Assembly: GCF_009914755.1 (NCBI RefSeq)
Contig: NC_060926.1
DNA length: 64,000 nucleotides
Source: the human T2T-CHM13v2.0 reference genome, Homo sapiens
Reading direction: 5' to 3' (one strand)
Shown: positions 1 through 64,000 of the stretch, piece by piece
Layout of the letters: each line of letters opens with the position of its first letter
Position numbering within the stretch: the first letter of the stretch is position 1
Made by a program: the position numbers and the translations under genes
The notes under the pieces: model-generated
What the model was told of the DNA's origin: nothing
Seen by the model: only the letters and a program-made list of their open reading frames with translations
The model's database searches: none

Positions 1-2711
1 CAGTAGAATCTTTTGCTGTAGGATTAAAGTTTTAAAAGTACATTTATTTGCATTTCATTTTTGTTATTATATTGTTTAATGCCTGGAAAAAGTCAGGAGC
101 ACAATTGTTTGTTTGTTTGTTCAATGGAAAAGTTGAATATTCAGTTGACTCCAGATGGAAAGAGAAAAAAGTATAGATCTTTTGATTTTAGAAATCCTTT
201 TTATATGTTTCGAAATACTAAATCCCAGTTCAGTGGAAGCCATAATCTCCATGTTAAAACTTTTTTTCTAAAATTAAAAACAGATAAGGAAAAAATATCA
301 GGGTTTAAGCAACAGATTATATGGAACAGTGACTGGAACCTCCTCTGCAGCTCATTCTACTTAGCAATGGAGACATGACTGGAGCCCAGGCATTGTACCA
401 TGGTCATCACAACCTCTGCGCACCACCTGCAAATGGGAAATACCAGCAATCTGGATGCATGCAGTTGTGCTTTTGGACTTCCCTCCTGTTTTTACAGGAC
501 ACTTCCATCTCTCTCCTCCCTTCCCCACCTCCACCACTTTATTCATTCTTCTCTTCAGCCCCCCACGCCTTCCCCACAGGACTATTAGGGTTTTGCTTGG
601 GATCAGGCCCTGCAGAGACAGCCCAAGTGCTAAGGATGCACCCACTGACCCCAGCTTTGTCAGAGCACTCTCAAGGGCAGCTCATGGGGGTCAGAGAACT
701 TCTTTGCATTCCAGCACTGCTCTTTGCCATTTGTATGACTTTACCCCTCCATTTACTCTTCTGAATACTGAAAAGATTTAACAGGAGCATCACGCAGGCA
801 CCTTCCATTTCTAACAGCTCTAGGTCCAATGCCTCTAAGAACAATAAGACTTGGAAGTGCAAAAGCATAAAGCTAATGATGGTGTTCCCAGGGCCAGATG
901 AATTCTAGGCCTTTGTTATTCCAGAGCAGAAGGAAAATCCCTGAAATAGAAGAAGGGATAGGAGACCTAAGCCACAATCTGGGATAACCATTCCAACAGT
1001 TCAGGGTGACTTGGAGAGGATGAAGCAAAAGACGCGAGACAGAGCAGGCAATTAGGCAGTTTGGAAAGTCTAAGAGATTGGCTTCGAAAAAATACTTCTA
1101 GTGCAAAGGGGGAAACTAGTGTGAGATGTTGCCAATTTAGATGAAGTGATACACGGAGTTTGAAGTGCCTTGCATTTGTTTACGCATCAAAGAAATGATA
1201 CCATGTATTTAGTGCCCAGCATTGGTGATGGTCCAGGAACACAGGTGCTTTCATAATAATGCCTCCTCACTCTCTAAGGACTATAACAAAATGCTATGAT
1301 TTCACAACACAGGGTCCTTTCCTGGCTGAAACATATGCAAATGCATCTGCATTAATATGAATACCAACTAACCAGAACAATGGCTAGAAAGGCATTTTCT
1401 AGCTGTTCTGAGCCTCATACTTGACGATACTTTAGGGATGGAAAGGTGGAAGTTATTATTGCAGCATAGTCAGTTCTGATGGGGCTGTGTTGATTTGTGA
1501 GTCAGCCCAGCAGGCTATCCTATACAAAGAAAACCTCCTGCCTACCTTTCTGGCACTAGAAGCCTCCAGTAGGCACAACTGTGCTAGAATATAATCACTA
1601 ATACTTGTGATTCCCTTATTATTTTCAGAACTACATAGAGACCACTTGAGTAGATGTTAAAGAGAAGAAATTATTAGTGACTCCTTGGCATCTATAAATC
1701 CAATATAGGAAATTTCAATAATTTAAGCTGTTTTTTTGCAAAACTGTCAAGTTGTGCTACATCAAGTTTAGAAGCCTTAATTCCCTTTCCAAAAGAAAAG
1801 AAATATATTTTTCTTGCAATCTACTTACTACGGTGAAGAAAAGAATAAAACTTCCCAATTCCCCACCTCCATTACCTGTCATTCACTCTAGCAATTAGAA
1901 ATAACACAAATGTTCAGTTATTTCTGTCAACCATTCCCACCTCTTGAGATGAGCTTGCACACAATTCTCTCTTAAATCAATTTACTTTACATTACAGAGC
2001 TGTTTTTCTTGGCACTGTAAAATTCATGGTGGAAGTTTCCCAAATAGCATGTCTTCTCACAAATCCCTTTGGCCGCGTTTATCATAACCTTACTAAACCC
2101 AATGGGTGAAAAATAACCTCTACTAAACTCCACATTAACATATGTGCATGCTGGGTAACCATATTGATGTATGGCTCATATGTAACACTTCAGAAAAATA
2201 ATGCAGCTGTATCTTTCCATAATAAACATCCAGGAATATGGAGAGAATTTCATTTCAATCAGTGTTGCCTTGAAAATCTCCCAAGGAGATTGATAACATG
2301 TAACTGAAGACTTTAAATTATTAATTGTTTTCATGGGCTAAAATAAAATGTGAAATCAGGATGAAAGCCCACAGTGAAGCCAAGCTTACAGGGCGTATTA
2401 CAAAATTATGAAAAACAGAAATACAGCATCAATAATTCAACACTATGGTAGATTAAGTGTGCCATCCATACCAGCAAGAAAAATCACACCCAGTTTCTGG
2501 CTTTTAGGATTTTAGGAAAGCAATTTATTCTTTTTTTAATTGGAAAAGACAGCAGGGATATGTCTATCTTCATCTTTCTCCTTTTGCCCTGGAAAGAAAG
2601 AGGACAAGGCAGAAGAAGCAGATAATGTACAAGACACTGAGGTGGTCATTTTTATCTTTCAAGAGGGCATTGGCTCTGTTAAAAGTCAGATAGAAAGACA
2701 AAAAAGTATAG

Positions 2712-3137
<426 letters not shown>

Positions 3138-3884
3138 TGAGAAGTGGTTAGCAAGGACCCCTTATGTATTAATACAAATATTAAATATAAATATGAACAT
3201 AAACATGTCTTCCTAAACATCCAACGCTGCTAGGTACTTATGTTCTTTCCCACTGTCTGATTACACTGTGGGTTGGGACCTGATGTCCTGTAGCAGCAAA
3301 GTCGAAAGCAGTGCAGCTTTGGTCTCCTACTAAACCAGCTACTTCTCTACTGAGGGCTTCACCATAATTCCCCCAGCACTAAACAGTGCCAGGGCCCAGA
3401 AACCACTTTCTTCCTTCTTCTGTGGACAAAGCCACAGAGAGCAAGCGGGTTAGAGACACAGTGAAAGTAATTTCTTCCACCCACAGCTGGTGCATGCTGG
3501 CTGAATATCTGTACACGAGTTTTGTATCGACATGCAGCACAGCTGGGCTCTGGGCCCCTTCTGAACTGACAGTCTTGGTGATCTCACTGCCTTCACTCAT
3601 CAGCCCTGTTCATGCTGCAAGGTCAGTAGCCTCATGCTCCCTAGAATTAGAAATTCTGCCCTAGCCTCTTCTTGGTTTATATATGCCTCAGACATGTTCT
3701 ACACCATCTCCAAAATTGTAAACTCATTTTAAGGCAGAATTCTACCAGAGCCACTGGCATTATATTCTCATTAAATGAATGCTGAATACATGGCTACAGC
3801 CCCTTCAGAAGGCTTAGATCTATTATCTTATTTTGTTGCAGTGATATGGGAAACTCGAGGGACCACAATCAGAGGGTGATTGGT

Positions 3885-3975
3885 AGTGGTTTACCCTCTC
3901 TGATTTCAGTTTCTGCCTCTGTAACATGGAGGAGGTTGAACTGGATACTTCCCAGGTCCTTCCTGAGCTATAGTC
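3885..3975 (+). mobile_element. MIR fragment
   Basis: ccctctctgatttcagtttctgcctctgtaacatggaggaggttgaactggat resembles the MIR core. Confidence 0.55.
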
Positions 3976-5297
3976 CTAGTTACTATGCCCAGAGGCATTC
4001 TGGAATGATTTGGGTCCCTGTGATGAGAGGCCAGAGAGCCAAGAGCATATTTTTCCAATGGGTTAAAGAAATTCTATATAGTAGATGTATTTCTGTATCC
4101 ATCCATACAGCACTTACTATGGACCCATGTTCCAAGTACCTAACAAAATTTAACCTACTTATATTTTTATTTGCAGACGCCGAAGATCCAAGGGATGAAA
4201 GTAAAAGCCAGAAATCATATCCAGCTGGTTCTCTTTCACCTAAATGGACTTTTAAGGGGTTCAAATTTGAATGACACTGGATGAAATCCAGCCGTCCAGT
4301 AGAGCCCATTCCCCACCACCCGGTAATCATTCCCTGCCCGGTTCCTGTGTGTGTCTGTGATGAGAAAGTATCTGCTGGGCACCTGGAAAGGAGTAGTGTA
4401 GGAGGATCTGACACAGTTTCTTACTAATAACTGGAGTATTTTCTTATTTTGCTTAGTAATATGGGAAATGAAACAATAAGGAGAATAAGGGATGGTGCTG
4501 TGGACAGTGACCAGGTCCAGAGACCAGGTTGAGACCAGCTAGGGAGACCAGAGTTTCAACAAAGTATGCTCAGAAGTCATGTGCCTGATCAGTTTCTGTT
4601 TTTTACATAATATAATGAAAATATAAGGGACAACAGCTACAAAAAGAGAAGTTCCAATGTCAGCCACAGAACAGAAGTGAAGTCACTGTGAAGGAAATAG
4701 TACAGAGTTTATTCAATGCTATAGAAGACATTAAGCATGATGACTTTAAGGAAGGTATGAATATCATTCATGAATGAGGGGATTGGCCAGGAGTGTGTAA
4801 ATGGCACCCACCAATGAGGAGGTGGAAGACTGCATACCTTCTATTATGCATTGAAATGGGATGTTACAAAGGGTTATAAAAGAGTGCTGATTTGCAAGAA
4901 TTAACAGGGAGCTAGGATAGTGCTAACCCTTCTTTTGACCCCTGTAGTTCATGGCAAATAGAAGAAAGAACAACCTTCTAATGAAGAGCTGGTATCAGTC
5001 ACTTATAACTCAGTATAGACTGTAGAGACTGTATTTCTTCTCTGAAGATATTTGCAAATTAAATTTAAGCCCTCTTTAGACCATGAAAGCTGGTAGGTTG
5101 TCTGTTGTGAATGGCAGCAAACCTGAAAGTACGTCACTTGCACAATTCTGGAGACTACCTTCCTGTTGGCCTCCAGAGCACTCTGGCCTCGTTTTCTTCA
5201 CATCCTTGGAGCCTTTCCTGCTCACTCTATTTTGGATAATTCTCTTCTTTCTCCCACAGCCGAATGTTGGGCTTTTCCAGAGATTTGCCACAGCTTT

Positions 5298-5930
5298 GTT
5301 GTCAGTAGCCCAGTACAGGTTTTTGTCTTTGCAGTGCAAAAGAATTTGAAAGTGAGACTACAGTGAAAGTACAGAAGCTTTAATGTGGAGCAAAAGCAAG
5401 CATACACTCAGGAGTATGTGCATGTGTGCTCAAAAGAATGAGATATGCACAACATGGTCAGGGCTCAAATACTATATGGGTAAGCATAATGAAGTCACAG
5501 AGTATTCTATAATAAGGGGAAGGATTTTCTGGGAAATGGGTAGGCAATTCCCAGAATCAGGGGGTGCCACCCTTTTCTTGACTAAATGTGGTAAATCTGG
5601 TCATGGCATCAGGTGCATGATAAAAGTGAGAGGCTTCCCCATGGAAATTTTATGGTAATAGTGTCATACATTTTCTGATAAAAGGGTCAGCAGTAGATCA
5701 AGATTTTGGCCATTTTTAATTTAACCAGTTGTGGTCAGTTTCATCTTTGCTACAATCTTACTTGTGCCTAAAGCACGATGACAGCAATCTCTCTACATTG
5801 TTACAACCTGTTGTAACAGTTCCTTTCTACTAGAGGGAAGGTCCCTGTGCTAACCAGTTTGGCCCAGTTTGTTTTGCTTTTAGCCACCTGTAAGTAATTA
5901 TGCCTGTTCCCCCCGCTAACTGCTTGCCAC
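5298..5930 (-). mobile_element. ERV1-class solo LTR, old, family uncertain
   Basis: Starts tgttgtcagtagcccagtacaggtttttgtctttgcagtgcaaaagaatttg, similar to reverse-oriented MER4-group LTR ends. Confidence 0.45.
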
Positions 5931-5949
5931 AGCTTTCTATTCCTACTCC

Positions 5950-6970
5950 AGCCTGGGTGGTATCATCTATTCCTGTGGCTTCACTCATGTGCCAATGACA
6001 TCCAGAGGCATCTATGATCCATAGTTCTCCAGACCCATGTGTCCAGCATCACCATATAAATTCTTTATTTTGTATTTTTTTTTCTGGAGGATACATCCCC
6101 AAAGTTATAGAAACTTCTGAGCCCACAAAACCTGAATCAACTCTTTCTCTCCTTAGTGCTGGTCTCCCTCCCATGCAGCAAATCACTCCTTCCTATTAAT
6201 CTTATTCCCCAAATATCTCTCAAATACAAGAGGAATTCATCTCTGTGGCTACTGCTGTATGTCAGGCTCTCATAATTCCTCCTAGAGTAGCTGCTAAAAG
6301 CCCAAAACCTGAGTCTCCATACCTCATCCTGCTCCCTTCAATTCCATTCTCCACACCAAAGGTACTGTGAGTTTTCTGAAATTGAAATCTACCCATATCA
6401 TTCCTCTAATAAAAATTACTTAATCCTTTTGGTCTTCAATATTGAATTTAATGCCTTGGCATAAAATACAAGGCCTTTGATGATCCAGGCATCGTCCATC
6501 TCTTGCTGCTTTATACACACCAGAAAACCTCAATTACTTGTAGTTCTCTAAACATACCACATCCTCTCACACCTCCAGGCAGTGCTTATGCTGGCCTTAC
6601 CTGGTGCATCCTCACCCTCCCTGAACTGAACATGCCATCTTCCGAGTCCTGTGGCCCTACTCGTCCTTCAATGACTCAGCTCAGACACCAAACCCTTCTG
6701 AAAGCTTACCCCACTTCCCCACCTCCTAACACAAGCACCCTCTATCTGAAAGTATGTGCATTTTCTTAACTCTTATTATATCTTGAACATGTTTTAATAG
6801 CATTTATGCCATTCTGTGTAATTGTCTGCTTATCTGTCCACTCCCCCATAGCACTGTGATCTTATGGGAAGCAACCTTTTTCTTTTGTGCATCTTCAGCA
6901 CATGACAAATTTTGGGAAGCAGTTTGGAACTTTACAAATGTCAATTGAATGGACTAAATGGAGAGAAATG
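5950..6970 (+). mobile_element. L2 LINE fragment
   Basis: Pyrimidine-rich L2 3' motifs (ccattctccacacc, catatcattcctct, aaggcctttgatgatc) ending near tgaatggactaaatg. Confidence 0.6.
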
Positions 6971-7354
6971 GATGGAGAAAGATGCAAGTCACATGGTGTC
7001 TCTTCAAACTTTTCGCTTAATTCATCTTTTTTATAAATACAAGGATGACTCTTACCTGTTGTAACAGTGTCTGGAGGGATTCAATGCTTAGTGGATGGCA
7101 GAGAACATTCTAGTAGTTATCCCAGATGCTGGCATTGTAGTCTTCTATAGGACCAAAAGTGGCATTAGTACATACATCTTTTTGCAAGGTCAAATACCCT
7201 ACTTTAGCAAGGATGAAATTCCACACAACAATTTACTCTTAAAAAGTGCAAACATGGAGTCTGTTCAGGCCAGTTATTCTGGAAAATCACACTTCTTTTC
7301 AGGAAAGAAGGGAGGAAAAGAGGAGTAACCAGCCAGATTGAGTAGTATAATATC

Positions 7355-7589
7355 ATATTAGCTACTGGCTATTGAGGACTTGAAATGCTAGTCATCTGAA
7401 TGCAAAATATTTCATTAAAAATTGTATTATTGATTACATGTGGAATTTTTAATATTTTTGATATATTGGGTTAAAGGAAATACTTTATTAAAAGTAATTT
7501 CACCTTTTATGTTACTTATTTCAATGTTACTTCTTAAAACTTTAAAAATATATATGTAGCTCCCAATATATTTCTATAGAATAGTGCTG
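7355..7589 (-). mobile_element. MER33/MER3-like hAT-Charlie DNA transposon
   Basis: atattgggttaaa...tatatgtagctcccaatatatttctatagaatagtgctg matches the reverse of the MER33 5' end. Confidence 0.7.
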
Positions 7590-8158
7590 ATTTAGGAGCT
7601 AGAAAACATACTTTTGCTACCATGCTATTTCTATCTTTGGTAGCAAAGCTTTGGAGTTCATGACAATGCATTCTTCTTCATTCAAAGAAGCCTTATTCTG
7701 TTCACTTTTCCAATTGAACTCAACCAAAATGTAGTTATTCAAAACAGTGCCATCTACTGAGAGAAAACAGTAACAGCTTTGAAAGTAACTGCTATTTTGA
7801 GTCCCGGCATGGGAATTTCTCTCCTACTCCTATTTACGATTAAACAAAAATACAGCAAACCCAGAGTAAGATCATTGTATCAGCTGCCACATTTCAACCT
7901 CTGATGGTTGCATACATGCATCTGCCTTCTTTTTATGTCTCTTTATTTTAAATAGCACAGGACAGCAGAAGGCATGGCCAGTCCCCAGCTCAGACCACCT
8001 GGGCAGGCTGCATGCCTGGTTGATGATGAAGGGAGAGATGGTGTTCCCAAGCATTTTCTGTAAGAGGCGCTAATCCTTAGTTGTGCTTTCTCTGTCCTGA
8101 GCAGATCCTCCTTTGGGGCATTATAGTGCTTGGAGCCTGCCTCTCTGGCTTAAGATAA

Positions 8159-8592
8159 TTTTTTTTTATTATACTTTAAGTTTTAGGGTACATGTGCACA
8201 ATGTGTAGGTTAGTTACATATGTATACGTATGCCATGCTGGTGTGCTGCACCCATTAAGTCGTCATTTAGTATTAGGTATATCTCCTAAAGCTATCCCTC
8301 CCCCCTCCCCCCACCCCACAACAGTCCCCAGAGTGTGATGTTCCCCTTCCTGTGTCCATGTGCTCTCATTGTTCAATTCCCACCTATGAGTGAGAACATG
8401 CGGTGTTTGGTTTTTTGTTCTTGTGATAGTTTACTAAGAATGATGATTTCCAATTTCATCCATGTCCCTACAAAGGACATGAACTCATCATTTTTTATGG
8501 CTGCATAGTATTCCATGGTGTATATGTGCCACATTTTCTTAATCCAGTCTATCATTGTTGGACATTTGGGTTGGTTCCAAGTCTTTGCTATT
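8159..8592 (-). mobile_element. 5'-truncated L1PA3-like LINE-1 (ORF2 C-terminus + 3'UTR)
   Basis: Poly(T) at 8159; ORF2 end [10 protein letters not shown]...SLIGGN; G-rich 3'UTR; no TSD found. Confidence 0.95.
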
Positions 8593-9219
8593 AACACTTC
8601 CAAGTGAAGTCTCCAAATCAATTTTTACTCTTGAACACATTCTAAACATCTTTAACCTTAACTGCCATTTCTTAATGACCCCTTTGGAGCCTTTCCTATA
8701 GCACATTAGTGGCATCTGCCCTGGAGGGCAGGGGGACAGAGGAATAGGGAACAAGGCGGTCCTTAGAGATATTTTGAGACTACCCACCTTCCTCCTCAAG
8801 CACATTCAAAACAATACTTAAAACAGAAGACCCTACATCACTCTTTGGAAATATATTTTCAGAAATTGCATCACCTTTTAATTTTTCAGTGGCAAAACAC
8901 TTTCTATTGACAACATTCCATATCTTAAAGGAGAATTACTAGTTAAGAACAACCAGATTGGTCTTGTTAATAAAAAATTAATGCTAGCCATCTTGGCTAA
9001 TTATATATGGATACCTGTGTGTGTATATGTATGTGTGCAAACATGGCTGTGCATACACACGTACACACACACTCCTTTGCCCTCCCATCAACATGAAGCA
9101 TTTCATCTGTGAAATGGGATTACAGATGATTTTGCTAATTCCCATCTTCATAAATTTCTACATTTCTAAATTTTCCACAATTAACGTGATTAACGTGTAT
9201 TATGTTTGCAATTTTAAAA

Positions 9220-9352
9220 AATAAAAAAATAAAGTAGAAAAAAGAAAGGAAAAACAGAAGGAAGAAGTAGGGAGGGAAGAATGAGAGAGAGGTGGAGCAG
9301 AGACAGAGAGAGGAACAGATAGAAAGAGGGAAGGAGGAAAAGAGAGAGAGCA
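9220..9352. repeat. GA-rich low-complexity tract
   Basis: Purine-rich run aaaagaaaggaaaaacagaagg...agagagagag. Confidence 0.8.
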
Positions 9353-12269
9353 CACTCAGCGAACTGCTAGCTCAAGCCTACACTAGTCAGAACGGGAAGT
9401 TAGTCACCCTAAAGCCCTTCTCTCAGACAGCTTAGAGGAAGCATTTAGGAAAATTCTGTAATGCACTCACATGCCATGCATCTGCTCTCTTATATCATCA
9501 CTAAAGACATTCTCCCCAGAAGGAATGGGTATTAGTGTACGCAGAAAAGATTATTATTTTTCTTTATACTCATTCAAAACAAAGGCTGTTTAGTTGCTTC
9601 TACTATTGCCAAACATAAGGTCTAGCCAGAAGCTCTTTGTTTTTTGGCATTGATTTTAATGCTGCCTCTCCAGCTCAGCCTTTGGACGCCCAAAGGTAAT
9701 AATTTTTTTAAAGACAACCACAAAATTAATATCCGAGCTCTGCATGGTTTCTTCCTACAAGGAGACATACAGGGATGGTTATATGGTCAATGAAAATCAA
9801 TACTTTCAAGAATGATATTGACCTGCTAACAAGTGAACAGAATTTCTAGGAGAAAGCAGGGTGCTCTCAAAATTCAAGCTGTATGCATGTGTTTCAGGTT
9901 TTTAAAAATGCACTTTATGTTAGAATCCTTACCAGGCACTATGACCTGCTGCCTCTGGACTAGCTACATCAATATGAAGGACAAATTTACATCCCAAGGA
10001 ATGGCCAGTGACAGTCTCTCCAAACCCAGGATCAGACCTGTGGAATGAGCACCAATTTATGCTGATTGATGGCCTTTTGTCACTCTGTCTTAGAGGTTGT
10101 GACCATTTGAAACTTCAAAATGGATGAAGTCAAACAGAACAGGCGCTCCTGCTCAATGAAGCAGAGAGACAGGACCAAGAAGCCAACCATTCTGTCAAAA
10201 AAGAAAATGTTCTGCCCAGAATAATCCATCAGGGTTTCAAACCTTCTGACACTTTTCATATCCAATGCATACAAAAATATCTATGATGAATGCAGACAAA
10301 ACAACTGATTGTGTTTCTTTTACATTAGTACATAAAACTTTAAAAAATAAATAATCCATGCAATCTTTTAACTCAGTAAGTACACTTGCAGGTAATTTTA
10401 CTTCAAAGTATTTATTATAAATACATAGAATTTTTTTCTAAAATTAAGGGGCTTGATAGACTACTGTTTACAATTTTTTAAAATAGGAAATTGGTTATAA
10501 ATTATGACTAGTTAAAATAATGTAACAACATGAAATCACTAAAGATTACATTGTAGATTATTTAAAATATATTCAAATAATATAGTAATTTTAAAAAATT
10601 CCAAATTGATATCAATGTTATATCACATATATGTATCAACATATGTAAGATATATAGATTTTATAACATATAGACATAGAAATATATATATGTAAACTAT
10701 ATGTACATCAAGAAAAAAAAGCACTGACATAATACATACAAAAATGTTAATAATGAACATCCCAATAGTGGAATTACAGATGATGTTTTAGTTTTCCTAT
10801 ATATCTAGATTCCCCAAAATTACCAAGTTAACATATAATGTTTATATATGTAAAAATGTTCATAATTATAGTCTGTTAATTTCTGTTTCAGTATATACTT
10901 CTATTTATTGGAGATCAGTATCTCTACTAAGGTCTAAGAAATACCATATGTAAACATATTTCTTATTGTAACAAGACTTTCCATGCCGAGGGTGGCCCGA
11001 CCACCAAAGGGTTGTGGACTCATGCCCTTGTATAAATAAAATATTAACAGAGCTCTGCTTGGGGTTACAAAGCTGGTAAGGAAGGACACCTGTAATACTT
11101 TAACAGTATCAAAGAGAAGAGTTTATGAACATTACAATGCTCAAACAGATTTACACTATCAGTTACCATTAACAAGCAAATATCTCTTAATCACAATTGT
11201 ATTAAGCATGAAAATTGGATACTTCCAGGAATATGATTTCCAGAAGGCATGAATTTAAAGAGATAGAAAAAAGAAGTAATTTAAGCATGGAGTTGTAAAC
11301 TCCCTCAACACATCTGTCTTTACCCCTTCATCCCAGTCGGCATGGCAGAAACAGAAATGCATAAAAATGCCTAGATTAATGTTTTCTCAATATAACGGGG
11401 ATGGGGGGAATTGGAAAGTTTACAGCTGTGGGAGCAATGCCTACCTTCAGTTACGTCCAGGAAGCAATAAGATTTTCCTTGGTCAAAGAGTAACTTTACA
11501 AGTCTTGGACAAATTCCAAATAAAGTTTTGTTTCATGTTTCACTGATGAGAATTATAATGTATGAGCCTCTGAAATGTAAACTTGGGATGTTGTATATTG
11601 ACTCTGATTTTTTAATGGATTGCTGGTTATTCTCCATTTGCATAGTTCCATTCTAGACCATTTGCCAATCTTTTCTATCTTTCTGTATTTCCTGAGAGGC
11701 TGATCTACACAAAGGACATCACTAGGGCTCCCTTGCTGATTGATTTCCAATTGGTTTCAGCCAGCGAGCAATCACCAAAAGACCAGAAGCCAGAAGACAG
11801 AGAGTAGGGCATTCTTTCCTGCTTCCTCCTGTACCATGCCTCTGGTAGCAGCCATGACCTTTCACAACTGCAGCTGCCTCCAGGTGGCCCTTCTTCCATG
11901 GCTTCAGCTCCCACAGCAATTCCTCATGCCCCTCTGCTTTAGGGTTGTCAATCACTTATTCCCCTACGAGTCTCTAGGTGTCTAATCACTGCTCCAGGGA
12001 ATGGAAGATCTTGCTAATTAATACCCCTAAATATTATTTATAATTATATGCATATATGTATACATATTTTAACATAGTATATATTACTGATATATAAGAT
12101 ATTAATATCTTATATAAATCATGTAATGTATATTCTATAAATGTGAAAAGAATTATGGAAAATATTCTCAAGGAAGACACTGTATATGTATACGTGTGTG
12201 TGTGTGTATCTATATATGCATAGAGAGAAAGAAAGAGAAAGATGGATGTACTACCTCAAAAATTTGGGA

Positions 12270-14280
<2,011 letters not shown>

Positions 14281-16559
14281 GGACATATTTATAGTTGAAC
14301 TCCACAGGAATAGAGATGGCAGCTATTATCAGGAGTATAGCTTGTGCAACTATCCTGAGACAGAAAAGAACTTGACTTGTACTAGGAATGGAGAAAAAAA
14401 ACAGGGTGACCATAAAGTAGGTAGCAGAAAGGAAGGTGAGTATGTGATGAAGTTGAAGGGTTAGGATAAACCTGGATCCCAGGCCTCACAAGCTGCAGTA
14501 AAGACTTTTAATTTGATTCCAAGTGCAGCTGCAGAGTTCTAAACCGGGAGTGGGAGCAAGTGGGTCTGGTGCAATTTGATTTGTGTTTGTAAACAGTGAG
14601 TCTAGCTACAAAGAGAAGGATTGAAAGAAAAGATTAGGAAGATTAGAGGCACTAATTTGACAGAGGAAATAAAGGACATAATACTAGATTTGGTGTGTTG
14701 CCTTATTTATTGGTAAATTGTATAGGTGTGCTGCTACCATTAGCTAAAGTCTCAAGATAAGATATACTTTGAGCGGGAAGTATCAACAATAATGGATGTA
14801 ACTAACCTTGCATTTCTAATTTATTAGAATGGCATCTTGTCAGAACTAACGAAACTGTCATTAATTTTACCATGAGATGGCTGACATGGAACTCATACCA
14901 AGAGTATAAGGGTCAATTTGACTACTTTCTTATCTTTTGCTTGTGCTTCAATTACCAATATTCAACTATGTTTTGCTTGTTTGTTTTTGCAGGACTTTTT
15001 AAGTTGTTGTCTACTTTTTTAGGTTAGTTTAGGTAAAGGTGGTTACTATAACTCGCAAATCCATTTGGCTGATTCCAAAAAATCTTCCATAAGTCACTAT
15101 TCACCAAAAGCAAATGGCATGACAGCTATGACAGCCCTACCAACATAAAGGCCATGAGGAAGAATACCAGCATTAAAGATAATAATGGCTAAGTTAGTTT
15201 TGCTGAAACAAAAATAAATGGAAATGAAAATTTCAATATATTCTTCCTCCAACTCTATGAATCTCCCATGCCCTGAAGTGTGCACACCCTGCTTTGGAGA
15301 AGACTGACTTAAACCAGAGGGATATTCAGTGGTAGGAAGTTAAGGAGAGTTTAGAATATTGAGCAGAGATGGGTTCCATTTCCAGACCTCCTGGGAAAAA
15401 CCCAGGAGCACTGGATAAACTAAGTAATAAACTCCCTTCATCAATTATCCTAAATCTTTCCCAATTCCTCAAAGTTTAGGGGATAAAATCAAGAGCCTGC
15501 TTTCCATCTTTTTTTATACCAGGTGGCAACATAAATCCAGCTAAAGCAAAACACCTAGTAAGATGCTCAGCTCACAATTCTTTGGGCCTCACAGCAGCAT
15601 TTGAGGGAGAAAGGGGCACAATCCTACCTCCTCAGAGTTATCCAGCTAATGGGAAGGTGGATTATTAGCTGGACTTGAGAAGTTGTAAAGTAAAACACTA
15701 GAAAGCTAAATTTAAGTGAATAAACATTCTCCCACACTCAGTCTTTGTATTCAAAGACAGAGACACTAGATAACCTACACTCTGAGGCAATTGGTTTCTG
15801 ATAGCAAACAGTAGTTGCCATTTTTGAGTGCCTCTTCGGTAACAAATTGTGGGCTCTACACCTTAGGTGTACAGACTAATTCTCACTACACCTCTGCAAG
15901 TCATATTCATCTCATTTTCTGCAGAAAGAAGGTTGAAGTGAAATGGTCTAAGGTCATTATTTTGTCCAAAACATATTTATGAATGTCTACTAGTTGACAA
16001 TACTTACTCACTTATTTATTATTTTAAAAAGTAATATCAAGTGTATCTGTTGGCAACCATTATAAATCCAAGCAGAGATTGATTTGATGAACAACCTGCC
16101 ATCACACAGAAATAAACAGCAGGGAGTCAAACTGGAACTGAGCTTTCTATTCCCTCTGGACCATTAGTCACACTTTCTACAAAATAATTATTGATGGAAT
16201 CAGAAGTTTTGTATTATCTTTCTTAGCACAGTCTCAGTATTCAGCCACATTCTCTATTTCTTCACTTGAAAAGGCCAGAACATTAGAAGACTAGATGGTT
16301 CTTGGACAAATGTTGTGAAAATCACCACACACTGGAACCAAAGGCAAGACATAGAAAAACACAAGACACCAGAAGTGTGTGCAAGGCACTGTGAAAAGCA
16401 GTGCAGGGATTGCAAATGGCCACACAGACCAGCCTTCCACTTGCTGGCCCTATGACCTTACGAAGGCTTCTCTTCTTTCTCAACCTTGTTTTCTCATATA
16501 GAGGAAATAATCACACATAATTTAGCAGTGACATCAGGTTTAAAGAAATGAAAAAACAG

Positions 16560-16810
16560 CCGCATATAGAGGTTAAGAGAGTGCTCTGGAGACAAACATG
16601 TTGGACTTCTATCCTGAGCATTGCTCCCTACCCCTGTGATCCTGGGTTAGTTAACCTTATCCTTCTGTTTAAGTTCCTTAATCTATAAAATGGGTAATGA
16701 CATTACTCACCTTTAAGGTTGCATTGAGGATTACATGAGTAGACACGTGAAAACTCCTACTGCAGTGCTTACCACATTGCTAATGTTCAGTAAATGTCAG
16801 CTGTGATTAT
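16560..16810 (+). mobile_element. MIR, near full length
   Basis: ggttaagagagtgctctggag...ctataaaatgggtaatg...gttgcattgaggattacatgag...tcagtaaatgtcagct. Confidence 0.75.
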
Positions 16811-17829
16811 GTTAATGATGATGATGATGATGAAGATTCTGAGAAGAGCAAGAATAATTATTATCATGTGTGAAGTGGTTAGAAGGCTGCAAATATATGT
16901 AATTCTTCCCATAATCAATGATCCACATCCAAAATCCCTCCTTAAGATTGAAACTCCAATTTAAGCCTCAAAATGGCAGCCCAATTACCCCAAATTGTAA
17001 AGATATTCCTGTAGAAGCCTAGCAATGTTTTCCAAGGACTATCAATGCCCTAAACCAGCTCATCTCAAACTTTTTAAAAAATAATCAAACTATTTTATTC
17101 TTTAGTTGTGAGAGTGTTAGAAACCCAATGCTTTGGCTATAAAGTTTCATACAAAATAATCAAAACACTCCAGGAGCTAAAATATCACCAGACACTTTTA
17201 TGGAGTCTGATGATGAGTGAGAAAGATCCATCCAGAAAGACCTATGAAAAATCATTATTATATTATACTCAACTGCTTTCATGCACCACCTACAGATGCT
17301 CAGGGAGAAGGAAATGATAGCTCTATGTAACATGATTTAAGCATTCCAGAGACTGTTGGCTTTGCCATGAAACATCAATTTCTTGGCACTTTCACATTAC
17401 TTGTTCATGTTGTCATATTTTTGGAGAAAAATAACAAAACAGTTGGACCAAACAATAATATTTCTCAAACAAATACACCTTCTGCCTTCTCTGGTGTTTT
17501 TATGTTTACATGCTTGAAAGAGCCAATAGTCATTACTACATCCAGGCAATAATATTGAAACTGGAAATGTACTTGTATCTTTGCAATAAATCACAGAAGA
17601 GAGCTGCTCTCTTAGTAGAGAGACCTAAAGATGGTAAAATAAATAGATAACTTGTCTTCTGTGGGAAAACAAAAAGTTTGTGTATGTGTGTGTCTTGGAT
17701 ACTACCAAAAGATGTCTATTTTTTCCTCTTTTTATGTGTTATATTCAGGCTTCCTTATATTTCTATCTTGATATGCAGAAATATATATTAATAGGTTGGA
17801 AAAATGATAAGTACAAACACAACAAAGAG

Positions 17830-18023
17830 CAGTAGTAATTTTCGAATTTGCTTATGCATCAAAATTACCTGGAGCTTTTTTTTAACACAGATTCCTGTGC
17901 CTAACCCCAACAGTTTCTCATTCAACAGGCCTAAGACAAAACTGAGACCTTGTATTCCTAATCAGTTCCCATCCAGGTGAAGCTGCTGCTGCTAGATCAG
18001 GGACCACCATTTGAGAACCAGTG
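17830..18023. mobile_element. MER5A DNA transposon
   Basis: gcatcaaaattacctggagc...ccaggtgaagctgctgctgct...gggaccaccatttgagaaccagtg. Confidence 0.8.
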
Positions 18024-18504
18024 ATGGAGAAGAATGGTCACCAACCTTACTTGGTATCACAGAACGAGTGTTCTGGTCTTAACACTTCTGTGTGACCCAA
18101 AGCACAATATTTAATTTCTCCAGATTAGTTTCCCAATGGTGAAATGAGGAGTTTGCACAAGACAAGCTTCGAGATTTTTTTTCAACACCAATGAACCATG
18201 AACGCTAAGCTTTCTCTGTGCCTTGTAGCCTCTGAAAGGCACCAGACTGATTTAGGTGCTGCTCCTCCATCATGCACAGGGATTCTGTCCTTGATTTGGT
18301 CTCCATCAATGATTTGCAAAGGTTGTCAAAAGCAGCAAGGGCAGTTAAATAGATGGCATCCTATTTCTAAAAAGTAAAATGTTTACAACTTGTTAGCTCT
18401 TCCTCCCATGTGTAGTAGAGAGAATACATCATCGGATTCGGCTTCAAATGAACATCCTTCATAGTGTCTGTCTTAGTAGGAGAATTGACATAATAACAAA
18501 AATT

Positions 18505-18740
18505 GAAATTTATATTTATCAAATACTTACTATATGCCAAACACTATAAGGTCTTTATATACATTGTCATTTAGTCCTTATTGTAACCCCGTAGGGCATT
18601 CAATATTGTTATGCTCAATTTAGGCAGCAAAATGTACTCAGAATAGCCTTTCAATCCACTCGAAGTCACACGGATCAAGCAGCAAAACTGAGATGCAAAA
18701 TCAACCTAGTCTGATTTCAGATCTAGGGCCCCTGATCATG
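18505..18740 (-). mobile_element. MIR
   Basis: atttatcaaatacttactatatgccaaacact...gtcatttagtcctta...aagtcacacgg. Confidence 0.6.
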
Positions 18741-18764
18741 GTGAAAGTTTAAATTTTATTGCAT

Positions 18765-19117
18765 CTATATATATATCATATATATAAAATATATATGATA
18801 TATATAATATATTATATATGATATATCATATAAAATATATATATGATATATCATATATAAAATATATATATGATATATCATATATAAAATATATATGATA
18901 TATCATATAAAATATATATATGATATATCATATATAAAATATATATGATATATCATATATATAAAATATTATATGATATATATAATATATTATATATAAT
19001 ATATCATATATATATAATATATATGATATATATATTATATATGATATATCATATATATAAGATTGCATATATATAATTGTGTATATATATATAAATGTAA
19101 TAAAATATATATAAAAT
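18765..19117. repeat. AT-rich minisatellite with ~25-27-bp unit containing the palindrome ATATGATATATCATAT
   Basis: Repeated atatgatatatcatatataaaatatat units; almost entirely A/T. Confidence 0.9.
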
Positions 19118-19616
19118 TGTAGTATAAACTGCAGTTATACCCTAACTTAGGGTGAATATTTGGTTCCAACAACTGATCAGGTGAAAGGATGAGATGGGAG
19201 AAGTGTGAGGGCAGAAATTCAGTGGGCAGAGCCAGTGAGACTCATGCTGAAATCCAGGTAGATTCAAAACACAAAAGCCATCAAAGTAGGTCAAAATCAA
19301 ACCCAGAGCAGCTAATGGGCTACTGGGAAGATATAAGAACGGGGAATTATATGGGAGCTAGTCCAAGATGGTTCCTGGAATAAGACTTGTTAGTACTGAA
19401 GAAGGAATCTCATTTATCTAAAGAAGCCATCCTTTGTCCTAGAGCCTGACCCTGGCTTATCACTTAACCCACTCCTACACATGGGCAAAACAAACACTAG
19501 GCTAAGAAAGGCCAGTAATCCACGGATATTATCCCAGTTCTTCATAGGGAGAAGAAAATTGACTTGATTCTTAAATTACTCAGCATCAAAATCATTTTAA
19601 TTTTACCAACAAATAA

Positions 19617-19919
<303 letters not shown>

Positions 19920-20217
19920 AAAATGGAATATTTTATATTTAGAGGACTCTGAGTGACTTACTGGAAATCTGCCCATCCTCAAAGCTCCAAACAAGTTACC
20001 AGCCAGATTCAGTGCTCTTTTGCAAAGGCCTTTTCGGCAATAGTGGCTCCTGATTTCCTCAGTAGGTCCTAAGAAGGGCCATTCTGGTTGAACAGAGGCT
20101 GAGAGACTCTTTAAACTGCATTTACTTATTCTTTTATAGGATTCTATATTTATTTGGGGTGTGTTGAAATGAATGTCTGTGGCAACTCCAGTGTTTTAAT
20201 TTTTTAATGTTACGTTT

Positions 20218-20735
20218 GTTGAAGATCAAAATATGCCACCCCAACATAAGCCACTTTGGCATAAGTGTTATTTTGAACTGGAGGCAAATGAGATCCAACA
20301 GATGCATGTGCCTTCCCGGCACAACCCTGATCTGAGTAAAAGCAGAAACTCCTGAGAAATGAGAACTTCCATCAACTCCTTTCATAGGGAAGTTTTCTGG
20401 CTATGAAAAGAACAAAAAGTCAGCACTGAGATGGACCTGCACAAGCAAACCTTACTCCATGAGCGCCCCCATGTGTTAACCTTCTGCCTCGGAAGGCTAA
20501 CGGTCTTGTCACCACTACAAAGGCATTGCTCTTTGCTGAGATGCTATGTAAGCCCAAGTTCTAACCATCCCTTTGTGCTACTCATCACTAAGATTCCTCC
20601 TTGTACCCTGCACAGGATAATAAGCTGAACAATCTGTTTTTCTCCTGTTACGCCGTCTTCTGTCAGTCTGATTTGCAGGGCCCCAGCAAATAACCTAAGA
20701 CTGGTAAAGGAAAAAGACTTTTTACCTCCCTTTCC
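20218..20735 (+). mobile_element. MER34-like ERV1 solo LTR
   Basis: tgaagatcaaaatatgccaccccaacataagccactttggcataagtgttattttgaactg matches the MER34 5' end. Confidence 0.75.
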
Positions 20736-21019
20736 TGTTCATGATATCTGAGGGACTGAGAAGAGAAGAAGGAAGTTAAGCCTCTGACTCAAGCTATCCC
20801 CTGGACCACCAACACTGTACATTCTTAGCAGGCATGCTGGAGGCTTTCCTCCATTCCAGGGGCTGCACAAGGTGTTTTCCTAGAATGAGACCCCTACTAA
20901 CCTTCCCCAGGGGCTCGCAGACATATAAGGCTGGCAGACACATCAATGATGAGCTACCATGGAAGCAGAATTATATCAATAATTTTTCTCTCAAAAATAC
21001 CCCCATACAGTCTTCCCCA

Positions 21020-21270
21020 TCTCAGTAAACAATAAAGGTAAATGTTATCGCAATGTTTACAATATTTTCTACATGTTTTACGTATGGTAACTGATGAAAG
21101 CATTACAACCACACTATAAAGAAATACTATCAGTAATTCCACTTTATAGATGAGGACAGTGATGCACAGAAAAGTAACTTGCCTGAGGCTGCAGGAAGTA
21201 TATAACAGAATCAGGAATTAAGCCAGAGCAGTATGGCTCCAGGCTCATCATGCTAATACACATGACTCCC
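21020..21270 (-). mobile_element. MIR
   Basis: ccactttatagatgaggacagtgatgcacagaaaagtaacttgcctgagg. Confidence 0.7.
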
Positions 21271-21289
21271 TTTCTAACTGGAAGCTGCA

Positions 21290-21580
21290 TTCCAGATGGG
21301 CAGGCCCAAATGCTTGGCTCCTTCTCTTTTTCTTCCACCTTATTCCCGTTCAATTTCAAAACACATCTCACCTTCTCCTCCACTGCCTCCCTGGTCCAGG
21401 CACCGTTGAACCTCACCTAGATTATAGCGACAGCTTTTCACTGGTCTCCCAGCTTCTGCCCTTGAGCCTCCATGGTCTATTCTAATAACAACAAGAGTGA
21501 CCTGGACCTGGGCTCCAAAGCCTGTGATGCTGTATGAACTCAAGGTAAAAGCCAGTTCCTCACAGTCTTTTCAGGGCCTC
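21290..21580 (+). mobile_element. L2 fragment
   Basis: ctcctccactgcctccctggtccaggcacc...actggtctcccagcttctgccctt. Confidence 0.6.
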
Positions 21581-21939
21581 CAGGTGTTCATGCCTCACTG
21601 ATGGCACATCCGGGAGCTTGCATGATGACCTTGCATTGCCCACCTCAGCCTCCATACAGCCATAAGGCACAGACTTATCAATGGCACACAATCTTATCAG
21701 ATCATGTATATGTTCTGCTGAAGCATTGTTAGATACGAATTTATCACAGAGCCCTAGCCATCATTAACAGAAGGTAATAATTTATAAGTGATGGACTGAC
21801 TACACAGTAGGAGGCCATACCCCAGAAGTCATCCCTTGAAGGAGAACTGCCTAGAAAAGCTCCACAACCACTAACATCTATGTCCGGTATTTCGGCCACC
21901 GATACTTTGAGTTTATGTGCCGTAGCAACTGCTATAGGC

Positions 21940-22200
21940 AACTCAAATGGTAGTGAGAGCATAGGCTTTGGGATCAGACTGCCAGAGACTGTATCTTAGC
22001 TCTATCATTTACTATAACCTTTGCCAAGTTACTTTACCTCTGCCTGCCCTAGTCTAATCATCTGGTAAGATAGCTGTCATGAAAGTCCTGGTCCAAAATG
22101 TCAAAGTGATGAACAAATGGGCCAATATATGTAAAGTACTCACAACAGAGTCGTGTCTCCTAAAAACTCAAAAATGTAAGATATCATTATTAGTATTATT
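21940..22200 (+). mobile_element. MIR
   Basis: gagagcataggctttgggatcagactgcc...accttgccaagttactttacctctg. Confidence 0.7.
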
Positions 22201-22739
22201 ATAGTATTGAGAGAATATACTCACAGTCCTTAGTAGTCTTGTCTTGAAAATGATATTTCAAGGAAGTTCAAGTAATCAATGTGCACTCTAGTATATCACA
22301 TCCTTGCACACGTGGCTAGAATGAACCATCTGTAGATTGCAAAGCTGAGAACCAGGCTCTGGAACAAGCAGTCTTCTCTAACATACTGCCACCAAGTGAG
22401 GGCCTGAGTGAATGACAAGCTTTGATTCCTGTAGAACATTTTATCTCTCCTGAAAAAGAAACAATCATAGAACGAATCCAATCAAATATTGTGAAACTCA
22501 ATTTTAATAATTTTAGTTCCTCTTGACAAAACAAATTCTGGGCCTAAATTTCCTAGATTATTTCTTCAAATTTCTGTATCTTATCACCTGTATATACCCA
22601 GTAAGAGCAATTATATGGAAGTAGCAAATGACCTAAAAAGACTGTCTTGAAGCTGAACCGTGAAATTACATTTATTTTTAATTTTCAGAAACCCTGGATC
22701 CTACCCTTTTATTTTATTCTTCTTTCCATCAAATGAGCC

Positions 22740-23097
22740 TGTCTTAGTCTGTTTAGGCTACTATAACAAAATACCATAGACTGGTCAGTTAGAAATGACA
22801 AAAATTTAATTCTCACAGTTCTGTACTGGAAAGTCCAAGATCAAGGCAACGACAGAGTCAGTAAGAGCCTCCTTCCTTCATGGACAGCAGCTTTGGCTCT
22901 GTAACCTCACATGGCAGAAGGGACTAACTAGTTCTCTAGGGACTCTTTTATGAGGGCACTAATCTTATTCTTTCAGGCTCTGTTCTTAGGACCTAGTCAT
23001 CTCCCCCTAACCCCTTCTCTTAATACCTTCACCTTGGCGGTTAAGACTTCATTCAACATTTGAATTTAAGGAGATGCCAACAATCAGACTACAGCAG
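22740..23097 (-). mobile_element. MaLR LTR (MLT1A/MSTD-like)
   Basis: tgtcttagtctgtttaggctactataacaaaataccatagactgg...aagtccaagatcaagg...cagactacagca. Confidence 0.85.
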
Positions 23098-23126
23098 AGC
23101 CTAATATCTTTACATCAAGGAAGTAA

Positions 23127-23443
<317 letters not shown>

Positions 23444-25131
23444 AGTAAAAGTATTTTAAATAAAAATTTAAGAAGTTTAATGTTTATGTGTCTCTGAAAA
23501 TAAAATAATAAACAAATAGTGATTCTGAATCTTTGTTGTAATTTTACTCTACAGTTGTAATATTATATTATTTATCATAAAAATCAATGGTTTATCATTG
23601 TAACCTTGTGTGAATAATAAATTGTTCTTTCTTAAACATTAAGATGAGTTAAACTTTAACCAGATTTCAATACTCAGGAAGACAACTTTATAGTTTTTTA
23701 TTGTTTTCTCACATTTGCGAATATGTTAGCTATATATAGGGATTGGGTTATGTATATGGCACTGCTAAAGTCATGTATCAAGGTTAACTGTAATTTACTG
23801 TAAAGACTGTGGTCAAATCCCCAAATTAAAAAGATTTTTAAATTGGAAGAAAGGAATAAATTTGAAATAAATTTAACTATGTCACAGTTTTAAGAGTTCT
23901 TTCACTATATGAAATACTTTATATGAAACAAATACAAAAACTTTTCCGCTGCAAATCTCTGTCCTGACCCAAGGTCTACTTTGAGGCCATACTCAGCATT
24001 TGGCCACATCTCTTAAAACAAAGAAACTAAAATGAAAGAATAAGTGATTCAATGCCATAGTGCATTAATGATTGACAAGACTTTCATTAAAGGTTTTGCT
24101 GAAAGACAAATAAGATGGTGTACATTTCACTGTTGTGTACAATAACCATTTCATAAAAATCCCTATTAGCTATTTCTGTTCTCCCTGTATGGTTCTCTTT
24201 TCTATCAGCTCTACTCTGAATTGCTTTCATTGGCTTTCCTTGATATTTCAAGATCCCTAAAATCTCCCCCTATTAACCCAAGCAAGCCACTCTGACTTCA
24301 CGCTATTCCATCCAACGAAATAAAAGCTCCTTTGAAGCAGCTTAGAAGCCATCTCTGGTTCCCAGCCATGTGGCTTTTTCCGTCATTTAATGATCAAAAT
24401 AAGTTAGATAGATAGAGAAATTACTTATTGTGCTCTTCTGAAAAGGAAATAAGTATTTTTAAATCACCATTCATAAACTTCTCCATTTCTTATCAACCAG
24501 ATAATAACAAACAAGATATTATTTTCCCCATTTTTCAGAGAAAAGACAGAAAGATTATCCTGCCAAAGGATATCACACTACATATGATGAAATGGCTCAT
24601 TGAAGCTCCATTCATTCTATTTATCATTGACGAAGTTGGTAAGATAAAAGTTACATATTCTAGGCTATCGTATAGCATGGAGTTTGCATGTAAATTTGAT
24701 TCCACCAGTTAGATATATTCCCATGAGATTAAGAAGGTGGTGATGAGGCTGTTTCTCCTAATCAGCAAGTTCCTGGCAACATGAAGATATTCTTCAGCAA
24801 TATTTCAGGATCCGATAAAACACTAAAAATAAAAACAACTTTTGAAGACATTGGAAAGCTACTGAATCAACTGAGATTAAAAAAACTCTTCTAATATTTC
24901 TCAATGGGGGGTTGGTCTACCACAGCTATTCCATCATAATCAGAAGGAGACTTCCAGAATGACACAAAACTAGCCCATCATGGGAACGACTTCAGGTGAA
25001 AATGCCACTGAGGTTATTGCCAAAACTGTCTCATACACAGCAATCCAGAAGATGGAAGTCAATGGTAGATTAATTGAAATATTTAGACTGAAGTACAAAG
25101 TGAAACAAGGCAAATACAGAAAAAGCATTAA

Positions 25132-25431
<300 letters not shown>

Positions 25432-27148
25432 CTACTTGGCATTCTGCAAATGCCAAGCAGAATGAATATAAACAAAAATATCTCTGTGTACATCATAACA
25501 AAACTACTGAAAACCAAAGGAAAGATCAAAATCTCAAAAACAAGGTGGACAAATAGACATATTACCCAATTCCTTTTGACTTATCATCAGAAGCTAGAAG
25601 ACAGTGTATTACATCTTAAAAGTGCTGATAAAATATATCCAACAACCTAGATTTCTATACCCAGCAAATAACATCCTTCAAAAACATGGAGGTGAAATAA
25701 AAATGTTTTGGAAAAACAAAACTAAACTCTGTCGTCAGCAAATCTAAACTAACAGCAATATCAAGTGGAATTCTACAGGCAAAAAGAAAAGGATTCCAGA
25801 TAAAAGGACAGAAAAGCAGAAAAAAAAGAACAAAGGAAAGAGTATCCCAATAATAATGTCTTATTATTATCTTATATAATTCCATTTAGCCCCTTATTTA
25901 ATTCCATTTACCAAAAGGGTATTCTACCAAAAGGGGTAAATGGAATTAAACTATTATAATATCATAGTATTGTCAAGGACATGGTAAAGTGAAACTTTAT
26001 ATTACAATCTCAAGGTTAATGATTAAAAGATTTAATATGAATATATAACTAACAGTAGAGTCTATTATATTTAAAATATTGTATTAATTCAAAATAAGGC
26101 AAAGACAGAGAAACCGAAATGTAAAACAAATTGAATGAAATCAATAATAGCAAGAAAATGAATAAACCCAAATACGTCAGTAATTACATAAGTTTAGCAA
26201 GAAGATAAAATGCTCCTAAGCAACATACAGACAATAATATACTCCTAAAATATATAAAGCAAAAATTGATAAAACTAAAAAGGAGGAATAGAAAAATCTA
26301 TAACTAGAATTGGAGGATTTATCAGCAACTGATAAAACAAGCAAACAAAATAATTGACAAAATATTAGAATATAAGGAATTTATAATTAATCTAATTAAT
26401 AAATATAAGAAACTACAACATGACAGACTATGCATTTTTTTCCAATACACATGGGATATTTCCCCAGACTAACAACAAGATAAGCTAAAAAGAAGGTCTC
26501 AAAAAATGAAAAGAATTGAAATCCTTCAGAGTATGTCTTCTGACCATAATAAAATTATGCTTAAAAAACCCAAAAATATATATGACTAAAATCCTCAGTT
26601 GTTGAAAATAAATACACATTTAAACATAAAGAAGAAATTTTAAAAATAATTAGAATGTATTCTAAATGAAAATGATAATAAAACAAAACTTATGAAACTA
26701 AGAGTTGTGCTTAAAGGAAAATTTATAGCTTTCAGTTCTTATATTAAATAGAGAATGTTGAAAATCAAGTTTTAATTATTCATCTCAAGACATTAGGAAA
26801 AGAATACCTAATGAAAAGCAAAGAAAGCAGCAGAAAGAAAATGAAGATAAAAGCAGAAATTAATGAACAAAAAATATCAATAAAGCCAAAGGTTAGTTAT
26901 TTGTACTGATTAATAAAATGGATAGACTTCTAGCAAGTCTCATCAAGAGAGGAAGATAAAATCTTCAAATTCCAATATTTGGAATGAAAAAGAGAATATT
27001 ATGAGAAGCACCGATATATAATAAACAGATAAGAGAAACTAGTAAAAAACTTTTTTCTAATAAATTTGAACATTTACTTTAAATAGTTAACATTCTTTAA
27101 AGAAAAAATATCCAGCTTACTAGGTGTATGGGTCTATTTCTGGATTTT

Positions 27149-27645
27149 TGTTGAAAGCCAAAAGAATGAGGGTAGTGCAAAACTCAGTATACCACTGGAG
27201 GCTATATGAGTAAACAGCAAACTGTTCTCATGACAGCAGGATGTTAGCAAACTGACACACTGAGTCTGCTGCCCAGAAGGAATGCTGAGGGCAGTCACCA
27301 CCAAGGCACAAGTGTTTCTTGTGATTAGGCAAATCTGAAGCCTGTTAGTAATAATATGAACCTGTGATCAATCAAGCAGCTGACCAGTCGTTAGCTCCTC
27401 CTCCCTGCTCTTTCTACCCAATAAATACAAAGGACTGCAGAAGCTCAGGGCAGCTGCTTTTGCTCACTAAAAGCACAGAGCCCTCTTCTTCCCCTGGCCC
27501 CTTTTTTAAAACAGTTTCTTTTGTTTTAAGTTTTCATTTCTGTATTCATCCCCCTTTGTTCAGTCTCGTAATGACCGTCTCAAGTAGTAACAGTAATGAC
27601 TATCGTAGTGACGGTCTCAAGTAGTAACCGTGGCAGTCTGCCACA
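27149..27645 (+). mobile_element. LTR3 (HERV-K HML-6) solo LTR
   Basis: TG...CA ends; ctcagtataccactggaggctatatgagtaaacagcaaactgttctcatg; AATAAA; degenerate 6-bp TSD gatttt/gacctt. Confidence 0.8.
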
Positions 27646-28164
27646 GACCTTCTATTCTATTTCTTTAATCTGTGTCTCTCCTGCCACTTATATAACATAG
27701 CCTTGACTACTATAGCCTTGTAATGAAAGAAGAATTCAGAAGAAATGGAAAAGAATGCCCCTATATTTAATAATTTGATTTTTAAAACCGTTTTGCAAAG
27801 ATATATCCTGGCCCATAGGTTTCACTGGTGACTTTTTAAAAACAATTCAGTAACAAATAGCACCACTGTTACATAAAATCACATAGAAAAGAGGAGAGAG
27901 ACTTCACAGCTTATTTTATGAAGCCTACATAACTTTGATATAAAGACTTGACAAGGATATTACAATAATAATTACTTGCCATTTCTTTCATAAACAAAAA
28001 TATCTTTAATTAGTGAACAAAGTCCAACAATTTATAAATGTATGATAACAAGTTTTTTATCCTAGGAATATAAAAATGGCTAGAAAAAATAAGTAAATAT
28101 AGATGGAAAAGAAGTGATAAATTTCAATATTTATTATTGATATTTTATTTTATTTTTAACATAT

Positions 28165-29417
28165 TTCTTTTTTATAATCTCAACTTTTATTTTAGATTCA
28201 GGTGGTACGTGTGCAAATTTGTTACATGGGTATATTGCAAGATGCTGAAGTTTGGGGTACAAATGACCCCATTACTCAGTTAAGTTAGCATAGTACCCAG
28301 TAGGCTTTCAGACATTGCTCCCCTCCTTGTCTCCCCTCTCCAGCAGTCCCCAGTGTCTGTTGTTCCCATCTTCATGTCCATGTGTGCTCAGTGTTCAGCT
28401 TCCACTTATAAGTGAGAACATGCAGTATTCGGTTTTCTGTTCCTGCATTAATTCACTTAGGATAAAGGCCTCTGACTGAATCCATGTTGCTGCAAAGAAC
28501 ATAATTTTATTCTTTTTTATGGCTGTATAATATTCCAGGGTGTATATGTACCACATTTTCTTTATCCAATCCACCATTGATGGGGATCTAGGTATCTAGG
28601 TTGATTCCATGTCTTTGCTATTGTGAAAAGTGTTGTGATGGACATATGGGCACTTGTGTCTTTTTACAGAATGATTTATTTTCCTTTGAGTACATACCCA
28701 GTAATGGAATTGTTGGGTCAGATGGTAGCTTTGTTTTATATTCTTTGAGAAATCACCACCCTGCTTTCCGCAATGGCTGAACTAATTTACATTCCCATTA
28801 ACAGTGTATAAGTGTTCTTTTTTCTCCACATCCTTTCCAGCATCTGTTATTTTTTGACTTTTTAATAATAGCCATTCTGATTGGTGTGCAATAGTATCTT
28901 ATTGTGCTTTGACATGCAGCTCTCTGATAATTAATGACATTGAGCATTTTTTCATATGCTCTCTGGCTGCTTATGTGTCTTCTTTTGACAAGTGTCTATT
29001 TATGTCCTTTGCCCTCTTTTTAGTGAGGTTATCCATTTTTTCTTGTTGAATTGTCTAAGTTTCTTGTGGATTTTTCATATTAGAACTTTATTAGGTGTAG
29101 ATTGCAAATGTTTTTTCCCTTTCTGTAGGTTATCTGTATACATTGTCGATAGTTTCTTTTGCTGTGCAGAAGGTCTTTCATTTAATTAGATCCCACTTAT
29201 CAACGTTTGGTTATGTTGCAATTGCTTTTGAGAACTTAGTCCTGAATTTTTGGCCAAGGCCAATGTCCAGAATGGTATTTCCTGGGTTTTCTTCTAGGAT
29301 TTGTATAGTTTGAGGTTTTATATGTAAAGATTTAATCCATCTTGAGTTAGTTTGTTTATATGGTGAGAGATAGGAGTCTAGATGCATTCTTCTGCCTATG
29401 GCTAGCCAGTTATCCAA
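28165..29417 (-). mobile_element. L1PA15/16-like 3' fragment
   Basis: caacttttattttagattcaggtggtacgtgtgc 3' end; ORF2 C-terminal peptides at 28395-28577 and 29211-29417. Confidence 0.85.
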
Positions 29418-30595
29418 GCTTTCTTGCCAAACTGTGAATAAAAGAGAACTTCCTCAAACTGGTAAAGATTTTTTTAATTAAAAAATAATTCTTAATGATG
29501 AAATGTTGAGATGAAGGTGGAGATAAAGATACCCACTTTAACAATTTCTTTTCTACTTAGAAGTGAAGAATGAATCAATGTTATGAAGTAAGAGAATGAA
29601 ATAAGAATTATAAAGACAAAAGGGAAAAATCATTATTTGCAGACATCACATTGTATATGTAGAAAATCTGAAGGAATTTACAGGCATATTGCAACTAACA
29701 AACAAATTAACAAAGGTTCTAAGGTACGAAAAGATGTAAAAGTAAGTGTATCCTCGTATACCAAAAACACACAAAAGGAATGTATATTTTGGAAATTAAA
29801 AATACGACAATATCCATAAATAAATCTAACAAAAGATATCATATAAGATCTCTGCATTATTATGTTAATCTAAATAGAGGTATATGTCATGTTTGCATAT
29901 CAGAAGACTTAATAAAGACTTACATTCTTTCAAAAATAATCTTTAGAGTCCACACTCTAAATACAGGGTCTCAAACCAATTCCCAGAAAAGCTGTGTGTT
30001 ATAGTAATTAAGGTTGTGTGCTGTGGGCAGTAGCAGAGACAAATAAACCAAAAGAACTAAACAGAAAATCTAGAAACACATCCCCACACTTTATTATGGT
30101 GGAGGTAAATTGTAGTGCAAAGAGAAAAGAAACGTCTCTTCAAATAATAGTTCTGGGTCAATTACACCTTCACATGAAAAATGTCAACATTGATTCCTAC
30201 TTCACAGTTGATTAAAAAGTAGACTCCAGATAGACTGGAGATCTGAGTATGAATAGTAGAACAATTAAACTACCAGAAGAAAACATAAGAGAACATCCTT
30301 GTGACCTTGGAATGAGTGAAGATTTCTCAAGCACAACAAAAGAGCTGCAGTTACTAAGAAAAACATTGATAGACTGGACAATAATCGATTTGTCTCTCAA
30401 AAGGTACAATTAAAAGAGTGAAATGTCAGGTCTATGCATTGGGAGAAGATATTTGAAATAATCACAATTCACAATGGACAAACACCCAGAATATGTAAGT
30501 AACTTCTACAAGTCAAAAAGAAGAAAACATTGTAGAAAACTGTTTCACAAAAGAAAATATCCAAATGGCCACTCAACATATAAAAAGATGCTTGA

Positions 30596-30961
<366 letters not shown>

Positions 30962-32919
30962 TTATAACATACCTATAAAACTCTCTTACACATCTTAGGG
31001 GTTTATAAATTGGCACAACCACTTTGAGAAACATTTTGGCAATGTCTGCTAACTGCACACAACCAACCAAAAACTAGAAACTTCCTTTCAACGGTTGAAT
31101 AAAGTAAAAGTAAATAAAGGTTTATTTACACTATGGAATTCTATTAAGTAATGAGAAAGAATGAAATACAACTGCATACAAATTGGATGAATCACCAAGA
31201 CAAACTGAACGAAAGAAGCCAGACACAAAAGGGTACGCACTGTATGATTCCATTTAAAGTTCAAAAAAAGAATAGTGTTTGAAATCACAGTAGTGGCTGT
31301 CTTTGATGTCAGGAGAAGAAGGGAGTAGGTCAGGAAGGGAACATAAGGGGGACTTCCTGGGAGACAGTGATGTTATTTTTCTTAATCTGGGTACTGGTTG
31401 CAAAGATTTCTTCACTTTGTGAAATGTAATCAGTTGTATTCTTATAATTAGCATGCATTTCTGTTTGTCTGCTATTCTTCAGTAAAGTCTTAAAATATTA
31501 GTAACAATATTATGTGTAAAAACTTGTCAAGGGATTTTTTTAAATGAAAAACTAGTAAACAGATAACAAAAATTTACATTTTCCATATTGGAAGCAATAT
31601 ATAACGCCACTTGTTCATTGATGAAAAGATAGGCTCCACTTTAATAATAAAAGTGCTGTTTTTTGGGGTGATATAAAAGTGTGCTTGCATCCTATCTGAG
31701 CCACAGAATAGGTGCAAACTGAGCTGCAGTCAACTAAAAATCCAAATTCCTCAGAAAGAGCTCTGATTGTCTCAGCTTTTTAGGGTATCTTTGGCCAGAG
31801 AGAAAGATCCTGTTTTATAATCGTAGATAATCCTTCTCGAAATATGTGAGAAATTCCCAGAAAAATAAAAAAAGCAAAGTAAGAGTTAGCAGTAATTGGT
31901 GGTGGATTCATTTGGGTTATGTGGATGTTAACTTGATTTTCTTATTTTGTGACCTAAGTGGTTATGTTTAGAATGTACATTTCAAGCACAGTGCACTTTT
32001 CCCCAGCATGTGGAAAAACAAGGAAACATCTCAAGTGTTCTAACATCAAAATCCAGGCAACCAGATGGATTCCAGAACAATGAAGCTGAGTTTTTCTTTT
32101 CTCCTTCATTACTTCTCTTAGCTTGACTTTCTCAAAAAGCTGAGCCTAACATAGCTTATGAACCATTATTTTATTAGAAGCACACTCCCACATAGCAGAA
32201 ATGAGGAACAAAGCTAGTAAAACAGAAGAGGCAGGGGAGCCAAAACAAGGACACATTACGCAGCTGGCCCTTGATAACTGTGGAAACTGAGCCCTTGCTC
32301 AGTTAGTGGAAGCATACCTGAAAAAGCCATGTAAAGACCATGCGATGGCTGGCCCTCAGAGGAGGCAAATACAAAAACACCTTTTAGAATATGAACTCCC
32401 CATACTTTGGGGCTGCACACACCTGGGCATTTCTGGGAAAGACGGCTGAGTGTGTGTTGTGGGCAGGAGGTGAAGGACGGCTAGGTGGCACCTGTAGAGA
32501 GCCCAGACAGAGCTAGAATGAGAGATGGGGGAGGATAAGTGGGTCTGAGGGGCATAAGAGGAATCTGGTACGATGCCATTAGCCAGATTAGAAAAACATA
32601 CCATTGTTGCTGCAGCTATGGAAAGCAAATTCAAGGAAAATTTTCATTACCGGTATCATCTGTGATGTGTTGTCTTAGAAAAGATAACACCAAATCAATC
32701 TGAATTTATCTCAAGTTTAATATGAGTGTATTCACTTGAACATTCTGTGTCTGAAAATCAAAAAGAAAAATGTAAAGTCTCCCTCTAGTGTCCAAACTGT
32801 TATTTTACAATTCTGTTGGCCGTTAGACAAATAAATTTTGACAACAAAATATTGTTTAATCTTGTAGAGAAAAAAAATTGTCATTATGTGATATCAAATT
32901 ATTAAATGTAAAACAGGAA

Positions 32920-33108
32920 TCAGTAATGTTTTTTATAAAGATTGAAGGGTAAATATTTTAAGCATTTTAGAGCACATATAGTCTCTGTTGCATATTCTCT
33001 TTGTTTTGGTTTGTCTTATTTTAGCAACCCATTAAAAATATAAAAATCATTCTTAGTACACTGACCATACAAAACAGGCCAGACTAGATTGCAGTTTACT
33101 GACACCCT
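32920..33108. mobile_element. MER58-like hAT-Charlie DNA transposon
   Basis: gtaaatattttaagc...tagtctctgttgcatattct...aaaatcattcttag...gcagtttactgacacc. Confidence 0.65.
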
Positions 33109-33579
33109 TGAGGGATGCCACCTGTTGCTAAAAGATACATGTAGTTATTTCTATATATATTTAGAACTAATATTTATTTACTTATTGTATGCCATATACA
33201 TATTTTGATATGTATGTTTATAAAATTAGGAGGCATTTTGTCTTTAATGGCAAATAGTTACAATGTCAATTGCTTTACAAATATTCTTTGTTTCTAATGG
33301 TTTATGCCTAGGTTAAAATTCTGAAGAATCCTGATATTTTGGCAGACTCCTGGTATTTAAAAGAAACTTTATCTCATGCAGAAATTCTTAGCACAGTATT
33401 TCTAAAAACAGAGTCTTTTTACATCTGGCCAAAATGTTTCCATTATACTTTTTTCAAGACTTCCTGTCTAATAACTAGATGGCTCTAGTTGTGTAAATTT
33501 CTGAATTTAAAACAGTTTGTTAAAATTCATTTAAAATTTTGATCTACATGTGGTAATTTTGCTCTTAGAAGGTACTCAA

Positions 33580-33842
33580 GACTGAGCTCAGTGGCTCACC
33601 CCTGTAGTCCCAGGCAGGCAGATCACCTTGAGCTCAAGAGTTTGAGAACAGCCTGGGCAATATGGCGAGACCCGATCTCTACAAAAAATACAAAAAAGTA
33701 GCCGGGCATGGGGGCCTGTGGTCCCAAATACTCCAGAGGCTGAGGTGGGAGGATCACTTGAGCCAAGGAGGCGAGGTTGAAGTGAGCAGAGATCAGATAG
33801 CGCCACTGCACTCCAGCCTGGACTACCAAGCAAGACCATCTC

Positions 33843-33885
<43 letters not shown>
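33580..33885 (+). mobile_element. AluJ-type with (TAA)n tail
   Basis: Diverged Alu; ~14 TAA units at 33843-33885; TSD TACTCAAG. Confidence 0.9.
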
Positions 33886-33888
<3 letters not shown>

Positions 33889-34109
33889 CAAGCCTGTCCA
33901 CTCCTTCTTCCATGTTTATGATTTCTAACATATTTCAAGATGTTATAATCCCCCACCAGTTTTCCCAGATTTCCCTTTATCTGAGATTTTTGAGATGCCA
34001 CAAGCAACCAGGTTGTAGAAACTTATCTTTGAATTTGCTGTTTCAGACACAGTGCCTGCTTTTAATAATTATTAGCCTTATTACTTGGAATAAAACATTT
34101 ATACTCCCT

Positions 34110-34345
34110 GATCTAGAGAGAAGCAAAATGGCAAAGTGGTTAAATCCAAGCACTCCAATCATAAAAATGGAGATCAAATCCCTACTATACCTCTTATTAG
34201 CTGCAGGTTACTTACCACCACTGTACCTCTGTTTCCTCATCTATAAAATATGAATACTAATAGCACTAACATCATAGGTTTCTTGATAGGCTTATTGGCA
34301 CTAACCTATGTAAAATGTTTATTTAGTGACTGGAACATAAAAACT
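34110..34345 (+). mobile_element. MIR
   Basis: aagtggttaaatcc...gtacctctgtttcctcatctataaaatatgaatactaatagcac. Confidence 0.7.
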
Positions 34346-34545
34346 TCTTAATAATGACTTATAATTTCATATATTTTATCAATAATTATTTGTACATGTA
34401 ATTTTAGTGCCTGATTAATATTACATCATAAATATGTGCTATGACTCATTTAACAATTTCTAACACTGAGATAATTTTTCAGTTTTGCATTTTAATTTAA
34501 CAATGCAGTAAACATCTTTGTATATAAACTGTGGTCTCAAAATGA

Positions 34546-36433
<1,888 letters not shown>

Positions 36434-37200
36434 TATTTGTTTTCAGATGTATAATTATTGGGTCAATAATCTTATACTCATGGCCACACAAGGCTCAATT
36501 ATTTTAAAAAATGTATGCCAATTTGACATTCCATCAACAATTCTTGAATATCTAAGTGAACCTTCATCAGTATTAAGTATTTTTTAAGTGTTTGCTAATT
36601 ATTAGGGGTATCAGTAATTCTTTTTGGATAGCAAATAATTCACCTCTCTGGAAATAGTTTAAGGTAAATAGTGTAAATTATTCAGGACTATATACATGTG
36701 TTTTAGAACTATGAGATGTCTTCTGGTAAAAGTGAATAAAATAAAGCAAATTTTTTTTAATATTTTTACTGAATATTTTATGTATCTATTGACCACATTA
36801 AATCACTTTTTAGTCTTATTTAAATCTGTGGCATCATTTGCTTTTAGTAATCTATAAAAATCTGCCAAATTCCATTTTCTAATCTAATTTTGGGGCATTT
36901 CTTCCCCAATTCTCCAATAGTAGAAATTCTGCCTGAATTTCTACTATTCCTATCTTCTTTAGATTAAGGGAGAGGGATTTTTTGACAATATAGCTACACG
37001 GGTCATGCGTATATTGATTAAATGCTGAGATAATTTTAATGACATTTTACTCCTTTCCACACACACAAATTGGTCTAAATTAAACAGATTCCCAATAAAA
37101 TATATATAATGTTATATAGTATTAAAGATACATATAATAAACATTAAATAAAAATATGTTATGAGGGTAGGTACCGATGAAAACATTAAAACTCAGGCAA

Positions 37201-37498
37201 GGCCCAGTGTGGTGGCTCAAGCCTGTAATCCCAGCACTTTGGGAGGCCAAGGTGAGCAGATCGCTTGAGCTCATGAGTTCAACATCAGTCTGAGCAACAT
37301 AGTGAAACCCTGTCTCTATAAAACATAAAAAAAATTTAGCTGGATGTAGTGGTGCATGCCTGTAGTCTCAGCTACTCAGGAGGCTGAGGTGGGAGGCTGG
37401 CTTGAGCTAGGCAGCTAGAGATTGCAGTGAGGCAAGATCCTGCCACTGCACTACAGCCTAGGTGATAGAGCCAAACATTGTCTCAAAGAAAAAAAAAA
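37201..37498 (+). mobile_element. AluJ-type
   Basis: gatcgcttgagctc, ctgagcaacatagtg; TSD AACTCAGGCAA. Confidence 0.92.
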
Positions 37499-37646
37499 CA
37501 ATAACTCAGGCAAAGTAATTACCAAATATCATAATATATTATGTATCTAAAAATAAAAGCAAAGCATATTTTAAATTTTTCGTTAATTCATAGCATGCCT
37601 ATAGAATAGTGCAATACTCAATATCATTAGTCACAAGGGAAATTCC

Positions 37647-38068
37647 TGTCATACCAACTGAAACAGAGTCCACAGGACAGGTGGGAAATCACCCAGGGAA
37701 TAAAACTTTACTCCAAGAATGTAACTCTTTGCAAGCCTGGATGCCAAAGCTGTCTGCTGTAACATGAAGCCAGTTTAATCCAATGGCTGCTGAAACAGCC
37801 TGCTGTGATTCTAAGAGTAGTTTTACCCAACATTGTCATTTACCAATCAGAGCTTGCCAGCTCCCAAAAATCTTACTAGTGCCAATGAACTTTCTTTCAG
37901 AACACTATGTAACATTCCTCCTTTTTATAAAACTTCGAATCTTGTCTTTGTTCTTCAGACATACTGAAGACCACACAGTCTGTGGTGTGTCCCAAATTGC
38001 AATTCTTGTTCCCAAATAAAACATTTCAAATTTAGAAATTTTCCTTTTTATTCAATTTGAATTTGACA
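37647..38068 (+). mobile_element. Solo LTR (LTR47-like)
   Basis: TG...CA bounded; ccaatcagagcttgccagctccc; AATAAA near 38015. Confidence 0.6.
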
Positions 38069-38069
38069 A

Positions 38070-38320
38070 CTGATAAACAAAATGTAGTATAACAATGCAA
38101 TGGAATATTTGCCATAAAAGAAATGAAGTACTGATATATACAACTACATGGATGAACCTGAAAACAGCTTGCTACAGAATGGGGATCGACTGATAATGGG
38201 TATAACATTTCTTTTCTGGGGTGATAAAATGTTCTGGAATTACATAGTGGTAATGGTTGCAAAACTCCGTGAATATCCTAAAAACCACCTAAGTGTATAC
38301 TTAAAACAGTGTATTTTGGT
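38070..38320 (+). mobile_element. L1MB-like 3' end fragment
   Basis: gaaatgaagtactgatatatacaactacatggatgaacc...ggggtgataaaatgttctggaatt. Confidence 0.65.
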
Positions 38321-38333
38321 GTCAGTGGAATAG

Positions 38334-39209
<876 letters not shown>

Positions 39210-39214
39210 ATAGG

Positions 39215-39847
39215 ACATTTTGACATGGCAGAATAGGAGGCTCCTTACTCTACTCCACCCACAGACATAGCCAATAAATATATATTCACAGATGACTTCC
39301 CTCTGACAGAAAATCAAAAACCAGTTGAGAAACTACTACCCGCTGGATAACTGAGAAAATATCCACATCATAAATGATGACATTAAAAACATGAAATGTG
39401 GAATCAGGGACAGTAAAAATACAGTGTGTGTGTTTGAGATCAAAATTAAGGTGTTATTGGCTTAAAATAACCAGTTATAAGAGATTTTATATATCCCTCA
39501 GGGTAACTATAAAGCAAAACCTATAATAGATAAACAAAAGAAAAAAATATATATCCAAACATACCACTACATAAAGCCATCAAACCATAAAGAAAAAAAA
39601 CAAGAGAGGTAGAAAACAACAAAGGATCTTAAAACAACTAGAAAACAATAAACAAAATGGAACTGGAAAAATTTTACCTGTCAATAATTACTTGAATGTA
39701 AGTGGATTAAATTATTTGATCAAAATGCATCTAGTGACTGAATGGATTAAGAAAGTAATAAGAGCTACATATATTTTGCCTCCAAGAGACTCATTTTACC
39801 TTAAAAGAAACCCATAGACTGAAAAAAACGAAAAACTGATATTCCAT
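39215..39847 (+). mobile_element. L1M (L1MA-like) 5' piece and start of ORF2 endonuclease
   Basis: aacaaaatgg...tcaataattacttgaatgtaagtggattaa...caagagactcatttt...gatattccat. Confidence 0.7.
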
Positions 39848-40902
39848 ACTTCCTTGGTCAGTGGGGAAAAGTGCCCCACCTGCTCTGAAGAACAAGGAGG
39901 AGGTGGACCCCCATTCCTCTAGAGATCTAATCATCAGTGTGGACCACCCCTAAGGGAGGGAAAAGTACAGCCCACCAAAGCCCCGCCTTGTGTCAAGGGA
40001 AGCACAAGCATGGCACCAGACACTGACATGGAGAGGGAATCATCTATTCCCCACTGCCCCTCTCTTTAGTGCACTATTGCAAACTCAGCAGTGACTCTTC
40101 CCATTGGGGCCCAGAGAGTGTGGGCTAAAAGAGTGTGCTCCTCAGTCTTCTCCAGCAGCACCAACCCCACTGAAGGCAAATGCACACTGAGGAAAGGCAT
40201 ATTTTGTGCTTCTTCATTGCCTCTGCCCCATCTCTACTTGTTGGAGCTTACTCTTAAGTAAGGACTGCAGCCTGAATTCTACAACCAAATGCAATTACCT
40301 CACTATAACAATTAACATCTGAGAAAGCTACAAAACTAACTACAGCCAAGAAACCCATACAGAGCCTTGGCATCCTGAAAGCACCCCAAAACAAGGCCAT
40401 TTAATAATATACAATATACATCACAGTAATACCTCCAAGGGAAAAAAAAGAGTAAATAATCAAGAAGCCCAATTAAAACAATAGCAAATTCAAGGAAGAA
40501 AGTAGAAGAAGAGAAGAAGGAGAGGGAGAAGGAGAAGAAGGAGAAAGAAAGTGTCAGCTCCTCTGATGGGAAAGAATCAGCACAAGAACTCTGGCAAGAC
40601 AATGAAAAAAAAACAAAAAAACAAAAACACAAAGTGTTTCATCAGCTCCAAAGGATCTCATTAACTACTCAGCAATAGATCCTAACCAGAATGAAATGTC
40701 TAAAATGACACATATAGAATCCACAATATGGATGAAAACAAATTCAATGAGATCCAAGAGAAAGTTGAAATGTAACAGAAAGAAGCCAGAAAAAGGATCA
40801 AAAATTTGAAGTACCTAACTGTATTTAAAAAATGAATAAACAGAACTGCTGGAATTAAGAAGTTCAAATTTTAAAAAATATTTCAAACTATCATTTGAAG
40901 CC
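39848..40902 (+). mobile_element. L1PB/L1PA16-like 5'UTR and ORF1 N-terminus
   Basis: GC-richer UTR, then agaatcagcacaagaactctggc...gatcctaaccagaatgaaatgtct...aatgagatccaagagaaagttgaaa. Confidence 0.65.
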
Positions 40903-41123
40903 TTTTTTATTTTATTATTATTATACTTTAAGTTTTAGGGTACATGTGCACAATGTGCGGGTTAGTTACAGATGGATGCATGTGACATGATGGTGTGCTG
41001 CACCCATTAACTCGTCATTTAGCATTAGGTATATCTCCCAATGCTATCCCTCCCCCCTCCCCCCACCCCACAACAGTCCCCAGAGTGTGATGTTCCCCTT
41101 CTGTGTCCATGTGTTCTCATTGT

Positions 41124-44942
<3,819 letters not shown>

Positions 44943-45005
44943 TATGATGTTAGCTGGTTATTTTGCTAGTTAGTTGATGCAGTTTCTTCCTAGCCTTGAT
45001 GGTCT

Positions 45006-46022
45006 TTACAATTTGGCATGTTTTTGCAGTGGCTGGTATCGGTTGTTCCTTTCCATGTTTAGTGCTTCCTTCAGGAGCTCTTTTAGGGCAGGCCTGGTGG
45101 TGACAAAATCTCTCAGCATTTGCTTCTCTGTAAAGGATTTTATTTCTCCTTCACTTATGAAGCTTAGTTTGACTGGATATGAAATTCTGGGTTGAAAATT
45201 CTTTTCTTTAAGAATGCTGAATATTGGCCCCCACTCTCTTCTGGCTTGTAGAGTTTCTGCCGAGAGATCCACTGTTAGTCTGATGGGCTTCCCTTTCTGG
45301 GTAACCCGACCTTTCTCTCTGGCTGCCCTTAACATTTTTTCCTTCATTTCAACTTTGGTGAATCTGACAATTTTGTGTCTTGGAGTTGCTCTTCTCGAGG
45401 AGTATCTTTGTGGCATTCTCTGTATTTCCTGAATTTGAATGTTGGCCTGCCTTGCTAGATTGGGGAAGTTCTCCTGGATAATATCCTGCAGAGTGTTTTC
45501 CAACTTGGTTCCATTCTCCCCGTCACTTTCAGGTACACTAATCAGATGTAGATTTGGTCTTTTCACATTGTCCCATATTTCTTGGAGGCTTTGTTCATTT
45601 CTTTTTATTCTTTTTTCTCTAAACTTTTCTTCTTGCTTCATTTCATTCATTTGATCTTCCATCAGTGATACCCTCCCTTCCAGTTGATCAAATCAGCTAC
45701 TGAGGCTTGTGCATTCGTCACGTAGTTCTCATGCCTTGGTTTTCAGCTCCATCAGGTCCTGTAAGGACTTCTCTGCATTGGTTATTCTAGTTAGCCATTC
45801 GTCTAATTTTTTTTCAAGTTTCTCAACTTCTTTGCCATGGGTTGGAACTTCCTTCTTTAGCTCAGAGTTGTTTGATTGTCTGAAGCCTTCTACTCTCAAC
45901 TCATCAAAGTTATTCTCTGTCCAGCTTTGTTCCATTGCTGGTGAGGAAATGCGTTCCTTTGAAGGAGGAGAGGTGCTCTGATTTTTAGAGTTTCCAGTTT
46001 TTCTGCTCTGCTTTTTCCCCAT
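45006..46022 (-). pseudogene. L1 ORF1p, disrupted
   Basis: MGKKQSRKTGNSKNQS... ends prematurely at 45729; resumes to ...RYQPLQKHAKL. Confidence 0.93.
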
Positions 46023-46595
46023 CTTTGTGGTATTATCTACCTTTGGTCTGTGATGATGGTGACATACAGATGGGGTTTTGGTGTGGATGTCCTTTCCATT
46101 TGTTACTTTTCCTTCTAACAGTCAGGACCCTCAGCTGCAGGTCTGTTGGAGATTGCTGGAGGTCCACTCCAGACCATTTGCCTGGGTATCAGCAGTGGAG
46201 GCTGCAGAACAGTGGATATTGGTGAACAGAAACTGTTGCTGCCTGATCGTTCCTCTGGAAGTTTTGTCTCAGAGGAGTACCTGGCCGTGTGAGGTGTCAG
46301 TCTGCCCCTACAGGGGGTTGCCTCCCACTTAGGCTACTCGGGGGTCATGGACCCACTTGAGGAGGCAGTCTGTCCGTTCTCAGATCTCAAGCTGCATCCT
46401 GGGAGAACCACTACTCTCTTCAAAGCTGTCAGACAGGGACATTTAAGTCTGCAGAGATTTCTGCTTCCTTTTGTTTGGCTATTTCCTGCCCCCAGAGGTG
46501 GAGTCTACAGAGGCAGGCAGGCCTCCCTGAGCTGCAGTGGGCTCCATCCAGTTTGAGCTTCCCGGCCACTTTGTTTACCTACTCAAGCCTTGGCA

Positions 46596-46772
46596 ATGGC
46601 AGGCACCCCTCCCCCAGCCTCGCTGCCACCTTGCAGTTTGATCTCAGACTGCTGTGCTAGCAATGAGCAAGGCTCCGTGGGTGTAAGACCCTCTGAGCCA
46701 GGTGCGGGATATAATCTCCTGGTGTGCCATTTGCTAAGACCGTTGGAAAGCGCAGTATTAGGGTGGGAGTGA
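46596..46772 (+). pseudogene. L1 ORF0 homolog (antisense 5'UTR ORF), frameshifted C-terminus
   Basis: MAGTPPPASLPPCSLISDCCASNEQGSVGV matches the primate L1 ORF0 N-terminus; position ~440 nt from the L1 5' end. Confidence 0.8.
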
Positions 46773-47235
46773 CCCAATTTTCCAGGTGCCATCTGTCACC
46801 CCTTTCTTTGACTAGGAAAGGGAATTCCCTGACCCCTTGTGCTGCCCAGGTGAGGCAATGCCTCACCCTGCTTTGGCTCACGCTCGGTGCACTGCACCCA
46901 CTGTCTGACACTCCCCAGTGAGATGAACCCGGTACCTCAGTTGGAAATGCAGAAATCACTCGTCTTCTGCGTCACTCATGCTGGGAGCTGTAGATTGGAG
47001 CTATTCCTATTCGACCATCTTGGCTCCACCCCCAATTTCATGTTTTTAAAGGCTACATAGTACTCTATTGTGTATACACACCAAATATTTGTATACATTC
47101 ACCCACAGATAGGCACTACAGTTGTTTCCATATTGTGGCTCTTGTGACTAATGCTGCAATCAATATGGGAGTGTAGCTATCTCTTCAACGCACTGATTTC
47201 ATTTCTTTGGATGTATACCCAGTAGTGGCAGAGCT

Positions 47236-47688
47236 GTGAAACCCACCCAATAGTCCCATAGGCAACTTTTTGAATAAATATAGAAATTGACCTTTCTGGT
47301 CTTAAAGCTTGAAACTTACATTCATTTTTTCTGCATTCCTTCCCCAGGAAATGACCATCAGGCCTCTAAACAAAAGTATCAAAGAATTGAAACTCATCCA
47401 TCACCACATCCAGACAATGCAGTGCAGGCTTCCTTATTCATCATGATTGTTTTCTTGCCCCTCTCTAGTTCCTGTTTTCTTACATATTGTTACATGTGTT
47501 CCCTGCTCTATAACCCCCTCATTGTAGTTGGTCAGGGAAATTGATTTGAGACTGATATCCCACCTCCTTGGTTGCAGCACCCCGTTAAATCCTTCTTCCT
47601 TCTTCCTGGCACTACTCATTGTCCTAATCATTGGCTTTCTTTGTGGTGAGCTGCAGGACCTACACTGGACCCCTGGCCTTTTGGTTAT
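47236..47688 (+). mobile_element. ERV1-class solo LTR (LTR45/MER4-group-like) nested in L1MA
   Basis: tgaaacccacccaatagtcccatagg...agaaattgacctttctggtcttaaagcttgaaacttac. Confidence 0.65.
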
Positions 47689-50234
47689 CTGTGGATCATT
47701 AGTGATTGTATTTTTAGTTTTTTGAAGAGGCTTCATATTGTTTTCCAAAGTGGCTGTACTAATTTACAATGCCACTGATGTTGTACAAGGGTTCTCTTTT
47801 TTCTATACCTTCCCCACACTTGTTATTTGTTGTCTTTTTGATAAGAGATGATCTAACATGTGTGAGATGATATTTTATTGTGGATTTAATTTGCATTTCT
47901 CTGATGATTGGAGAGGTTCAGCACTTTTTCCTATATCTGTAGTCCATTTCTATGTATTCTTTTGAGAAATTACTATTTAGAACCTTTGTCCATTTTTAAT
48001 TAGGGTTATTTCTTTTTTTTGTTATTCAGTTGTATGAGTTCCTTGTGTATTTTAAATATTAGCCTCTAATCCAATCTATGATTTGCAAATGTTTTCTCCC
48101 AGGTTGTGGGTTGTCTTTTCATTCTGTTAATTGTTTCCTTTGATGTTTAGAAAGCTTTCAGATCAATGCAGTGACATTTGTCTGTTTTTGTCCATCACAG
48201 TGATTTCACATAGCTCCAGACTTATGCCATGGAGCTTTACCACTATGTTTATGTTCTCCTCTAGTAGTTTTACAGTTTCAGCTCATATATTTTAAGTCTT
48301 TAGCCCATTTTGAGTTGATTCCTGTATAAGGGGTAAGAAAATCGTTTACTTTTATTCTTCTGCATGTGGATATCCAATTTTCCCAACACCATTTATTGAA
48401 GAGACTGTTCTTTTCCCATTGTGTGTTACTGGCACTTTTTTCAAAAATTAATAGACTGTAATTGTGGGTGTTTATTTCTGAACTCTCTATCCTAGTTCAT
48501 TGGATGATGTATCTGTTTTATGCCAGCACCATGCTGTTTTGACGACTATAGCTTTGTAAAGTGTTTTGGAATCTGGTGGTGTGATGCCTCTAGCTTTGTT
48601 CTTTTTGCTCAAGATGGCTTTGGCGTGGCCTTTTGTGGTTTCATGTGAATTTTATAACTTCTCTTTCTATTTCTGTGAAGAATGACCTTGAGACTTTGAT
48701 TGAGATTGCATAGAGTCTATGAATGGCTTTGGGTAGTACAGATATTTTAAAAATATTCTTTCAATACATTAACACAGAAAATCTTTCAGTTTATTTGTGT
48801 CATCTTCAATTTCTTTCATCAATGTTTTACCATTTTCAGTATATAGATCTTTCACATTCTTGGTTAAATTTATTCCTAAGTATTTTATTTTATATTTGGT
48901 GCTATTGTAAATTGGTTTATTTTTTTATTTTTTAAAAAGATAGTTCATTGTTAGTGTGCAGAAATGCAACTGGTTTTTGTAAGGTGAATTTGTTTTCTGC
49001 AACTTCACTGAATTTCTTTGGCAATTCTAAGAGATTTTGGGAGGAGTCTTTAGAATTTTCTCTATATAAGATCATATCATTAGCAAACAGAACATCTCAC
49101 TTCCTCCTTTTCTATTTGCATGACTTTCTTTGTTTTTCTTGCTTAATTTTTCTGGCTGGAACTTTTAGTACTATGCTAAACATAGTGGTGTGAAGAGGCA
49201 TCTTTGTCCTGTTTTTTATTTTAGAGGAAAAGCCTTCAACTTTTCACCATTGATTATGATGTTAGCTGTGGGCTTATTGTATATAGCCTTTATTGTGTTG
49301 AGAAACATTCCTTTTATACCTAATTTATTGACAGTTTTTTTAATCATGAAAAGATGTTAAATTTAGTCAAATGCTTTTTTTGTGTGTTGATTGAGATATT
49401 GATATGTTTTTGTCCTTCATTCTGTTATTAAATTATGTTGCATCTATTGATTTGTATATGTTGAATCATCCTTGCATCCCAAGGATAAATCCCACTTGAT
49501 TATGGCAAATGATCTTTTTAATGTACTTTTGAATATAGTTTGCTTGTATTTTGTTGACAATATTTTTATCTGTGTTCATTAGGAATAATAGTCTGTAGTT
49601 TTGTTTTCTTATAGTGTTTTTCTTTGGCTTTGGCATTGGGATAATTCTGGCCTTGTAAATTGAGTTTGGAAGTGCTTCCTCCACTTCAGGTTTTGCAAAG
49701 GTTTGAATAGGATTGGTATTAGTTCTTCTTTAAATGTTTGGTAGAATTGAGCCATAAAGTTATGAGGTCTTGGGGTTTTCTTTGATGTGAGACTTAATTG
49801 ATTATGTAATCTCCTTACTCATTATTGGTCTGTTCAGATTTTCTATTTTATTGTGTTTTAGTCTTGCTAGGTAATGTTTCTAGGAATTTACCCATTTCTA
49901 TCAGATTATTTAATTTGTTGACATATAGTTGTTTATAGTAATCTTATGATTATTTGTATTTCTATGTTATCAGTTGTAATGTCTCCTCTTTCATTTCTGA
50001 ATTTAATGAGGCCTCTCTTAGTTTGTGTAGCTAAAGGTTTGTCAATTTTGTTTAGCTTTTCAAATAACCAACTCATAGATTCATCGATATCTTTAAGTGT
50101 TTTAACACCTCTGTTTTATTTATTTTTGCTCTGGTCTTTGTTATTTCTTTCCTTTGTGCTAACTTTGGGCTTAGTTTGTTCTTTTTTTATTCCCCTAGTT
50201 CCTTGAGGTGTAACACTGGGTTGTTTGAGATCTT

Positions 50235-50376
50235 TCTTTTCTTTTTTTTTTTTTTAAATAGTATTATTTTTAGAGGCAAAGTCTTACAATATAGCCCACG
50301 CTGGGTTTGAACTCAGGCTGAATTGATCCTCCCTCTGAGTGGGAGAGAGTACAGGCATGCAGCATTGCACATGGGA
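50235..50376 (-). mobile_element. FLAM/Alu monomer, diverged
   Basis: Poly(T), then gtcttacaatatagcccacgctgggtttgaactc...tgatcctccc...tacaggcatgc. Confidence 0.6.
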
Positions 50377-51129
50377 TTGTTTTTTATTTTCTTTAGGAAG
50401 AAAAAAAGAATTAGTGTAAGTTTCCTTCTTAGAACTGTTTTTGTTGCACCCCATAAATTTTGATATGTTGTGTTCTATTTTTACATGCTAAAGATATTTT
50501 TAATTTTTGCCTATAATTTCTTCTTTGACCCAATACTTGTTCTAGAGCACATTGTTTAGTGTCCACATGTTTGTTAATTTCCCATGATTCATCCTGTTAT
50601 TGAATTCTAGTCTCAAAGCGTCATGGTTGTAAAAGACGCATAACATGATTTAATCTTCCTAAATTTGTTAAGACTTGTTTTGTGCCTAACATATGATCTA
50701 ACTTGGAGAATGATAGATGTATACTTGAAAAGAAGGTGTATTCTGTTGCTGTTGGGTGGAAAACTCTGTGTATATCTGTTAGATACGTTTGCTCTATAGT
50801 TGAAATCTAATGTTTCCTTATTGATTTTCTGACTGGTCAATCTATTGTTTGAAGTGGGGAACTGAAATCCCCTACTATTACTGTGTTGCAATCTATATCT
50901 TTGTTCAGATCTCTTAATGCTTGTTTTATATATTTAGGAGCTCCCAATTTGGGGTGCATGTTTCTGTATAATTCTTATATCCCCTTGATGAGTTAATTGC
51001 TTTATCACTATATAATAACCTTCTTTGTGTCTTTTAACAGTTTTTGACATAAAGTCTGTTTTCTCTGAAATAATAGATGTAGCTACCTCTGCTTTTACAT
51101 TCCACGTGCATGGAATATCTTTTAAAAAA

Positions 51130-51210
51130 TATTTTATTTTATTTTTATTTTAGATCCAGAAGGTACATGCGTGGGTTTGTTATGTGGATATATTGCATGA
51201 TGCAGATGTT
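51130..51210 (-). mobile_element. L1PB/PA16-like extreme 3' end with tail
   Basis: ttttattttagatccagaaggtacatgcgtgggtttgttatgtggatatattgcatgatgc. Confidence 0.75.
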
Positions 51211-51670
51211 ATCCATTCGTCTAATTTTTTTTCAAAGTTTTTAACTTCTTTGCCATTGGTTCAAACTTCCTCCTGTAGCTCGGAGTAGTTTGATCATCTG
51301 AAGCCTTCTTCTCTCAACTCGTCAAAGTCATTCTCCATCCAGCTTTGTTCTGTTGCTGGTGAGGAGCTGCATTCCTTTGGAGGAGGAGAGGTGCTCTGAT
51401 TTTTAGAGTTTCCAGTTTTTCTGCTCTGTTTTTTGCCCACCTTTGTGGTATTATCTACCTTTGGTCTTTGATGATGGTGATGTACAGATGGGTTTTGGTG
51501 TCCCATCTGTACACCTTGATGTCCTTCCTGTTTGTTGGTTTACGTTCTAACCGACAGGACCCTCAGCTGCAGGTCTGTTGGAGTTTGCTAGAGGTCCACT
51601 CCAGACCCTGTTTGCCTGGGTATCAGCAGTGGTGGCTGCAGAACAGTGGATATTGTTGAACCGCCAATGC
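51211..51670 (-). mobile_element. L1PA3/4 5'UTR-ORF1 junction fragment
   Basis: GKKQSRKTGNSKNQSTSPPPKE peptide; homologous to 45795-46235. Confidence 0.9.
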
Positions 51671-51885
51671 GGGAAAAAAATGCCAGACAAGAATTTTATA
51701 TTCTGCAAAACTAAGCTTAATAAGTGAAGGAGAAAAATGTCTTTTCCAGACAAGCAAATGCTAAGGGAATTCATCACCATAGGACTGGCCCTACAAGAGA
51801 TGCTTAGTGGAGTTCTAAATATGGAAATAAAATGATGATATCTGCTATGAAAGCACACACAAGCACATAGCCATGGACACTGTAA
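51671..51885 (+). mobile_element. L1PB/PA16-like ORF1 C-terminal fragment
   Basis: aagaattttatattctgcaaaactaagcttaataagtgaaggag...caagcaaatgctaagggaattcatcacc. Confidence 0.7.
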
Positions 51886-51921
51886 ACCTCATTTACAGTG
51901 GTAAACCTGTAAACCTTCCAG

Positions 51922-52069
51922 TTCAAGGAGAACTACAAACCACTGCTCAATGAAATAAAAAAGGATACAAAGAAATGGAAGAACATTCCATGCTCATGGG
52001 TAGGAAGAATCAATATCATGAAAATGGCCATACTGCCCAAGGTAATTTATGGATTCAATGCCATCCCCA
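51922..52069 (+). mobile_element. L1PA3/4 ORF2 fragment (~150 bp)
   Basis: ttcaaggagaactacaaaccactgctc...ttcaatgccatcccca; homologous to 35011-35158. Confidence 0.9.
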
Positions 52070-52073
52070 ATGC

Positions 52074-52631
52074 CTATAAGAAAGGCTCCAAAGGGGTCAT
52101 TAAGAAATGGCAGTTAAGGTTAAAGATGTTTAGAATGTGTTCAAGAGTAAAAATTGATTTGGAGACTTCACTTGGAAGTGTTAATAGCAAAGACTTGGAA
52201 CCAACCCAAATGTCTAACAATGATAGACTGGATTAAGAAAATGTGGCACATATACACCATGGAATACTATGCAGCCATAAAAAATGGTGAGTTCATGTCC
52301 TTTGTAGGGACATGGATGAAATTGGAAATCATCATTCTCAGTAAACTATCGCAAGAACAAAAAACCAAACACTGCATGTTCTCACTCATAGGTGGGAATT
52401 GAACAATGAGAACACATGGACACAGGAAGGGGAACATCACACTCCGGGGACTGTTGTGGGGTGGGGGGAGGGGGGAGGGATAGCATTAGGAGATATACCT
52501 AATGCTAAATGACGAGTTCATGGGTGCAGCACACCAGCATGGCACATGTATACATATGTAACTAACCTACACATTGTGCACATGTACACTAAAACTTAAA
52601 GTATAATAATAATAAAATAAAATAAAATAAA
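52074..52631 (+). repeat. Inverted duplicate of 8159-8701: 109 bp unique DNA plus L1PA3 3' end and tail
   Basis: 52074-52182 is the reverse complement of 8593-8701 with 1 mismatch; identical flank/L1 junction. Confidence 0.95.
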
Positions 52632-53195
52632 GAAATGAAAGTGGGACATCGCTACTGATTTCATAGAAATAAAAATGATTATGGAAGAATACTATGAACA
52701 ACAGTACATGAACAACTTGGATACCCTAGATGAAATAGACAAGTTCCTAGAAACACACGATATACTAAACTGACTTGTGAAAGAATAGAAAATATGAACA
52801 GACTCACAGCTAATAAAGAGAACAAAGAAAAGCCTAGAGCTAGATAGCTTCAGTGGCATATTCCACTGAACATTTAAATGCGAACAAAAACCCTCTCAAA
52901 CTCTTCAAAAAATTGGAGACAGAAAAATACCTCCCTCATTCTATGACTCACCTAGAATAGTGAAATTTATGGAGAGAGAAGGTAGAAGTTACCAGGGATT
53001 GGAGGAGAAGGTAATAGAGACATTTTTAGTGAGTATAGTTTCTGTTTGGGATAATGAAAAAGTTCTGGAAATGGATAGTGATGATGGTTACATAACGTTG
53101 TGAATGTACTTAAAGCTACTTAATAGTACACTTAAAAATAGTTAAAATAATAGTGAATTATATGTTACGTATATTTTACAATTCTTAAAATAAAT
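52632..53195 (+). mobile_element. Old L1M ORF2 fragment and L1MB-like 3' end
   Basis: gaatactatgaacaac...ctagatgaaatagacaagttcctag; gtttctgtttgggataatgaaaaagttctggaaatggatagtg. Confidence 0.75.
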
Positions 53196-53231
53196 GTAAT
53201 CCTTGTGGTTGTTACTCCACTACCACAGAAT

Positions 53232-53259
53232 ACACACACACACACACACACACACACAC
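53232..53259. repeat. (CA)n microsatellite
   Basis: ~14 CA units. Confidence 0.95.
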
Positions 53260-53499
53260 TCCTTCAGAAAAGGAATACTTCAATTTTCTAAATTTTCTGT
53301 CTGATCACTCAAAATACTTTGATACTATGCCAAAATATCAGGAAATTTCATGTTTATTGGAATATAAAAATGTAATGAAAACTTTAGATAGTAATTGAAA
53401 TGCTCTGGTATTTAACGATGTGTGTGACTTTTAAAATGTGTTTTTGATAGACTCTGATAATTTTATAAAACTACACAAACTCATACGAATTTTTCCATG

Positions 53500-54215
53500 C
53501 TGTCCAGTAATCGATTGATTGCTTCTCAGTCCAAATTCACTGTCTGCCCTCTCTGCGAAACTGAATCTGAACCCTTTCAATATTTTTCCTTTGCCAGCTG
53601 CTGTGATGTTGAAACCTTGTCAGCAGAGAGCACTGGAGAGACATTGTGGGAGGAAAGAGTTTTGCTTCCTGGTTCAGGGTTTTCACTGGCCAGGCTCCCG
53701 TGGTTCTTCTCCACTGTGCCAGCTCCTCTAGGTCCCACTCCTGCAGCACACATGGCTTCCCCAGGGTTCAGCTCCTGCAGTGGGGGTGTCCAGTGCTTCC
53801 CCAGCTTCCTCCCAGGATGGTTTTGTAGTAGGATGCCTCCAGGGAGACACATCCTTGTGAACACCTTCCCCACACCCTAGAGGGTGGATTTCCTGCAAGT
53901 TTCAGAGAGTAGAGCAAGTTCTTCCAGAATTGAACCGCAGTAGCTTCTCTGTTGTCCCATGAGTCATGCCACGTCCTCTCCCATAAGGTCTGGGTCTCAG
54001 TCCTGGTGGGCATGGGAAGACAGGTTCTTTTCGAAGAGGCTCTTACTCTATCTCAGCCCTAGGGATAGTGGCTGTTCCTTATATTTGATATTCCTATATT
54101 CTTCAGAGTTTTACTTCTTACTTGCCAACACCTCGTTACTCCAATCTCTTGTTAGAGTTAATCATTCTCTGTATTAAACTTTTCTTGTTTAAATTAATGT
54201 GGTTTCTCTCTCCTC
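53500..54215 (+). mobile_element. ERVL solo LTR (LTR52/LTR41-like)
   Basis: ttgcttctcagtccaaattcac...tcctttgccagctg...ttgtcagcagagagcactggag; cagccctagggatagtggctg; attaaac poly(A) signal. Confidence 0.65.
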
Positions 54216-54789
54216 TCTCCCAAAAATCCTGTGTGAGCATTTGAAATGCTTTTATTTGTGATACATATCTTCTAAACTTTCACAGAAATTTGAACATGTT
54301 TCTGACATGAATAATTGATTTTGAAATGTAAACTAACATGAGGTTTGCATGTTCTCCAATACTACTACTAATTTTTGAGTTATGTTAAAGATTTACAATA
54401 AAACATTCAATGTCCTTCCCAGATAACTTTGTGATTTAGTTCTAAGTTGCTTTATTATTTCCACATGCAAATACGTAATTTATTTCTTTGTCCATCAGCT
54501 GTTAATATTTTTGACTTTTTCCTTTTTATATAGCAGGAGATTAAAAGAACGTTTCATAAACACTCAAGTGCACCTTTAAATGCTGGGTAGGTCGAGTGGC
54601 ATAGTGAAATATAGATATTGAGGAACATTATTATGTGTTTTCGTAAAACTAGACAGTGGACTCATTAGAATAATGTGGCAAAGAAATTTTAAAAATAATC
54701 CTTATAAAAGAAACATCATAAAAACAGAGAAAAAGGCTTAAATAGTATTACAGCTTTTATGTTACTTCTGCTTTCTATCTCTTCTTTCT

Positions 54790-55700
54790 CTGGCTCGCTT
54801 CTTAGATAATCTCATTCTCTCACATGGATTTTAAATTTCTGCAACATGGTACCATCTTCCAAATTTTTATCTCCACCTCAGATCTCAACCCTGAATTCCT
54901 AAATTGTCAGCCCAACTGCCTACTTCATATCTCTACTTCCTTGTTTTATATACATTTCAAACAGAAAAAGTCAAACCCACAAACCTAATTCACCCACTGT
55001 CTTCTTCATCTCAATTAAAAGGCAACTCCATCTTTTCAGTTGCTCAGCCAAAGCTTATTCTATTTCTCTCTCTCTTGCACACTACATCCAATCCATACAT
55101 CATTTGGCTCTGACTTCAAACTATATCCAGAACATGACCTCTTCTTATCAACATTACTGTGACCAACCTCCTCTGAGTCACTGGCGTGTCTTCCCTGAAG
55201 ACTTGCAATCACAACCTAATGAATATCCCTCCTTCTATGTCATAATTACCCAGTCACCATATGATCCTAAATGGATCACATCACTGTGCTGATCAAAATG
55301 CTGCAGCAGTGCCCCAACCCATTCAGTCTAAGCTGAATTGTATCACGGTCTCCTGTCCTACACCATCTGTCCCCAGGTCCCTTTCTAACCACCTTCTAAC
55401 CTTTGCACACTCACTTCTCTTCAGACCTAGTGACTTCCCCACTCTTCCTTGAACTCACCTAGTGTAGTCCTGCCATAGAGACTTTGGCCTGGCATTTCCT
55501 CTGCCAAGAATGCTCTTCGATCAAACAGCTACATGACCCTCTCCTCATATCCTTCAATCTTTACCCAGAAAGCATCATTTCAGTCATGTCTTCCCTGATC
55601 ATTCTACTTACAATCCAGCACTTCCTGGTTCCCCTTATTCTGCCCTAATCATTTCCATCACAAGTATCATCTCTTCTAACATACTCTACACTTTGCTCAC
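54790..55700 (+). mobile_element. L2 fragment
   Basis: ggcaactccatcttttcagttgctcagcc, acatccaatcc, cttcaaactatatccagaa. Confidence 0.7.
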
Positions 55701-55929
55701 TAAATTGGAGGCTCCAGGAAGACCATTCTCAGCCTCTGCCCATTGCCCAACAATCACATGGCCAGAACTAGAGATGATTTACAAAGGCAACATTCAAGGC
55801 CTCCCACAGGTATCCAGTGGACTGAATCTCAGAATTCTACCAGCATTGTTTTCTCACAAGAGATGCCTAGGTTATGGTTGGATCTCACATGGAAAAATAT
55901 ACAGGATGAGTATTCCCTGGGAAAGAGAT

Positions 55930-56331
55930 TGCCATGGTTTGGACATTTGTCCCTTCCAAACCTTATGTTGAGATCTGATTCTAAATGTTGGAGGTGGGGT
56001 CTAACAGAAGGTGTTTGGGTGATAGTGGGAGACCCCTCAGGAATAGATTAATACCCTCCCCAGGAGTGAGTGAGCTCTTGCTCTATTCCTTCCCACAAGA
56101 GTTGGTTGTTAAAAAGAGCCTGGAAACTCCCTTCTCTTGCTTCCTGTCTTACCATGTGATTTTTGGATGCACTGACCCCCTTCACCTTCTGCCAGAAGTG
56201 GAAGCAGTCTGAGTCCCTCACCACGTGTCCAGTCTTCCAGCCATCAGAATTATGAGCCAAATAAACATTTTTTAAAATAAATTTCCCAGCCTCAGCTATT
56301 CCTTTATAGTGACACTAAATAGTCTAAAGAC
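55930..56331 (+). mobile_element. MaLR LTR (MSTB-like)
   Basis: tgccatggtttggacatttgtccc...tgttggaggtgggg...gagccaaataaac...ctaaagac. Confidence 0.85.
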
Positions 56332-56694
56332 GGGGTGGTGGTCAAAATTCAAGCATCTTTCACCATAATGAATTGAATGTGCTGTTCATTAGTGAGACTC
56401 TGAAGACAATCTGACTTTTGACCTCTTGGGTAAAAGGTACACAAATTTAACCTTAATCATTGCACTTAATGGCCAGACTTTTTAAAACCATGAGTTTAAA
56501 AGTGTGATTCTTAGGGAGCTAGCCTGATTCCCCCTTAGAATTTTTCATAAGTCACTGTGACAACTGCAAAATATCATCAGCACAAAGACACAGCATAAAA
56601 ATGAGTTACAAATACACGTCCTTAAAGGAAATAAATTCACTACTTTCTTGTCCAAGATTATGGCTAAAATTACAGCTCATTGGCACAGATTTTA

Positions 56695-56737
<43 letters not shown>
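56695..56737. repeat. (TATC)n tetranucleotide STR
   Basis: ~10-11 perfect TCTA/GATA units. Confidence 0.95.
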
Positions 56738-58189
56738 GTAAAACACTGATGAAACTGAAAAACTTGGAACAGTATCTGGTCCAAGGTAGCTGCTTAATAA
56801 ACGTCTGATGAATTGAATGGAAACTGGAAGACTATCATTTATTATATGAGTCTTTAAAGTAACAATGAAGTTTCTATTTAAATGTAATTTTTAAAGTTTT
56901 GTAAATTGTGTTGTCAGTACTGACAACAATAAAATAACCAAGAAATAATATATGAGTGCTTATTGATGAAGAAATAAATTAAATGCAGTCCAATTAGGTA
57001 CCAGACAAGAAAATAATGGGCTTAAATTCTTACGAATATTATAATAATGTTCAACTAACATACTTCCACCCATCGCCGTGTACTGCCATGAGTACCTCAC
57101 ACTGAATTGCAAATAATTTCAACATTATTGCACCAACGTCAAAATAAGAAAATGCAGAGAATCATGGCCTTTTTTCCAACCTCATGGCAGCTTAAAAAAT
57201 ATATCTCACCCTTAATGCATTCTAACCATGGGCCAGGTTTGGCTGTGAGAGCTGCTGCACAGACAGAACTAATTAGTCAACACTTTATGTATGGGATGTT
57301 GGATTTTGAACATAGCAGCTTTTGGTAAAATCAGAGATTTGTCCAAGGCAGACACTGAGAAATATAACAAATTAAGCTTTGATTAAGTCAGTTTTAAATG
57401 GATGACTCACACTTTTTAACGGTTGTGAACAGAAGCCAAACAGCAAATCTGAAAAAAAAATCTAAACTCTTGTTCAGAGAAGAGATTAATCTAAATCTGT
57501 GGGGAGGGAGGAGGAAAGGGGACTCAGAGCTGCAGCACCTGTGGAGAGCCTGGGACAGTCTCCTGAAGCACAGGCCAGTGTCCTATGCCTCCCTCCGACC
57601 TTGTTAGCCCACGTGGCACAGGAACACCAAGGGCCTGGTCAATGGCTCAAGGTCTTTCCTGCTCATTCCCCCTCACTTCCTGCTAGATGCAGCTATCAAC
57701 AAACCAGACTCCAGCTCTGCCCCAGCCTCCACCAGACTTCAAACCAGTCTCAAAACCGAGCAGTTTAGCCCCAAAATGCATTTTAAAACTTTTTGCCATG
57801 TTTTTTTCCTCCCTAGTCTCAAGATGTAAACTTGAAGGAAACTGACAAACATATTCACAGGTTCTGGTGACTAGGATATGGATATCTTCCGGGGCCATCA
57901 TTCTGCCTATCACAGGCCTTCAACTATAAATTATCATTATAAATATTATAGATTTACAGATAAGGCTTGTCCCAGGGAGACTTGGACCAAGTCTAAGGTG
58001 CAGAGTGTTCCTGAGGGCAGATAACACTCTGTCCTCACTGAAAGGATAGTGTGTTCATTGGACAGGTACACAATGAATGGTTGTCCATTAAAGGTGGTCA
58101 CGTGTTGTCAGGCCACTGTGCTCCAGCATCCAAGCAGCTGGCATAGGAGAAAGGAGAGGCCTCCGGCTGTTCCCGGAAAGACAGCATGG

Positions 58190-58410
58190 CCTGGCTGTTT
58201 AGAGCTGAGACTTGGGTTTGAGGCTGATTTTGCTGTGCCACATACCAGCCCTGTGACCTTGAAACCACCACTTCATCTCTCTGAGCCACAGCTGTTGCAC
58301 TGGAGACACAGGAGTCATGATATTAACTGCTTTATATAGCTGTTGGGACAAGTGAGGTCTTGTATGTACACTAGGTTAAGCATGTCAATAAACGTGACCC
58401 ATTATTGTTA
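58190..58410 (+). mobile_element. MIR
   Basis: ttagagctgagacttgggtttgagg...ctgtgaccttg...cttcatctctctgagcc. Confidence 0.65.
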
Positions 58411-59934
58411 TAAATAATACAATAAGAAGGAAAATTAGTCTAATTTTGATTTGAACAAGAGCCTTTTATTAACTGAGGAAGGGACCTGCCCTGATTCCTG
58501 AAGCGTGAGATTCAGGGCAAGTCTGTAGAGTGTTGAAGCAGTGGCAGCAAGATACCACGGAGAGAGGTCCCAGCTGTGCGGGTCAGGAGGTAGGATTGGA
58601 AGGATAACACTCTTCTCTGAAGAAACGCTGGAAAGGTTTACGAAAAAGATTCAGATTTGGTCAGACCCCTGTGAAGCACATCAGTATGGGATCTGAAAAT
58701 ACAGTGTCCTGAATGGGACACTGAGCCCAAGTTAAAAGGCTGCACACTTCGCTTTTAGCATGAAGGAACAAACTGTCACCTAGCTTGGGGTAAAATCCTC
58801 CACTGGTCCCAGCTCAGGGAAGGCTGCCAAGCACTCACTGGGCACAGCAGGACACGGGGTTCCCAAGGGGAGAGTAACCAGGCTACAGACTCTGGGGCCC
58901 ACACACAGATCAGACCTGGCCTGGGCACAGCTGGCAGGGCAGCCAGCCGGAAAGGCTCCAGGCAGGCTCCTGCTCTAATACTTCTTTCTGGAAGCCCAGG
59001 CCTGCCCACTCTGTGGACAGTTCTGGGCCTCTAGGCACCCTAATGGTTGCTGCAAGTTGACTTTCCTGAGGACACAGGGAAGCAACAAATAGCACAGGGC
59101 ATGCATGGCCACAGGCAGGCCTTGGGCTCCATCCCTGCCAGGGGACTGGAGCTGATCCTGGCCAATTCTCAGAAGTCACCTGAGATGCCCTCTGCAGCCT
59201 CAGGAGCCAAAAACATGGTTCCTTTCCCAGACACCCCACGATTCTGGGCCTGAAATCAAGTACACTCCTTCTTTAAATAGGGATTACTTTTTAAAATCCA
59301 ATTAAATAATACAGGTGAAAATGCTTTCTTTATGCTCTTAAATATTATAAAAATGGGAATTTATATTTTTTCATTAATAATAGTTCAAACATTGAAGATT
59401 CTGCTATGTCATCTTCATTGAAAGCCCATGAAGTCTCATCGTGGATGAAAAGCAGTACAAATGATGAAAAGCCTAGCAGTGCAGAATAACAGTCATAATT
59501 TGTGTTTGCCCACTGGTATTTGCTTACCAAATGCTTTATCTACAATGATTATCTATCTTACTGAGTTCTTGCAATAATCCTGGGTGGCACATGAGGATTG
59601 CACATTTCTCCTAATTCACTTAAGTTAAAACTGACATTTACTCTCCTCTACTTAATATTGGGCAGGCTGGGTCCTCTGGGTGGACTTTCTCTCCTGGATG
59701 CTGTAACCTTTTGCCTCCGTTGGCCCCACTCCCATTCTCTTCTTTCCTCTTAGTCCTCCTCATCTCAGTCCTCCAGTTTTTACCTACCAGGATTCTGTGT
59801 CTGAGCCCCAGAGTACAAAAAATGAGGGATCATAATAGGATGATTTTTCCCAATTTTCTCAAGGTAGTACATAATTAATACCATTCTCTGCTGCATAGCA
59901 ATGAAGTCAATTTATTGCATATAATGGATGCCTT

Positions 59935-60137
59935 AGGCATAATGTTCTCAAAGTGGGGGCCTGCGATCAGCAGCTTAGGCATCACCTGGAGACTTCTTAG
60001 AAATGTTAGAAATGCAACTTCTTGGGCACAGCCACTCCCACCAGAACAGAAGCTCCCATTGTGGGGCCCAGCAACCTGTGTTTTGACAGGCCTTACAGTG
60101 GTCTAGATACATGTTCAATTAAAAAAACCACTGGCTT
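59935..60137. mobile_element. MER5A DNA transposon
   Basis: gttctcaaagtgggg...cagcagcttaggcatcacctggaga...gttagaaatgca...gggcccagcaacctgtgttttgacagg...aaccactg. Confidence 0.8.
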
Positions 60138-60964
60138 TAGGATATTCAGACATAATTCTCCCAGGGATGCCCAGTTGAGAAGTTCTGGCTGGGTTCCCGT
60201 TCTTCTCTTGCTCCTCTTTAAGCCCATTTTCCACGCCTCTCTCTGAGTCCTGGCCAATCTTTGACTCTATCACTTCAAGTGCCATTGAAGTGTGCATGAT
60301 CCCCAAAGCACAGGCTACTTACTACTGAAAATTCCTCCTTACATCTTTCTCCACAGACCCTCCAACTCAATATGCCCTGAGCTCCTGCACTGGCTCTGTA
60401 TGTGTGGGTGCTTGACCCCTTCTACCTCCTGTCATGGCTGCCCCCCTTCTCTGGTCCTGGCTTACTTCTCCTTCTTCTCTGAGTCTTAGCCAAGCAATTG
60501 CTCTGCTAGGAGGCCTGAGTTGTCCTCTGGTTTAAATGCCTTGTCTTAGTTCCCATATCACTCTGTAGAGCTCTATCACAATTCTCTCATAACAAAATCT
60601 ATTGTGATTCCTTTAGATGCTCCTCTTCTCACTACAGTGCAAAATCCTCACAATCAGGGATTATTATCTTTTATCCCCAAATTGAAATCATATTATGCAT
60701 ACTAGATTTGAATAAAAATATTTTGGTTTTATACTACATATTGGCTCGATCCTCTGAAGTGTGAGAACATTAATTTGCCTATTAATCTGCTGCCTCCCTA
60801 CACCCATGTCTCAATATCTAATTATAATATTGTTTGTGCAATGTCTATGTTTAAATCATTTACATTCTCTCTTGTGATTCCAACTTGAATTTCATATCAT
60901 GTCTATATGTCAGTGCACTCGAGGCTCACCTCCAGCTTCCCTGTTACCCAGGTTTATAATGGCT

Positions 60965-62740
60965 CTTCTGCCAGGTTAGAATCAGCCTGGTTTTGCAGGA
61001 AGTTCCACAATAACTCAATGGCCAATTAAATGCTCTCCGAATTCACAGTTTACTGTGAGGACACACCAACAGTCAGGCAAATATATTCAACACACATAGG
61101 CAGTGATAAGGGTATGAAAGGAACCACAGTCAATAGAGTAGCTCAGGAGACCAGCAAGCTGCCTGACCAACAAGTCCAGTTTTCCCTTTAAATGCAGACC
61201 ACTGAACACTGTGAAGGGTAGGGGTGGCTCCTGTTTTCTCAGAAGGGCTTCGGGCAGCCCAGCCAGCCTTTTCCAATGGAAAAGAGGTCTCAGCGTTCTC
61301 AGGAACAGAGAATCTGCAGATGCCTCAGCCATGACGAATTTCTTTGCTGCTTTTATTGCCCCCTGCAAGAGTTTCTGTGATCTTTCTCTACCTTTTGGCT
61401 TCACTCTCTTGACAGGTCTTGGTGCCTGTCCACAGAAGGCATCATCTTATTGACATAGGATGTCCTGGCAACTGCAAAAGTGTGCCACCCATGGGTGTCA
61501 AAGTGGCTTTCACCCATATTAACGGGAGGGCCTAGGGAGTGGGAATATCCACTCTTACCCACGTACACCCTATCTCCCCTACTGTCAGTAGCCTTCAAAC
61601 TCCCTAGACCTCATTTACACCATGGATACGAGCTGAACTTTGTCCATGAAATGGAAGGTTTGGCTTATTTGGCAGGAATTAGTCATGTTCACCTGTGTTG
61701 TGCCTTTTAATTTCTATTATCATCTGCCTCTGGATCTCTCAGATCCAGTTTTCTTTCCTAGGGCTTTGATCCAAAAACTGGACTTGAATGTGGGACAAAA
61801 ATGTGTCTCCAAGTGAGGAGAGGTTCAATGGACTCTTTATTATAAGTGGAATGCTAAGCTGAAACTGTGGAATTGAGCCCTCCACCAACAAGAGAGGTGA
61901 GTCATGTGACGCGCTCAGGTAACTGGTGACTATAGTTATGCTTGCTAAGATTTGGATGCATGAGGCTTGGCTTTGGTACTCACAGGCACAGGCATTTGAT
62001 GACATCATCTGGAAAAATCTGAAACCATACAGTGGACTGGGTCAAGATTTCCAGAACACTATTCAAGAAGCAGATGAGTTTATGAGACTGCTAACCCAAG
62101 ATGAGCAGAACAGTAATTAATTACATAGGACTGAATGAGCTGATGAAGAATAATTGTGGGCTTGCTTGGAATATTGCTGTTGCTTTATTGTTACACTTTG
62201 TAAATGCAAGGAATCTTTTATCTGTTTTCGTAGGTCATCTATAACATAACAATTTAATCGACCTTGATTTTGCTAACAAAAATGAAACATTTATCCTTTT
62301 CTCCCTGCCTGAACCTTTCAGAACCCAGAAATTCTTATTTTCATGGCAATATAGTTATTTACATACATTTAGTAGGAGTCTATTCTGGTTAACAGGATAT
62401 AACTTAAAACACTGGTTCAAGGCCTTGCCTGAGACATTATATTTTAAAATGATAGTCACTCAGGTATGACCAGACATTTTTAAGGAACTAACGTTGACTT
62501 GAAAAAGTCAGTACATTCAAAGCCCTCTTGGAAAAGCCATACATGACTTATAAATTCCCAAATATATAGGTAAAAAATAGAGATCATTTCCTGGCAGTTT
62601 GAAGAAATTTAACATATTTTATGTCCTTGAGAAGAGAAGAATTCACCCAAAAACTAGAAGTACTGCTGGTGAAGTGTAATGGCTTGGTTTTCAAGAAGGT
62701 TTAAAAGTCTAATCTAAGATTCCTTATGGAAACTTCCTAC

Positions 62741-62771
<31 letters not shown>

Positions 62772-62960
62772 TTAAAAGTCCTATATGGCAAATTGTCCTT
62801 TTTCCTTTATCTGTGAAATACTGAGGCCACATCTAATGAGACCCACCATGGGTTAGTAGTTCATGGTCAAGAATGATCTTTCTTTGAGATTGCCTTTGAT
62901 CAAAAGGAGGTATGGGGGTGACTGTAGGGATAAATGTTGTCTTTTAATAGAAGACTCTAA
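60965..62960. mobile_element. ERV1 (MER4-group-like) LTR plus internal remnant
   Basis: ctctggatctctcagatccagttttctttcctaggg, ttgctaagatttgg, gagactgctaacccaag and ctaaggaatc-like MER-int motifs; family and strand not resolved. Confidence 0.55.
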
Positions 62961-62967
62961 CAAATTT

Positions 62968-63385
62968 GCATTCATTTCCTAGGGATGCTGTAACAAGTAC
63001 TACAAAGTGAGTGGCTTAAATTTATTCCCTGGCAGCTCTGAGGGCTAGAAATCTGGAATTGTGTCAGCAGGTCTGTGGTCCCCCTGAGACTTAGGAAGAA
63101 TGTTTCAGCACCTCTTCTAGCTTCACATGGTGGTCAGTAACCCTTGGCTAGTTTGACTTGTGAGACGTATCACTCTCATCTCCACCCATCATCATAGGGC
63201 CTTCTGCCCTGTGTGTGTGTGTATGTGTGTGTGTGTATGTGTGTGTGTACCCTGTTTGACCTTCTGTGCATTTGTGTCCAAATATCCTCTTATTTTAAGG
63301 ACACTAATCATTGAATTATGGCCCATTCTAATTCATATGGTCCCATTTAACTTGATTACATCCCGCAAAGACCCAATTGTAAACT
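62968..63385 (-). mobile_element. MLT1C-like MaLR LTR with internal (TG)n
   Basis: tttcctagggatgctgtaacaagtactacaaagtgagtggcttaa...tcttattttaaggacactaatcattg. Confidence 0.75.
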
Positions 63386-63640
63386 AAATCATGTCCCCCC
63401 ACCAAATTCATACTTTGAAGCTCTAAATACCAGTGGAGCTACATTTGGAGGAAGAAAGTGATTAAGGGTAAAAGGGGTCATAACATTGGCCCTTGGTCTA
63501 ATGGGATTAGTGCCCATCTAAGAAAAGACACTAGAGAGCCTGTGCTCTCTCTTCACAAGCACACACCAAGGAAAGGCCACGTGAGGACACAGCACGAAGG
63601 TGAACATCTGTAAGCCAGGAGAAAAGCCCTCACGAGGATT
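63380..63640 (+). mobile_element. MLT1A/B-like MaLR LTR fragment
   Basis: tgtccccccaccaaattcatac...aggccacgtgaggacacagc...tctgtaagccaggag. Confidence 0.75.
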
Positions 63641-64000
63641 AACAAAACACTGATGATTTCGGGTTTCCTAACTTGGACTTGGATTCAAATTTTCCTTCTT
63701 TTCAAACATCGATGAATATCAGCTTAGAATTGTGTTCTTATTAGCGTTCCTTCAGGCAAAAGGGAACCTGCTAACTAGTCAGTTCCAATAACTGATGCAA
63801 GATCATCTTCTGACCATAGCAAACCTATCAAGCTTGCTGCTTTCTCTGACTCAGTGGGGCATAGACCTCCTAATTACTGAATAAATATTGCTCAGGTTTT
63901 TTTTTTAGGTCTGTGAGATAAGTTTGCAGAATCAATAAAACATTGTCACAAAGTAGGTATCTTCATTATGCTATCAGCTTGGGGATATAGATGATCTTTG

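What the first reader, a model, noticed from the sequence alone, without database searches (positions are those of the whole stretch)
8159..8701. 540-bp inverted duplication 44 kb away, carrying unique flank plus the identical L1 truncation junction
Seen: 8593-8701 (non-L1 DNA) matches the reverse complement of 52074-52182 with one mismatch in 109 bp. Both copies continue through the same junction (ggaagtgtt|aatagcaaagac) into an L1PA3 3' end. The L1 parts differ at roughly 14-15 of ~430 bp by manual count and share a non-consensus aacctAcaca. Independent L1 insertions cannot share a 5' flank. Inference: the distal copy was captured at the inversion's right breakpoint. The mechanism could be a long-range template switch, a staggered-break duplication marking a larger 44-kb inversion, or reverse transcription of a read-through RNA.
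Basis: partly seen in the sequence, partly recalled or inferred. Interest (0 to 1): 0.75.

Follow-up and report, generated by a model that had tools for sequence, protein, structure and literature searches.

The report
Copied patch at small inversion edge
A 546-base piece of human chromosome 2 is present twice, 44 kb apart and in opposite orientation; the second copy is likely a patch that DNA repair copied into the edge of a small (about 4-6 kb) inversion, a known kind of repair scar and likely not the mark of a 44-kb inversion.

Summary
The duplication is real: 8156-8701 matches 52074-52619 inverted (546 nt, 18 mismatches: 1 in the 109-bp flank, 14 in the L1 body, 3 in the tail). The flank has 2 hits genome-wide. 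The shared L1 variant is rare (43 of 4,916 copies), so flank and L1 were likely copied together. The 8-kb copy is likely the donor: its flanks meet at a TT|AAAA L1 target motif, while the 52-kb copy sits in a patchwork of L1 fragments with fold-back fillers. That patchwork is the right edge of a small inversion (at least 47,036-51,207): an old L1 and its host L1 are split, and their target-site duplication now lies on opposite strands. A published gibbon/macaque inversion, chr2_inv7, maps to about the same place, not to 8.7 kb. The left-edge L1 (40.9-47.0 kb) has mismatched flanks and looks chimeric. Best reading: multi-jump DNA template switching among inverted L1s, one jump reaching 43 kb; about 10-15 Myr old (recalled rate). 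A 44-kb staggered inversion is disfavoured; an RNA route is not excluded. No ape genomes were available, so donor direction and timing are inferred. New member of a known kind.

The parts
8156..8592 (-). Proximal 5'-truncated L1 3' end with short A-tail (likely donor; young L1PA type, label recalled)
   Evidence: flanks meet at TT|AAAA, no clear TSD
8593..8701 (.). 109-bp non-repeat flank at the L1 5' truncation junction, continuous with single-copy DNA to its right (donor copy)
52074..52182 (-). Inverted copy of the 109-bp flank, embedded between two L1 pieces (recipient)
52183..52627 (+). Inverted copy of the proximal L1 3' end, sharing the rare A at 52569; longer patterned A-tail
51922..52069 (+). 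148-bp L1 ORF2 fragment (L1 position ~4430-4580); source unresolved, 5 mismatches to the L1 at 35011-35158
51876..51921 (.). Junction filler built from local direct (10-nt) and inverted (9-nt) repeats
51672..51890 (+). 3' part of ORF1 of an old L1, continuation of the ORF1 broken at 40904
51208..51670 (-). L1PA ORF1-region fragment (L1 position ~810-1250) with a 15-nt insertion (51501-51515) whose 12-nt core is the reverse complement of 51481-51492
51108..51207 (-). Last ~80 bp and A-tail of the old L1 plus its right TSD copy (51108-51119), now inverted
47036..51125 (-). 3' part of the ancient host L1, inverted relative to its own 5' part: the minimal inverted segment
40905..47035 (-). Full-length L1 at the left breakpoint, non-matching flanks, likely chimeric (older-type 5' part, younger-type 3' end)
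39850..40904 (+). 5' UTR and first part of ORF1 of the old L1
39190..39849 (+). 5' part of the ancient host L1 ending in the left TSD copy (39838-39849)
52628..52945 (+). Ancient L1 ORF2 piece right of the tail; its first 16 nt match 47033-47048 (reverse strand) at 13 of 16, a possible worn TSD

Best explanation
The 52-kb copy is likely a DNA-templated patch: during a multi-jump repair or replication restart among inverted L1 copies, a DNA end likely paired with the L1 at 8.2-8.6 kb, copied it together with 109 bp beyond its 5' junction, and rejoined at the right breakpoint of a small local inversion. Shown: the duplication, its two-copy status, the split old L1 with its TSD on opposite strands (inversion of at least 47,036-51,207), the fragment patchwork and fold-back fillers at 51.2-52.1 kb, the non-matching flanks of the 41-47 kb L1. 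Inferred: donor at 8 kb; an older full-length L1 once stood at 52.6 kb in + orientation and recombined with an inverted L1 at 40.9 kb, giving the chimeric left-edge L1; the right-edge L1 was then (or in the same event) reduced to fragments and its 3' end overwritten from the 8-kb L1 up to within ~40 nt of the tail. One event or two cannot be told. Age: soon after the 8-kb L1 inserted (1 shared rare variant against 14 differences), roughly 10-15 Myr on a recalled rate. No function is proposed; it is a repair scar in introns of LINC01594.
For: Two hits only. Shared rare A: 43 of 4,916; 12 of 406 pairs of unrelated copies share any rare non-CpG allele. Donor polarity: proximal flanks meet at TT|AAAA and the flank continues into single-copy DNA; the distal flank interrupts L1 sequence on both sides. 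Inversion: ancient L1 continues from L1 position 2262 at 39.8 kb (+) to 2273 at 51.1 kb (-); 12-nt TSD, 11 of 12 identical, at 39838 (+) and 51108-51119 (-); ORF1 halves at 40671-40904 and 51675-51862 are collinear on one relative (L047). chr2_inv7 in gibbon/macaque has a 6.6-kb left breakpoint interval and a 3.3-kb inverted core inside LINC01594 (PMC9712629 Tables S5, S9). Chimeric left L1: 13 of 13 alignable 5'-relatives have the other 3'-end type (1 of 14 did not align); 14 of 16 diagnostic columns outside the search region are older-type at 46.4-47.0 kb against 9 of 14 of the other type at 41.0-44.6 kb. Possible swapped TSD 13 of 16 (null 19 of 3,985 15-mers at 12 of 15 or better). Fold-back fillers.
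Against: No outgroup sequence was seen, so direction, order and timing are inferred. The first 141 columns carry 1 of 15 mismatches (P about 0.06; longest clean run P 0.18), which leans to a younger, shorter tract. The A-tails differ. The swapped TSD has 3 mismatches in 16, many for its age, in A-rich L1 sequence. The chimera test is noisy: against the youngest copies the 41-kb L1 is young-type only at 40914-41403 and older-type at 8 of 10 columns at 41826-42810, so the crossover is not fixed and an intermediate L1 lineage could mimic it; 2 of 13 relatives of the ORF1 fragment natively have the young 3' end. chr2_inv7 is called heterozygous in gibbon and its lineage is 'n.d.'. No donor above 91% was found for the ORF1 fragment among 40 scored of 8,614 candidates. 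The microhomology at the flank's outer junction is imperfect (4 nt, offset by one base).
Confidence: 0.62

Rival explanations
1. Retrotransposition-coupled template switch: a new L1 began reverse transcription at 52.6 kb, its cDNA left the RNA almost at once, paired with the homologous L1 at 8.2-8.6 kb, copied through its junction, and was joined via twin-priming fragments; possibly one of two synchronous L1 insertions bridging a reciprocal inversion.
For: The copy ends at an L1 tail in A-rich DNA and runs in the cDNA direction into the 5' flank; outward-facing L1 tails at both inversion edges resemble the tumour bridges of bioRxiv 10.1101/2024.08.27.596794, which also reports 22 templated insertions; patterned tail unlike the donor's.
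Against: The rare donor allele lies ~40 nt from the tail; the ORF1 fragment's relatives mostly have another 3'-end type (11 of 13), so the fragments are unlikely to come from one RNA; the templates described there are typically <250 bp and within 15 bp of the site, not 546 bp and 43 kb away; the left-edge L1 is more diverged (2.7-3.8% non-CpG) than the right-edge pieces (1.5-2.2%).
Confidence: 0.2
2. Reverse transcription of a read-through RNA (such as LINC01594 pre-mRNA, in which the proximal L1 is sense), primed at the L1 A-tract, truncated 109 nt past the junction and inserted 43 kb away.
For: The 3' boundary is the A-tail; polarity fits the minus-strand lncRNA that spans both sites (annotation); shared rare allele.
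Against: No TSD around the distal copy; no 3' transduced flank; a random insertion lands within 44 kb with probability of about 3 in 100,000 (arithmetic on genome size) unless the RNA acts in cis; the neighbouring fillers are DNA fold-backs; the age of the lncRNA is unknown.
Confidence: 0.07
3. Later one-sided gene conversion: an independent L1 stood at 52.2-52.6 kb and only the flank plus ~30 nt of L1 were copied in, more recently.
For: No mismatch in columns 7-141; L1 bodies as far apart as unrelated copies; tails differ.
Against: Needs the 0.9% allele to be shared by chance (about 3% for any such sharing); the gradient is not significant (Fisher P 0.14; permutation P 0.06).
Confidence: 0.06
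4. Staggered breaks at the ends of a 44-kb inversion (8.7-52.1 kb) duplicated the 546 bp.
For: Inverted copies at two ends of a segment are the classic staggered-break signature (recalled).
Against: The published inverted core lies at about 46-51 kb and its left interval cannot start left of ~34.8 kb; a 44-kb inversion with a re-inverted core would give the opposite Strand-seq pattern; 39-41 kb appears to keep its ancestral orientation relative to 52.6 kb if the worn TSD is real; proximal target motif intact. No old repeat spanning 8701|8702 or the proximal L1 was found to test continuity directly.
Confidence: 0.04
5. Assembly artefact or a multi-copy chimeric retroelement family.
For: None found.
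Against: The copies differ at 18 sites, four of them CpG-type, as aged paralogues do; 2 hits genome-wide. Reads were not inspected.
Confidence: 0.01

Closest known systems
MMBIR/FoSTeS multi-template-switch rearrangements (Hastings, Ira, Lupski 2009, PMC2621351, abstract read) and 'local n-jumps' / templated insertions (Li et al. 2020, PMC7025897, passages read)
   Same: Discontinuous duplication mixed with deletions and inverted pieces, all templates local, short fillers, endpoints in repeats.
   Different: Old and present in the reference, seen in one genome only; the longest jump appears guided by ~400 bp of L1 homology on one side; single-event origin not shown.
L1 recombination-mediated inversion, L1-RMI (Lee et al. 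2008, PMC2603318, passages read)
   Same: Inverted L1s at both breakpoints, chimeric element, non-matching TSDs, accompanying deletions (12 of 49 there).
   Different: The right-hand L1 is reduced to fragments and its 3' end matches a third L1 43 kb away; older than the human-chimpanzee split by divergence.
L1 bridges, twin priming and switching, and templated insertions in tumours (bioRxiv 10.1101/2024.08.27.596794, passages and section 9 read; PMC11702581, passages read)
   Same: L1 at both edges of an inversion, tails outward, genomic DNA copied into the L1.
   Different: Templates there are typically <250 bp within 15 bp; here 546 bp from 43 kb away and fragments of mixed L1 types.
chr2_inv7 (Mercuri et al. 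2022, PMC9712629, Supplemental Tables S5, S8, S9 rows read; cites Maggiolini 2020 for macaque)
   Same: Same locus: both breakpoint intervals in LINC01594, core 3.3 kb, left interval 6.6 kb, about the length of the 41-47 kb L1.
   Different: That call has kb-scale intervals, no mechanism, lineage 'n.d.', and the rows read do not mention the 546-bp duplication.

Membership tests
MMBIR/FoSTeS, local n-jump | Several discontinuous pieces with duplication, deletion and inversion at one locus | tested here: met
   Five pieces between 51208 and 52627 in both orientations, gaps of ~500 and ~1,100 L1 positions
MMBIR/FoSTeS, local n-jump | 2-5 bp microhomology or short templated filler at junctions | tested here: inconclusive
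   Templated fillers at 51501-51515 and 51876-51921; imperfect 4-nt match at 52070-52073; ancestral ends unknown
MMBIR/FoSTeS, local n-jump | Templates are copied (source stays in place) and local | tested here: met
   Source of the 546 bp intact at 8156-8701; other pieces' sources partly lost or unresolved
MMBIR/FoSTeS, local n-jump | All junctions arise in a single event | not testable with these tools
   Needs ape outgroups
L1-RMI | Inverted L1s span both breakpoints | tested here: met
   40905-47035 (-) and 51922-52627 pieces (+)
L1-RMI | Breakpoint elements are chimeric | tested here: inconclusive
   Left L1: 13 of 13 5'-relatives have another 3' type, but the crossover is not fixed; right L1 fragmentary
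L1-RMI | TSDs no longer match their own element and are swapped | tested here: inconclusive
   Left L1 flanks do not match; candidate swapped TSD 13 of 16; the other TSD is lost
Retrotransposed read-through RNA (5' transduction / chimeric retrocopy) | TSD flanking the inserted unit | tested here: not met
   No exact 10-14-nt repeat of the post-tail sequence next to the distal 5' junction
Retrotransposed read-through RNA (5' transduction / chimeric retrocopy) | Poly(A) at the 3' boundary | tested here: met
   A-rich tail 52603-52630; may be inherited from an earlier L1
Staggered-break inversion of 8.7-52.1 kb | The whole interval between the copies is inverted relative to outgroups | tested here: not met
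   Indirect: published core about 46-51 kb only (coordinates carried over by annotation bounds); no outgroup alignment run
Multi-copy chimeric retroelement family | Same flank|L1 junction at many loci | tested here: not met
   2 matches

The most novel reading that the evidence does not exclude
The patch was copied from RNA in cis: L1 reverse transcriptase used the nascent transcript running through this locus (LINC01594-like, with the proximal L1 in sense), primed on its internal A-tract, to mend a break 43 kb away in the same transcription unit, leaving a fixed germline fossil of transcript-templated repair at an inversion breakpoint.
Probability: 0.07. Interest if true: 0.7.

Novelty: new member of a known kind. 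Interest (0 to 1): 0.33.

Why it matters
It gives base-level anatomy and a likely mechanism to a catalogued but unexplained primate inversion (chr2_inv7, lineage undetermined), and it shows that old repeats and their target-site duplications can reveal such an inversion from one genome. It is a germline example of a long template jump of the kind mostly described in tumours and genomic disorders, and its order of events is directly testable with T2T ape assemblies. No gene is broken: both copies are intronic in LINC01594. The 97% inverted pair could pair in the pre-RNA or seed a rare 43-kb inversion; neither was tested.

Tried and rejected
TSD search around each copy: no exact 10-16-nt repeat in the right place. 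Old repeat or paralogue spanning the proximal junctions: none among 40 scored candidates each, so continuity at 8155|8593 rests on the target motif only. L1 at 35 kb as donor of the ORF2 fragment: 5 of 148 mismatches and two shared minority alleles, but unrelated copies give 4-10 (16 of 29 loci covered it): unresolved. 41-kb L1 as donor of the ORF1 fragment: rejected, 46 of 437 mismatches, 2 shared against 12 and 34 private. One RNA for all right-edge pieces: divergences fit but subtype does not. A scan of the 100 kb on each side for donors was not done; genome-wide searches stood in and score only 40 candidates. Mismatch gradient: not significant. Papers: LINC01594 search gave 18 papers, none on rearrangement by title or abstract start; '2q12 + SULT1C3 + inversion' gave 0; a five-term L1 templated-insertion search gave 0. 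The inversion table of Yoo et al. 2025 (PMC12058530) and the supplement of Maggiolini 2020 (PMC7605249) could not be read and may bear on lineage and breakpoints; Gilbert et al. 2005 on chimeric L1s is recalled, not read.

Full report
Observation. The window holds inverted arms at 8156-8701 and 52074-52619, 546 nt with 18 mismatches and no gaps. One mismatch is in the 109-bp non-L1 flank, six bases from its outer end, 14 are in the 421-nt L1 body and 3 in the tail. The flank has two matches in the whole assembly. The L1 bodies are no closer to each other than to unrelated copies (14 against 8-19 and 12-24, 29 copies), so what proves common origin is the flank, the identical junction and one rare base: the A at 8206/52569 occurs in 43 of 4,916 exact-context copies, and only 12 of 406 pairs of unrelated copies share any such rare allele. 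The copy therefore likely extends to within about 40 nt of the tail and was made soon after the proximal L1 arrived. Subfamily names below (L1PA, L1M) are recalled from sequence features; no repeat library was available.

Which copy is the donor. With the proximal L1 left out, its two flanks meet at TT|AAAA, the L1 endonuclease motif (motif recalled), and the flank runs on into single-copy DNA. The distal flank instead sits between an L1 ORF2 fragment and the L1 3' end. The proximal copy is thus likely the original. There is no clear TSD at either copy, and no old repeat spans the proximal junctions to confirm continuity.

The recipient site. From 51.1 to 52.9 kb the order is: last 80 bp of an old L1 (-); L1PA ORF1 fragment 51208-51670 (-); old-L1 ORF1 end 51672-51890 (+); filler; L1PA ORF2 fragment 51922-52069 (+); four junction bases; the 546-bp copy; an ancient L1 ORF2 piece (+). 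Two fillers are made from adjacent DNA: a 15-nt insertion at 51501-51515 whose 12-nt core is the reverse complement of 51481-51492, and 51876-51921, with a 10-nt direct and a 9-nt inverted repeat.

The inversion is small. An ancient L1 runs on the + strand to L1 position 2262 near 39.83 kb and resumes at position 2273 on the - strand at 51.12 kb. An old L1 inserted at that point; its 12-nt TSD (11 of 12 identical) is at 39838 on + and 51108-51119 on -. The two halves of that element's ORF1, at 40.7-40.9 and 51.7-51.9 kb, are collinear on one relative with about 500 positions missing (L047). So at least 47,036-51,207 has been flipped. Mercuri et al. 2022 list chr2_inv7 (GRCh38 108202615-108209228 and 108212576-108244744; heterozygous in gibbon; also macaque, Maggiolini 2020; lineage n.d.). 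Their Table S9 puts LINC01594 at both intervals and, as I read the rows, SULT1C3 at the second; with the window's annotation and no large indel this bounds the left interval's start to 34.8-45.6 kb, and a recalled offset puts the core at about 46-49.5 kb. The 8.7-kb site is outside. This argues against a 44-kb inversion, though Strand-seq intervals are coarse and I saw no outgroup sequence.

How the inversion likely formed. The full-length L1 at 40905-47035 has its tail in the old ORF1 and its exact 5' end against the ancient L1, with no TSD between its flanks. Of 14 elements closest to its ORF1 region, 13 aligned at the 3' end and all 13 have a different 3' type from it. Diagnostic columns are older-type at 14 of 16 sites in 46.4-47.0 kb and of the other type at 9 of 14 in 41.0-44.6 kb; a second contrast moves the switch to 41.4-41.8 kb, so chimerism is likely but the crossover is not placed, and 2 of 13 relatives of the ORF1 fragment show that mixed types exist natively. 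The 16 nt before its 5' end match the 16 nt after the distal tail at 13 positions (null 19 of 3,985): possibly the swapped TSD of a + strand L1 that once filled the 52.6-kb site. These are the marks Lee et al. 2008 use for L1 recombination-mediated inversions.

Mechanism. I read the 546 bp as one jump in a chain of DNA template switches: an end in the right-hand L1, near its tail, paired with the homologous L1 43 kb away, copied through its truncation junction for 109 bp, and returned by an imperfect 4-nt match to an ORF2 fragment, with further short jumps making the rest. This fits MMBIR as defined in the abstract of PMC2621351 and the local n-jumps of PMC7025897. Whether inversion and patch were one event or two is open. 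Confidence 0.62. The main rival (0.2) is a switch by nascent L1 cDNA, as in tumour L1 bridges and templated insertions; against it, those templates are typically under 250 bp and within 15 bp, and the fragments here are of mixed L1 types. RNA read-through (0.07), late conversion of the flank only (0.06; gradient P 0.06-0.18), a 44-kb staggered inversion (0.04) and artefact (0.01) are weaker.

Age and function. 15 differences in 530 nt (2.8%) suggest roughly 10-15 Myr on a recalled primate rate, which would fit an origin after the gibbon split. Both copies are intronic in LINC01594 and no exon is touched; nothing points to function.

Novelty. The inversion is catalogued; the mechanism classes are known. 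I found no description of this duplication in the searches run, but the two most relevant supplements could not be read. Verdict: real, explained as a repair scar, new member of a known kind, interest 0.33.

Noticed in passing
window 39190-51207: Nested old L1s split by an inversion, with a TSD on opposite strands (39838-39849 +, 51108-51119 -); gives base-level breakpoints for published chr2_inv7, whose lineage is undetermined.
   Followed up: yes
window 40905-47035: Full-length L1 with non-matching flanks, likely chimeric; more diverged from its nearest relatives (2.7-3.8% non-CpG) than most of them are from their majority.
   Followed up: partly
window 34554-36430: 5'-truncated L1 (+) that jumps from its 3' UTR straight to a patterned tail at a 3-nt match near 36403, lacking about 300 nt; possible donor of the 51922-52069 fragment; forms a 1.85-kb, 95% inverted pair with the 41-kb L1.
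   Followed up: partly
window 51664-51670 and 52067-52073: The same 7-mer ends both L1PA fragments at their junctions; may be a reused primer or chance.
   Followed up: no
window 51537-51552: Four substitutions in 16 bp just beyond the fold-back insertion; could reflect error-prone synthesis.
   Followed up: no
window 38721-39030: CpG-rich young Alu with an intact 16-nt TSD, inserted in an LTR-like element; candidate for a recent or polymorphic insertion (family labels recalled).
   Followed up: no
window 18750-19120: AT-rich stretch with many self-inverted matches, a hairpin-prone low-complexity tract inside the interval.
   Followed up: no
window 16711-22449: Two LINC01594 exons lie between the inverted 546-bp copies, a geometry that could favour RNA pairing, editing or back-splicing; untested.
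   Followed up: no

What the first reader, a model, noticed from the sequence alone, without database searches (positions are those of the whole stretch)
39838..51670. Fossil ~10.8-kb inversion revealed by a target-site duplication split onto opposite strands
Seen: the + strand L1M ORF2 piece stops at GATATTCCAT (39838-39847) and is followed by an L1PB/PA16-like 5'UTR/ORF1. About 11 kb away, the minus strand reads: L1PB/PA16-like 3' tail (51210->51130), then AAAAGATATTCCAT (51123->51110), then the direct continuation of the same L1M endonuclease sequence (...gcacgtggaatgtaaaagcagaggtagct). The nested element's ORF1 C-terminus reappears on the + strand at 51671. Inference: one L1PB/PA16-like element inserted into the L1M with this TSD. 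The block 40903-51670 was later flipped, and most of the nested L1 was lost. Both breakpoints abut L1PA3/4 sequence, which suggests a hominoid-era event.
Basis: partly seen in the sequence, partly recalled or inferred. Interest (0 to 1): 0.8.

Follow-up and report, generated by a model that had tools for sequence, protein, structure and literature searches.

The report
Fossil L1-associated inverted rearrangement
Two halves of one ancient L1 repeat, split by a younger L1 and still carrying its 14-base target-site duplication, lie on opposite strands, so a few kilobases of intronic junk DNA were truly flipped long ago, probably while another L1 was inserting; this is neat but ordinary genome archaeology.

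Summary
In 11 of 11 uninterrupted L1M copies fetched from the same genome, the + strand piece ending at 39847 and the - strand piece starting at 51123 are collinear on one strand. They overlap by exactly 14 nt, the AAAAGATATTCCAT target-site duplication. One copy abuts the 5' part of a nested L1. The other abuts an A-rich tail and the 3' end of the same L1 family.

The stated history is only partly right. Flipping 40903-51670 back does not restore order, because the nested L1's ORF1 C-terminus (51671-51886, + strand) stays misplaced. At least two reversals, or a three-break event, are needed.

The inverted host DNA is 47034-51670. The 40903-47033 stretch is a full-length L1PA with canonical ends but no target-site duplication. 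Its poly(A) sits on a TT/AA step in the nested L1. Its 5' end joins L1M DNA 14 nt past a TTT/AAAA site.

My best reading, at about 45%, is mis-joining of L1-endonuclease breaks during that insertion, as described in cancer and cell models. Timing (hominoid era) and mechanism need primate orthologues, which these tools lack. No function is implied. It is a new member of a known kind.

The parts
39371..39847 (+). A: 5' piece of the old L1M (inter-ORF region and start of ORF2), itself 5'-truncated
   Evidence: L1M homology starts at 39358-39454 in 11 relatives, 7 of them at 39371. Identity to the relatives is 72-76%.
39834..39847 (+). Left copy of the 14-nt target-site duplication, now AACTGATATTCCAT
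   Evidence: 14-nt overlap in 11 of 11 relatives.
39848..40904 (+). B: nested L1, 5'-truncated 5'UTR plus the N-terminal part of ORF1; ends at the TT of a TT/AA step
   Evidence: Genome search gave 59 matches at 63-78%. Relatives continue upstream of B's start. After B's end they read AACAGC, AACAAC or AGCAAC.
40903..47033 (-). C: full-length L1PA (6131 nt) with a tail at 40903 and a canonical 5' end at 47033; no target-site duplication
   Evidence: In 5 of 8 other L1PA copies homology begins at C position 1-3, behind unrelated flanks. No duplication was found.
47034..51109 (-). D: continuation of the same L1M ORF2, inverted. It holds a ~0.5-kb non-L1 insert at about 47237-47742. Its last 14 nt (47047->47034, AAAAACATGAAATT) follow a TTT/AAAA site.
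   Evidence: Collinear with C as ruler at 66-70%. One fragment gave an RVT_1 hit below cut-off. The site frequency by chance is 1.6%.
51110..51123 (-). Right copy of the target-site duplication, AAAAGATATTCCAT
51124..51210 (-). E: A-rich tail and last ~75 nt of the nested L1
   Evidence: Matches the 3' ends of 3 of 6 family relatives (L035, L036, L038) at 75-77%.
51208..51670 (-). F: internal L1PA fragment (end of 5'UTR plus start of ORF1, positions 807-1244 of C); no poly(A), no duplication
   Evidence: Identity is 94-95% to its best genomic copies and 90% to C, with a 15-nt indel. It shares a 3-nt overlap (AAC) with E.
51671..51921 (+). G: ORF1 C-terminus and start of the inter-ORF region of the nested L1 family; homology runs to ~51886 and the last ~35 nt are unassigned
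   Evidence: Pfam Tnp_22_dsRBD. All 6 of 6 relatives match at 74-80%. Seven of the top 40 genome hits lie in elements that also match B.
51922..52632 (+). H-I-J: a composite of an L1PA ORF2 fragment (51922-52071), a 109-nt unique piece (52074-52182) and an L1PA 3' end with tail (52183-52632). I+J is a copy of 8701-8156. No duplication flanks it.
   Evidence: 15 mismatches in 536; no duplication.
52633..53200 (+). K-L: a different old L1M, made of an ORF2 piece joined to a 3' end; right flank of the rearranged stretch
   Evidence: K is 77.7% identical to D's homologous part and 69.4% to C, so it is neither the same copy as D nor the nested family. L matches another L1M 3' end at 38208-38306.
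8156..8701 (-). Source locus of I+J: a 5'-truncated L1PA 3' end plus 109 nt of its unique upstream flank
   Evidence: The unique part has only these two copies in the genome, 99% alike.

Best explanation
This is a fixed, ancient, L1-associated complex rearrangement inside an intron of LINC01594.

Shown steps:
(1) An old L1M, 5'-truncated at ~39371, was hit in ORF2 by a slightly 5'-truncated L1 of an older primate family. This made a 14-nt duplication, AAAAGATATTCCAT.
(2) Today the L1M 5' piece with the nested L1's 5' part (39371-40904) is on the + strand. The nested L1's 3' tail, the second duplication copy and 4 kb of L1M ORF2 (51210->47034) are on the - strand. They sit between two + strand ORF1 pieces of the nested L1. 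So about 4.6 kb of host DNA (47034-51670) is inverted.

Inferred step:
(3) The flip arose when the full-length L1PA at 40903-47033 integrated. Reverse transcription was primed at a TT/AA nick in the nested L1's ORF1. The finished copy was not joined to the other side of that nick. It was joined to a second staggered L1-endonuclease break about 10 kb away in the L1M, 14 nt past a TTT/AAAA site, in inverted orientation. The outcome was an exchange among ORF2p-made ends, or a fold-back inverted duplication of the far segment.

About 480 nt of ORF1 and most of the nested L1 were lost. A later composite retrocopy without duplication (51922-52632) probably removed the rest.

No function is implied.
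For: The flip and the nested insertion:
- 11 of 11 L1M relatives show collinearity and a 14-nt overlap.
- B, G and E belong to one family.

The full-length L1PA (C) as the bridge:
- Its 5' end is canonical and it has a tail.
- No target-site duplication was found.
- Its tail abuts ...GAAGCCTT. Of 4 relatives examined, 3 aligned to this point, and 2 of the 3 continue with AA. TT/AA steps occur at 0.76% of positions.
- Its 5' end abuts L1M DNA exactly 14 nt downstream of TTT/AAAA. Only 1.6% of positions in D have such a site 7-20 nt upstream.

Why a clean inversion is not enough: G is on the + strand to the right of the block.

Other support:
- F and C have similar divergence from their nearest genomic copies, 5-7%.
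- H-I-J also lacks a duplication. Its tail meets AGAAATGAAAG, where D's homologue reads AAATTTAGAAATGAAAG.
- L1 insertions with local inversion, inverted duplication or exchange between ORF2p-made ends, with the staggered-break feature kept, are described in bioRxiv 10.1101/2024.12.14.628481 (passages read).
Against: - The reciprocal junction expected from a two-site exchange is absent. That junction would be a second L1 tail followed by AAAAACATGAAATT and the rest of the L1M. It is not in the window. A genome scan for eight A followed by the last nine bases of that duplication (AAAAAAAACATGAAATT) gave 29 hits, none on this chromosome, against 56 for the reversed control.
- The TT/AA step is a weak endonuclease site, and one of the three aligned relatives reads TT/AG.
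- F (463 nt of L1PA with no tail) at the right junction is not explained directly. It needs either a pre-existing L1PA inside the nested L1 or a patch.
- A ~10-kb span is at the upper end of what the cited paper reports for local remodelling.
- Simultaneity of the insertion and the flip cannot be shown from one genome.
Confidence: 0.45

Rival explanations
1. An older rearrangement unrelated to L1 integration (two nested inversions, or a three- to four-break cut-and-paste) produced the order B / inverted D-E-F / G. The full-length L1PA and the H-I-J composite inserted later, by chance at or near the junctions. Their target-site deletions erased the junctions and their own duplications.
For: - Both elements lack duplications. 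Such insertions with target deletions are a known class; the Sen et al. 2007 listing (PMC1920257) was seen only as title and abstract start.
- The tail of C on a TT/AA step fits ordinary priming.
- G on the + strand needs more than one break pair anyway.
Against: - It needs two independent insertions without duplication to land exactly on two of three novel junctions within ~12 kb.
- It leaves the TTT/AAAA site 14 nt from C's 5' junction as a 1.6% coincidence.
Confidence: 0.25
2. One reading: the L1PA (C) had inserted normally into the L1M, making the duplication AAAAACATGAAATT. Then one two-break inversion flipped 40903-51670, with breakpoints at the end of C's tail and at the 5' edge of F.
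For: - The TTT/AAAA site exactly 14 nt upstream of C's 5' end is what a canonical insertion into the L1M would leave.
- C, D, E and F are all on the - strand and contiguous.
- L1PA homology of F ends at 51670.
Against: - Un-flipping leaves C's tail next to G, not next to a second AAAAACATGAAATT. That word is unique in the window.
- G stays displaced from B.
- The breakpoint would have to fall within the ~25-nt tail of C.
- The break in the nested L1 would fall on a TT/AA step by chance, roughly 2%.
Confidence: 0.12
3. Replication-based template switching (fold-back or MMBIR-type), without L1 enzymes, made an inverted duplicate of F-E-TSD-D(-C) inside the nested L1's ORF1. The original copy downstream was deleted later.
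For: - Short overlaps occur at junctions: AAC at E|F and AATG-like at H|I.
- A templated 546-nt copy of a locus 43 kb away lies in inverted orientation beside the block.
- This model explains why G is on the + strand to the right of the inverted piece.
Against: - No second copy of D survives. K is only 77.7% like D.
- The F|G junction is blunt to within ~2 nt.
- Both tail-bearing elements end on endonuclease-like sites, which this model does not predict.
Confidence: 0.1
4. There was no rearrangement. The two L1M pieces are unrelated copies that happen to end at the same place, or the assembly is wrong.
For: L1M fragments are abundant here. Other pieces lie at 38080-38320 and 52633-53200.
Against: - There is an exact 14-nt overlap in 11 of 11 relatives.
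- One end meets an L1 5' part and the other meets the tail of the same L1 family.
- The junctions lie in diverged, unique combinations that occur once in a telomere-to-telomere assembly.
Confidence: 0.03

Closest known systems
L1 insertions with local inversion or inverted duplication, or with exchange between ORF2p-made break ends (Mendez-Dorantes et al., bioRxiv 10.1101/2024.12.14.628481; passages read)
   Same: A tail-bearing L1 sits at a rearrangement junction on an endonuclease-type site. There is no normal duplication around it. Host DNA beside it is inverted. A staggered-break distance (14 nt) is kept at the partner end.
   Different: Those cases are somatic or experimental and mostly under a few kb. 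Here the event is germline, fixed, ~12+ Myr old and about 10 kb in span. The reciprocal junction is not preserved, and an extra tail-less L1PA fragment sits at the second junction.
Retrotransposon recombination-mediated inversion, RRMI (Lee et al. 2008, PMC2603318; passages read)
   Same: Inversions of 0.2-81 kb with L1 at the breakpoints. Mismatched target-site duplications are used to infer the ancestral state.
   Different: RRMI needs two homologous elements in inverted orientation that become chimeric. Here the left junction is B (+) against the tail of C (-), not a chimera, and no inverted partner of C spans the other breakpoint.
Twin priming (5'-inverted L1 insertions; recalled from Ostertag and Kazazian 2001, and mentioned in the passages)
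   Same: An L1-related strand flip with a small overlap at the junction.
   Different: In twin priming only the inserted L1 is inverted and the flanks keep one orientation. Here the flanks themselves (the two L1M halves) are on opposite strands. The geometry is also wrong for a twin-primed L1M, because the inverted 5' piece lies downstream of the 3' piece.
L1 insertion-mediated deletion and endonuclease-independent L1 insertion (Sen et al. 2007, PMC1920257: listing and abstract start only; Han et al. 2005, recalled)
   Same: L1 copies without target-site duplications at sites where host DNA was lost. F is a tail-less internal fragment, like the repair patches described there.
   Different: Those classes describe deletions, not a strand flip of the neighbouring DNA.

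Membership tests
Nested L1 insertion with target-site duplication | The host element is contiguous across the insertion, with a 7-20 nt duplicated overlap | tested here: met
   A 14-nt overlap in 11 of 11 intact L1M relatives.
Nested L1 insertion with target-site duplication | One duplication copy abuts the L1 5' part; the other follows its A-rich tail; both parts belong to one family | tested here: met
   B, G and E match the same relatives. The tail precedes AAAAGATATTCCAT.
Simple two-break inversion | Parts of one ancestral unit lie on opposite strands | tested here: met
   A is on the + strand and D on the - strand.
Simple two-break inversion | Flipping one block back restores collinearity on both sides | tested here: not met
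   With 40903-51670 (or 47034-51670) flipped back, G still lies beyond D and C. The order +1 -3 +2 needs at least two reversals.
Simple two-break inversion | An uninverted orthologue exists in an outgroup | not testable with these tools
   No primate genomes are held. No paralogue of the junctions exists in the human genome.
RRMI (recombination between inverted retrotransposons) | Chimeric homologous elements in inverted orientation span both breakpoints | tested here: not met
   The left junction is the ORF1 of an old L1 against the tail of C. F and C are on the same strand and only 90% alike.
Twin priming | Flanking host DNA keeps one orientation; only the L1's 5' part is inverted | tested here: not met
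   The flanks (L1M halves) are on opposite strands.
L1 (ORF2p)-induced rearrangement | Poly(A) of the bridging L1 sits on an endonuclease-type site at one breakpoint | tested here: met
   The tail follows GAAGCCTT. Of 4 relatives examined, 3 aligned to this point, and 2 of the 3 continue with AA. The chance is about 0.8% per position. The T-rich/A-rich endonuclease consensus is recalled, not from a call.
L1 (ORF2p)-induced rearrangement | The bridging L1 lacks a target-site duplication | tested here: met
   The best cross-match is 7 nt, which is the chance level.
L1 (ORF2p)-induced rearrangement | The partner end shows a staggered-break signature | tested here: met
   TTT/AAAA lies 14 nt upstream of C's 5' junction. 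The chance expectation is 1.6%.
L1 (ORF2p)-induced rearrangement | The reciprocal junction carries the complementary ends | tested here: not met
   There is no second AAAAACATGAAATT in the window. No tail-plus-duplication word occurs on chromosome 2.
   No consensus library was available. Only relative divergences were measured.

The most novel reading that the evidence does not exclude
One multi-break event in the germline of a Miocene ape ancestor, a small chromoplexy-like shuffle made by L1 ORF2p. Several endonuclease breaks within ~15 kb were mis-joined at once, and two reverse-transcribed copies acted as bridges. One is the full-length L1PA primed at 40904. The other is the H-I-J composite primed at ~52632, which copied an intronic LINC01594 transcript piece from 43 kb away. 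If so, this would be a fixed germline fossil of a process so far documented in tumours and engineered cells.
Probability: 0.15. Interest if true: 0.55.

Novelty: new member of a known kind. Interest (0 to 1): 0.33.

Why it matters
It shows that a split target-site duplication can expose an old strand flip from one genome alone, and that such a call can be checked against intact copies of the same repeat.

If the L1-integration reading holds, it would be a germline, fixed counterpart of L1-induced inversions known from cancer genomes. That would bear on how much L1 activity reshaped primate genomes beyond simple insertions.

The locus is intronic repeat DNA of a lncRNA, with no annotated functional element. 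No phenotypic consequence is expected.

Tried and rejected
- **Pfam on 16 stop-free fragments.** Only G (Tnp_22_dsRBD, two fragments) and one D fragment (RVT_1, below cut-off) gave L1-related hits. The fragments were too short to place the endonuclease domain, so I used nucleotide alignments instead.
- **K as the nested L1's ORF2.** This would make B, G and K collinear. Rejected: K is 77.7% like D but 69.4% like C, and it gives only 128-133-nt matches in 2 of 6 loci holding family relatives.
- **L1M 3' ends as the missing end of the split L1M.** The piece at 38080-38320 overlaps D's last ~50 nt as a different copy (by eye). The piece at 52951-53200 is left open.
- **Cross-matching duplications between C, P1, Y, H-I-J and F (the RRMI signature).** The best scores were C 5' flank against J 3' flank (11 of 13) and P1 5' flank against C 3' flank (12 of 17). 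Both lie in sequence explained by L1M or L1 homology, so I treat them as chance.
- **H as a copy of the nearby L1PA at 35011-35158 (96.6%).** Rejected: other genomic copies are 97-99% alike.
- **B starting at the family's true 5' end.** Rejected: relatives share sequence upstream of it.
- **Genome scan for the lost reciprocal end.** It gave 29 hits, none on chromosome 2, against 56 for the control.
- **Not possible with these tools:** primate orthologues, pangenome or Strand-seq calls, and RepeatMasker names.
Full report
**What is there**

GATATTCCAT lies at 39838-39847 on the + strand. AAAAGATATTCCAT lies at 51123->51110 on the - strand and is preceded there by an A-rich tail.

I had no repeat library, so I used two rulers. 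The first is the full-length L1PA inside the window (40903-47033, called C here). The second is real copies from the same genome, which turned out to be searchable.

- Against C, the + piece aligns up to just before the duplication. The - piece starts in it and runs collinearly on the - strand down to 47034.
- A genome search with 39400-39847 gave 40 matches. I examined the 11 best foreign loci (L010-L020).
- In 11 of 11, the homologue of the + piece is followed on the same strand by the homologue of the - piece.
- In 11 of 11, the two window ends project onto a 14-nt overlap reading like AAAAGATATTCCAT.

So the two pieces are halves of one L1M, split with a 14-nt target-site duplication. The left copy has since changed to AACTGATATTCCAT.

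**The nested element**

Window 39848-40902 (B) has 59 genomic matches at 63-78%. I fetched six loci that hold relatives.

- The relatives carry a B-type 5'UTR and ORF1 start.
- All 6 of 6 carry a homologue of 51671-51886 (G) in the ORF1 C-terminal position, at 74-80%.
- 3 of 6 carry a homologue of 51210->51130 (E) at their very 3' end, followed by an A-rich tail.
- Pfam places G in the L1 ORF1 dsRBD-like domain.
- Seven of the top 40 genomic hits of G lie in elements that also match B.

B, G and E therefore belong to one old L1 family. B follows one duplication copy, and E with its tail precedes the other. This is the signature of a single insertion.

Two corrections apply. B is not the family's true 5' end, because relatives continue upstream. 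And L1M homology on the left begins at ~39371, not 39215.

**Why it is not a clean inversion**

The present order on the + strand is as follows.

| Piece | Coordinates | Strand | What it is |
|---|---|---|---|
| A | 39371-39847 | + | L1M 5' piece |
| B | 39848-40904 | + | nested L1 5'UTR and ORF1 N-part |
| C | 40903-47033 | - | full-length L1PA |
| D | 47034-51109 | - | L1M ORF2 continuation |
| TSD | 51110-51123 | - | right duplication copy |
| E | 51124-51210 | - | nested L1 tail |
| F | 51208-51670 | - | L1PA positions 807-1244 |
| G | 51671-51921 | + | nested L1 ORF1 C-terminus |
| H-I-J | 51922-52632 | + | composite retrocopy |
| K-L | 52633-53200 | + | a different L1M |

Flipping 40903-51670 back gives A-TSD-B-F-E-TSD-D-C-G. 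The nested L1's ORF1 C-terminus then lies beyond the L1M and beyond C. With B, G and E+D as markers 1, 2 and 3, the present order is +1 -3 +2. That needs at least two reversals, or one inverted transposition.

G could in principle come from a second element of the same family. I think that unlikely, because G falls exactly in the part missing from the nested L1.

K is not the nested L1's ORF2 and not a copy of D. It is 77.7% identical to D's homologous part and 69.4% to C.

**The junctions**

*C and its two ends.* C begins at the position where 5 of 8 other L1PA copies begin, behind unrelated flanks. It ends in a tail. It has no target-site duplication. Its 5' flank word AAAAACATGAAATT is unique in the window, and the flank comparisons reach only chance level.

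- The tail is attached to ...GAAGCCTT in B. Of 4 relatives examined, 3 aligned to this point, and 2 of the 3 continue with AA. That is a TT/AA step, present at 0.76% of positions.
- The 5' end is attached to D exactly 14 nt downstream of TTT/AAAA. Only 1.6% of positions in D have such a site 7-20 nt upstream.

One end thus looks like a primed first-strand nick in the nested L1. The other looks like the staggered second-strand end of a different endonuclease break in the L1M.

*F.* F is an internal L1PA fragment without a tail.
- It is 94-95% identical to its best genomic copies, while C is 93-94% identical to its own best copies.
- F and C are 90% alike and differ by a 15-nt indel. They are different subfamilies of similar age.
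- F overlaps E by AAC and meets G bluntly.

*H-I-J.* This composite has a tail but no duplication.
- Its I+J part copies 8701-8156, including 109 nt of unique flank that occur only at these two places in the genome.
- There are 15 mismatches in 536. That is roughly 12-14 Myr at a recalled rate of 1.0-1.2e-9 per site per year, and more at slower rates.

No other genomic locus carries the E|F|G or G|H|I junctions.

**Mechanism**

A preprint I read in passages (10.1101/2024.12.14.628481) documents L1 insertions with inversion or inverted duplication of nearby host DNA. It also documents intrachromosomal inversions made by exchange between ORF2p-made break ends, and it notes that the staggered-break feature is often kept.

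The left junction here fits that description on both sides. A fold-back variant would also explain why G stays on the + strand to the right of the inverted piece.

I therefore favour, at about 45%, an L1-integration-associated rearrangement in the era of C, followed by loss of the remaining nested L1, perhaps at the H-I-J insertion.

The evidence against this reading is as follows.
- The reciprocal junction is missing.
- The TT/AA site is weak.
- F needs an extra assumption.
- Simultaneity cannot be shown from one genome.

The rivals are:
- an older, L1-independent complex rearrangement with later duplication-less insertions at the junctions (25%);
It explains the TTT/AAAA site, but it does not explain the tail on TT/AA, the unique flank word, or G;
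- replication-based template switching (10%);
- chance or misassembly (3%).

RRMI (PMC2603318, passages read) and twin priming fail their defining features here.

**Date and limits**

C differs from the L1PA at 34555-36403 by 5.1% over 1850 nt. It differs from its nearest genomic copies by 4-7%.

The date applies to the flip only if C made the junction. If C came later, the flip could be anywhere between the nested L1's arrival and C.

No primate genome, pangenome or repeat library was available, so subfamily names and the ancestral state remain untested.

Papers seen only as listings are PMC1920257, PMC2912911, 10.1101/2024.08.27.596794 and 10.1101/2025.02.02.635956.

**Verdict**

It is too simple about the block and unproven about the date. 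The locus is intronic repeat DNA with no annotated functional element. I score it as a new member of a known kind, of modest interest.

Noticed in passing
8156-8701 (-) and 52074-52619 (+): An inverted two-copy repeat 43 kb apart. It consists of a 5'-truncated L1PA 3' end plus 109 nt of its unique upstream flank, with 15 mismatches in 536. The unique part occurs nowhere else in the genome. The right copy is fused by an AATG-like overlap to an unrelated L1PA ORF2 fragment and has a different, longer tail. It looks like a chimeric retrocopy of an intronic LINC01594-strand transcript, or else a templated DNA insertion.
   Followed up: partly
34555-36435 (+): A 5'-truncated L1PA whose body jumps from about position 5814 of C straight into an (ATA)n/(AAAT)n tail, an internal deletion at a GTA overlap. 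No clear target-site duplication was found. Its last 124 nt are 99.2% identical to the start of the L1PA piece at 8469-8592, which is closer than typical L1PA pairs here (92-95%).
   Followed up: partly
47237-47742 (-): About 0.5 kb inside the inverted L1M ORF2 that does not align to L1. It is probably an older insertion of another repeat and was not identified.
   Followed up: no
38330-39210 with 38715-39031: An LTR-like stretch ending in ...TGTTTCA just left of the L1M piece. It is interrupted by a young Alu with a clean duplication (AAGCTTTTGCATTC on both sides). This was read by eye only.
   Followed up: no
38080-38320 (+) and 52951-53200 (+): Two further L1M 3'-end fragments, 75% alike over 100 nt. 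The left one overlaps the last ~50 nt of D's coordinates, so it is a separate copy. Whether the right one is the lost 3' end of the split L1M stays open.
   Followed up: partly
52946-52955: The ORF2 piece K joins the 3'-end piece L at a short TATGA-like overlap. This is either an internal deletion within one L1M or another junction of the rearrangement.
   Followed up: no
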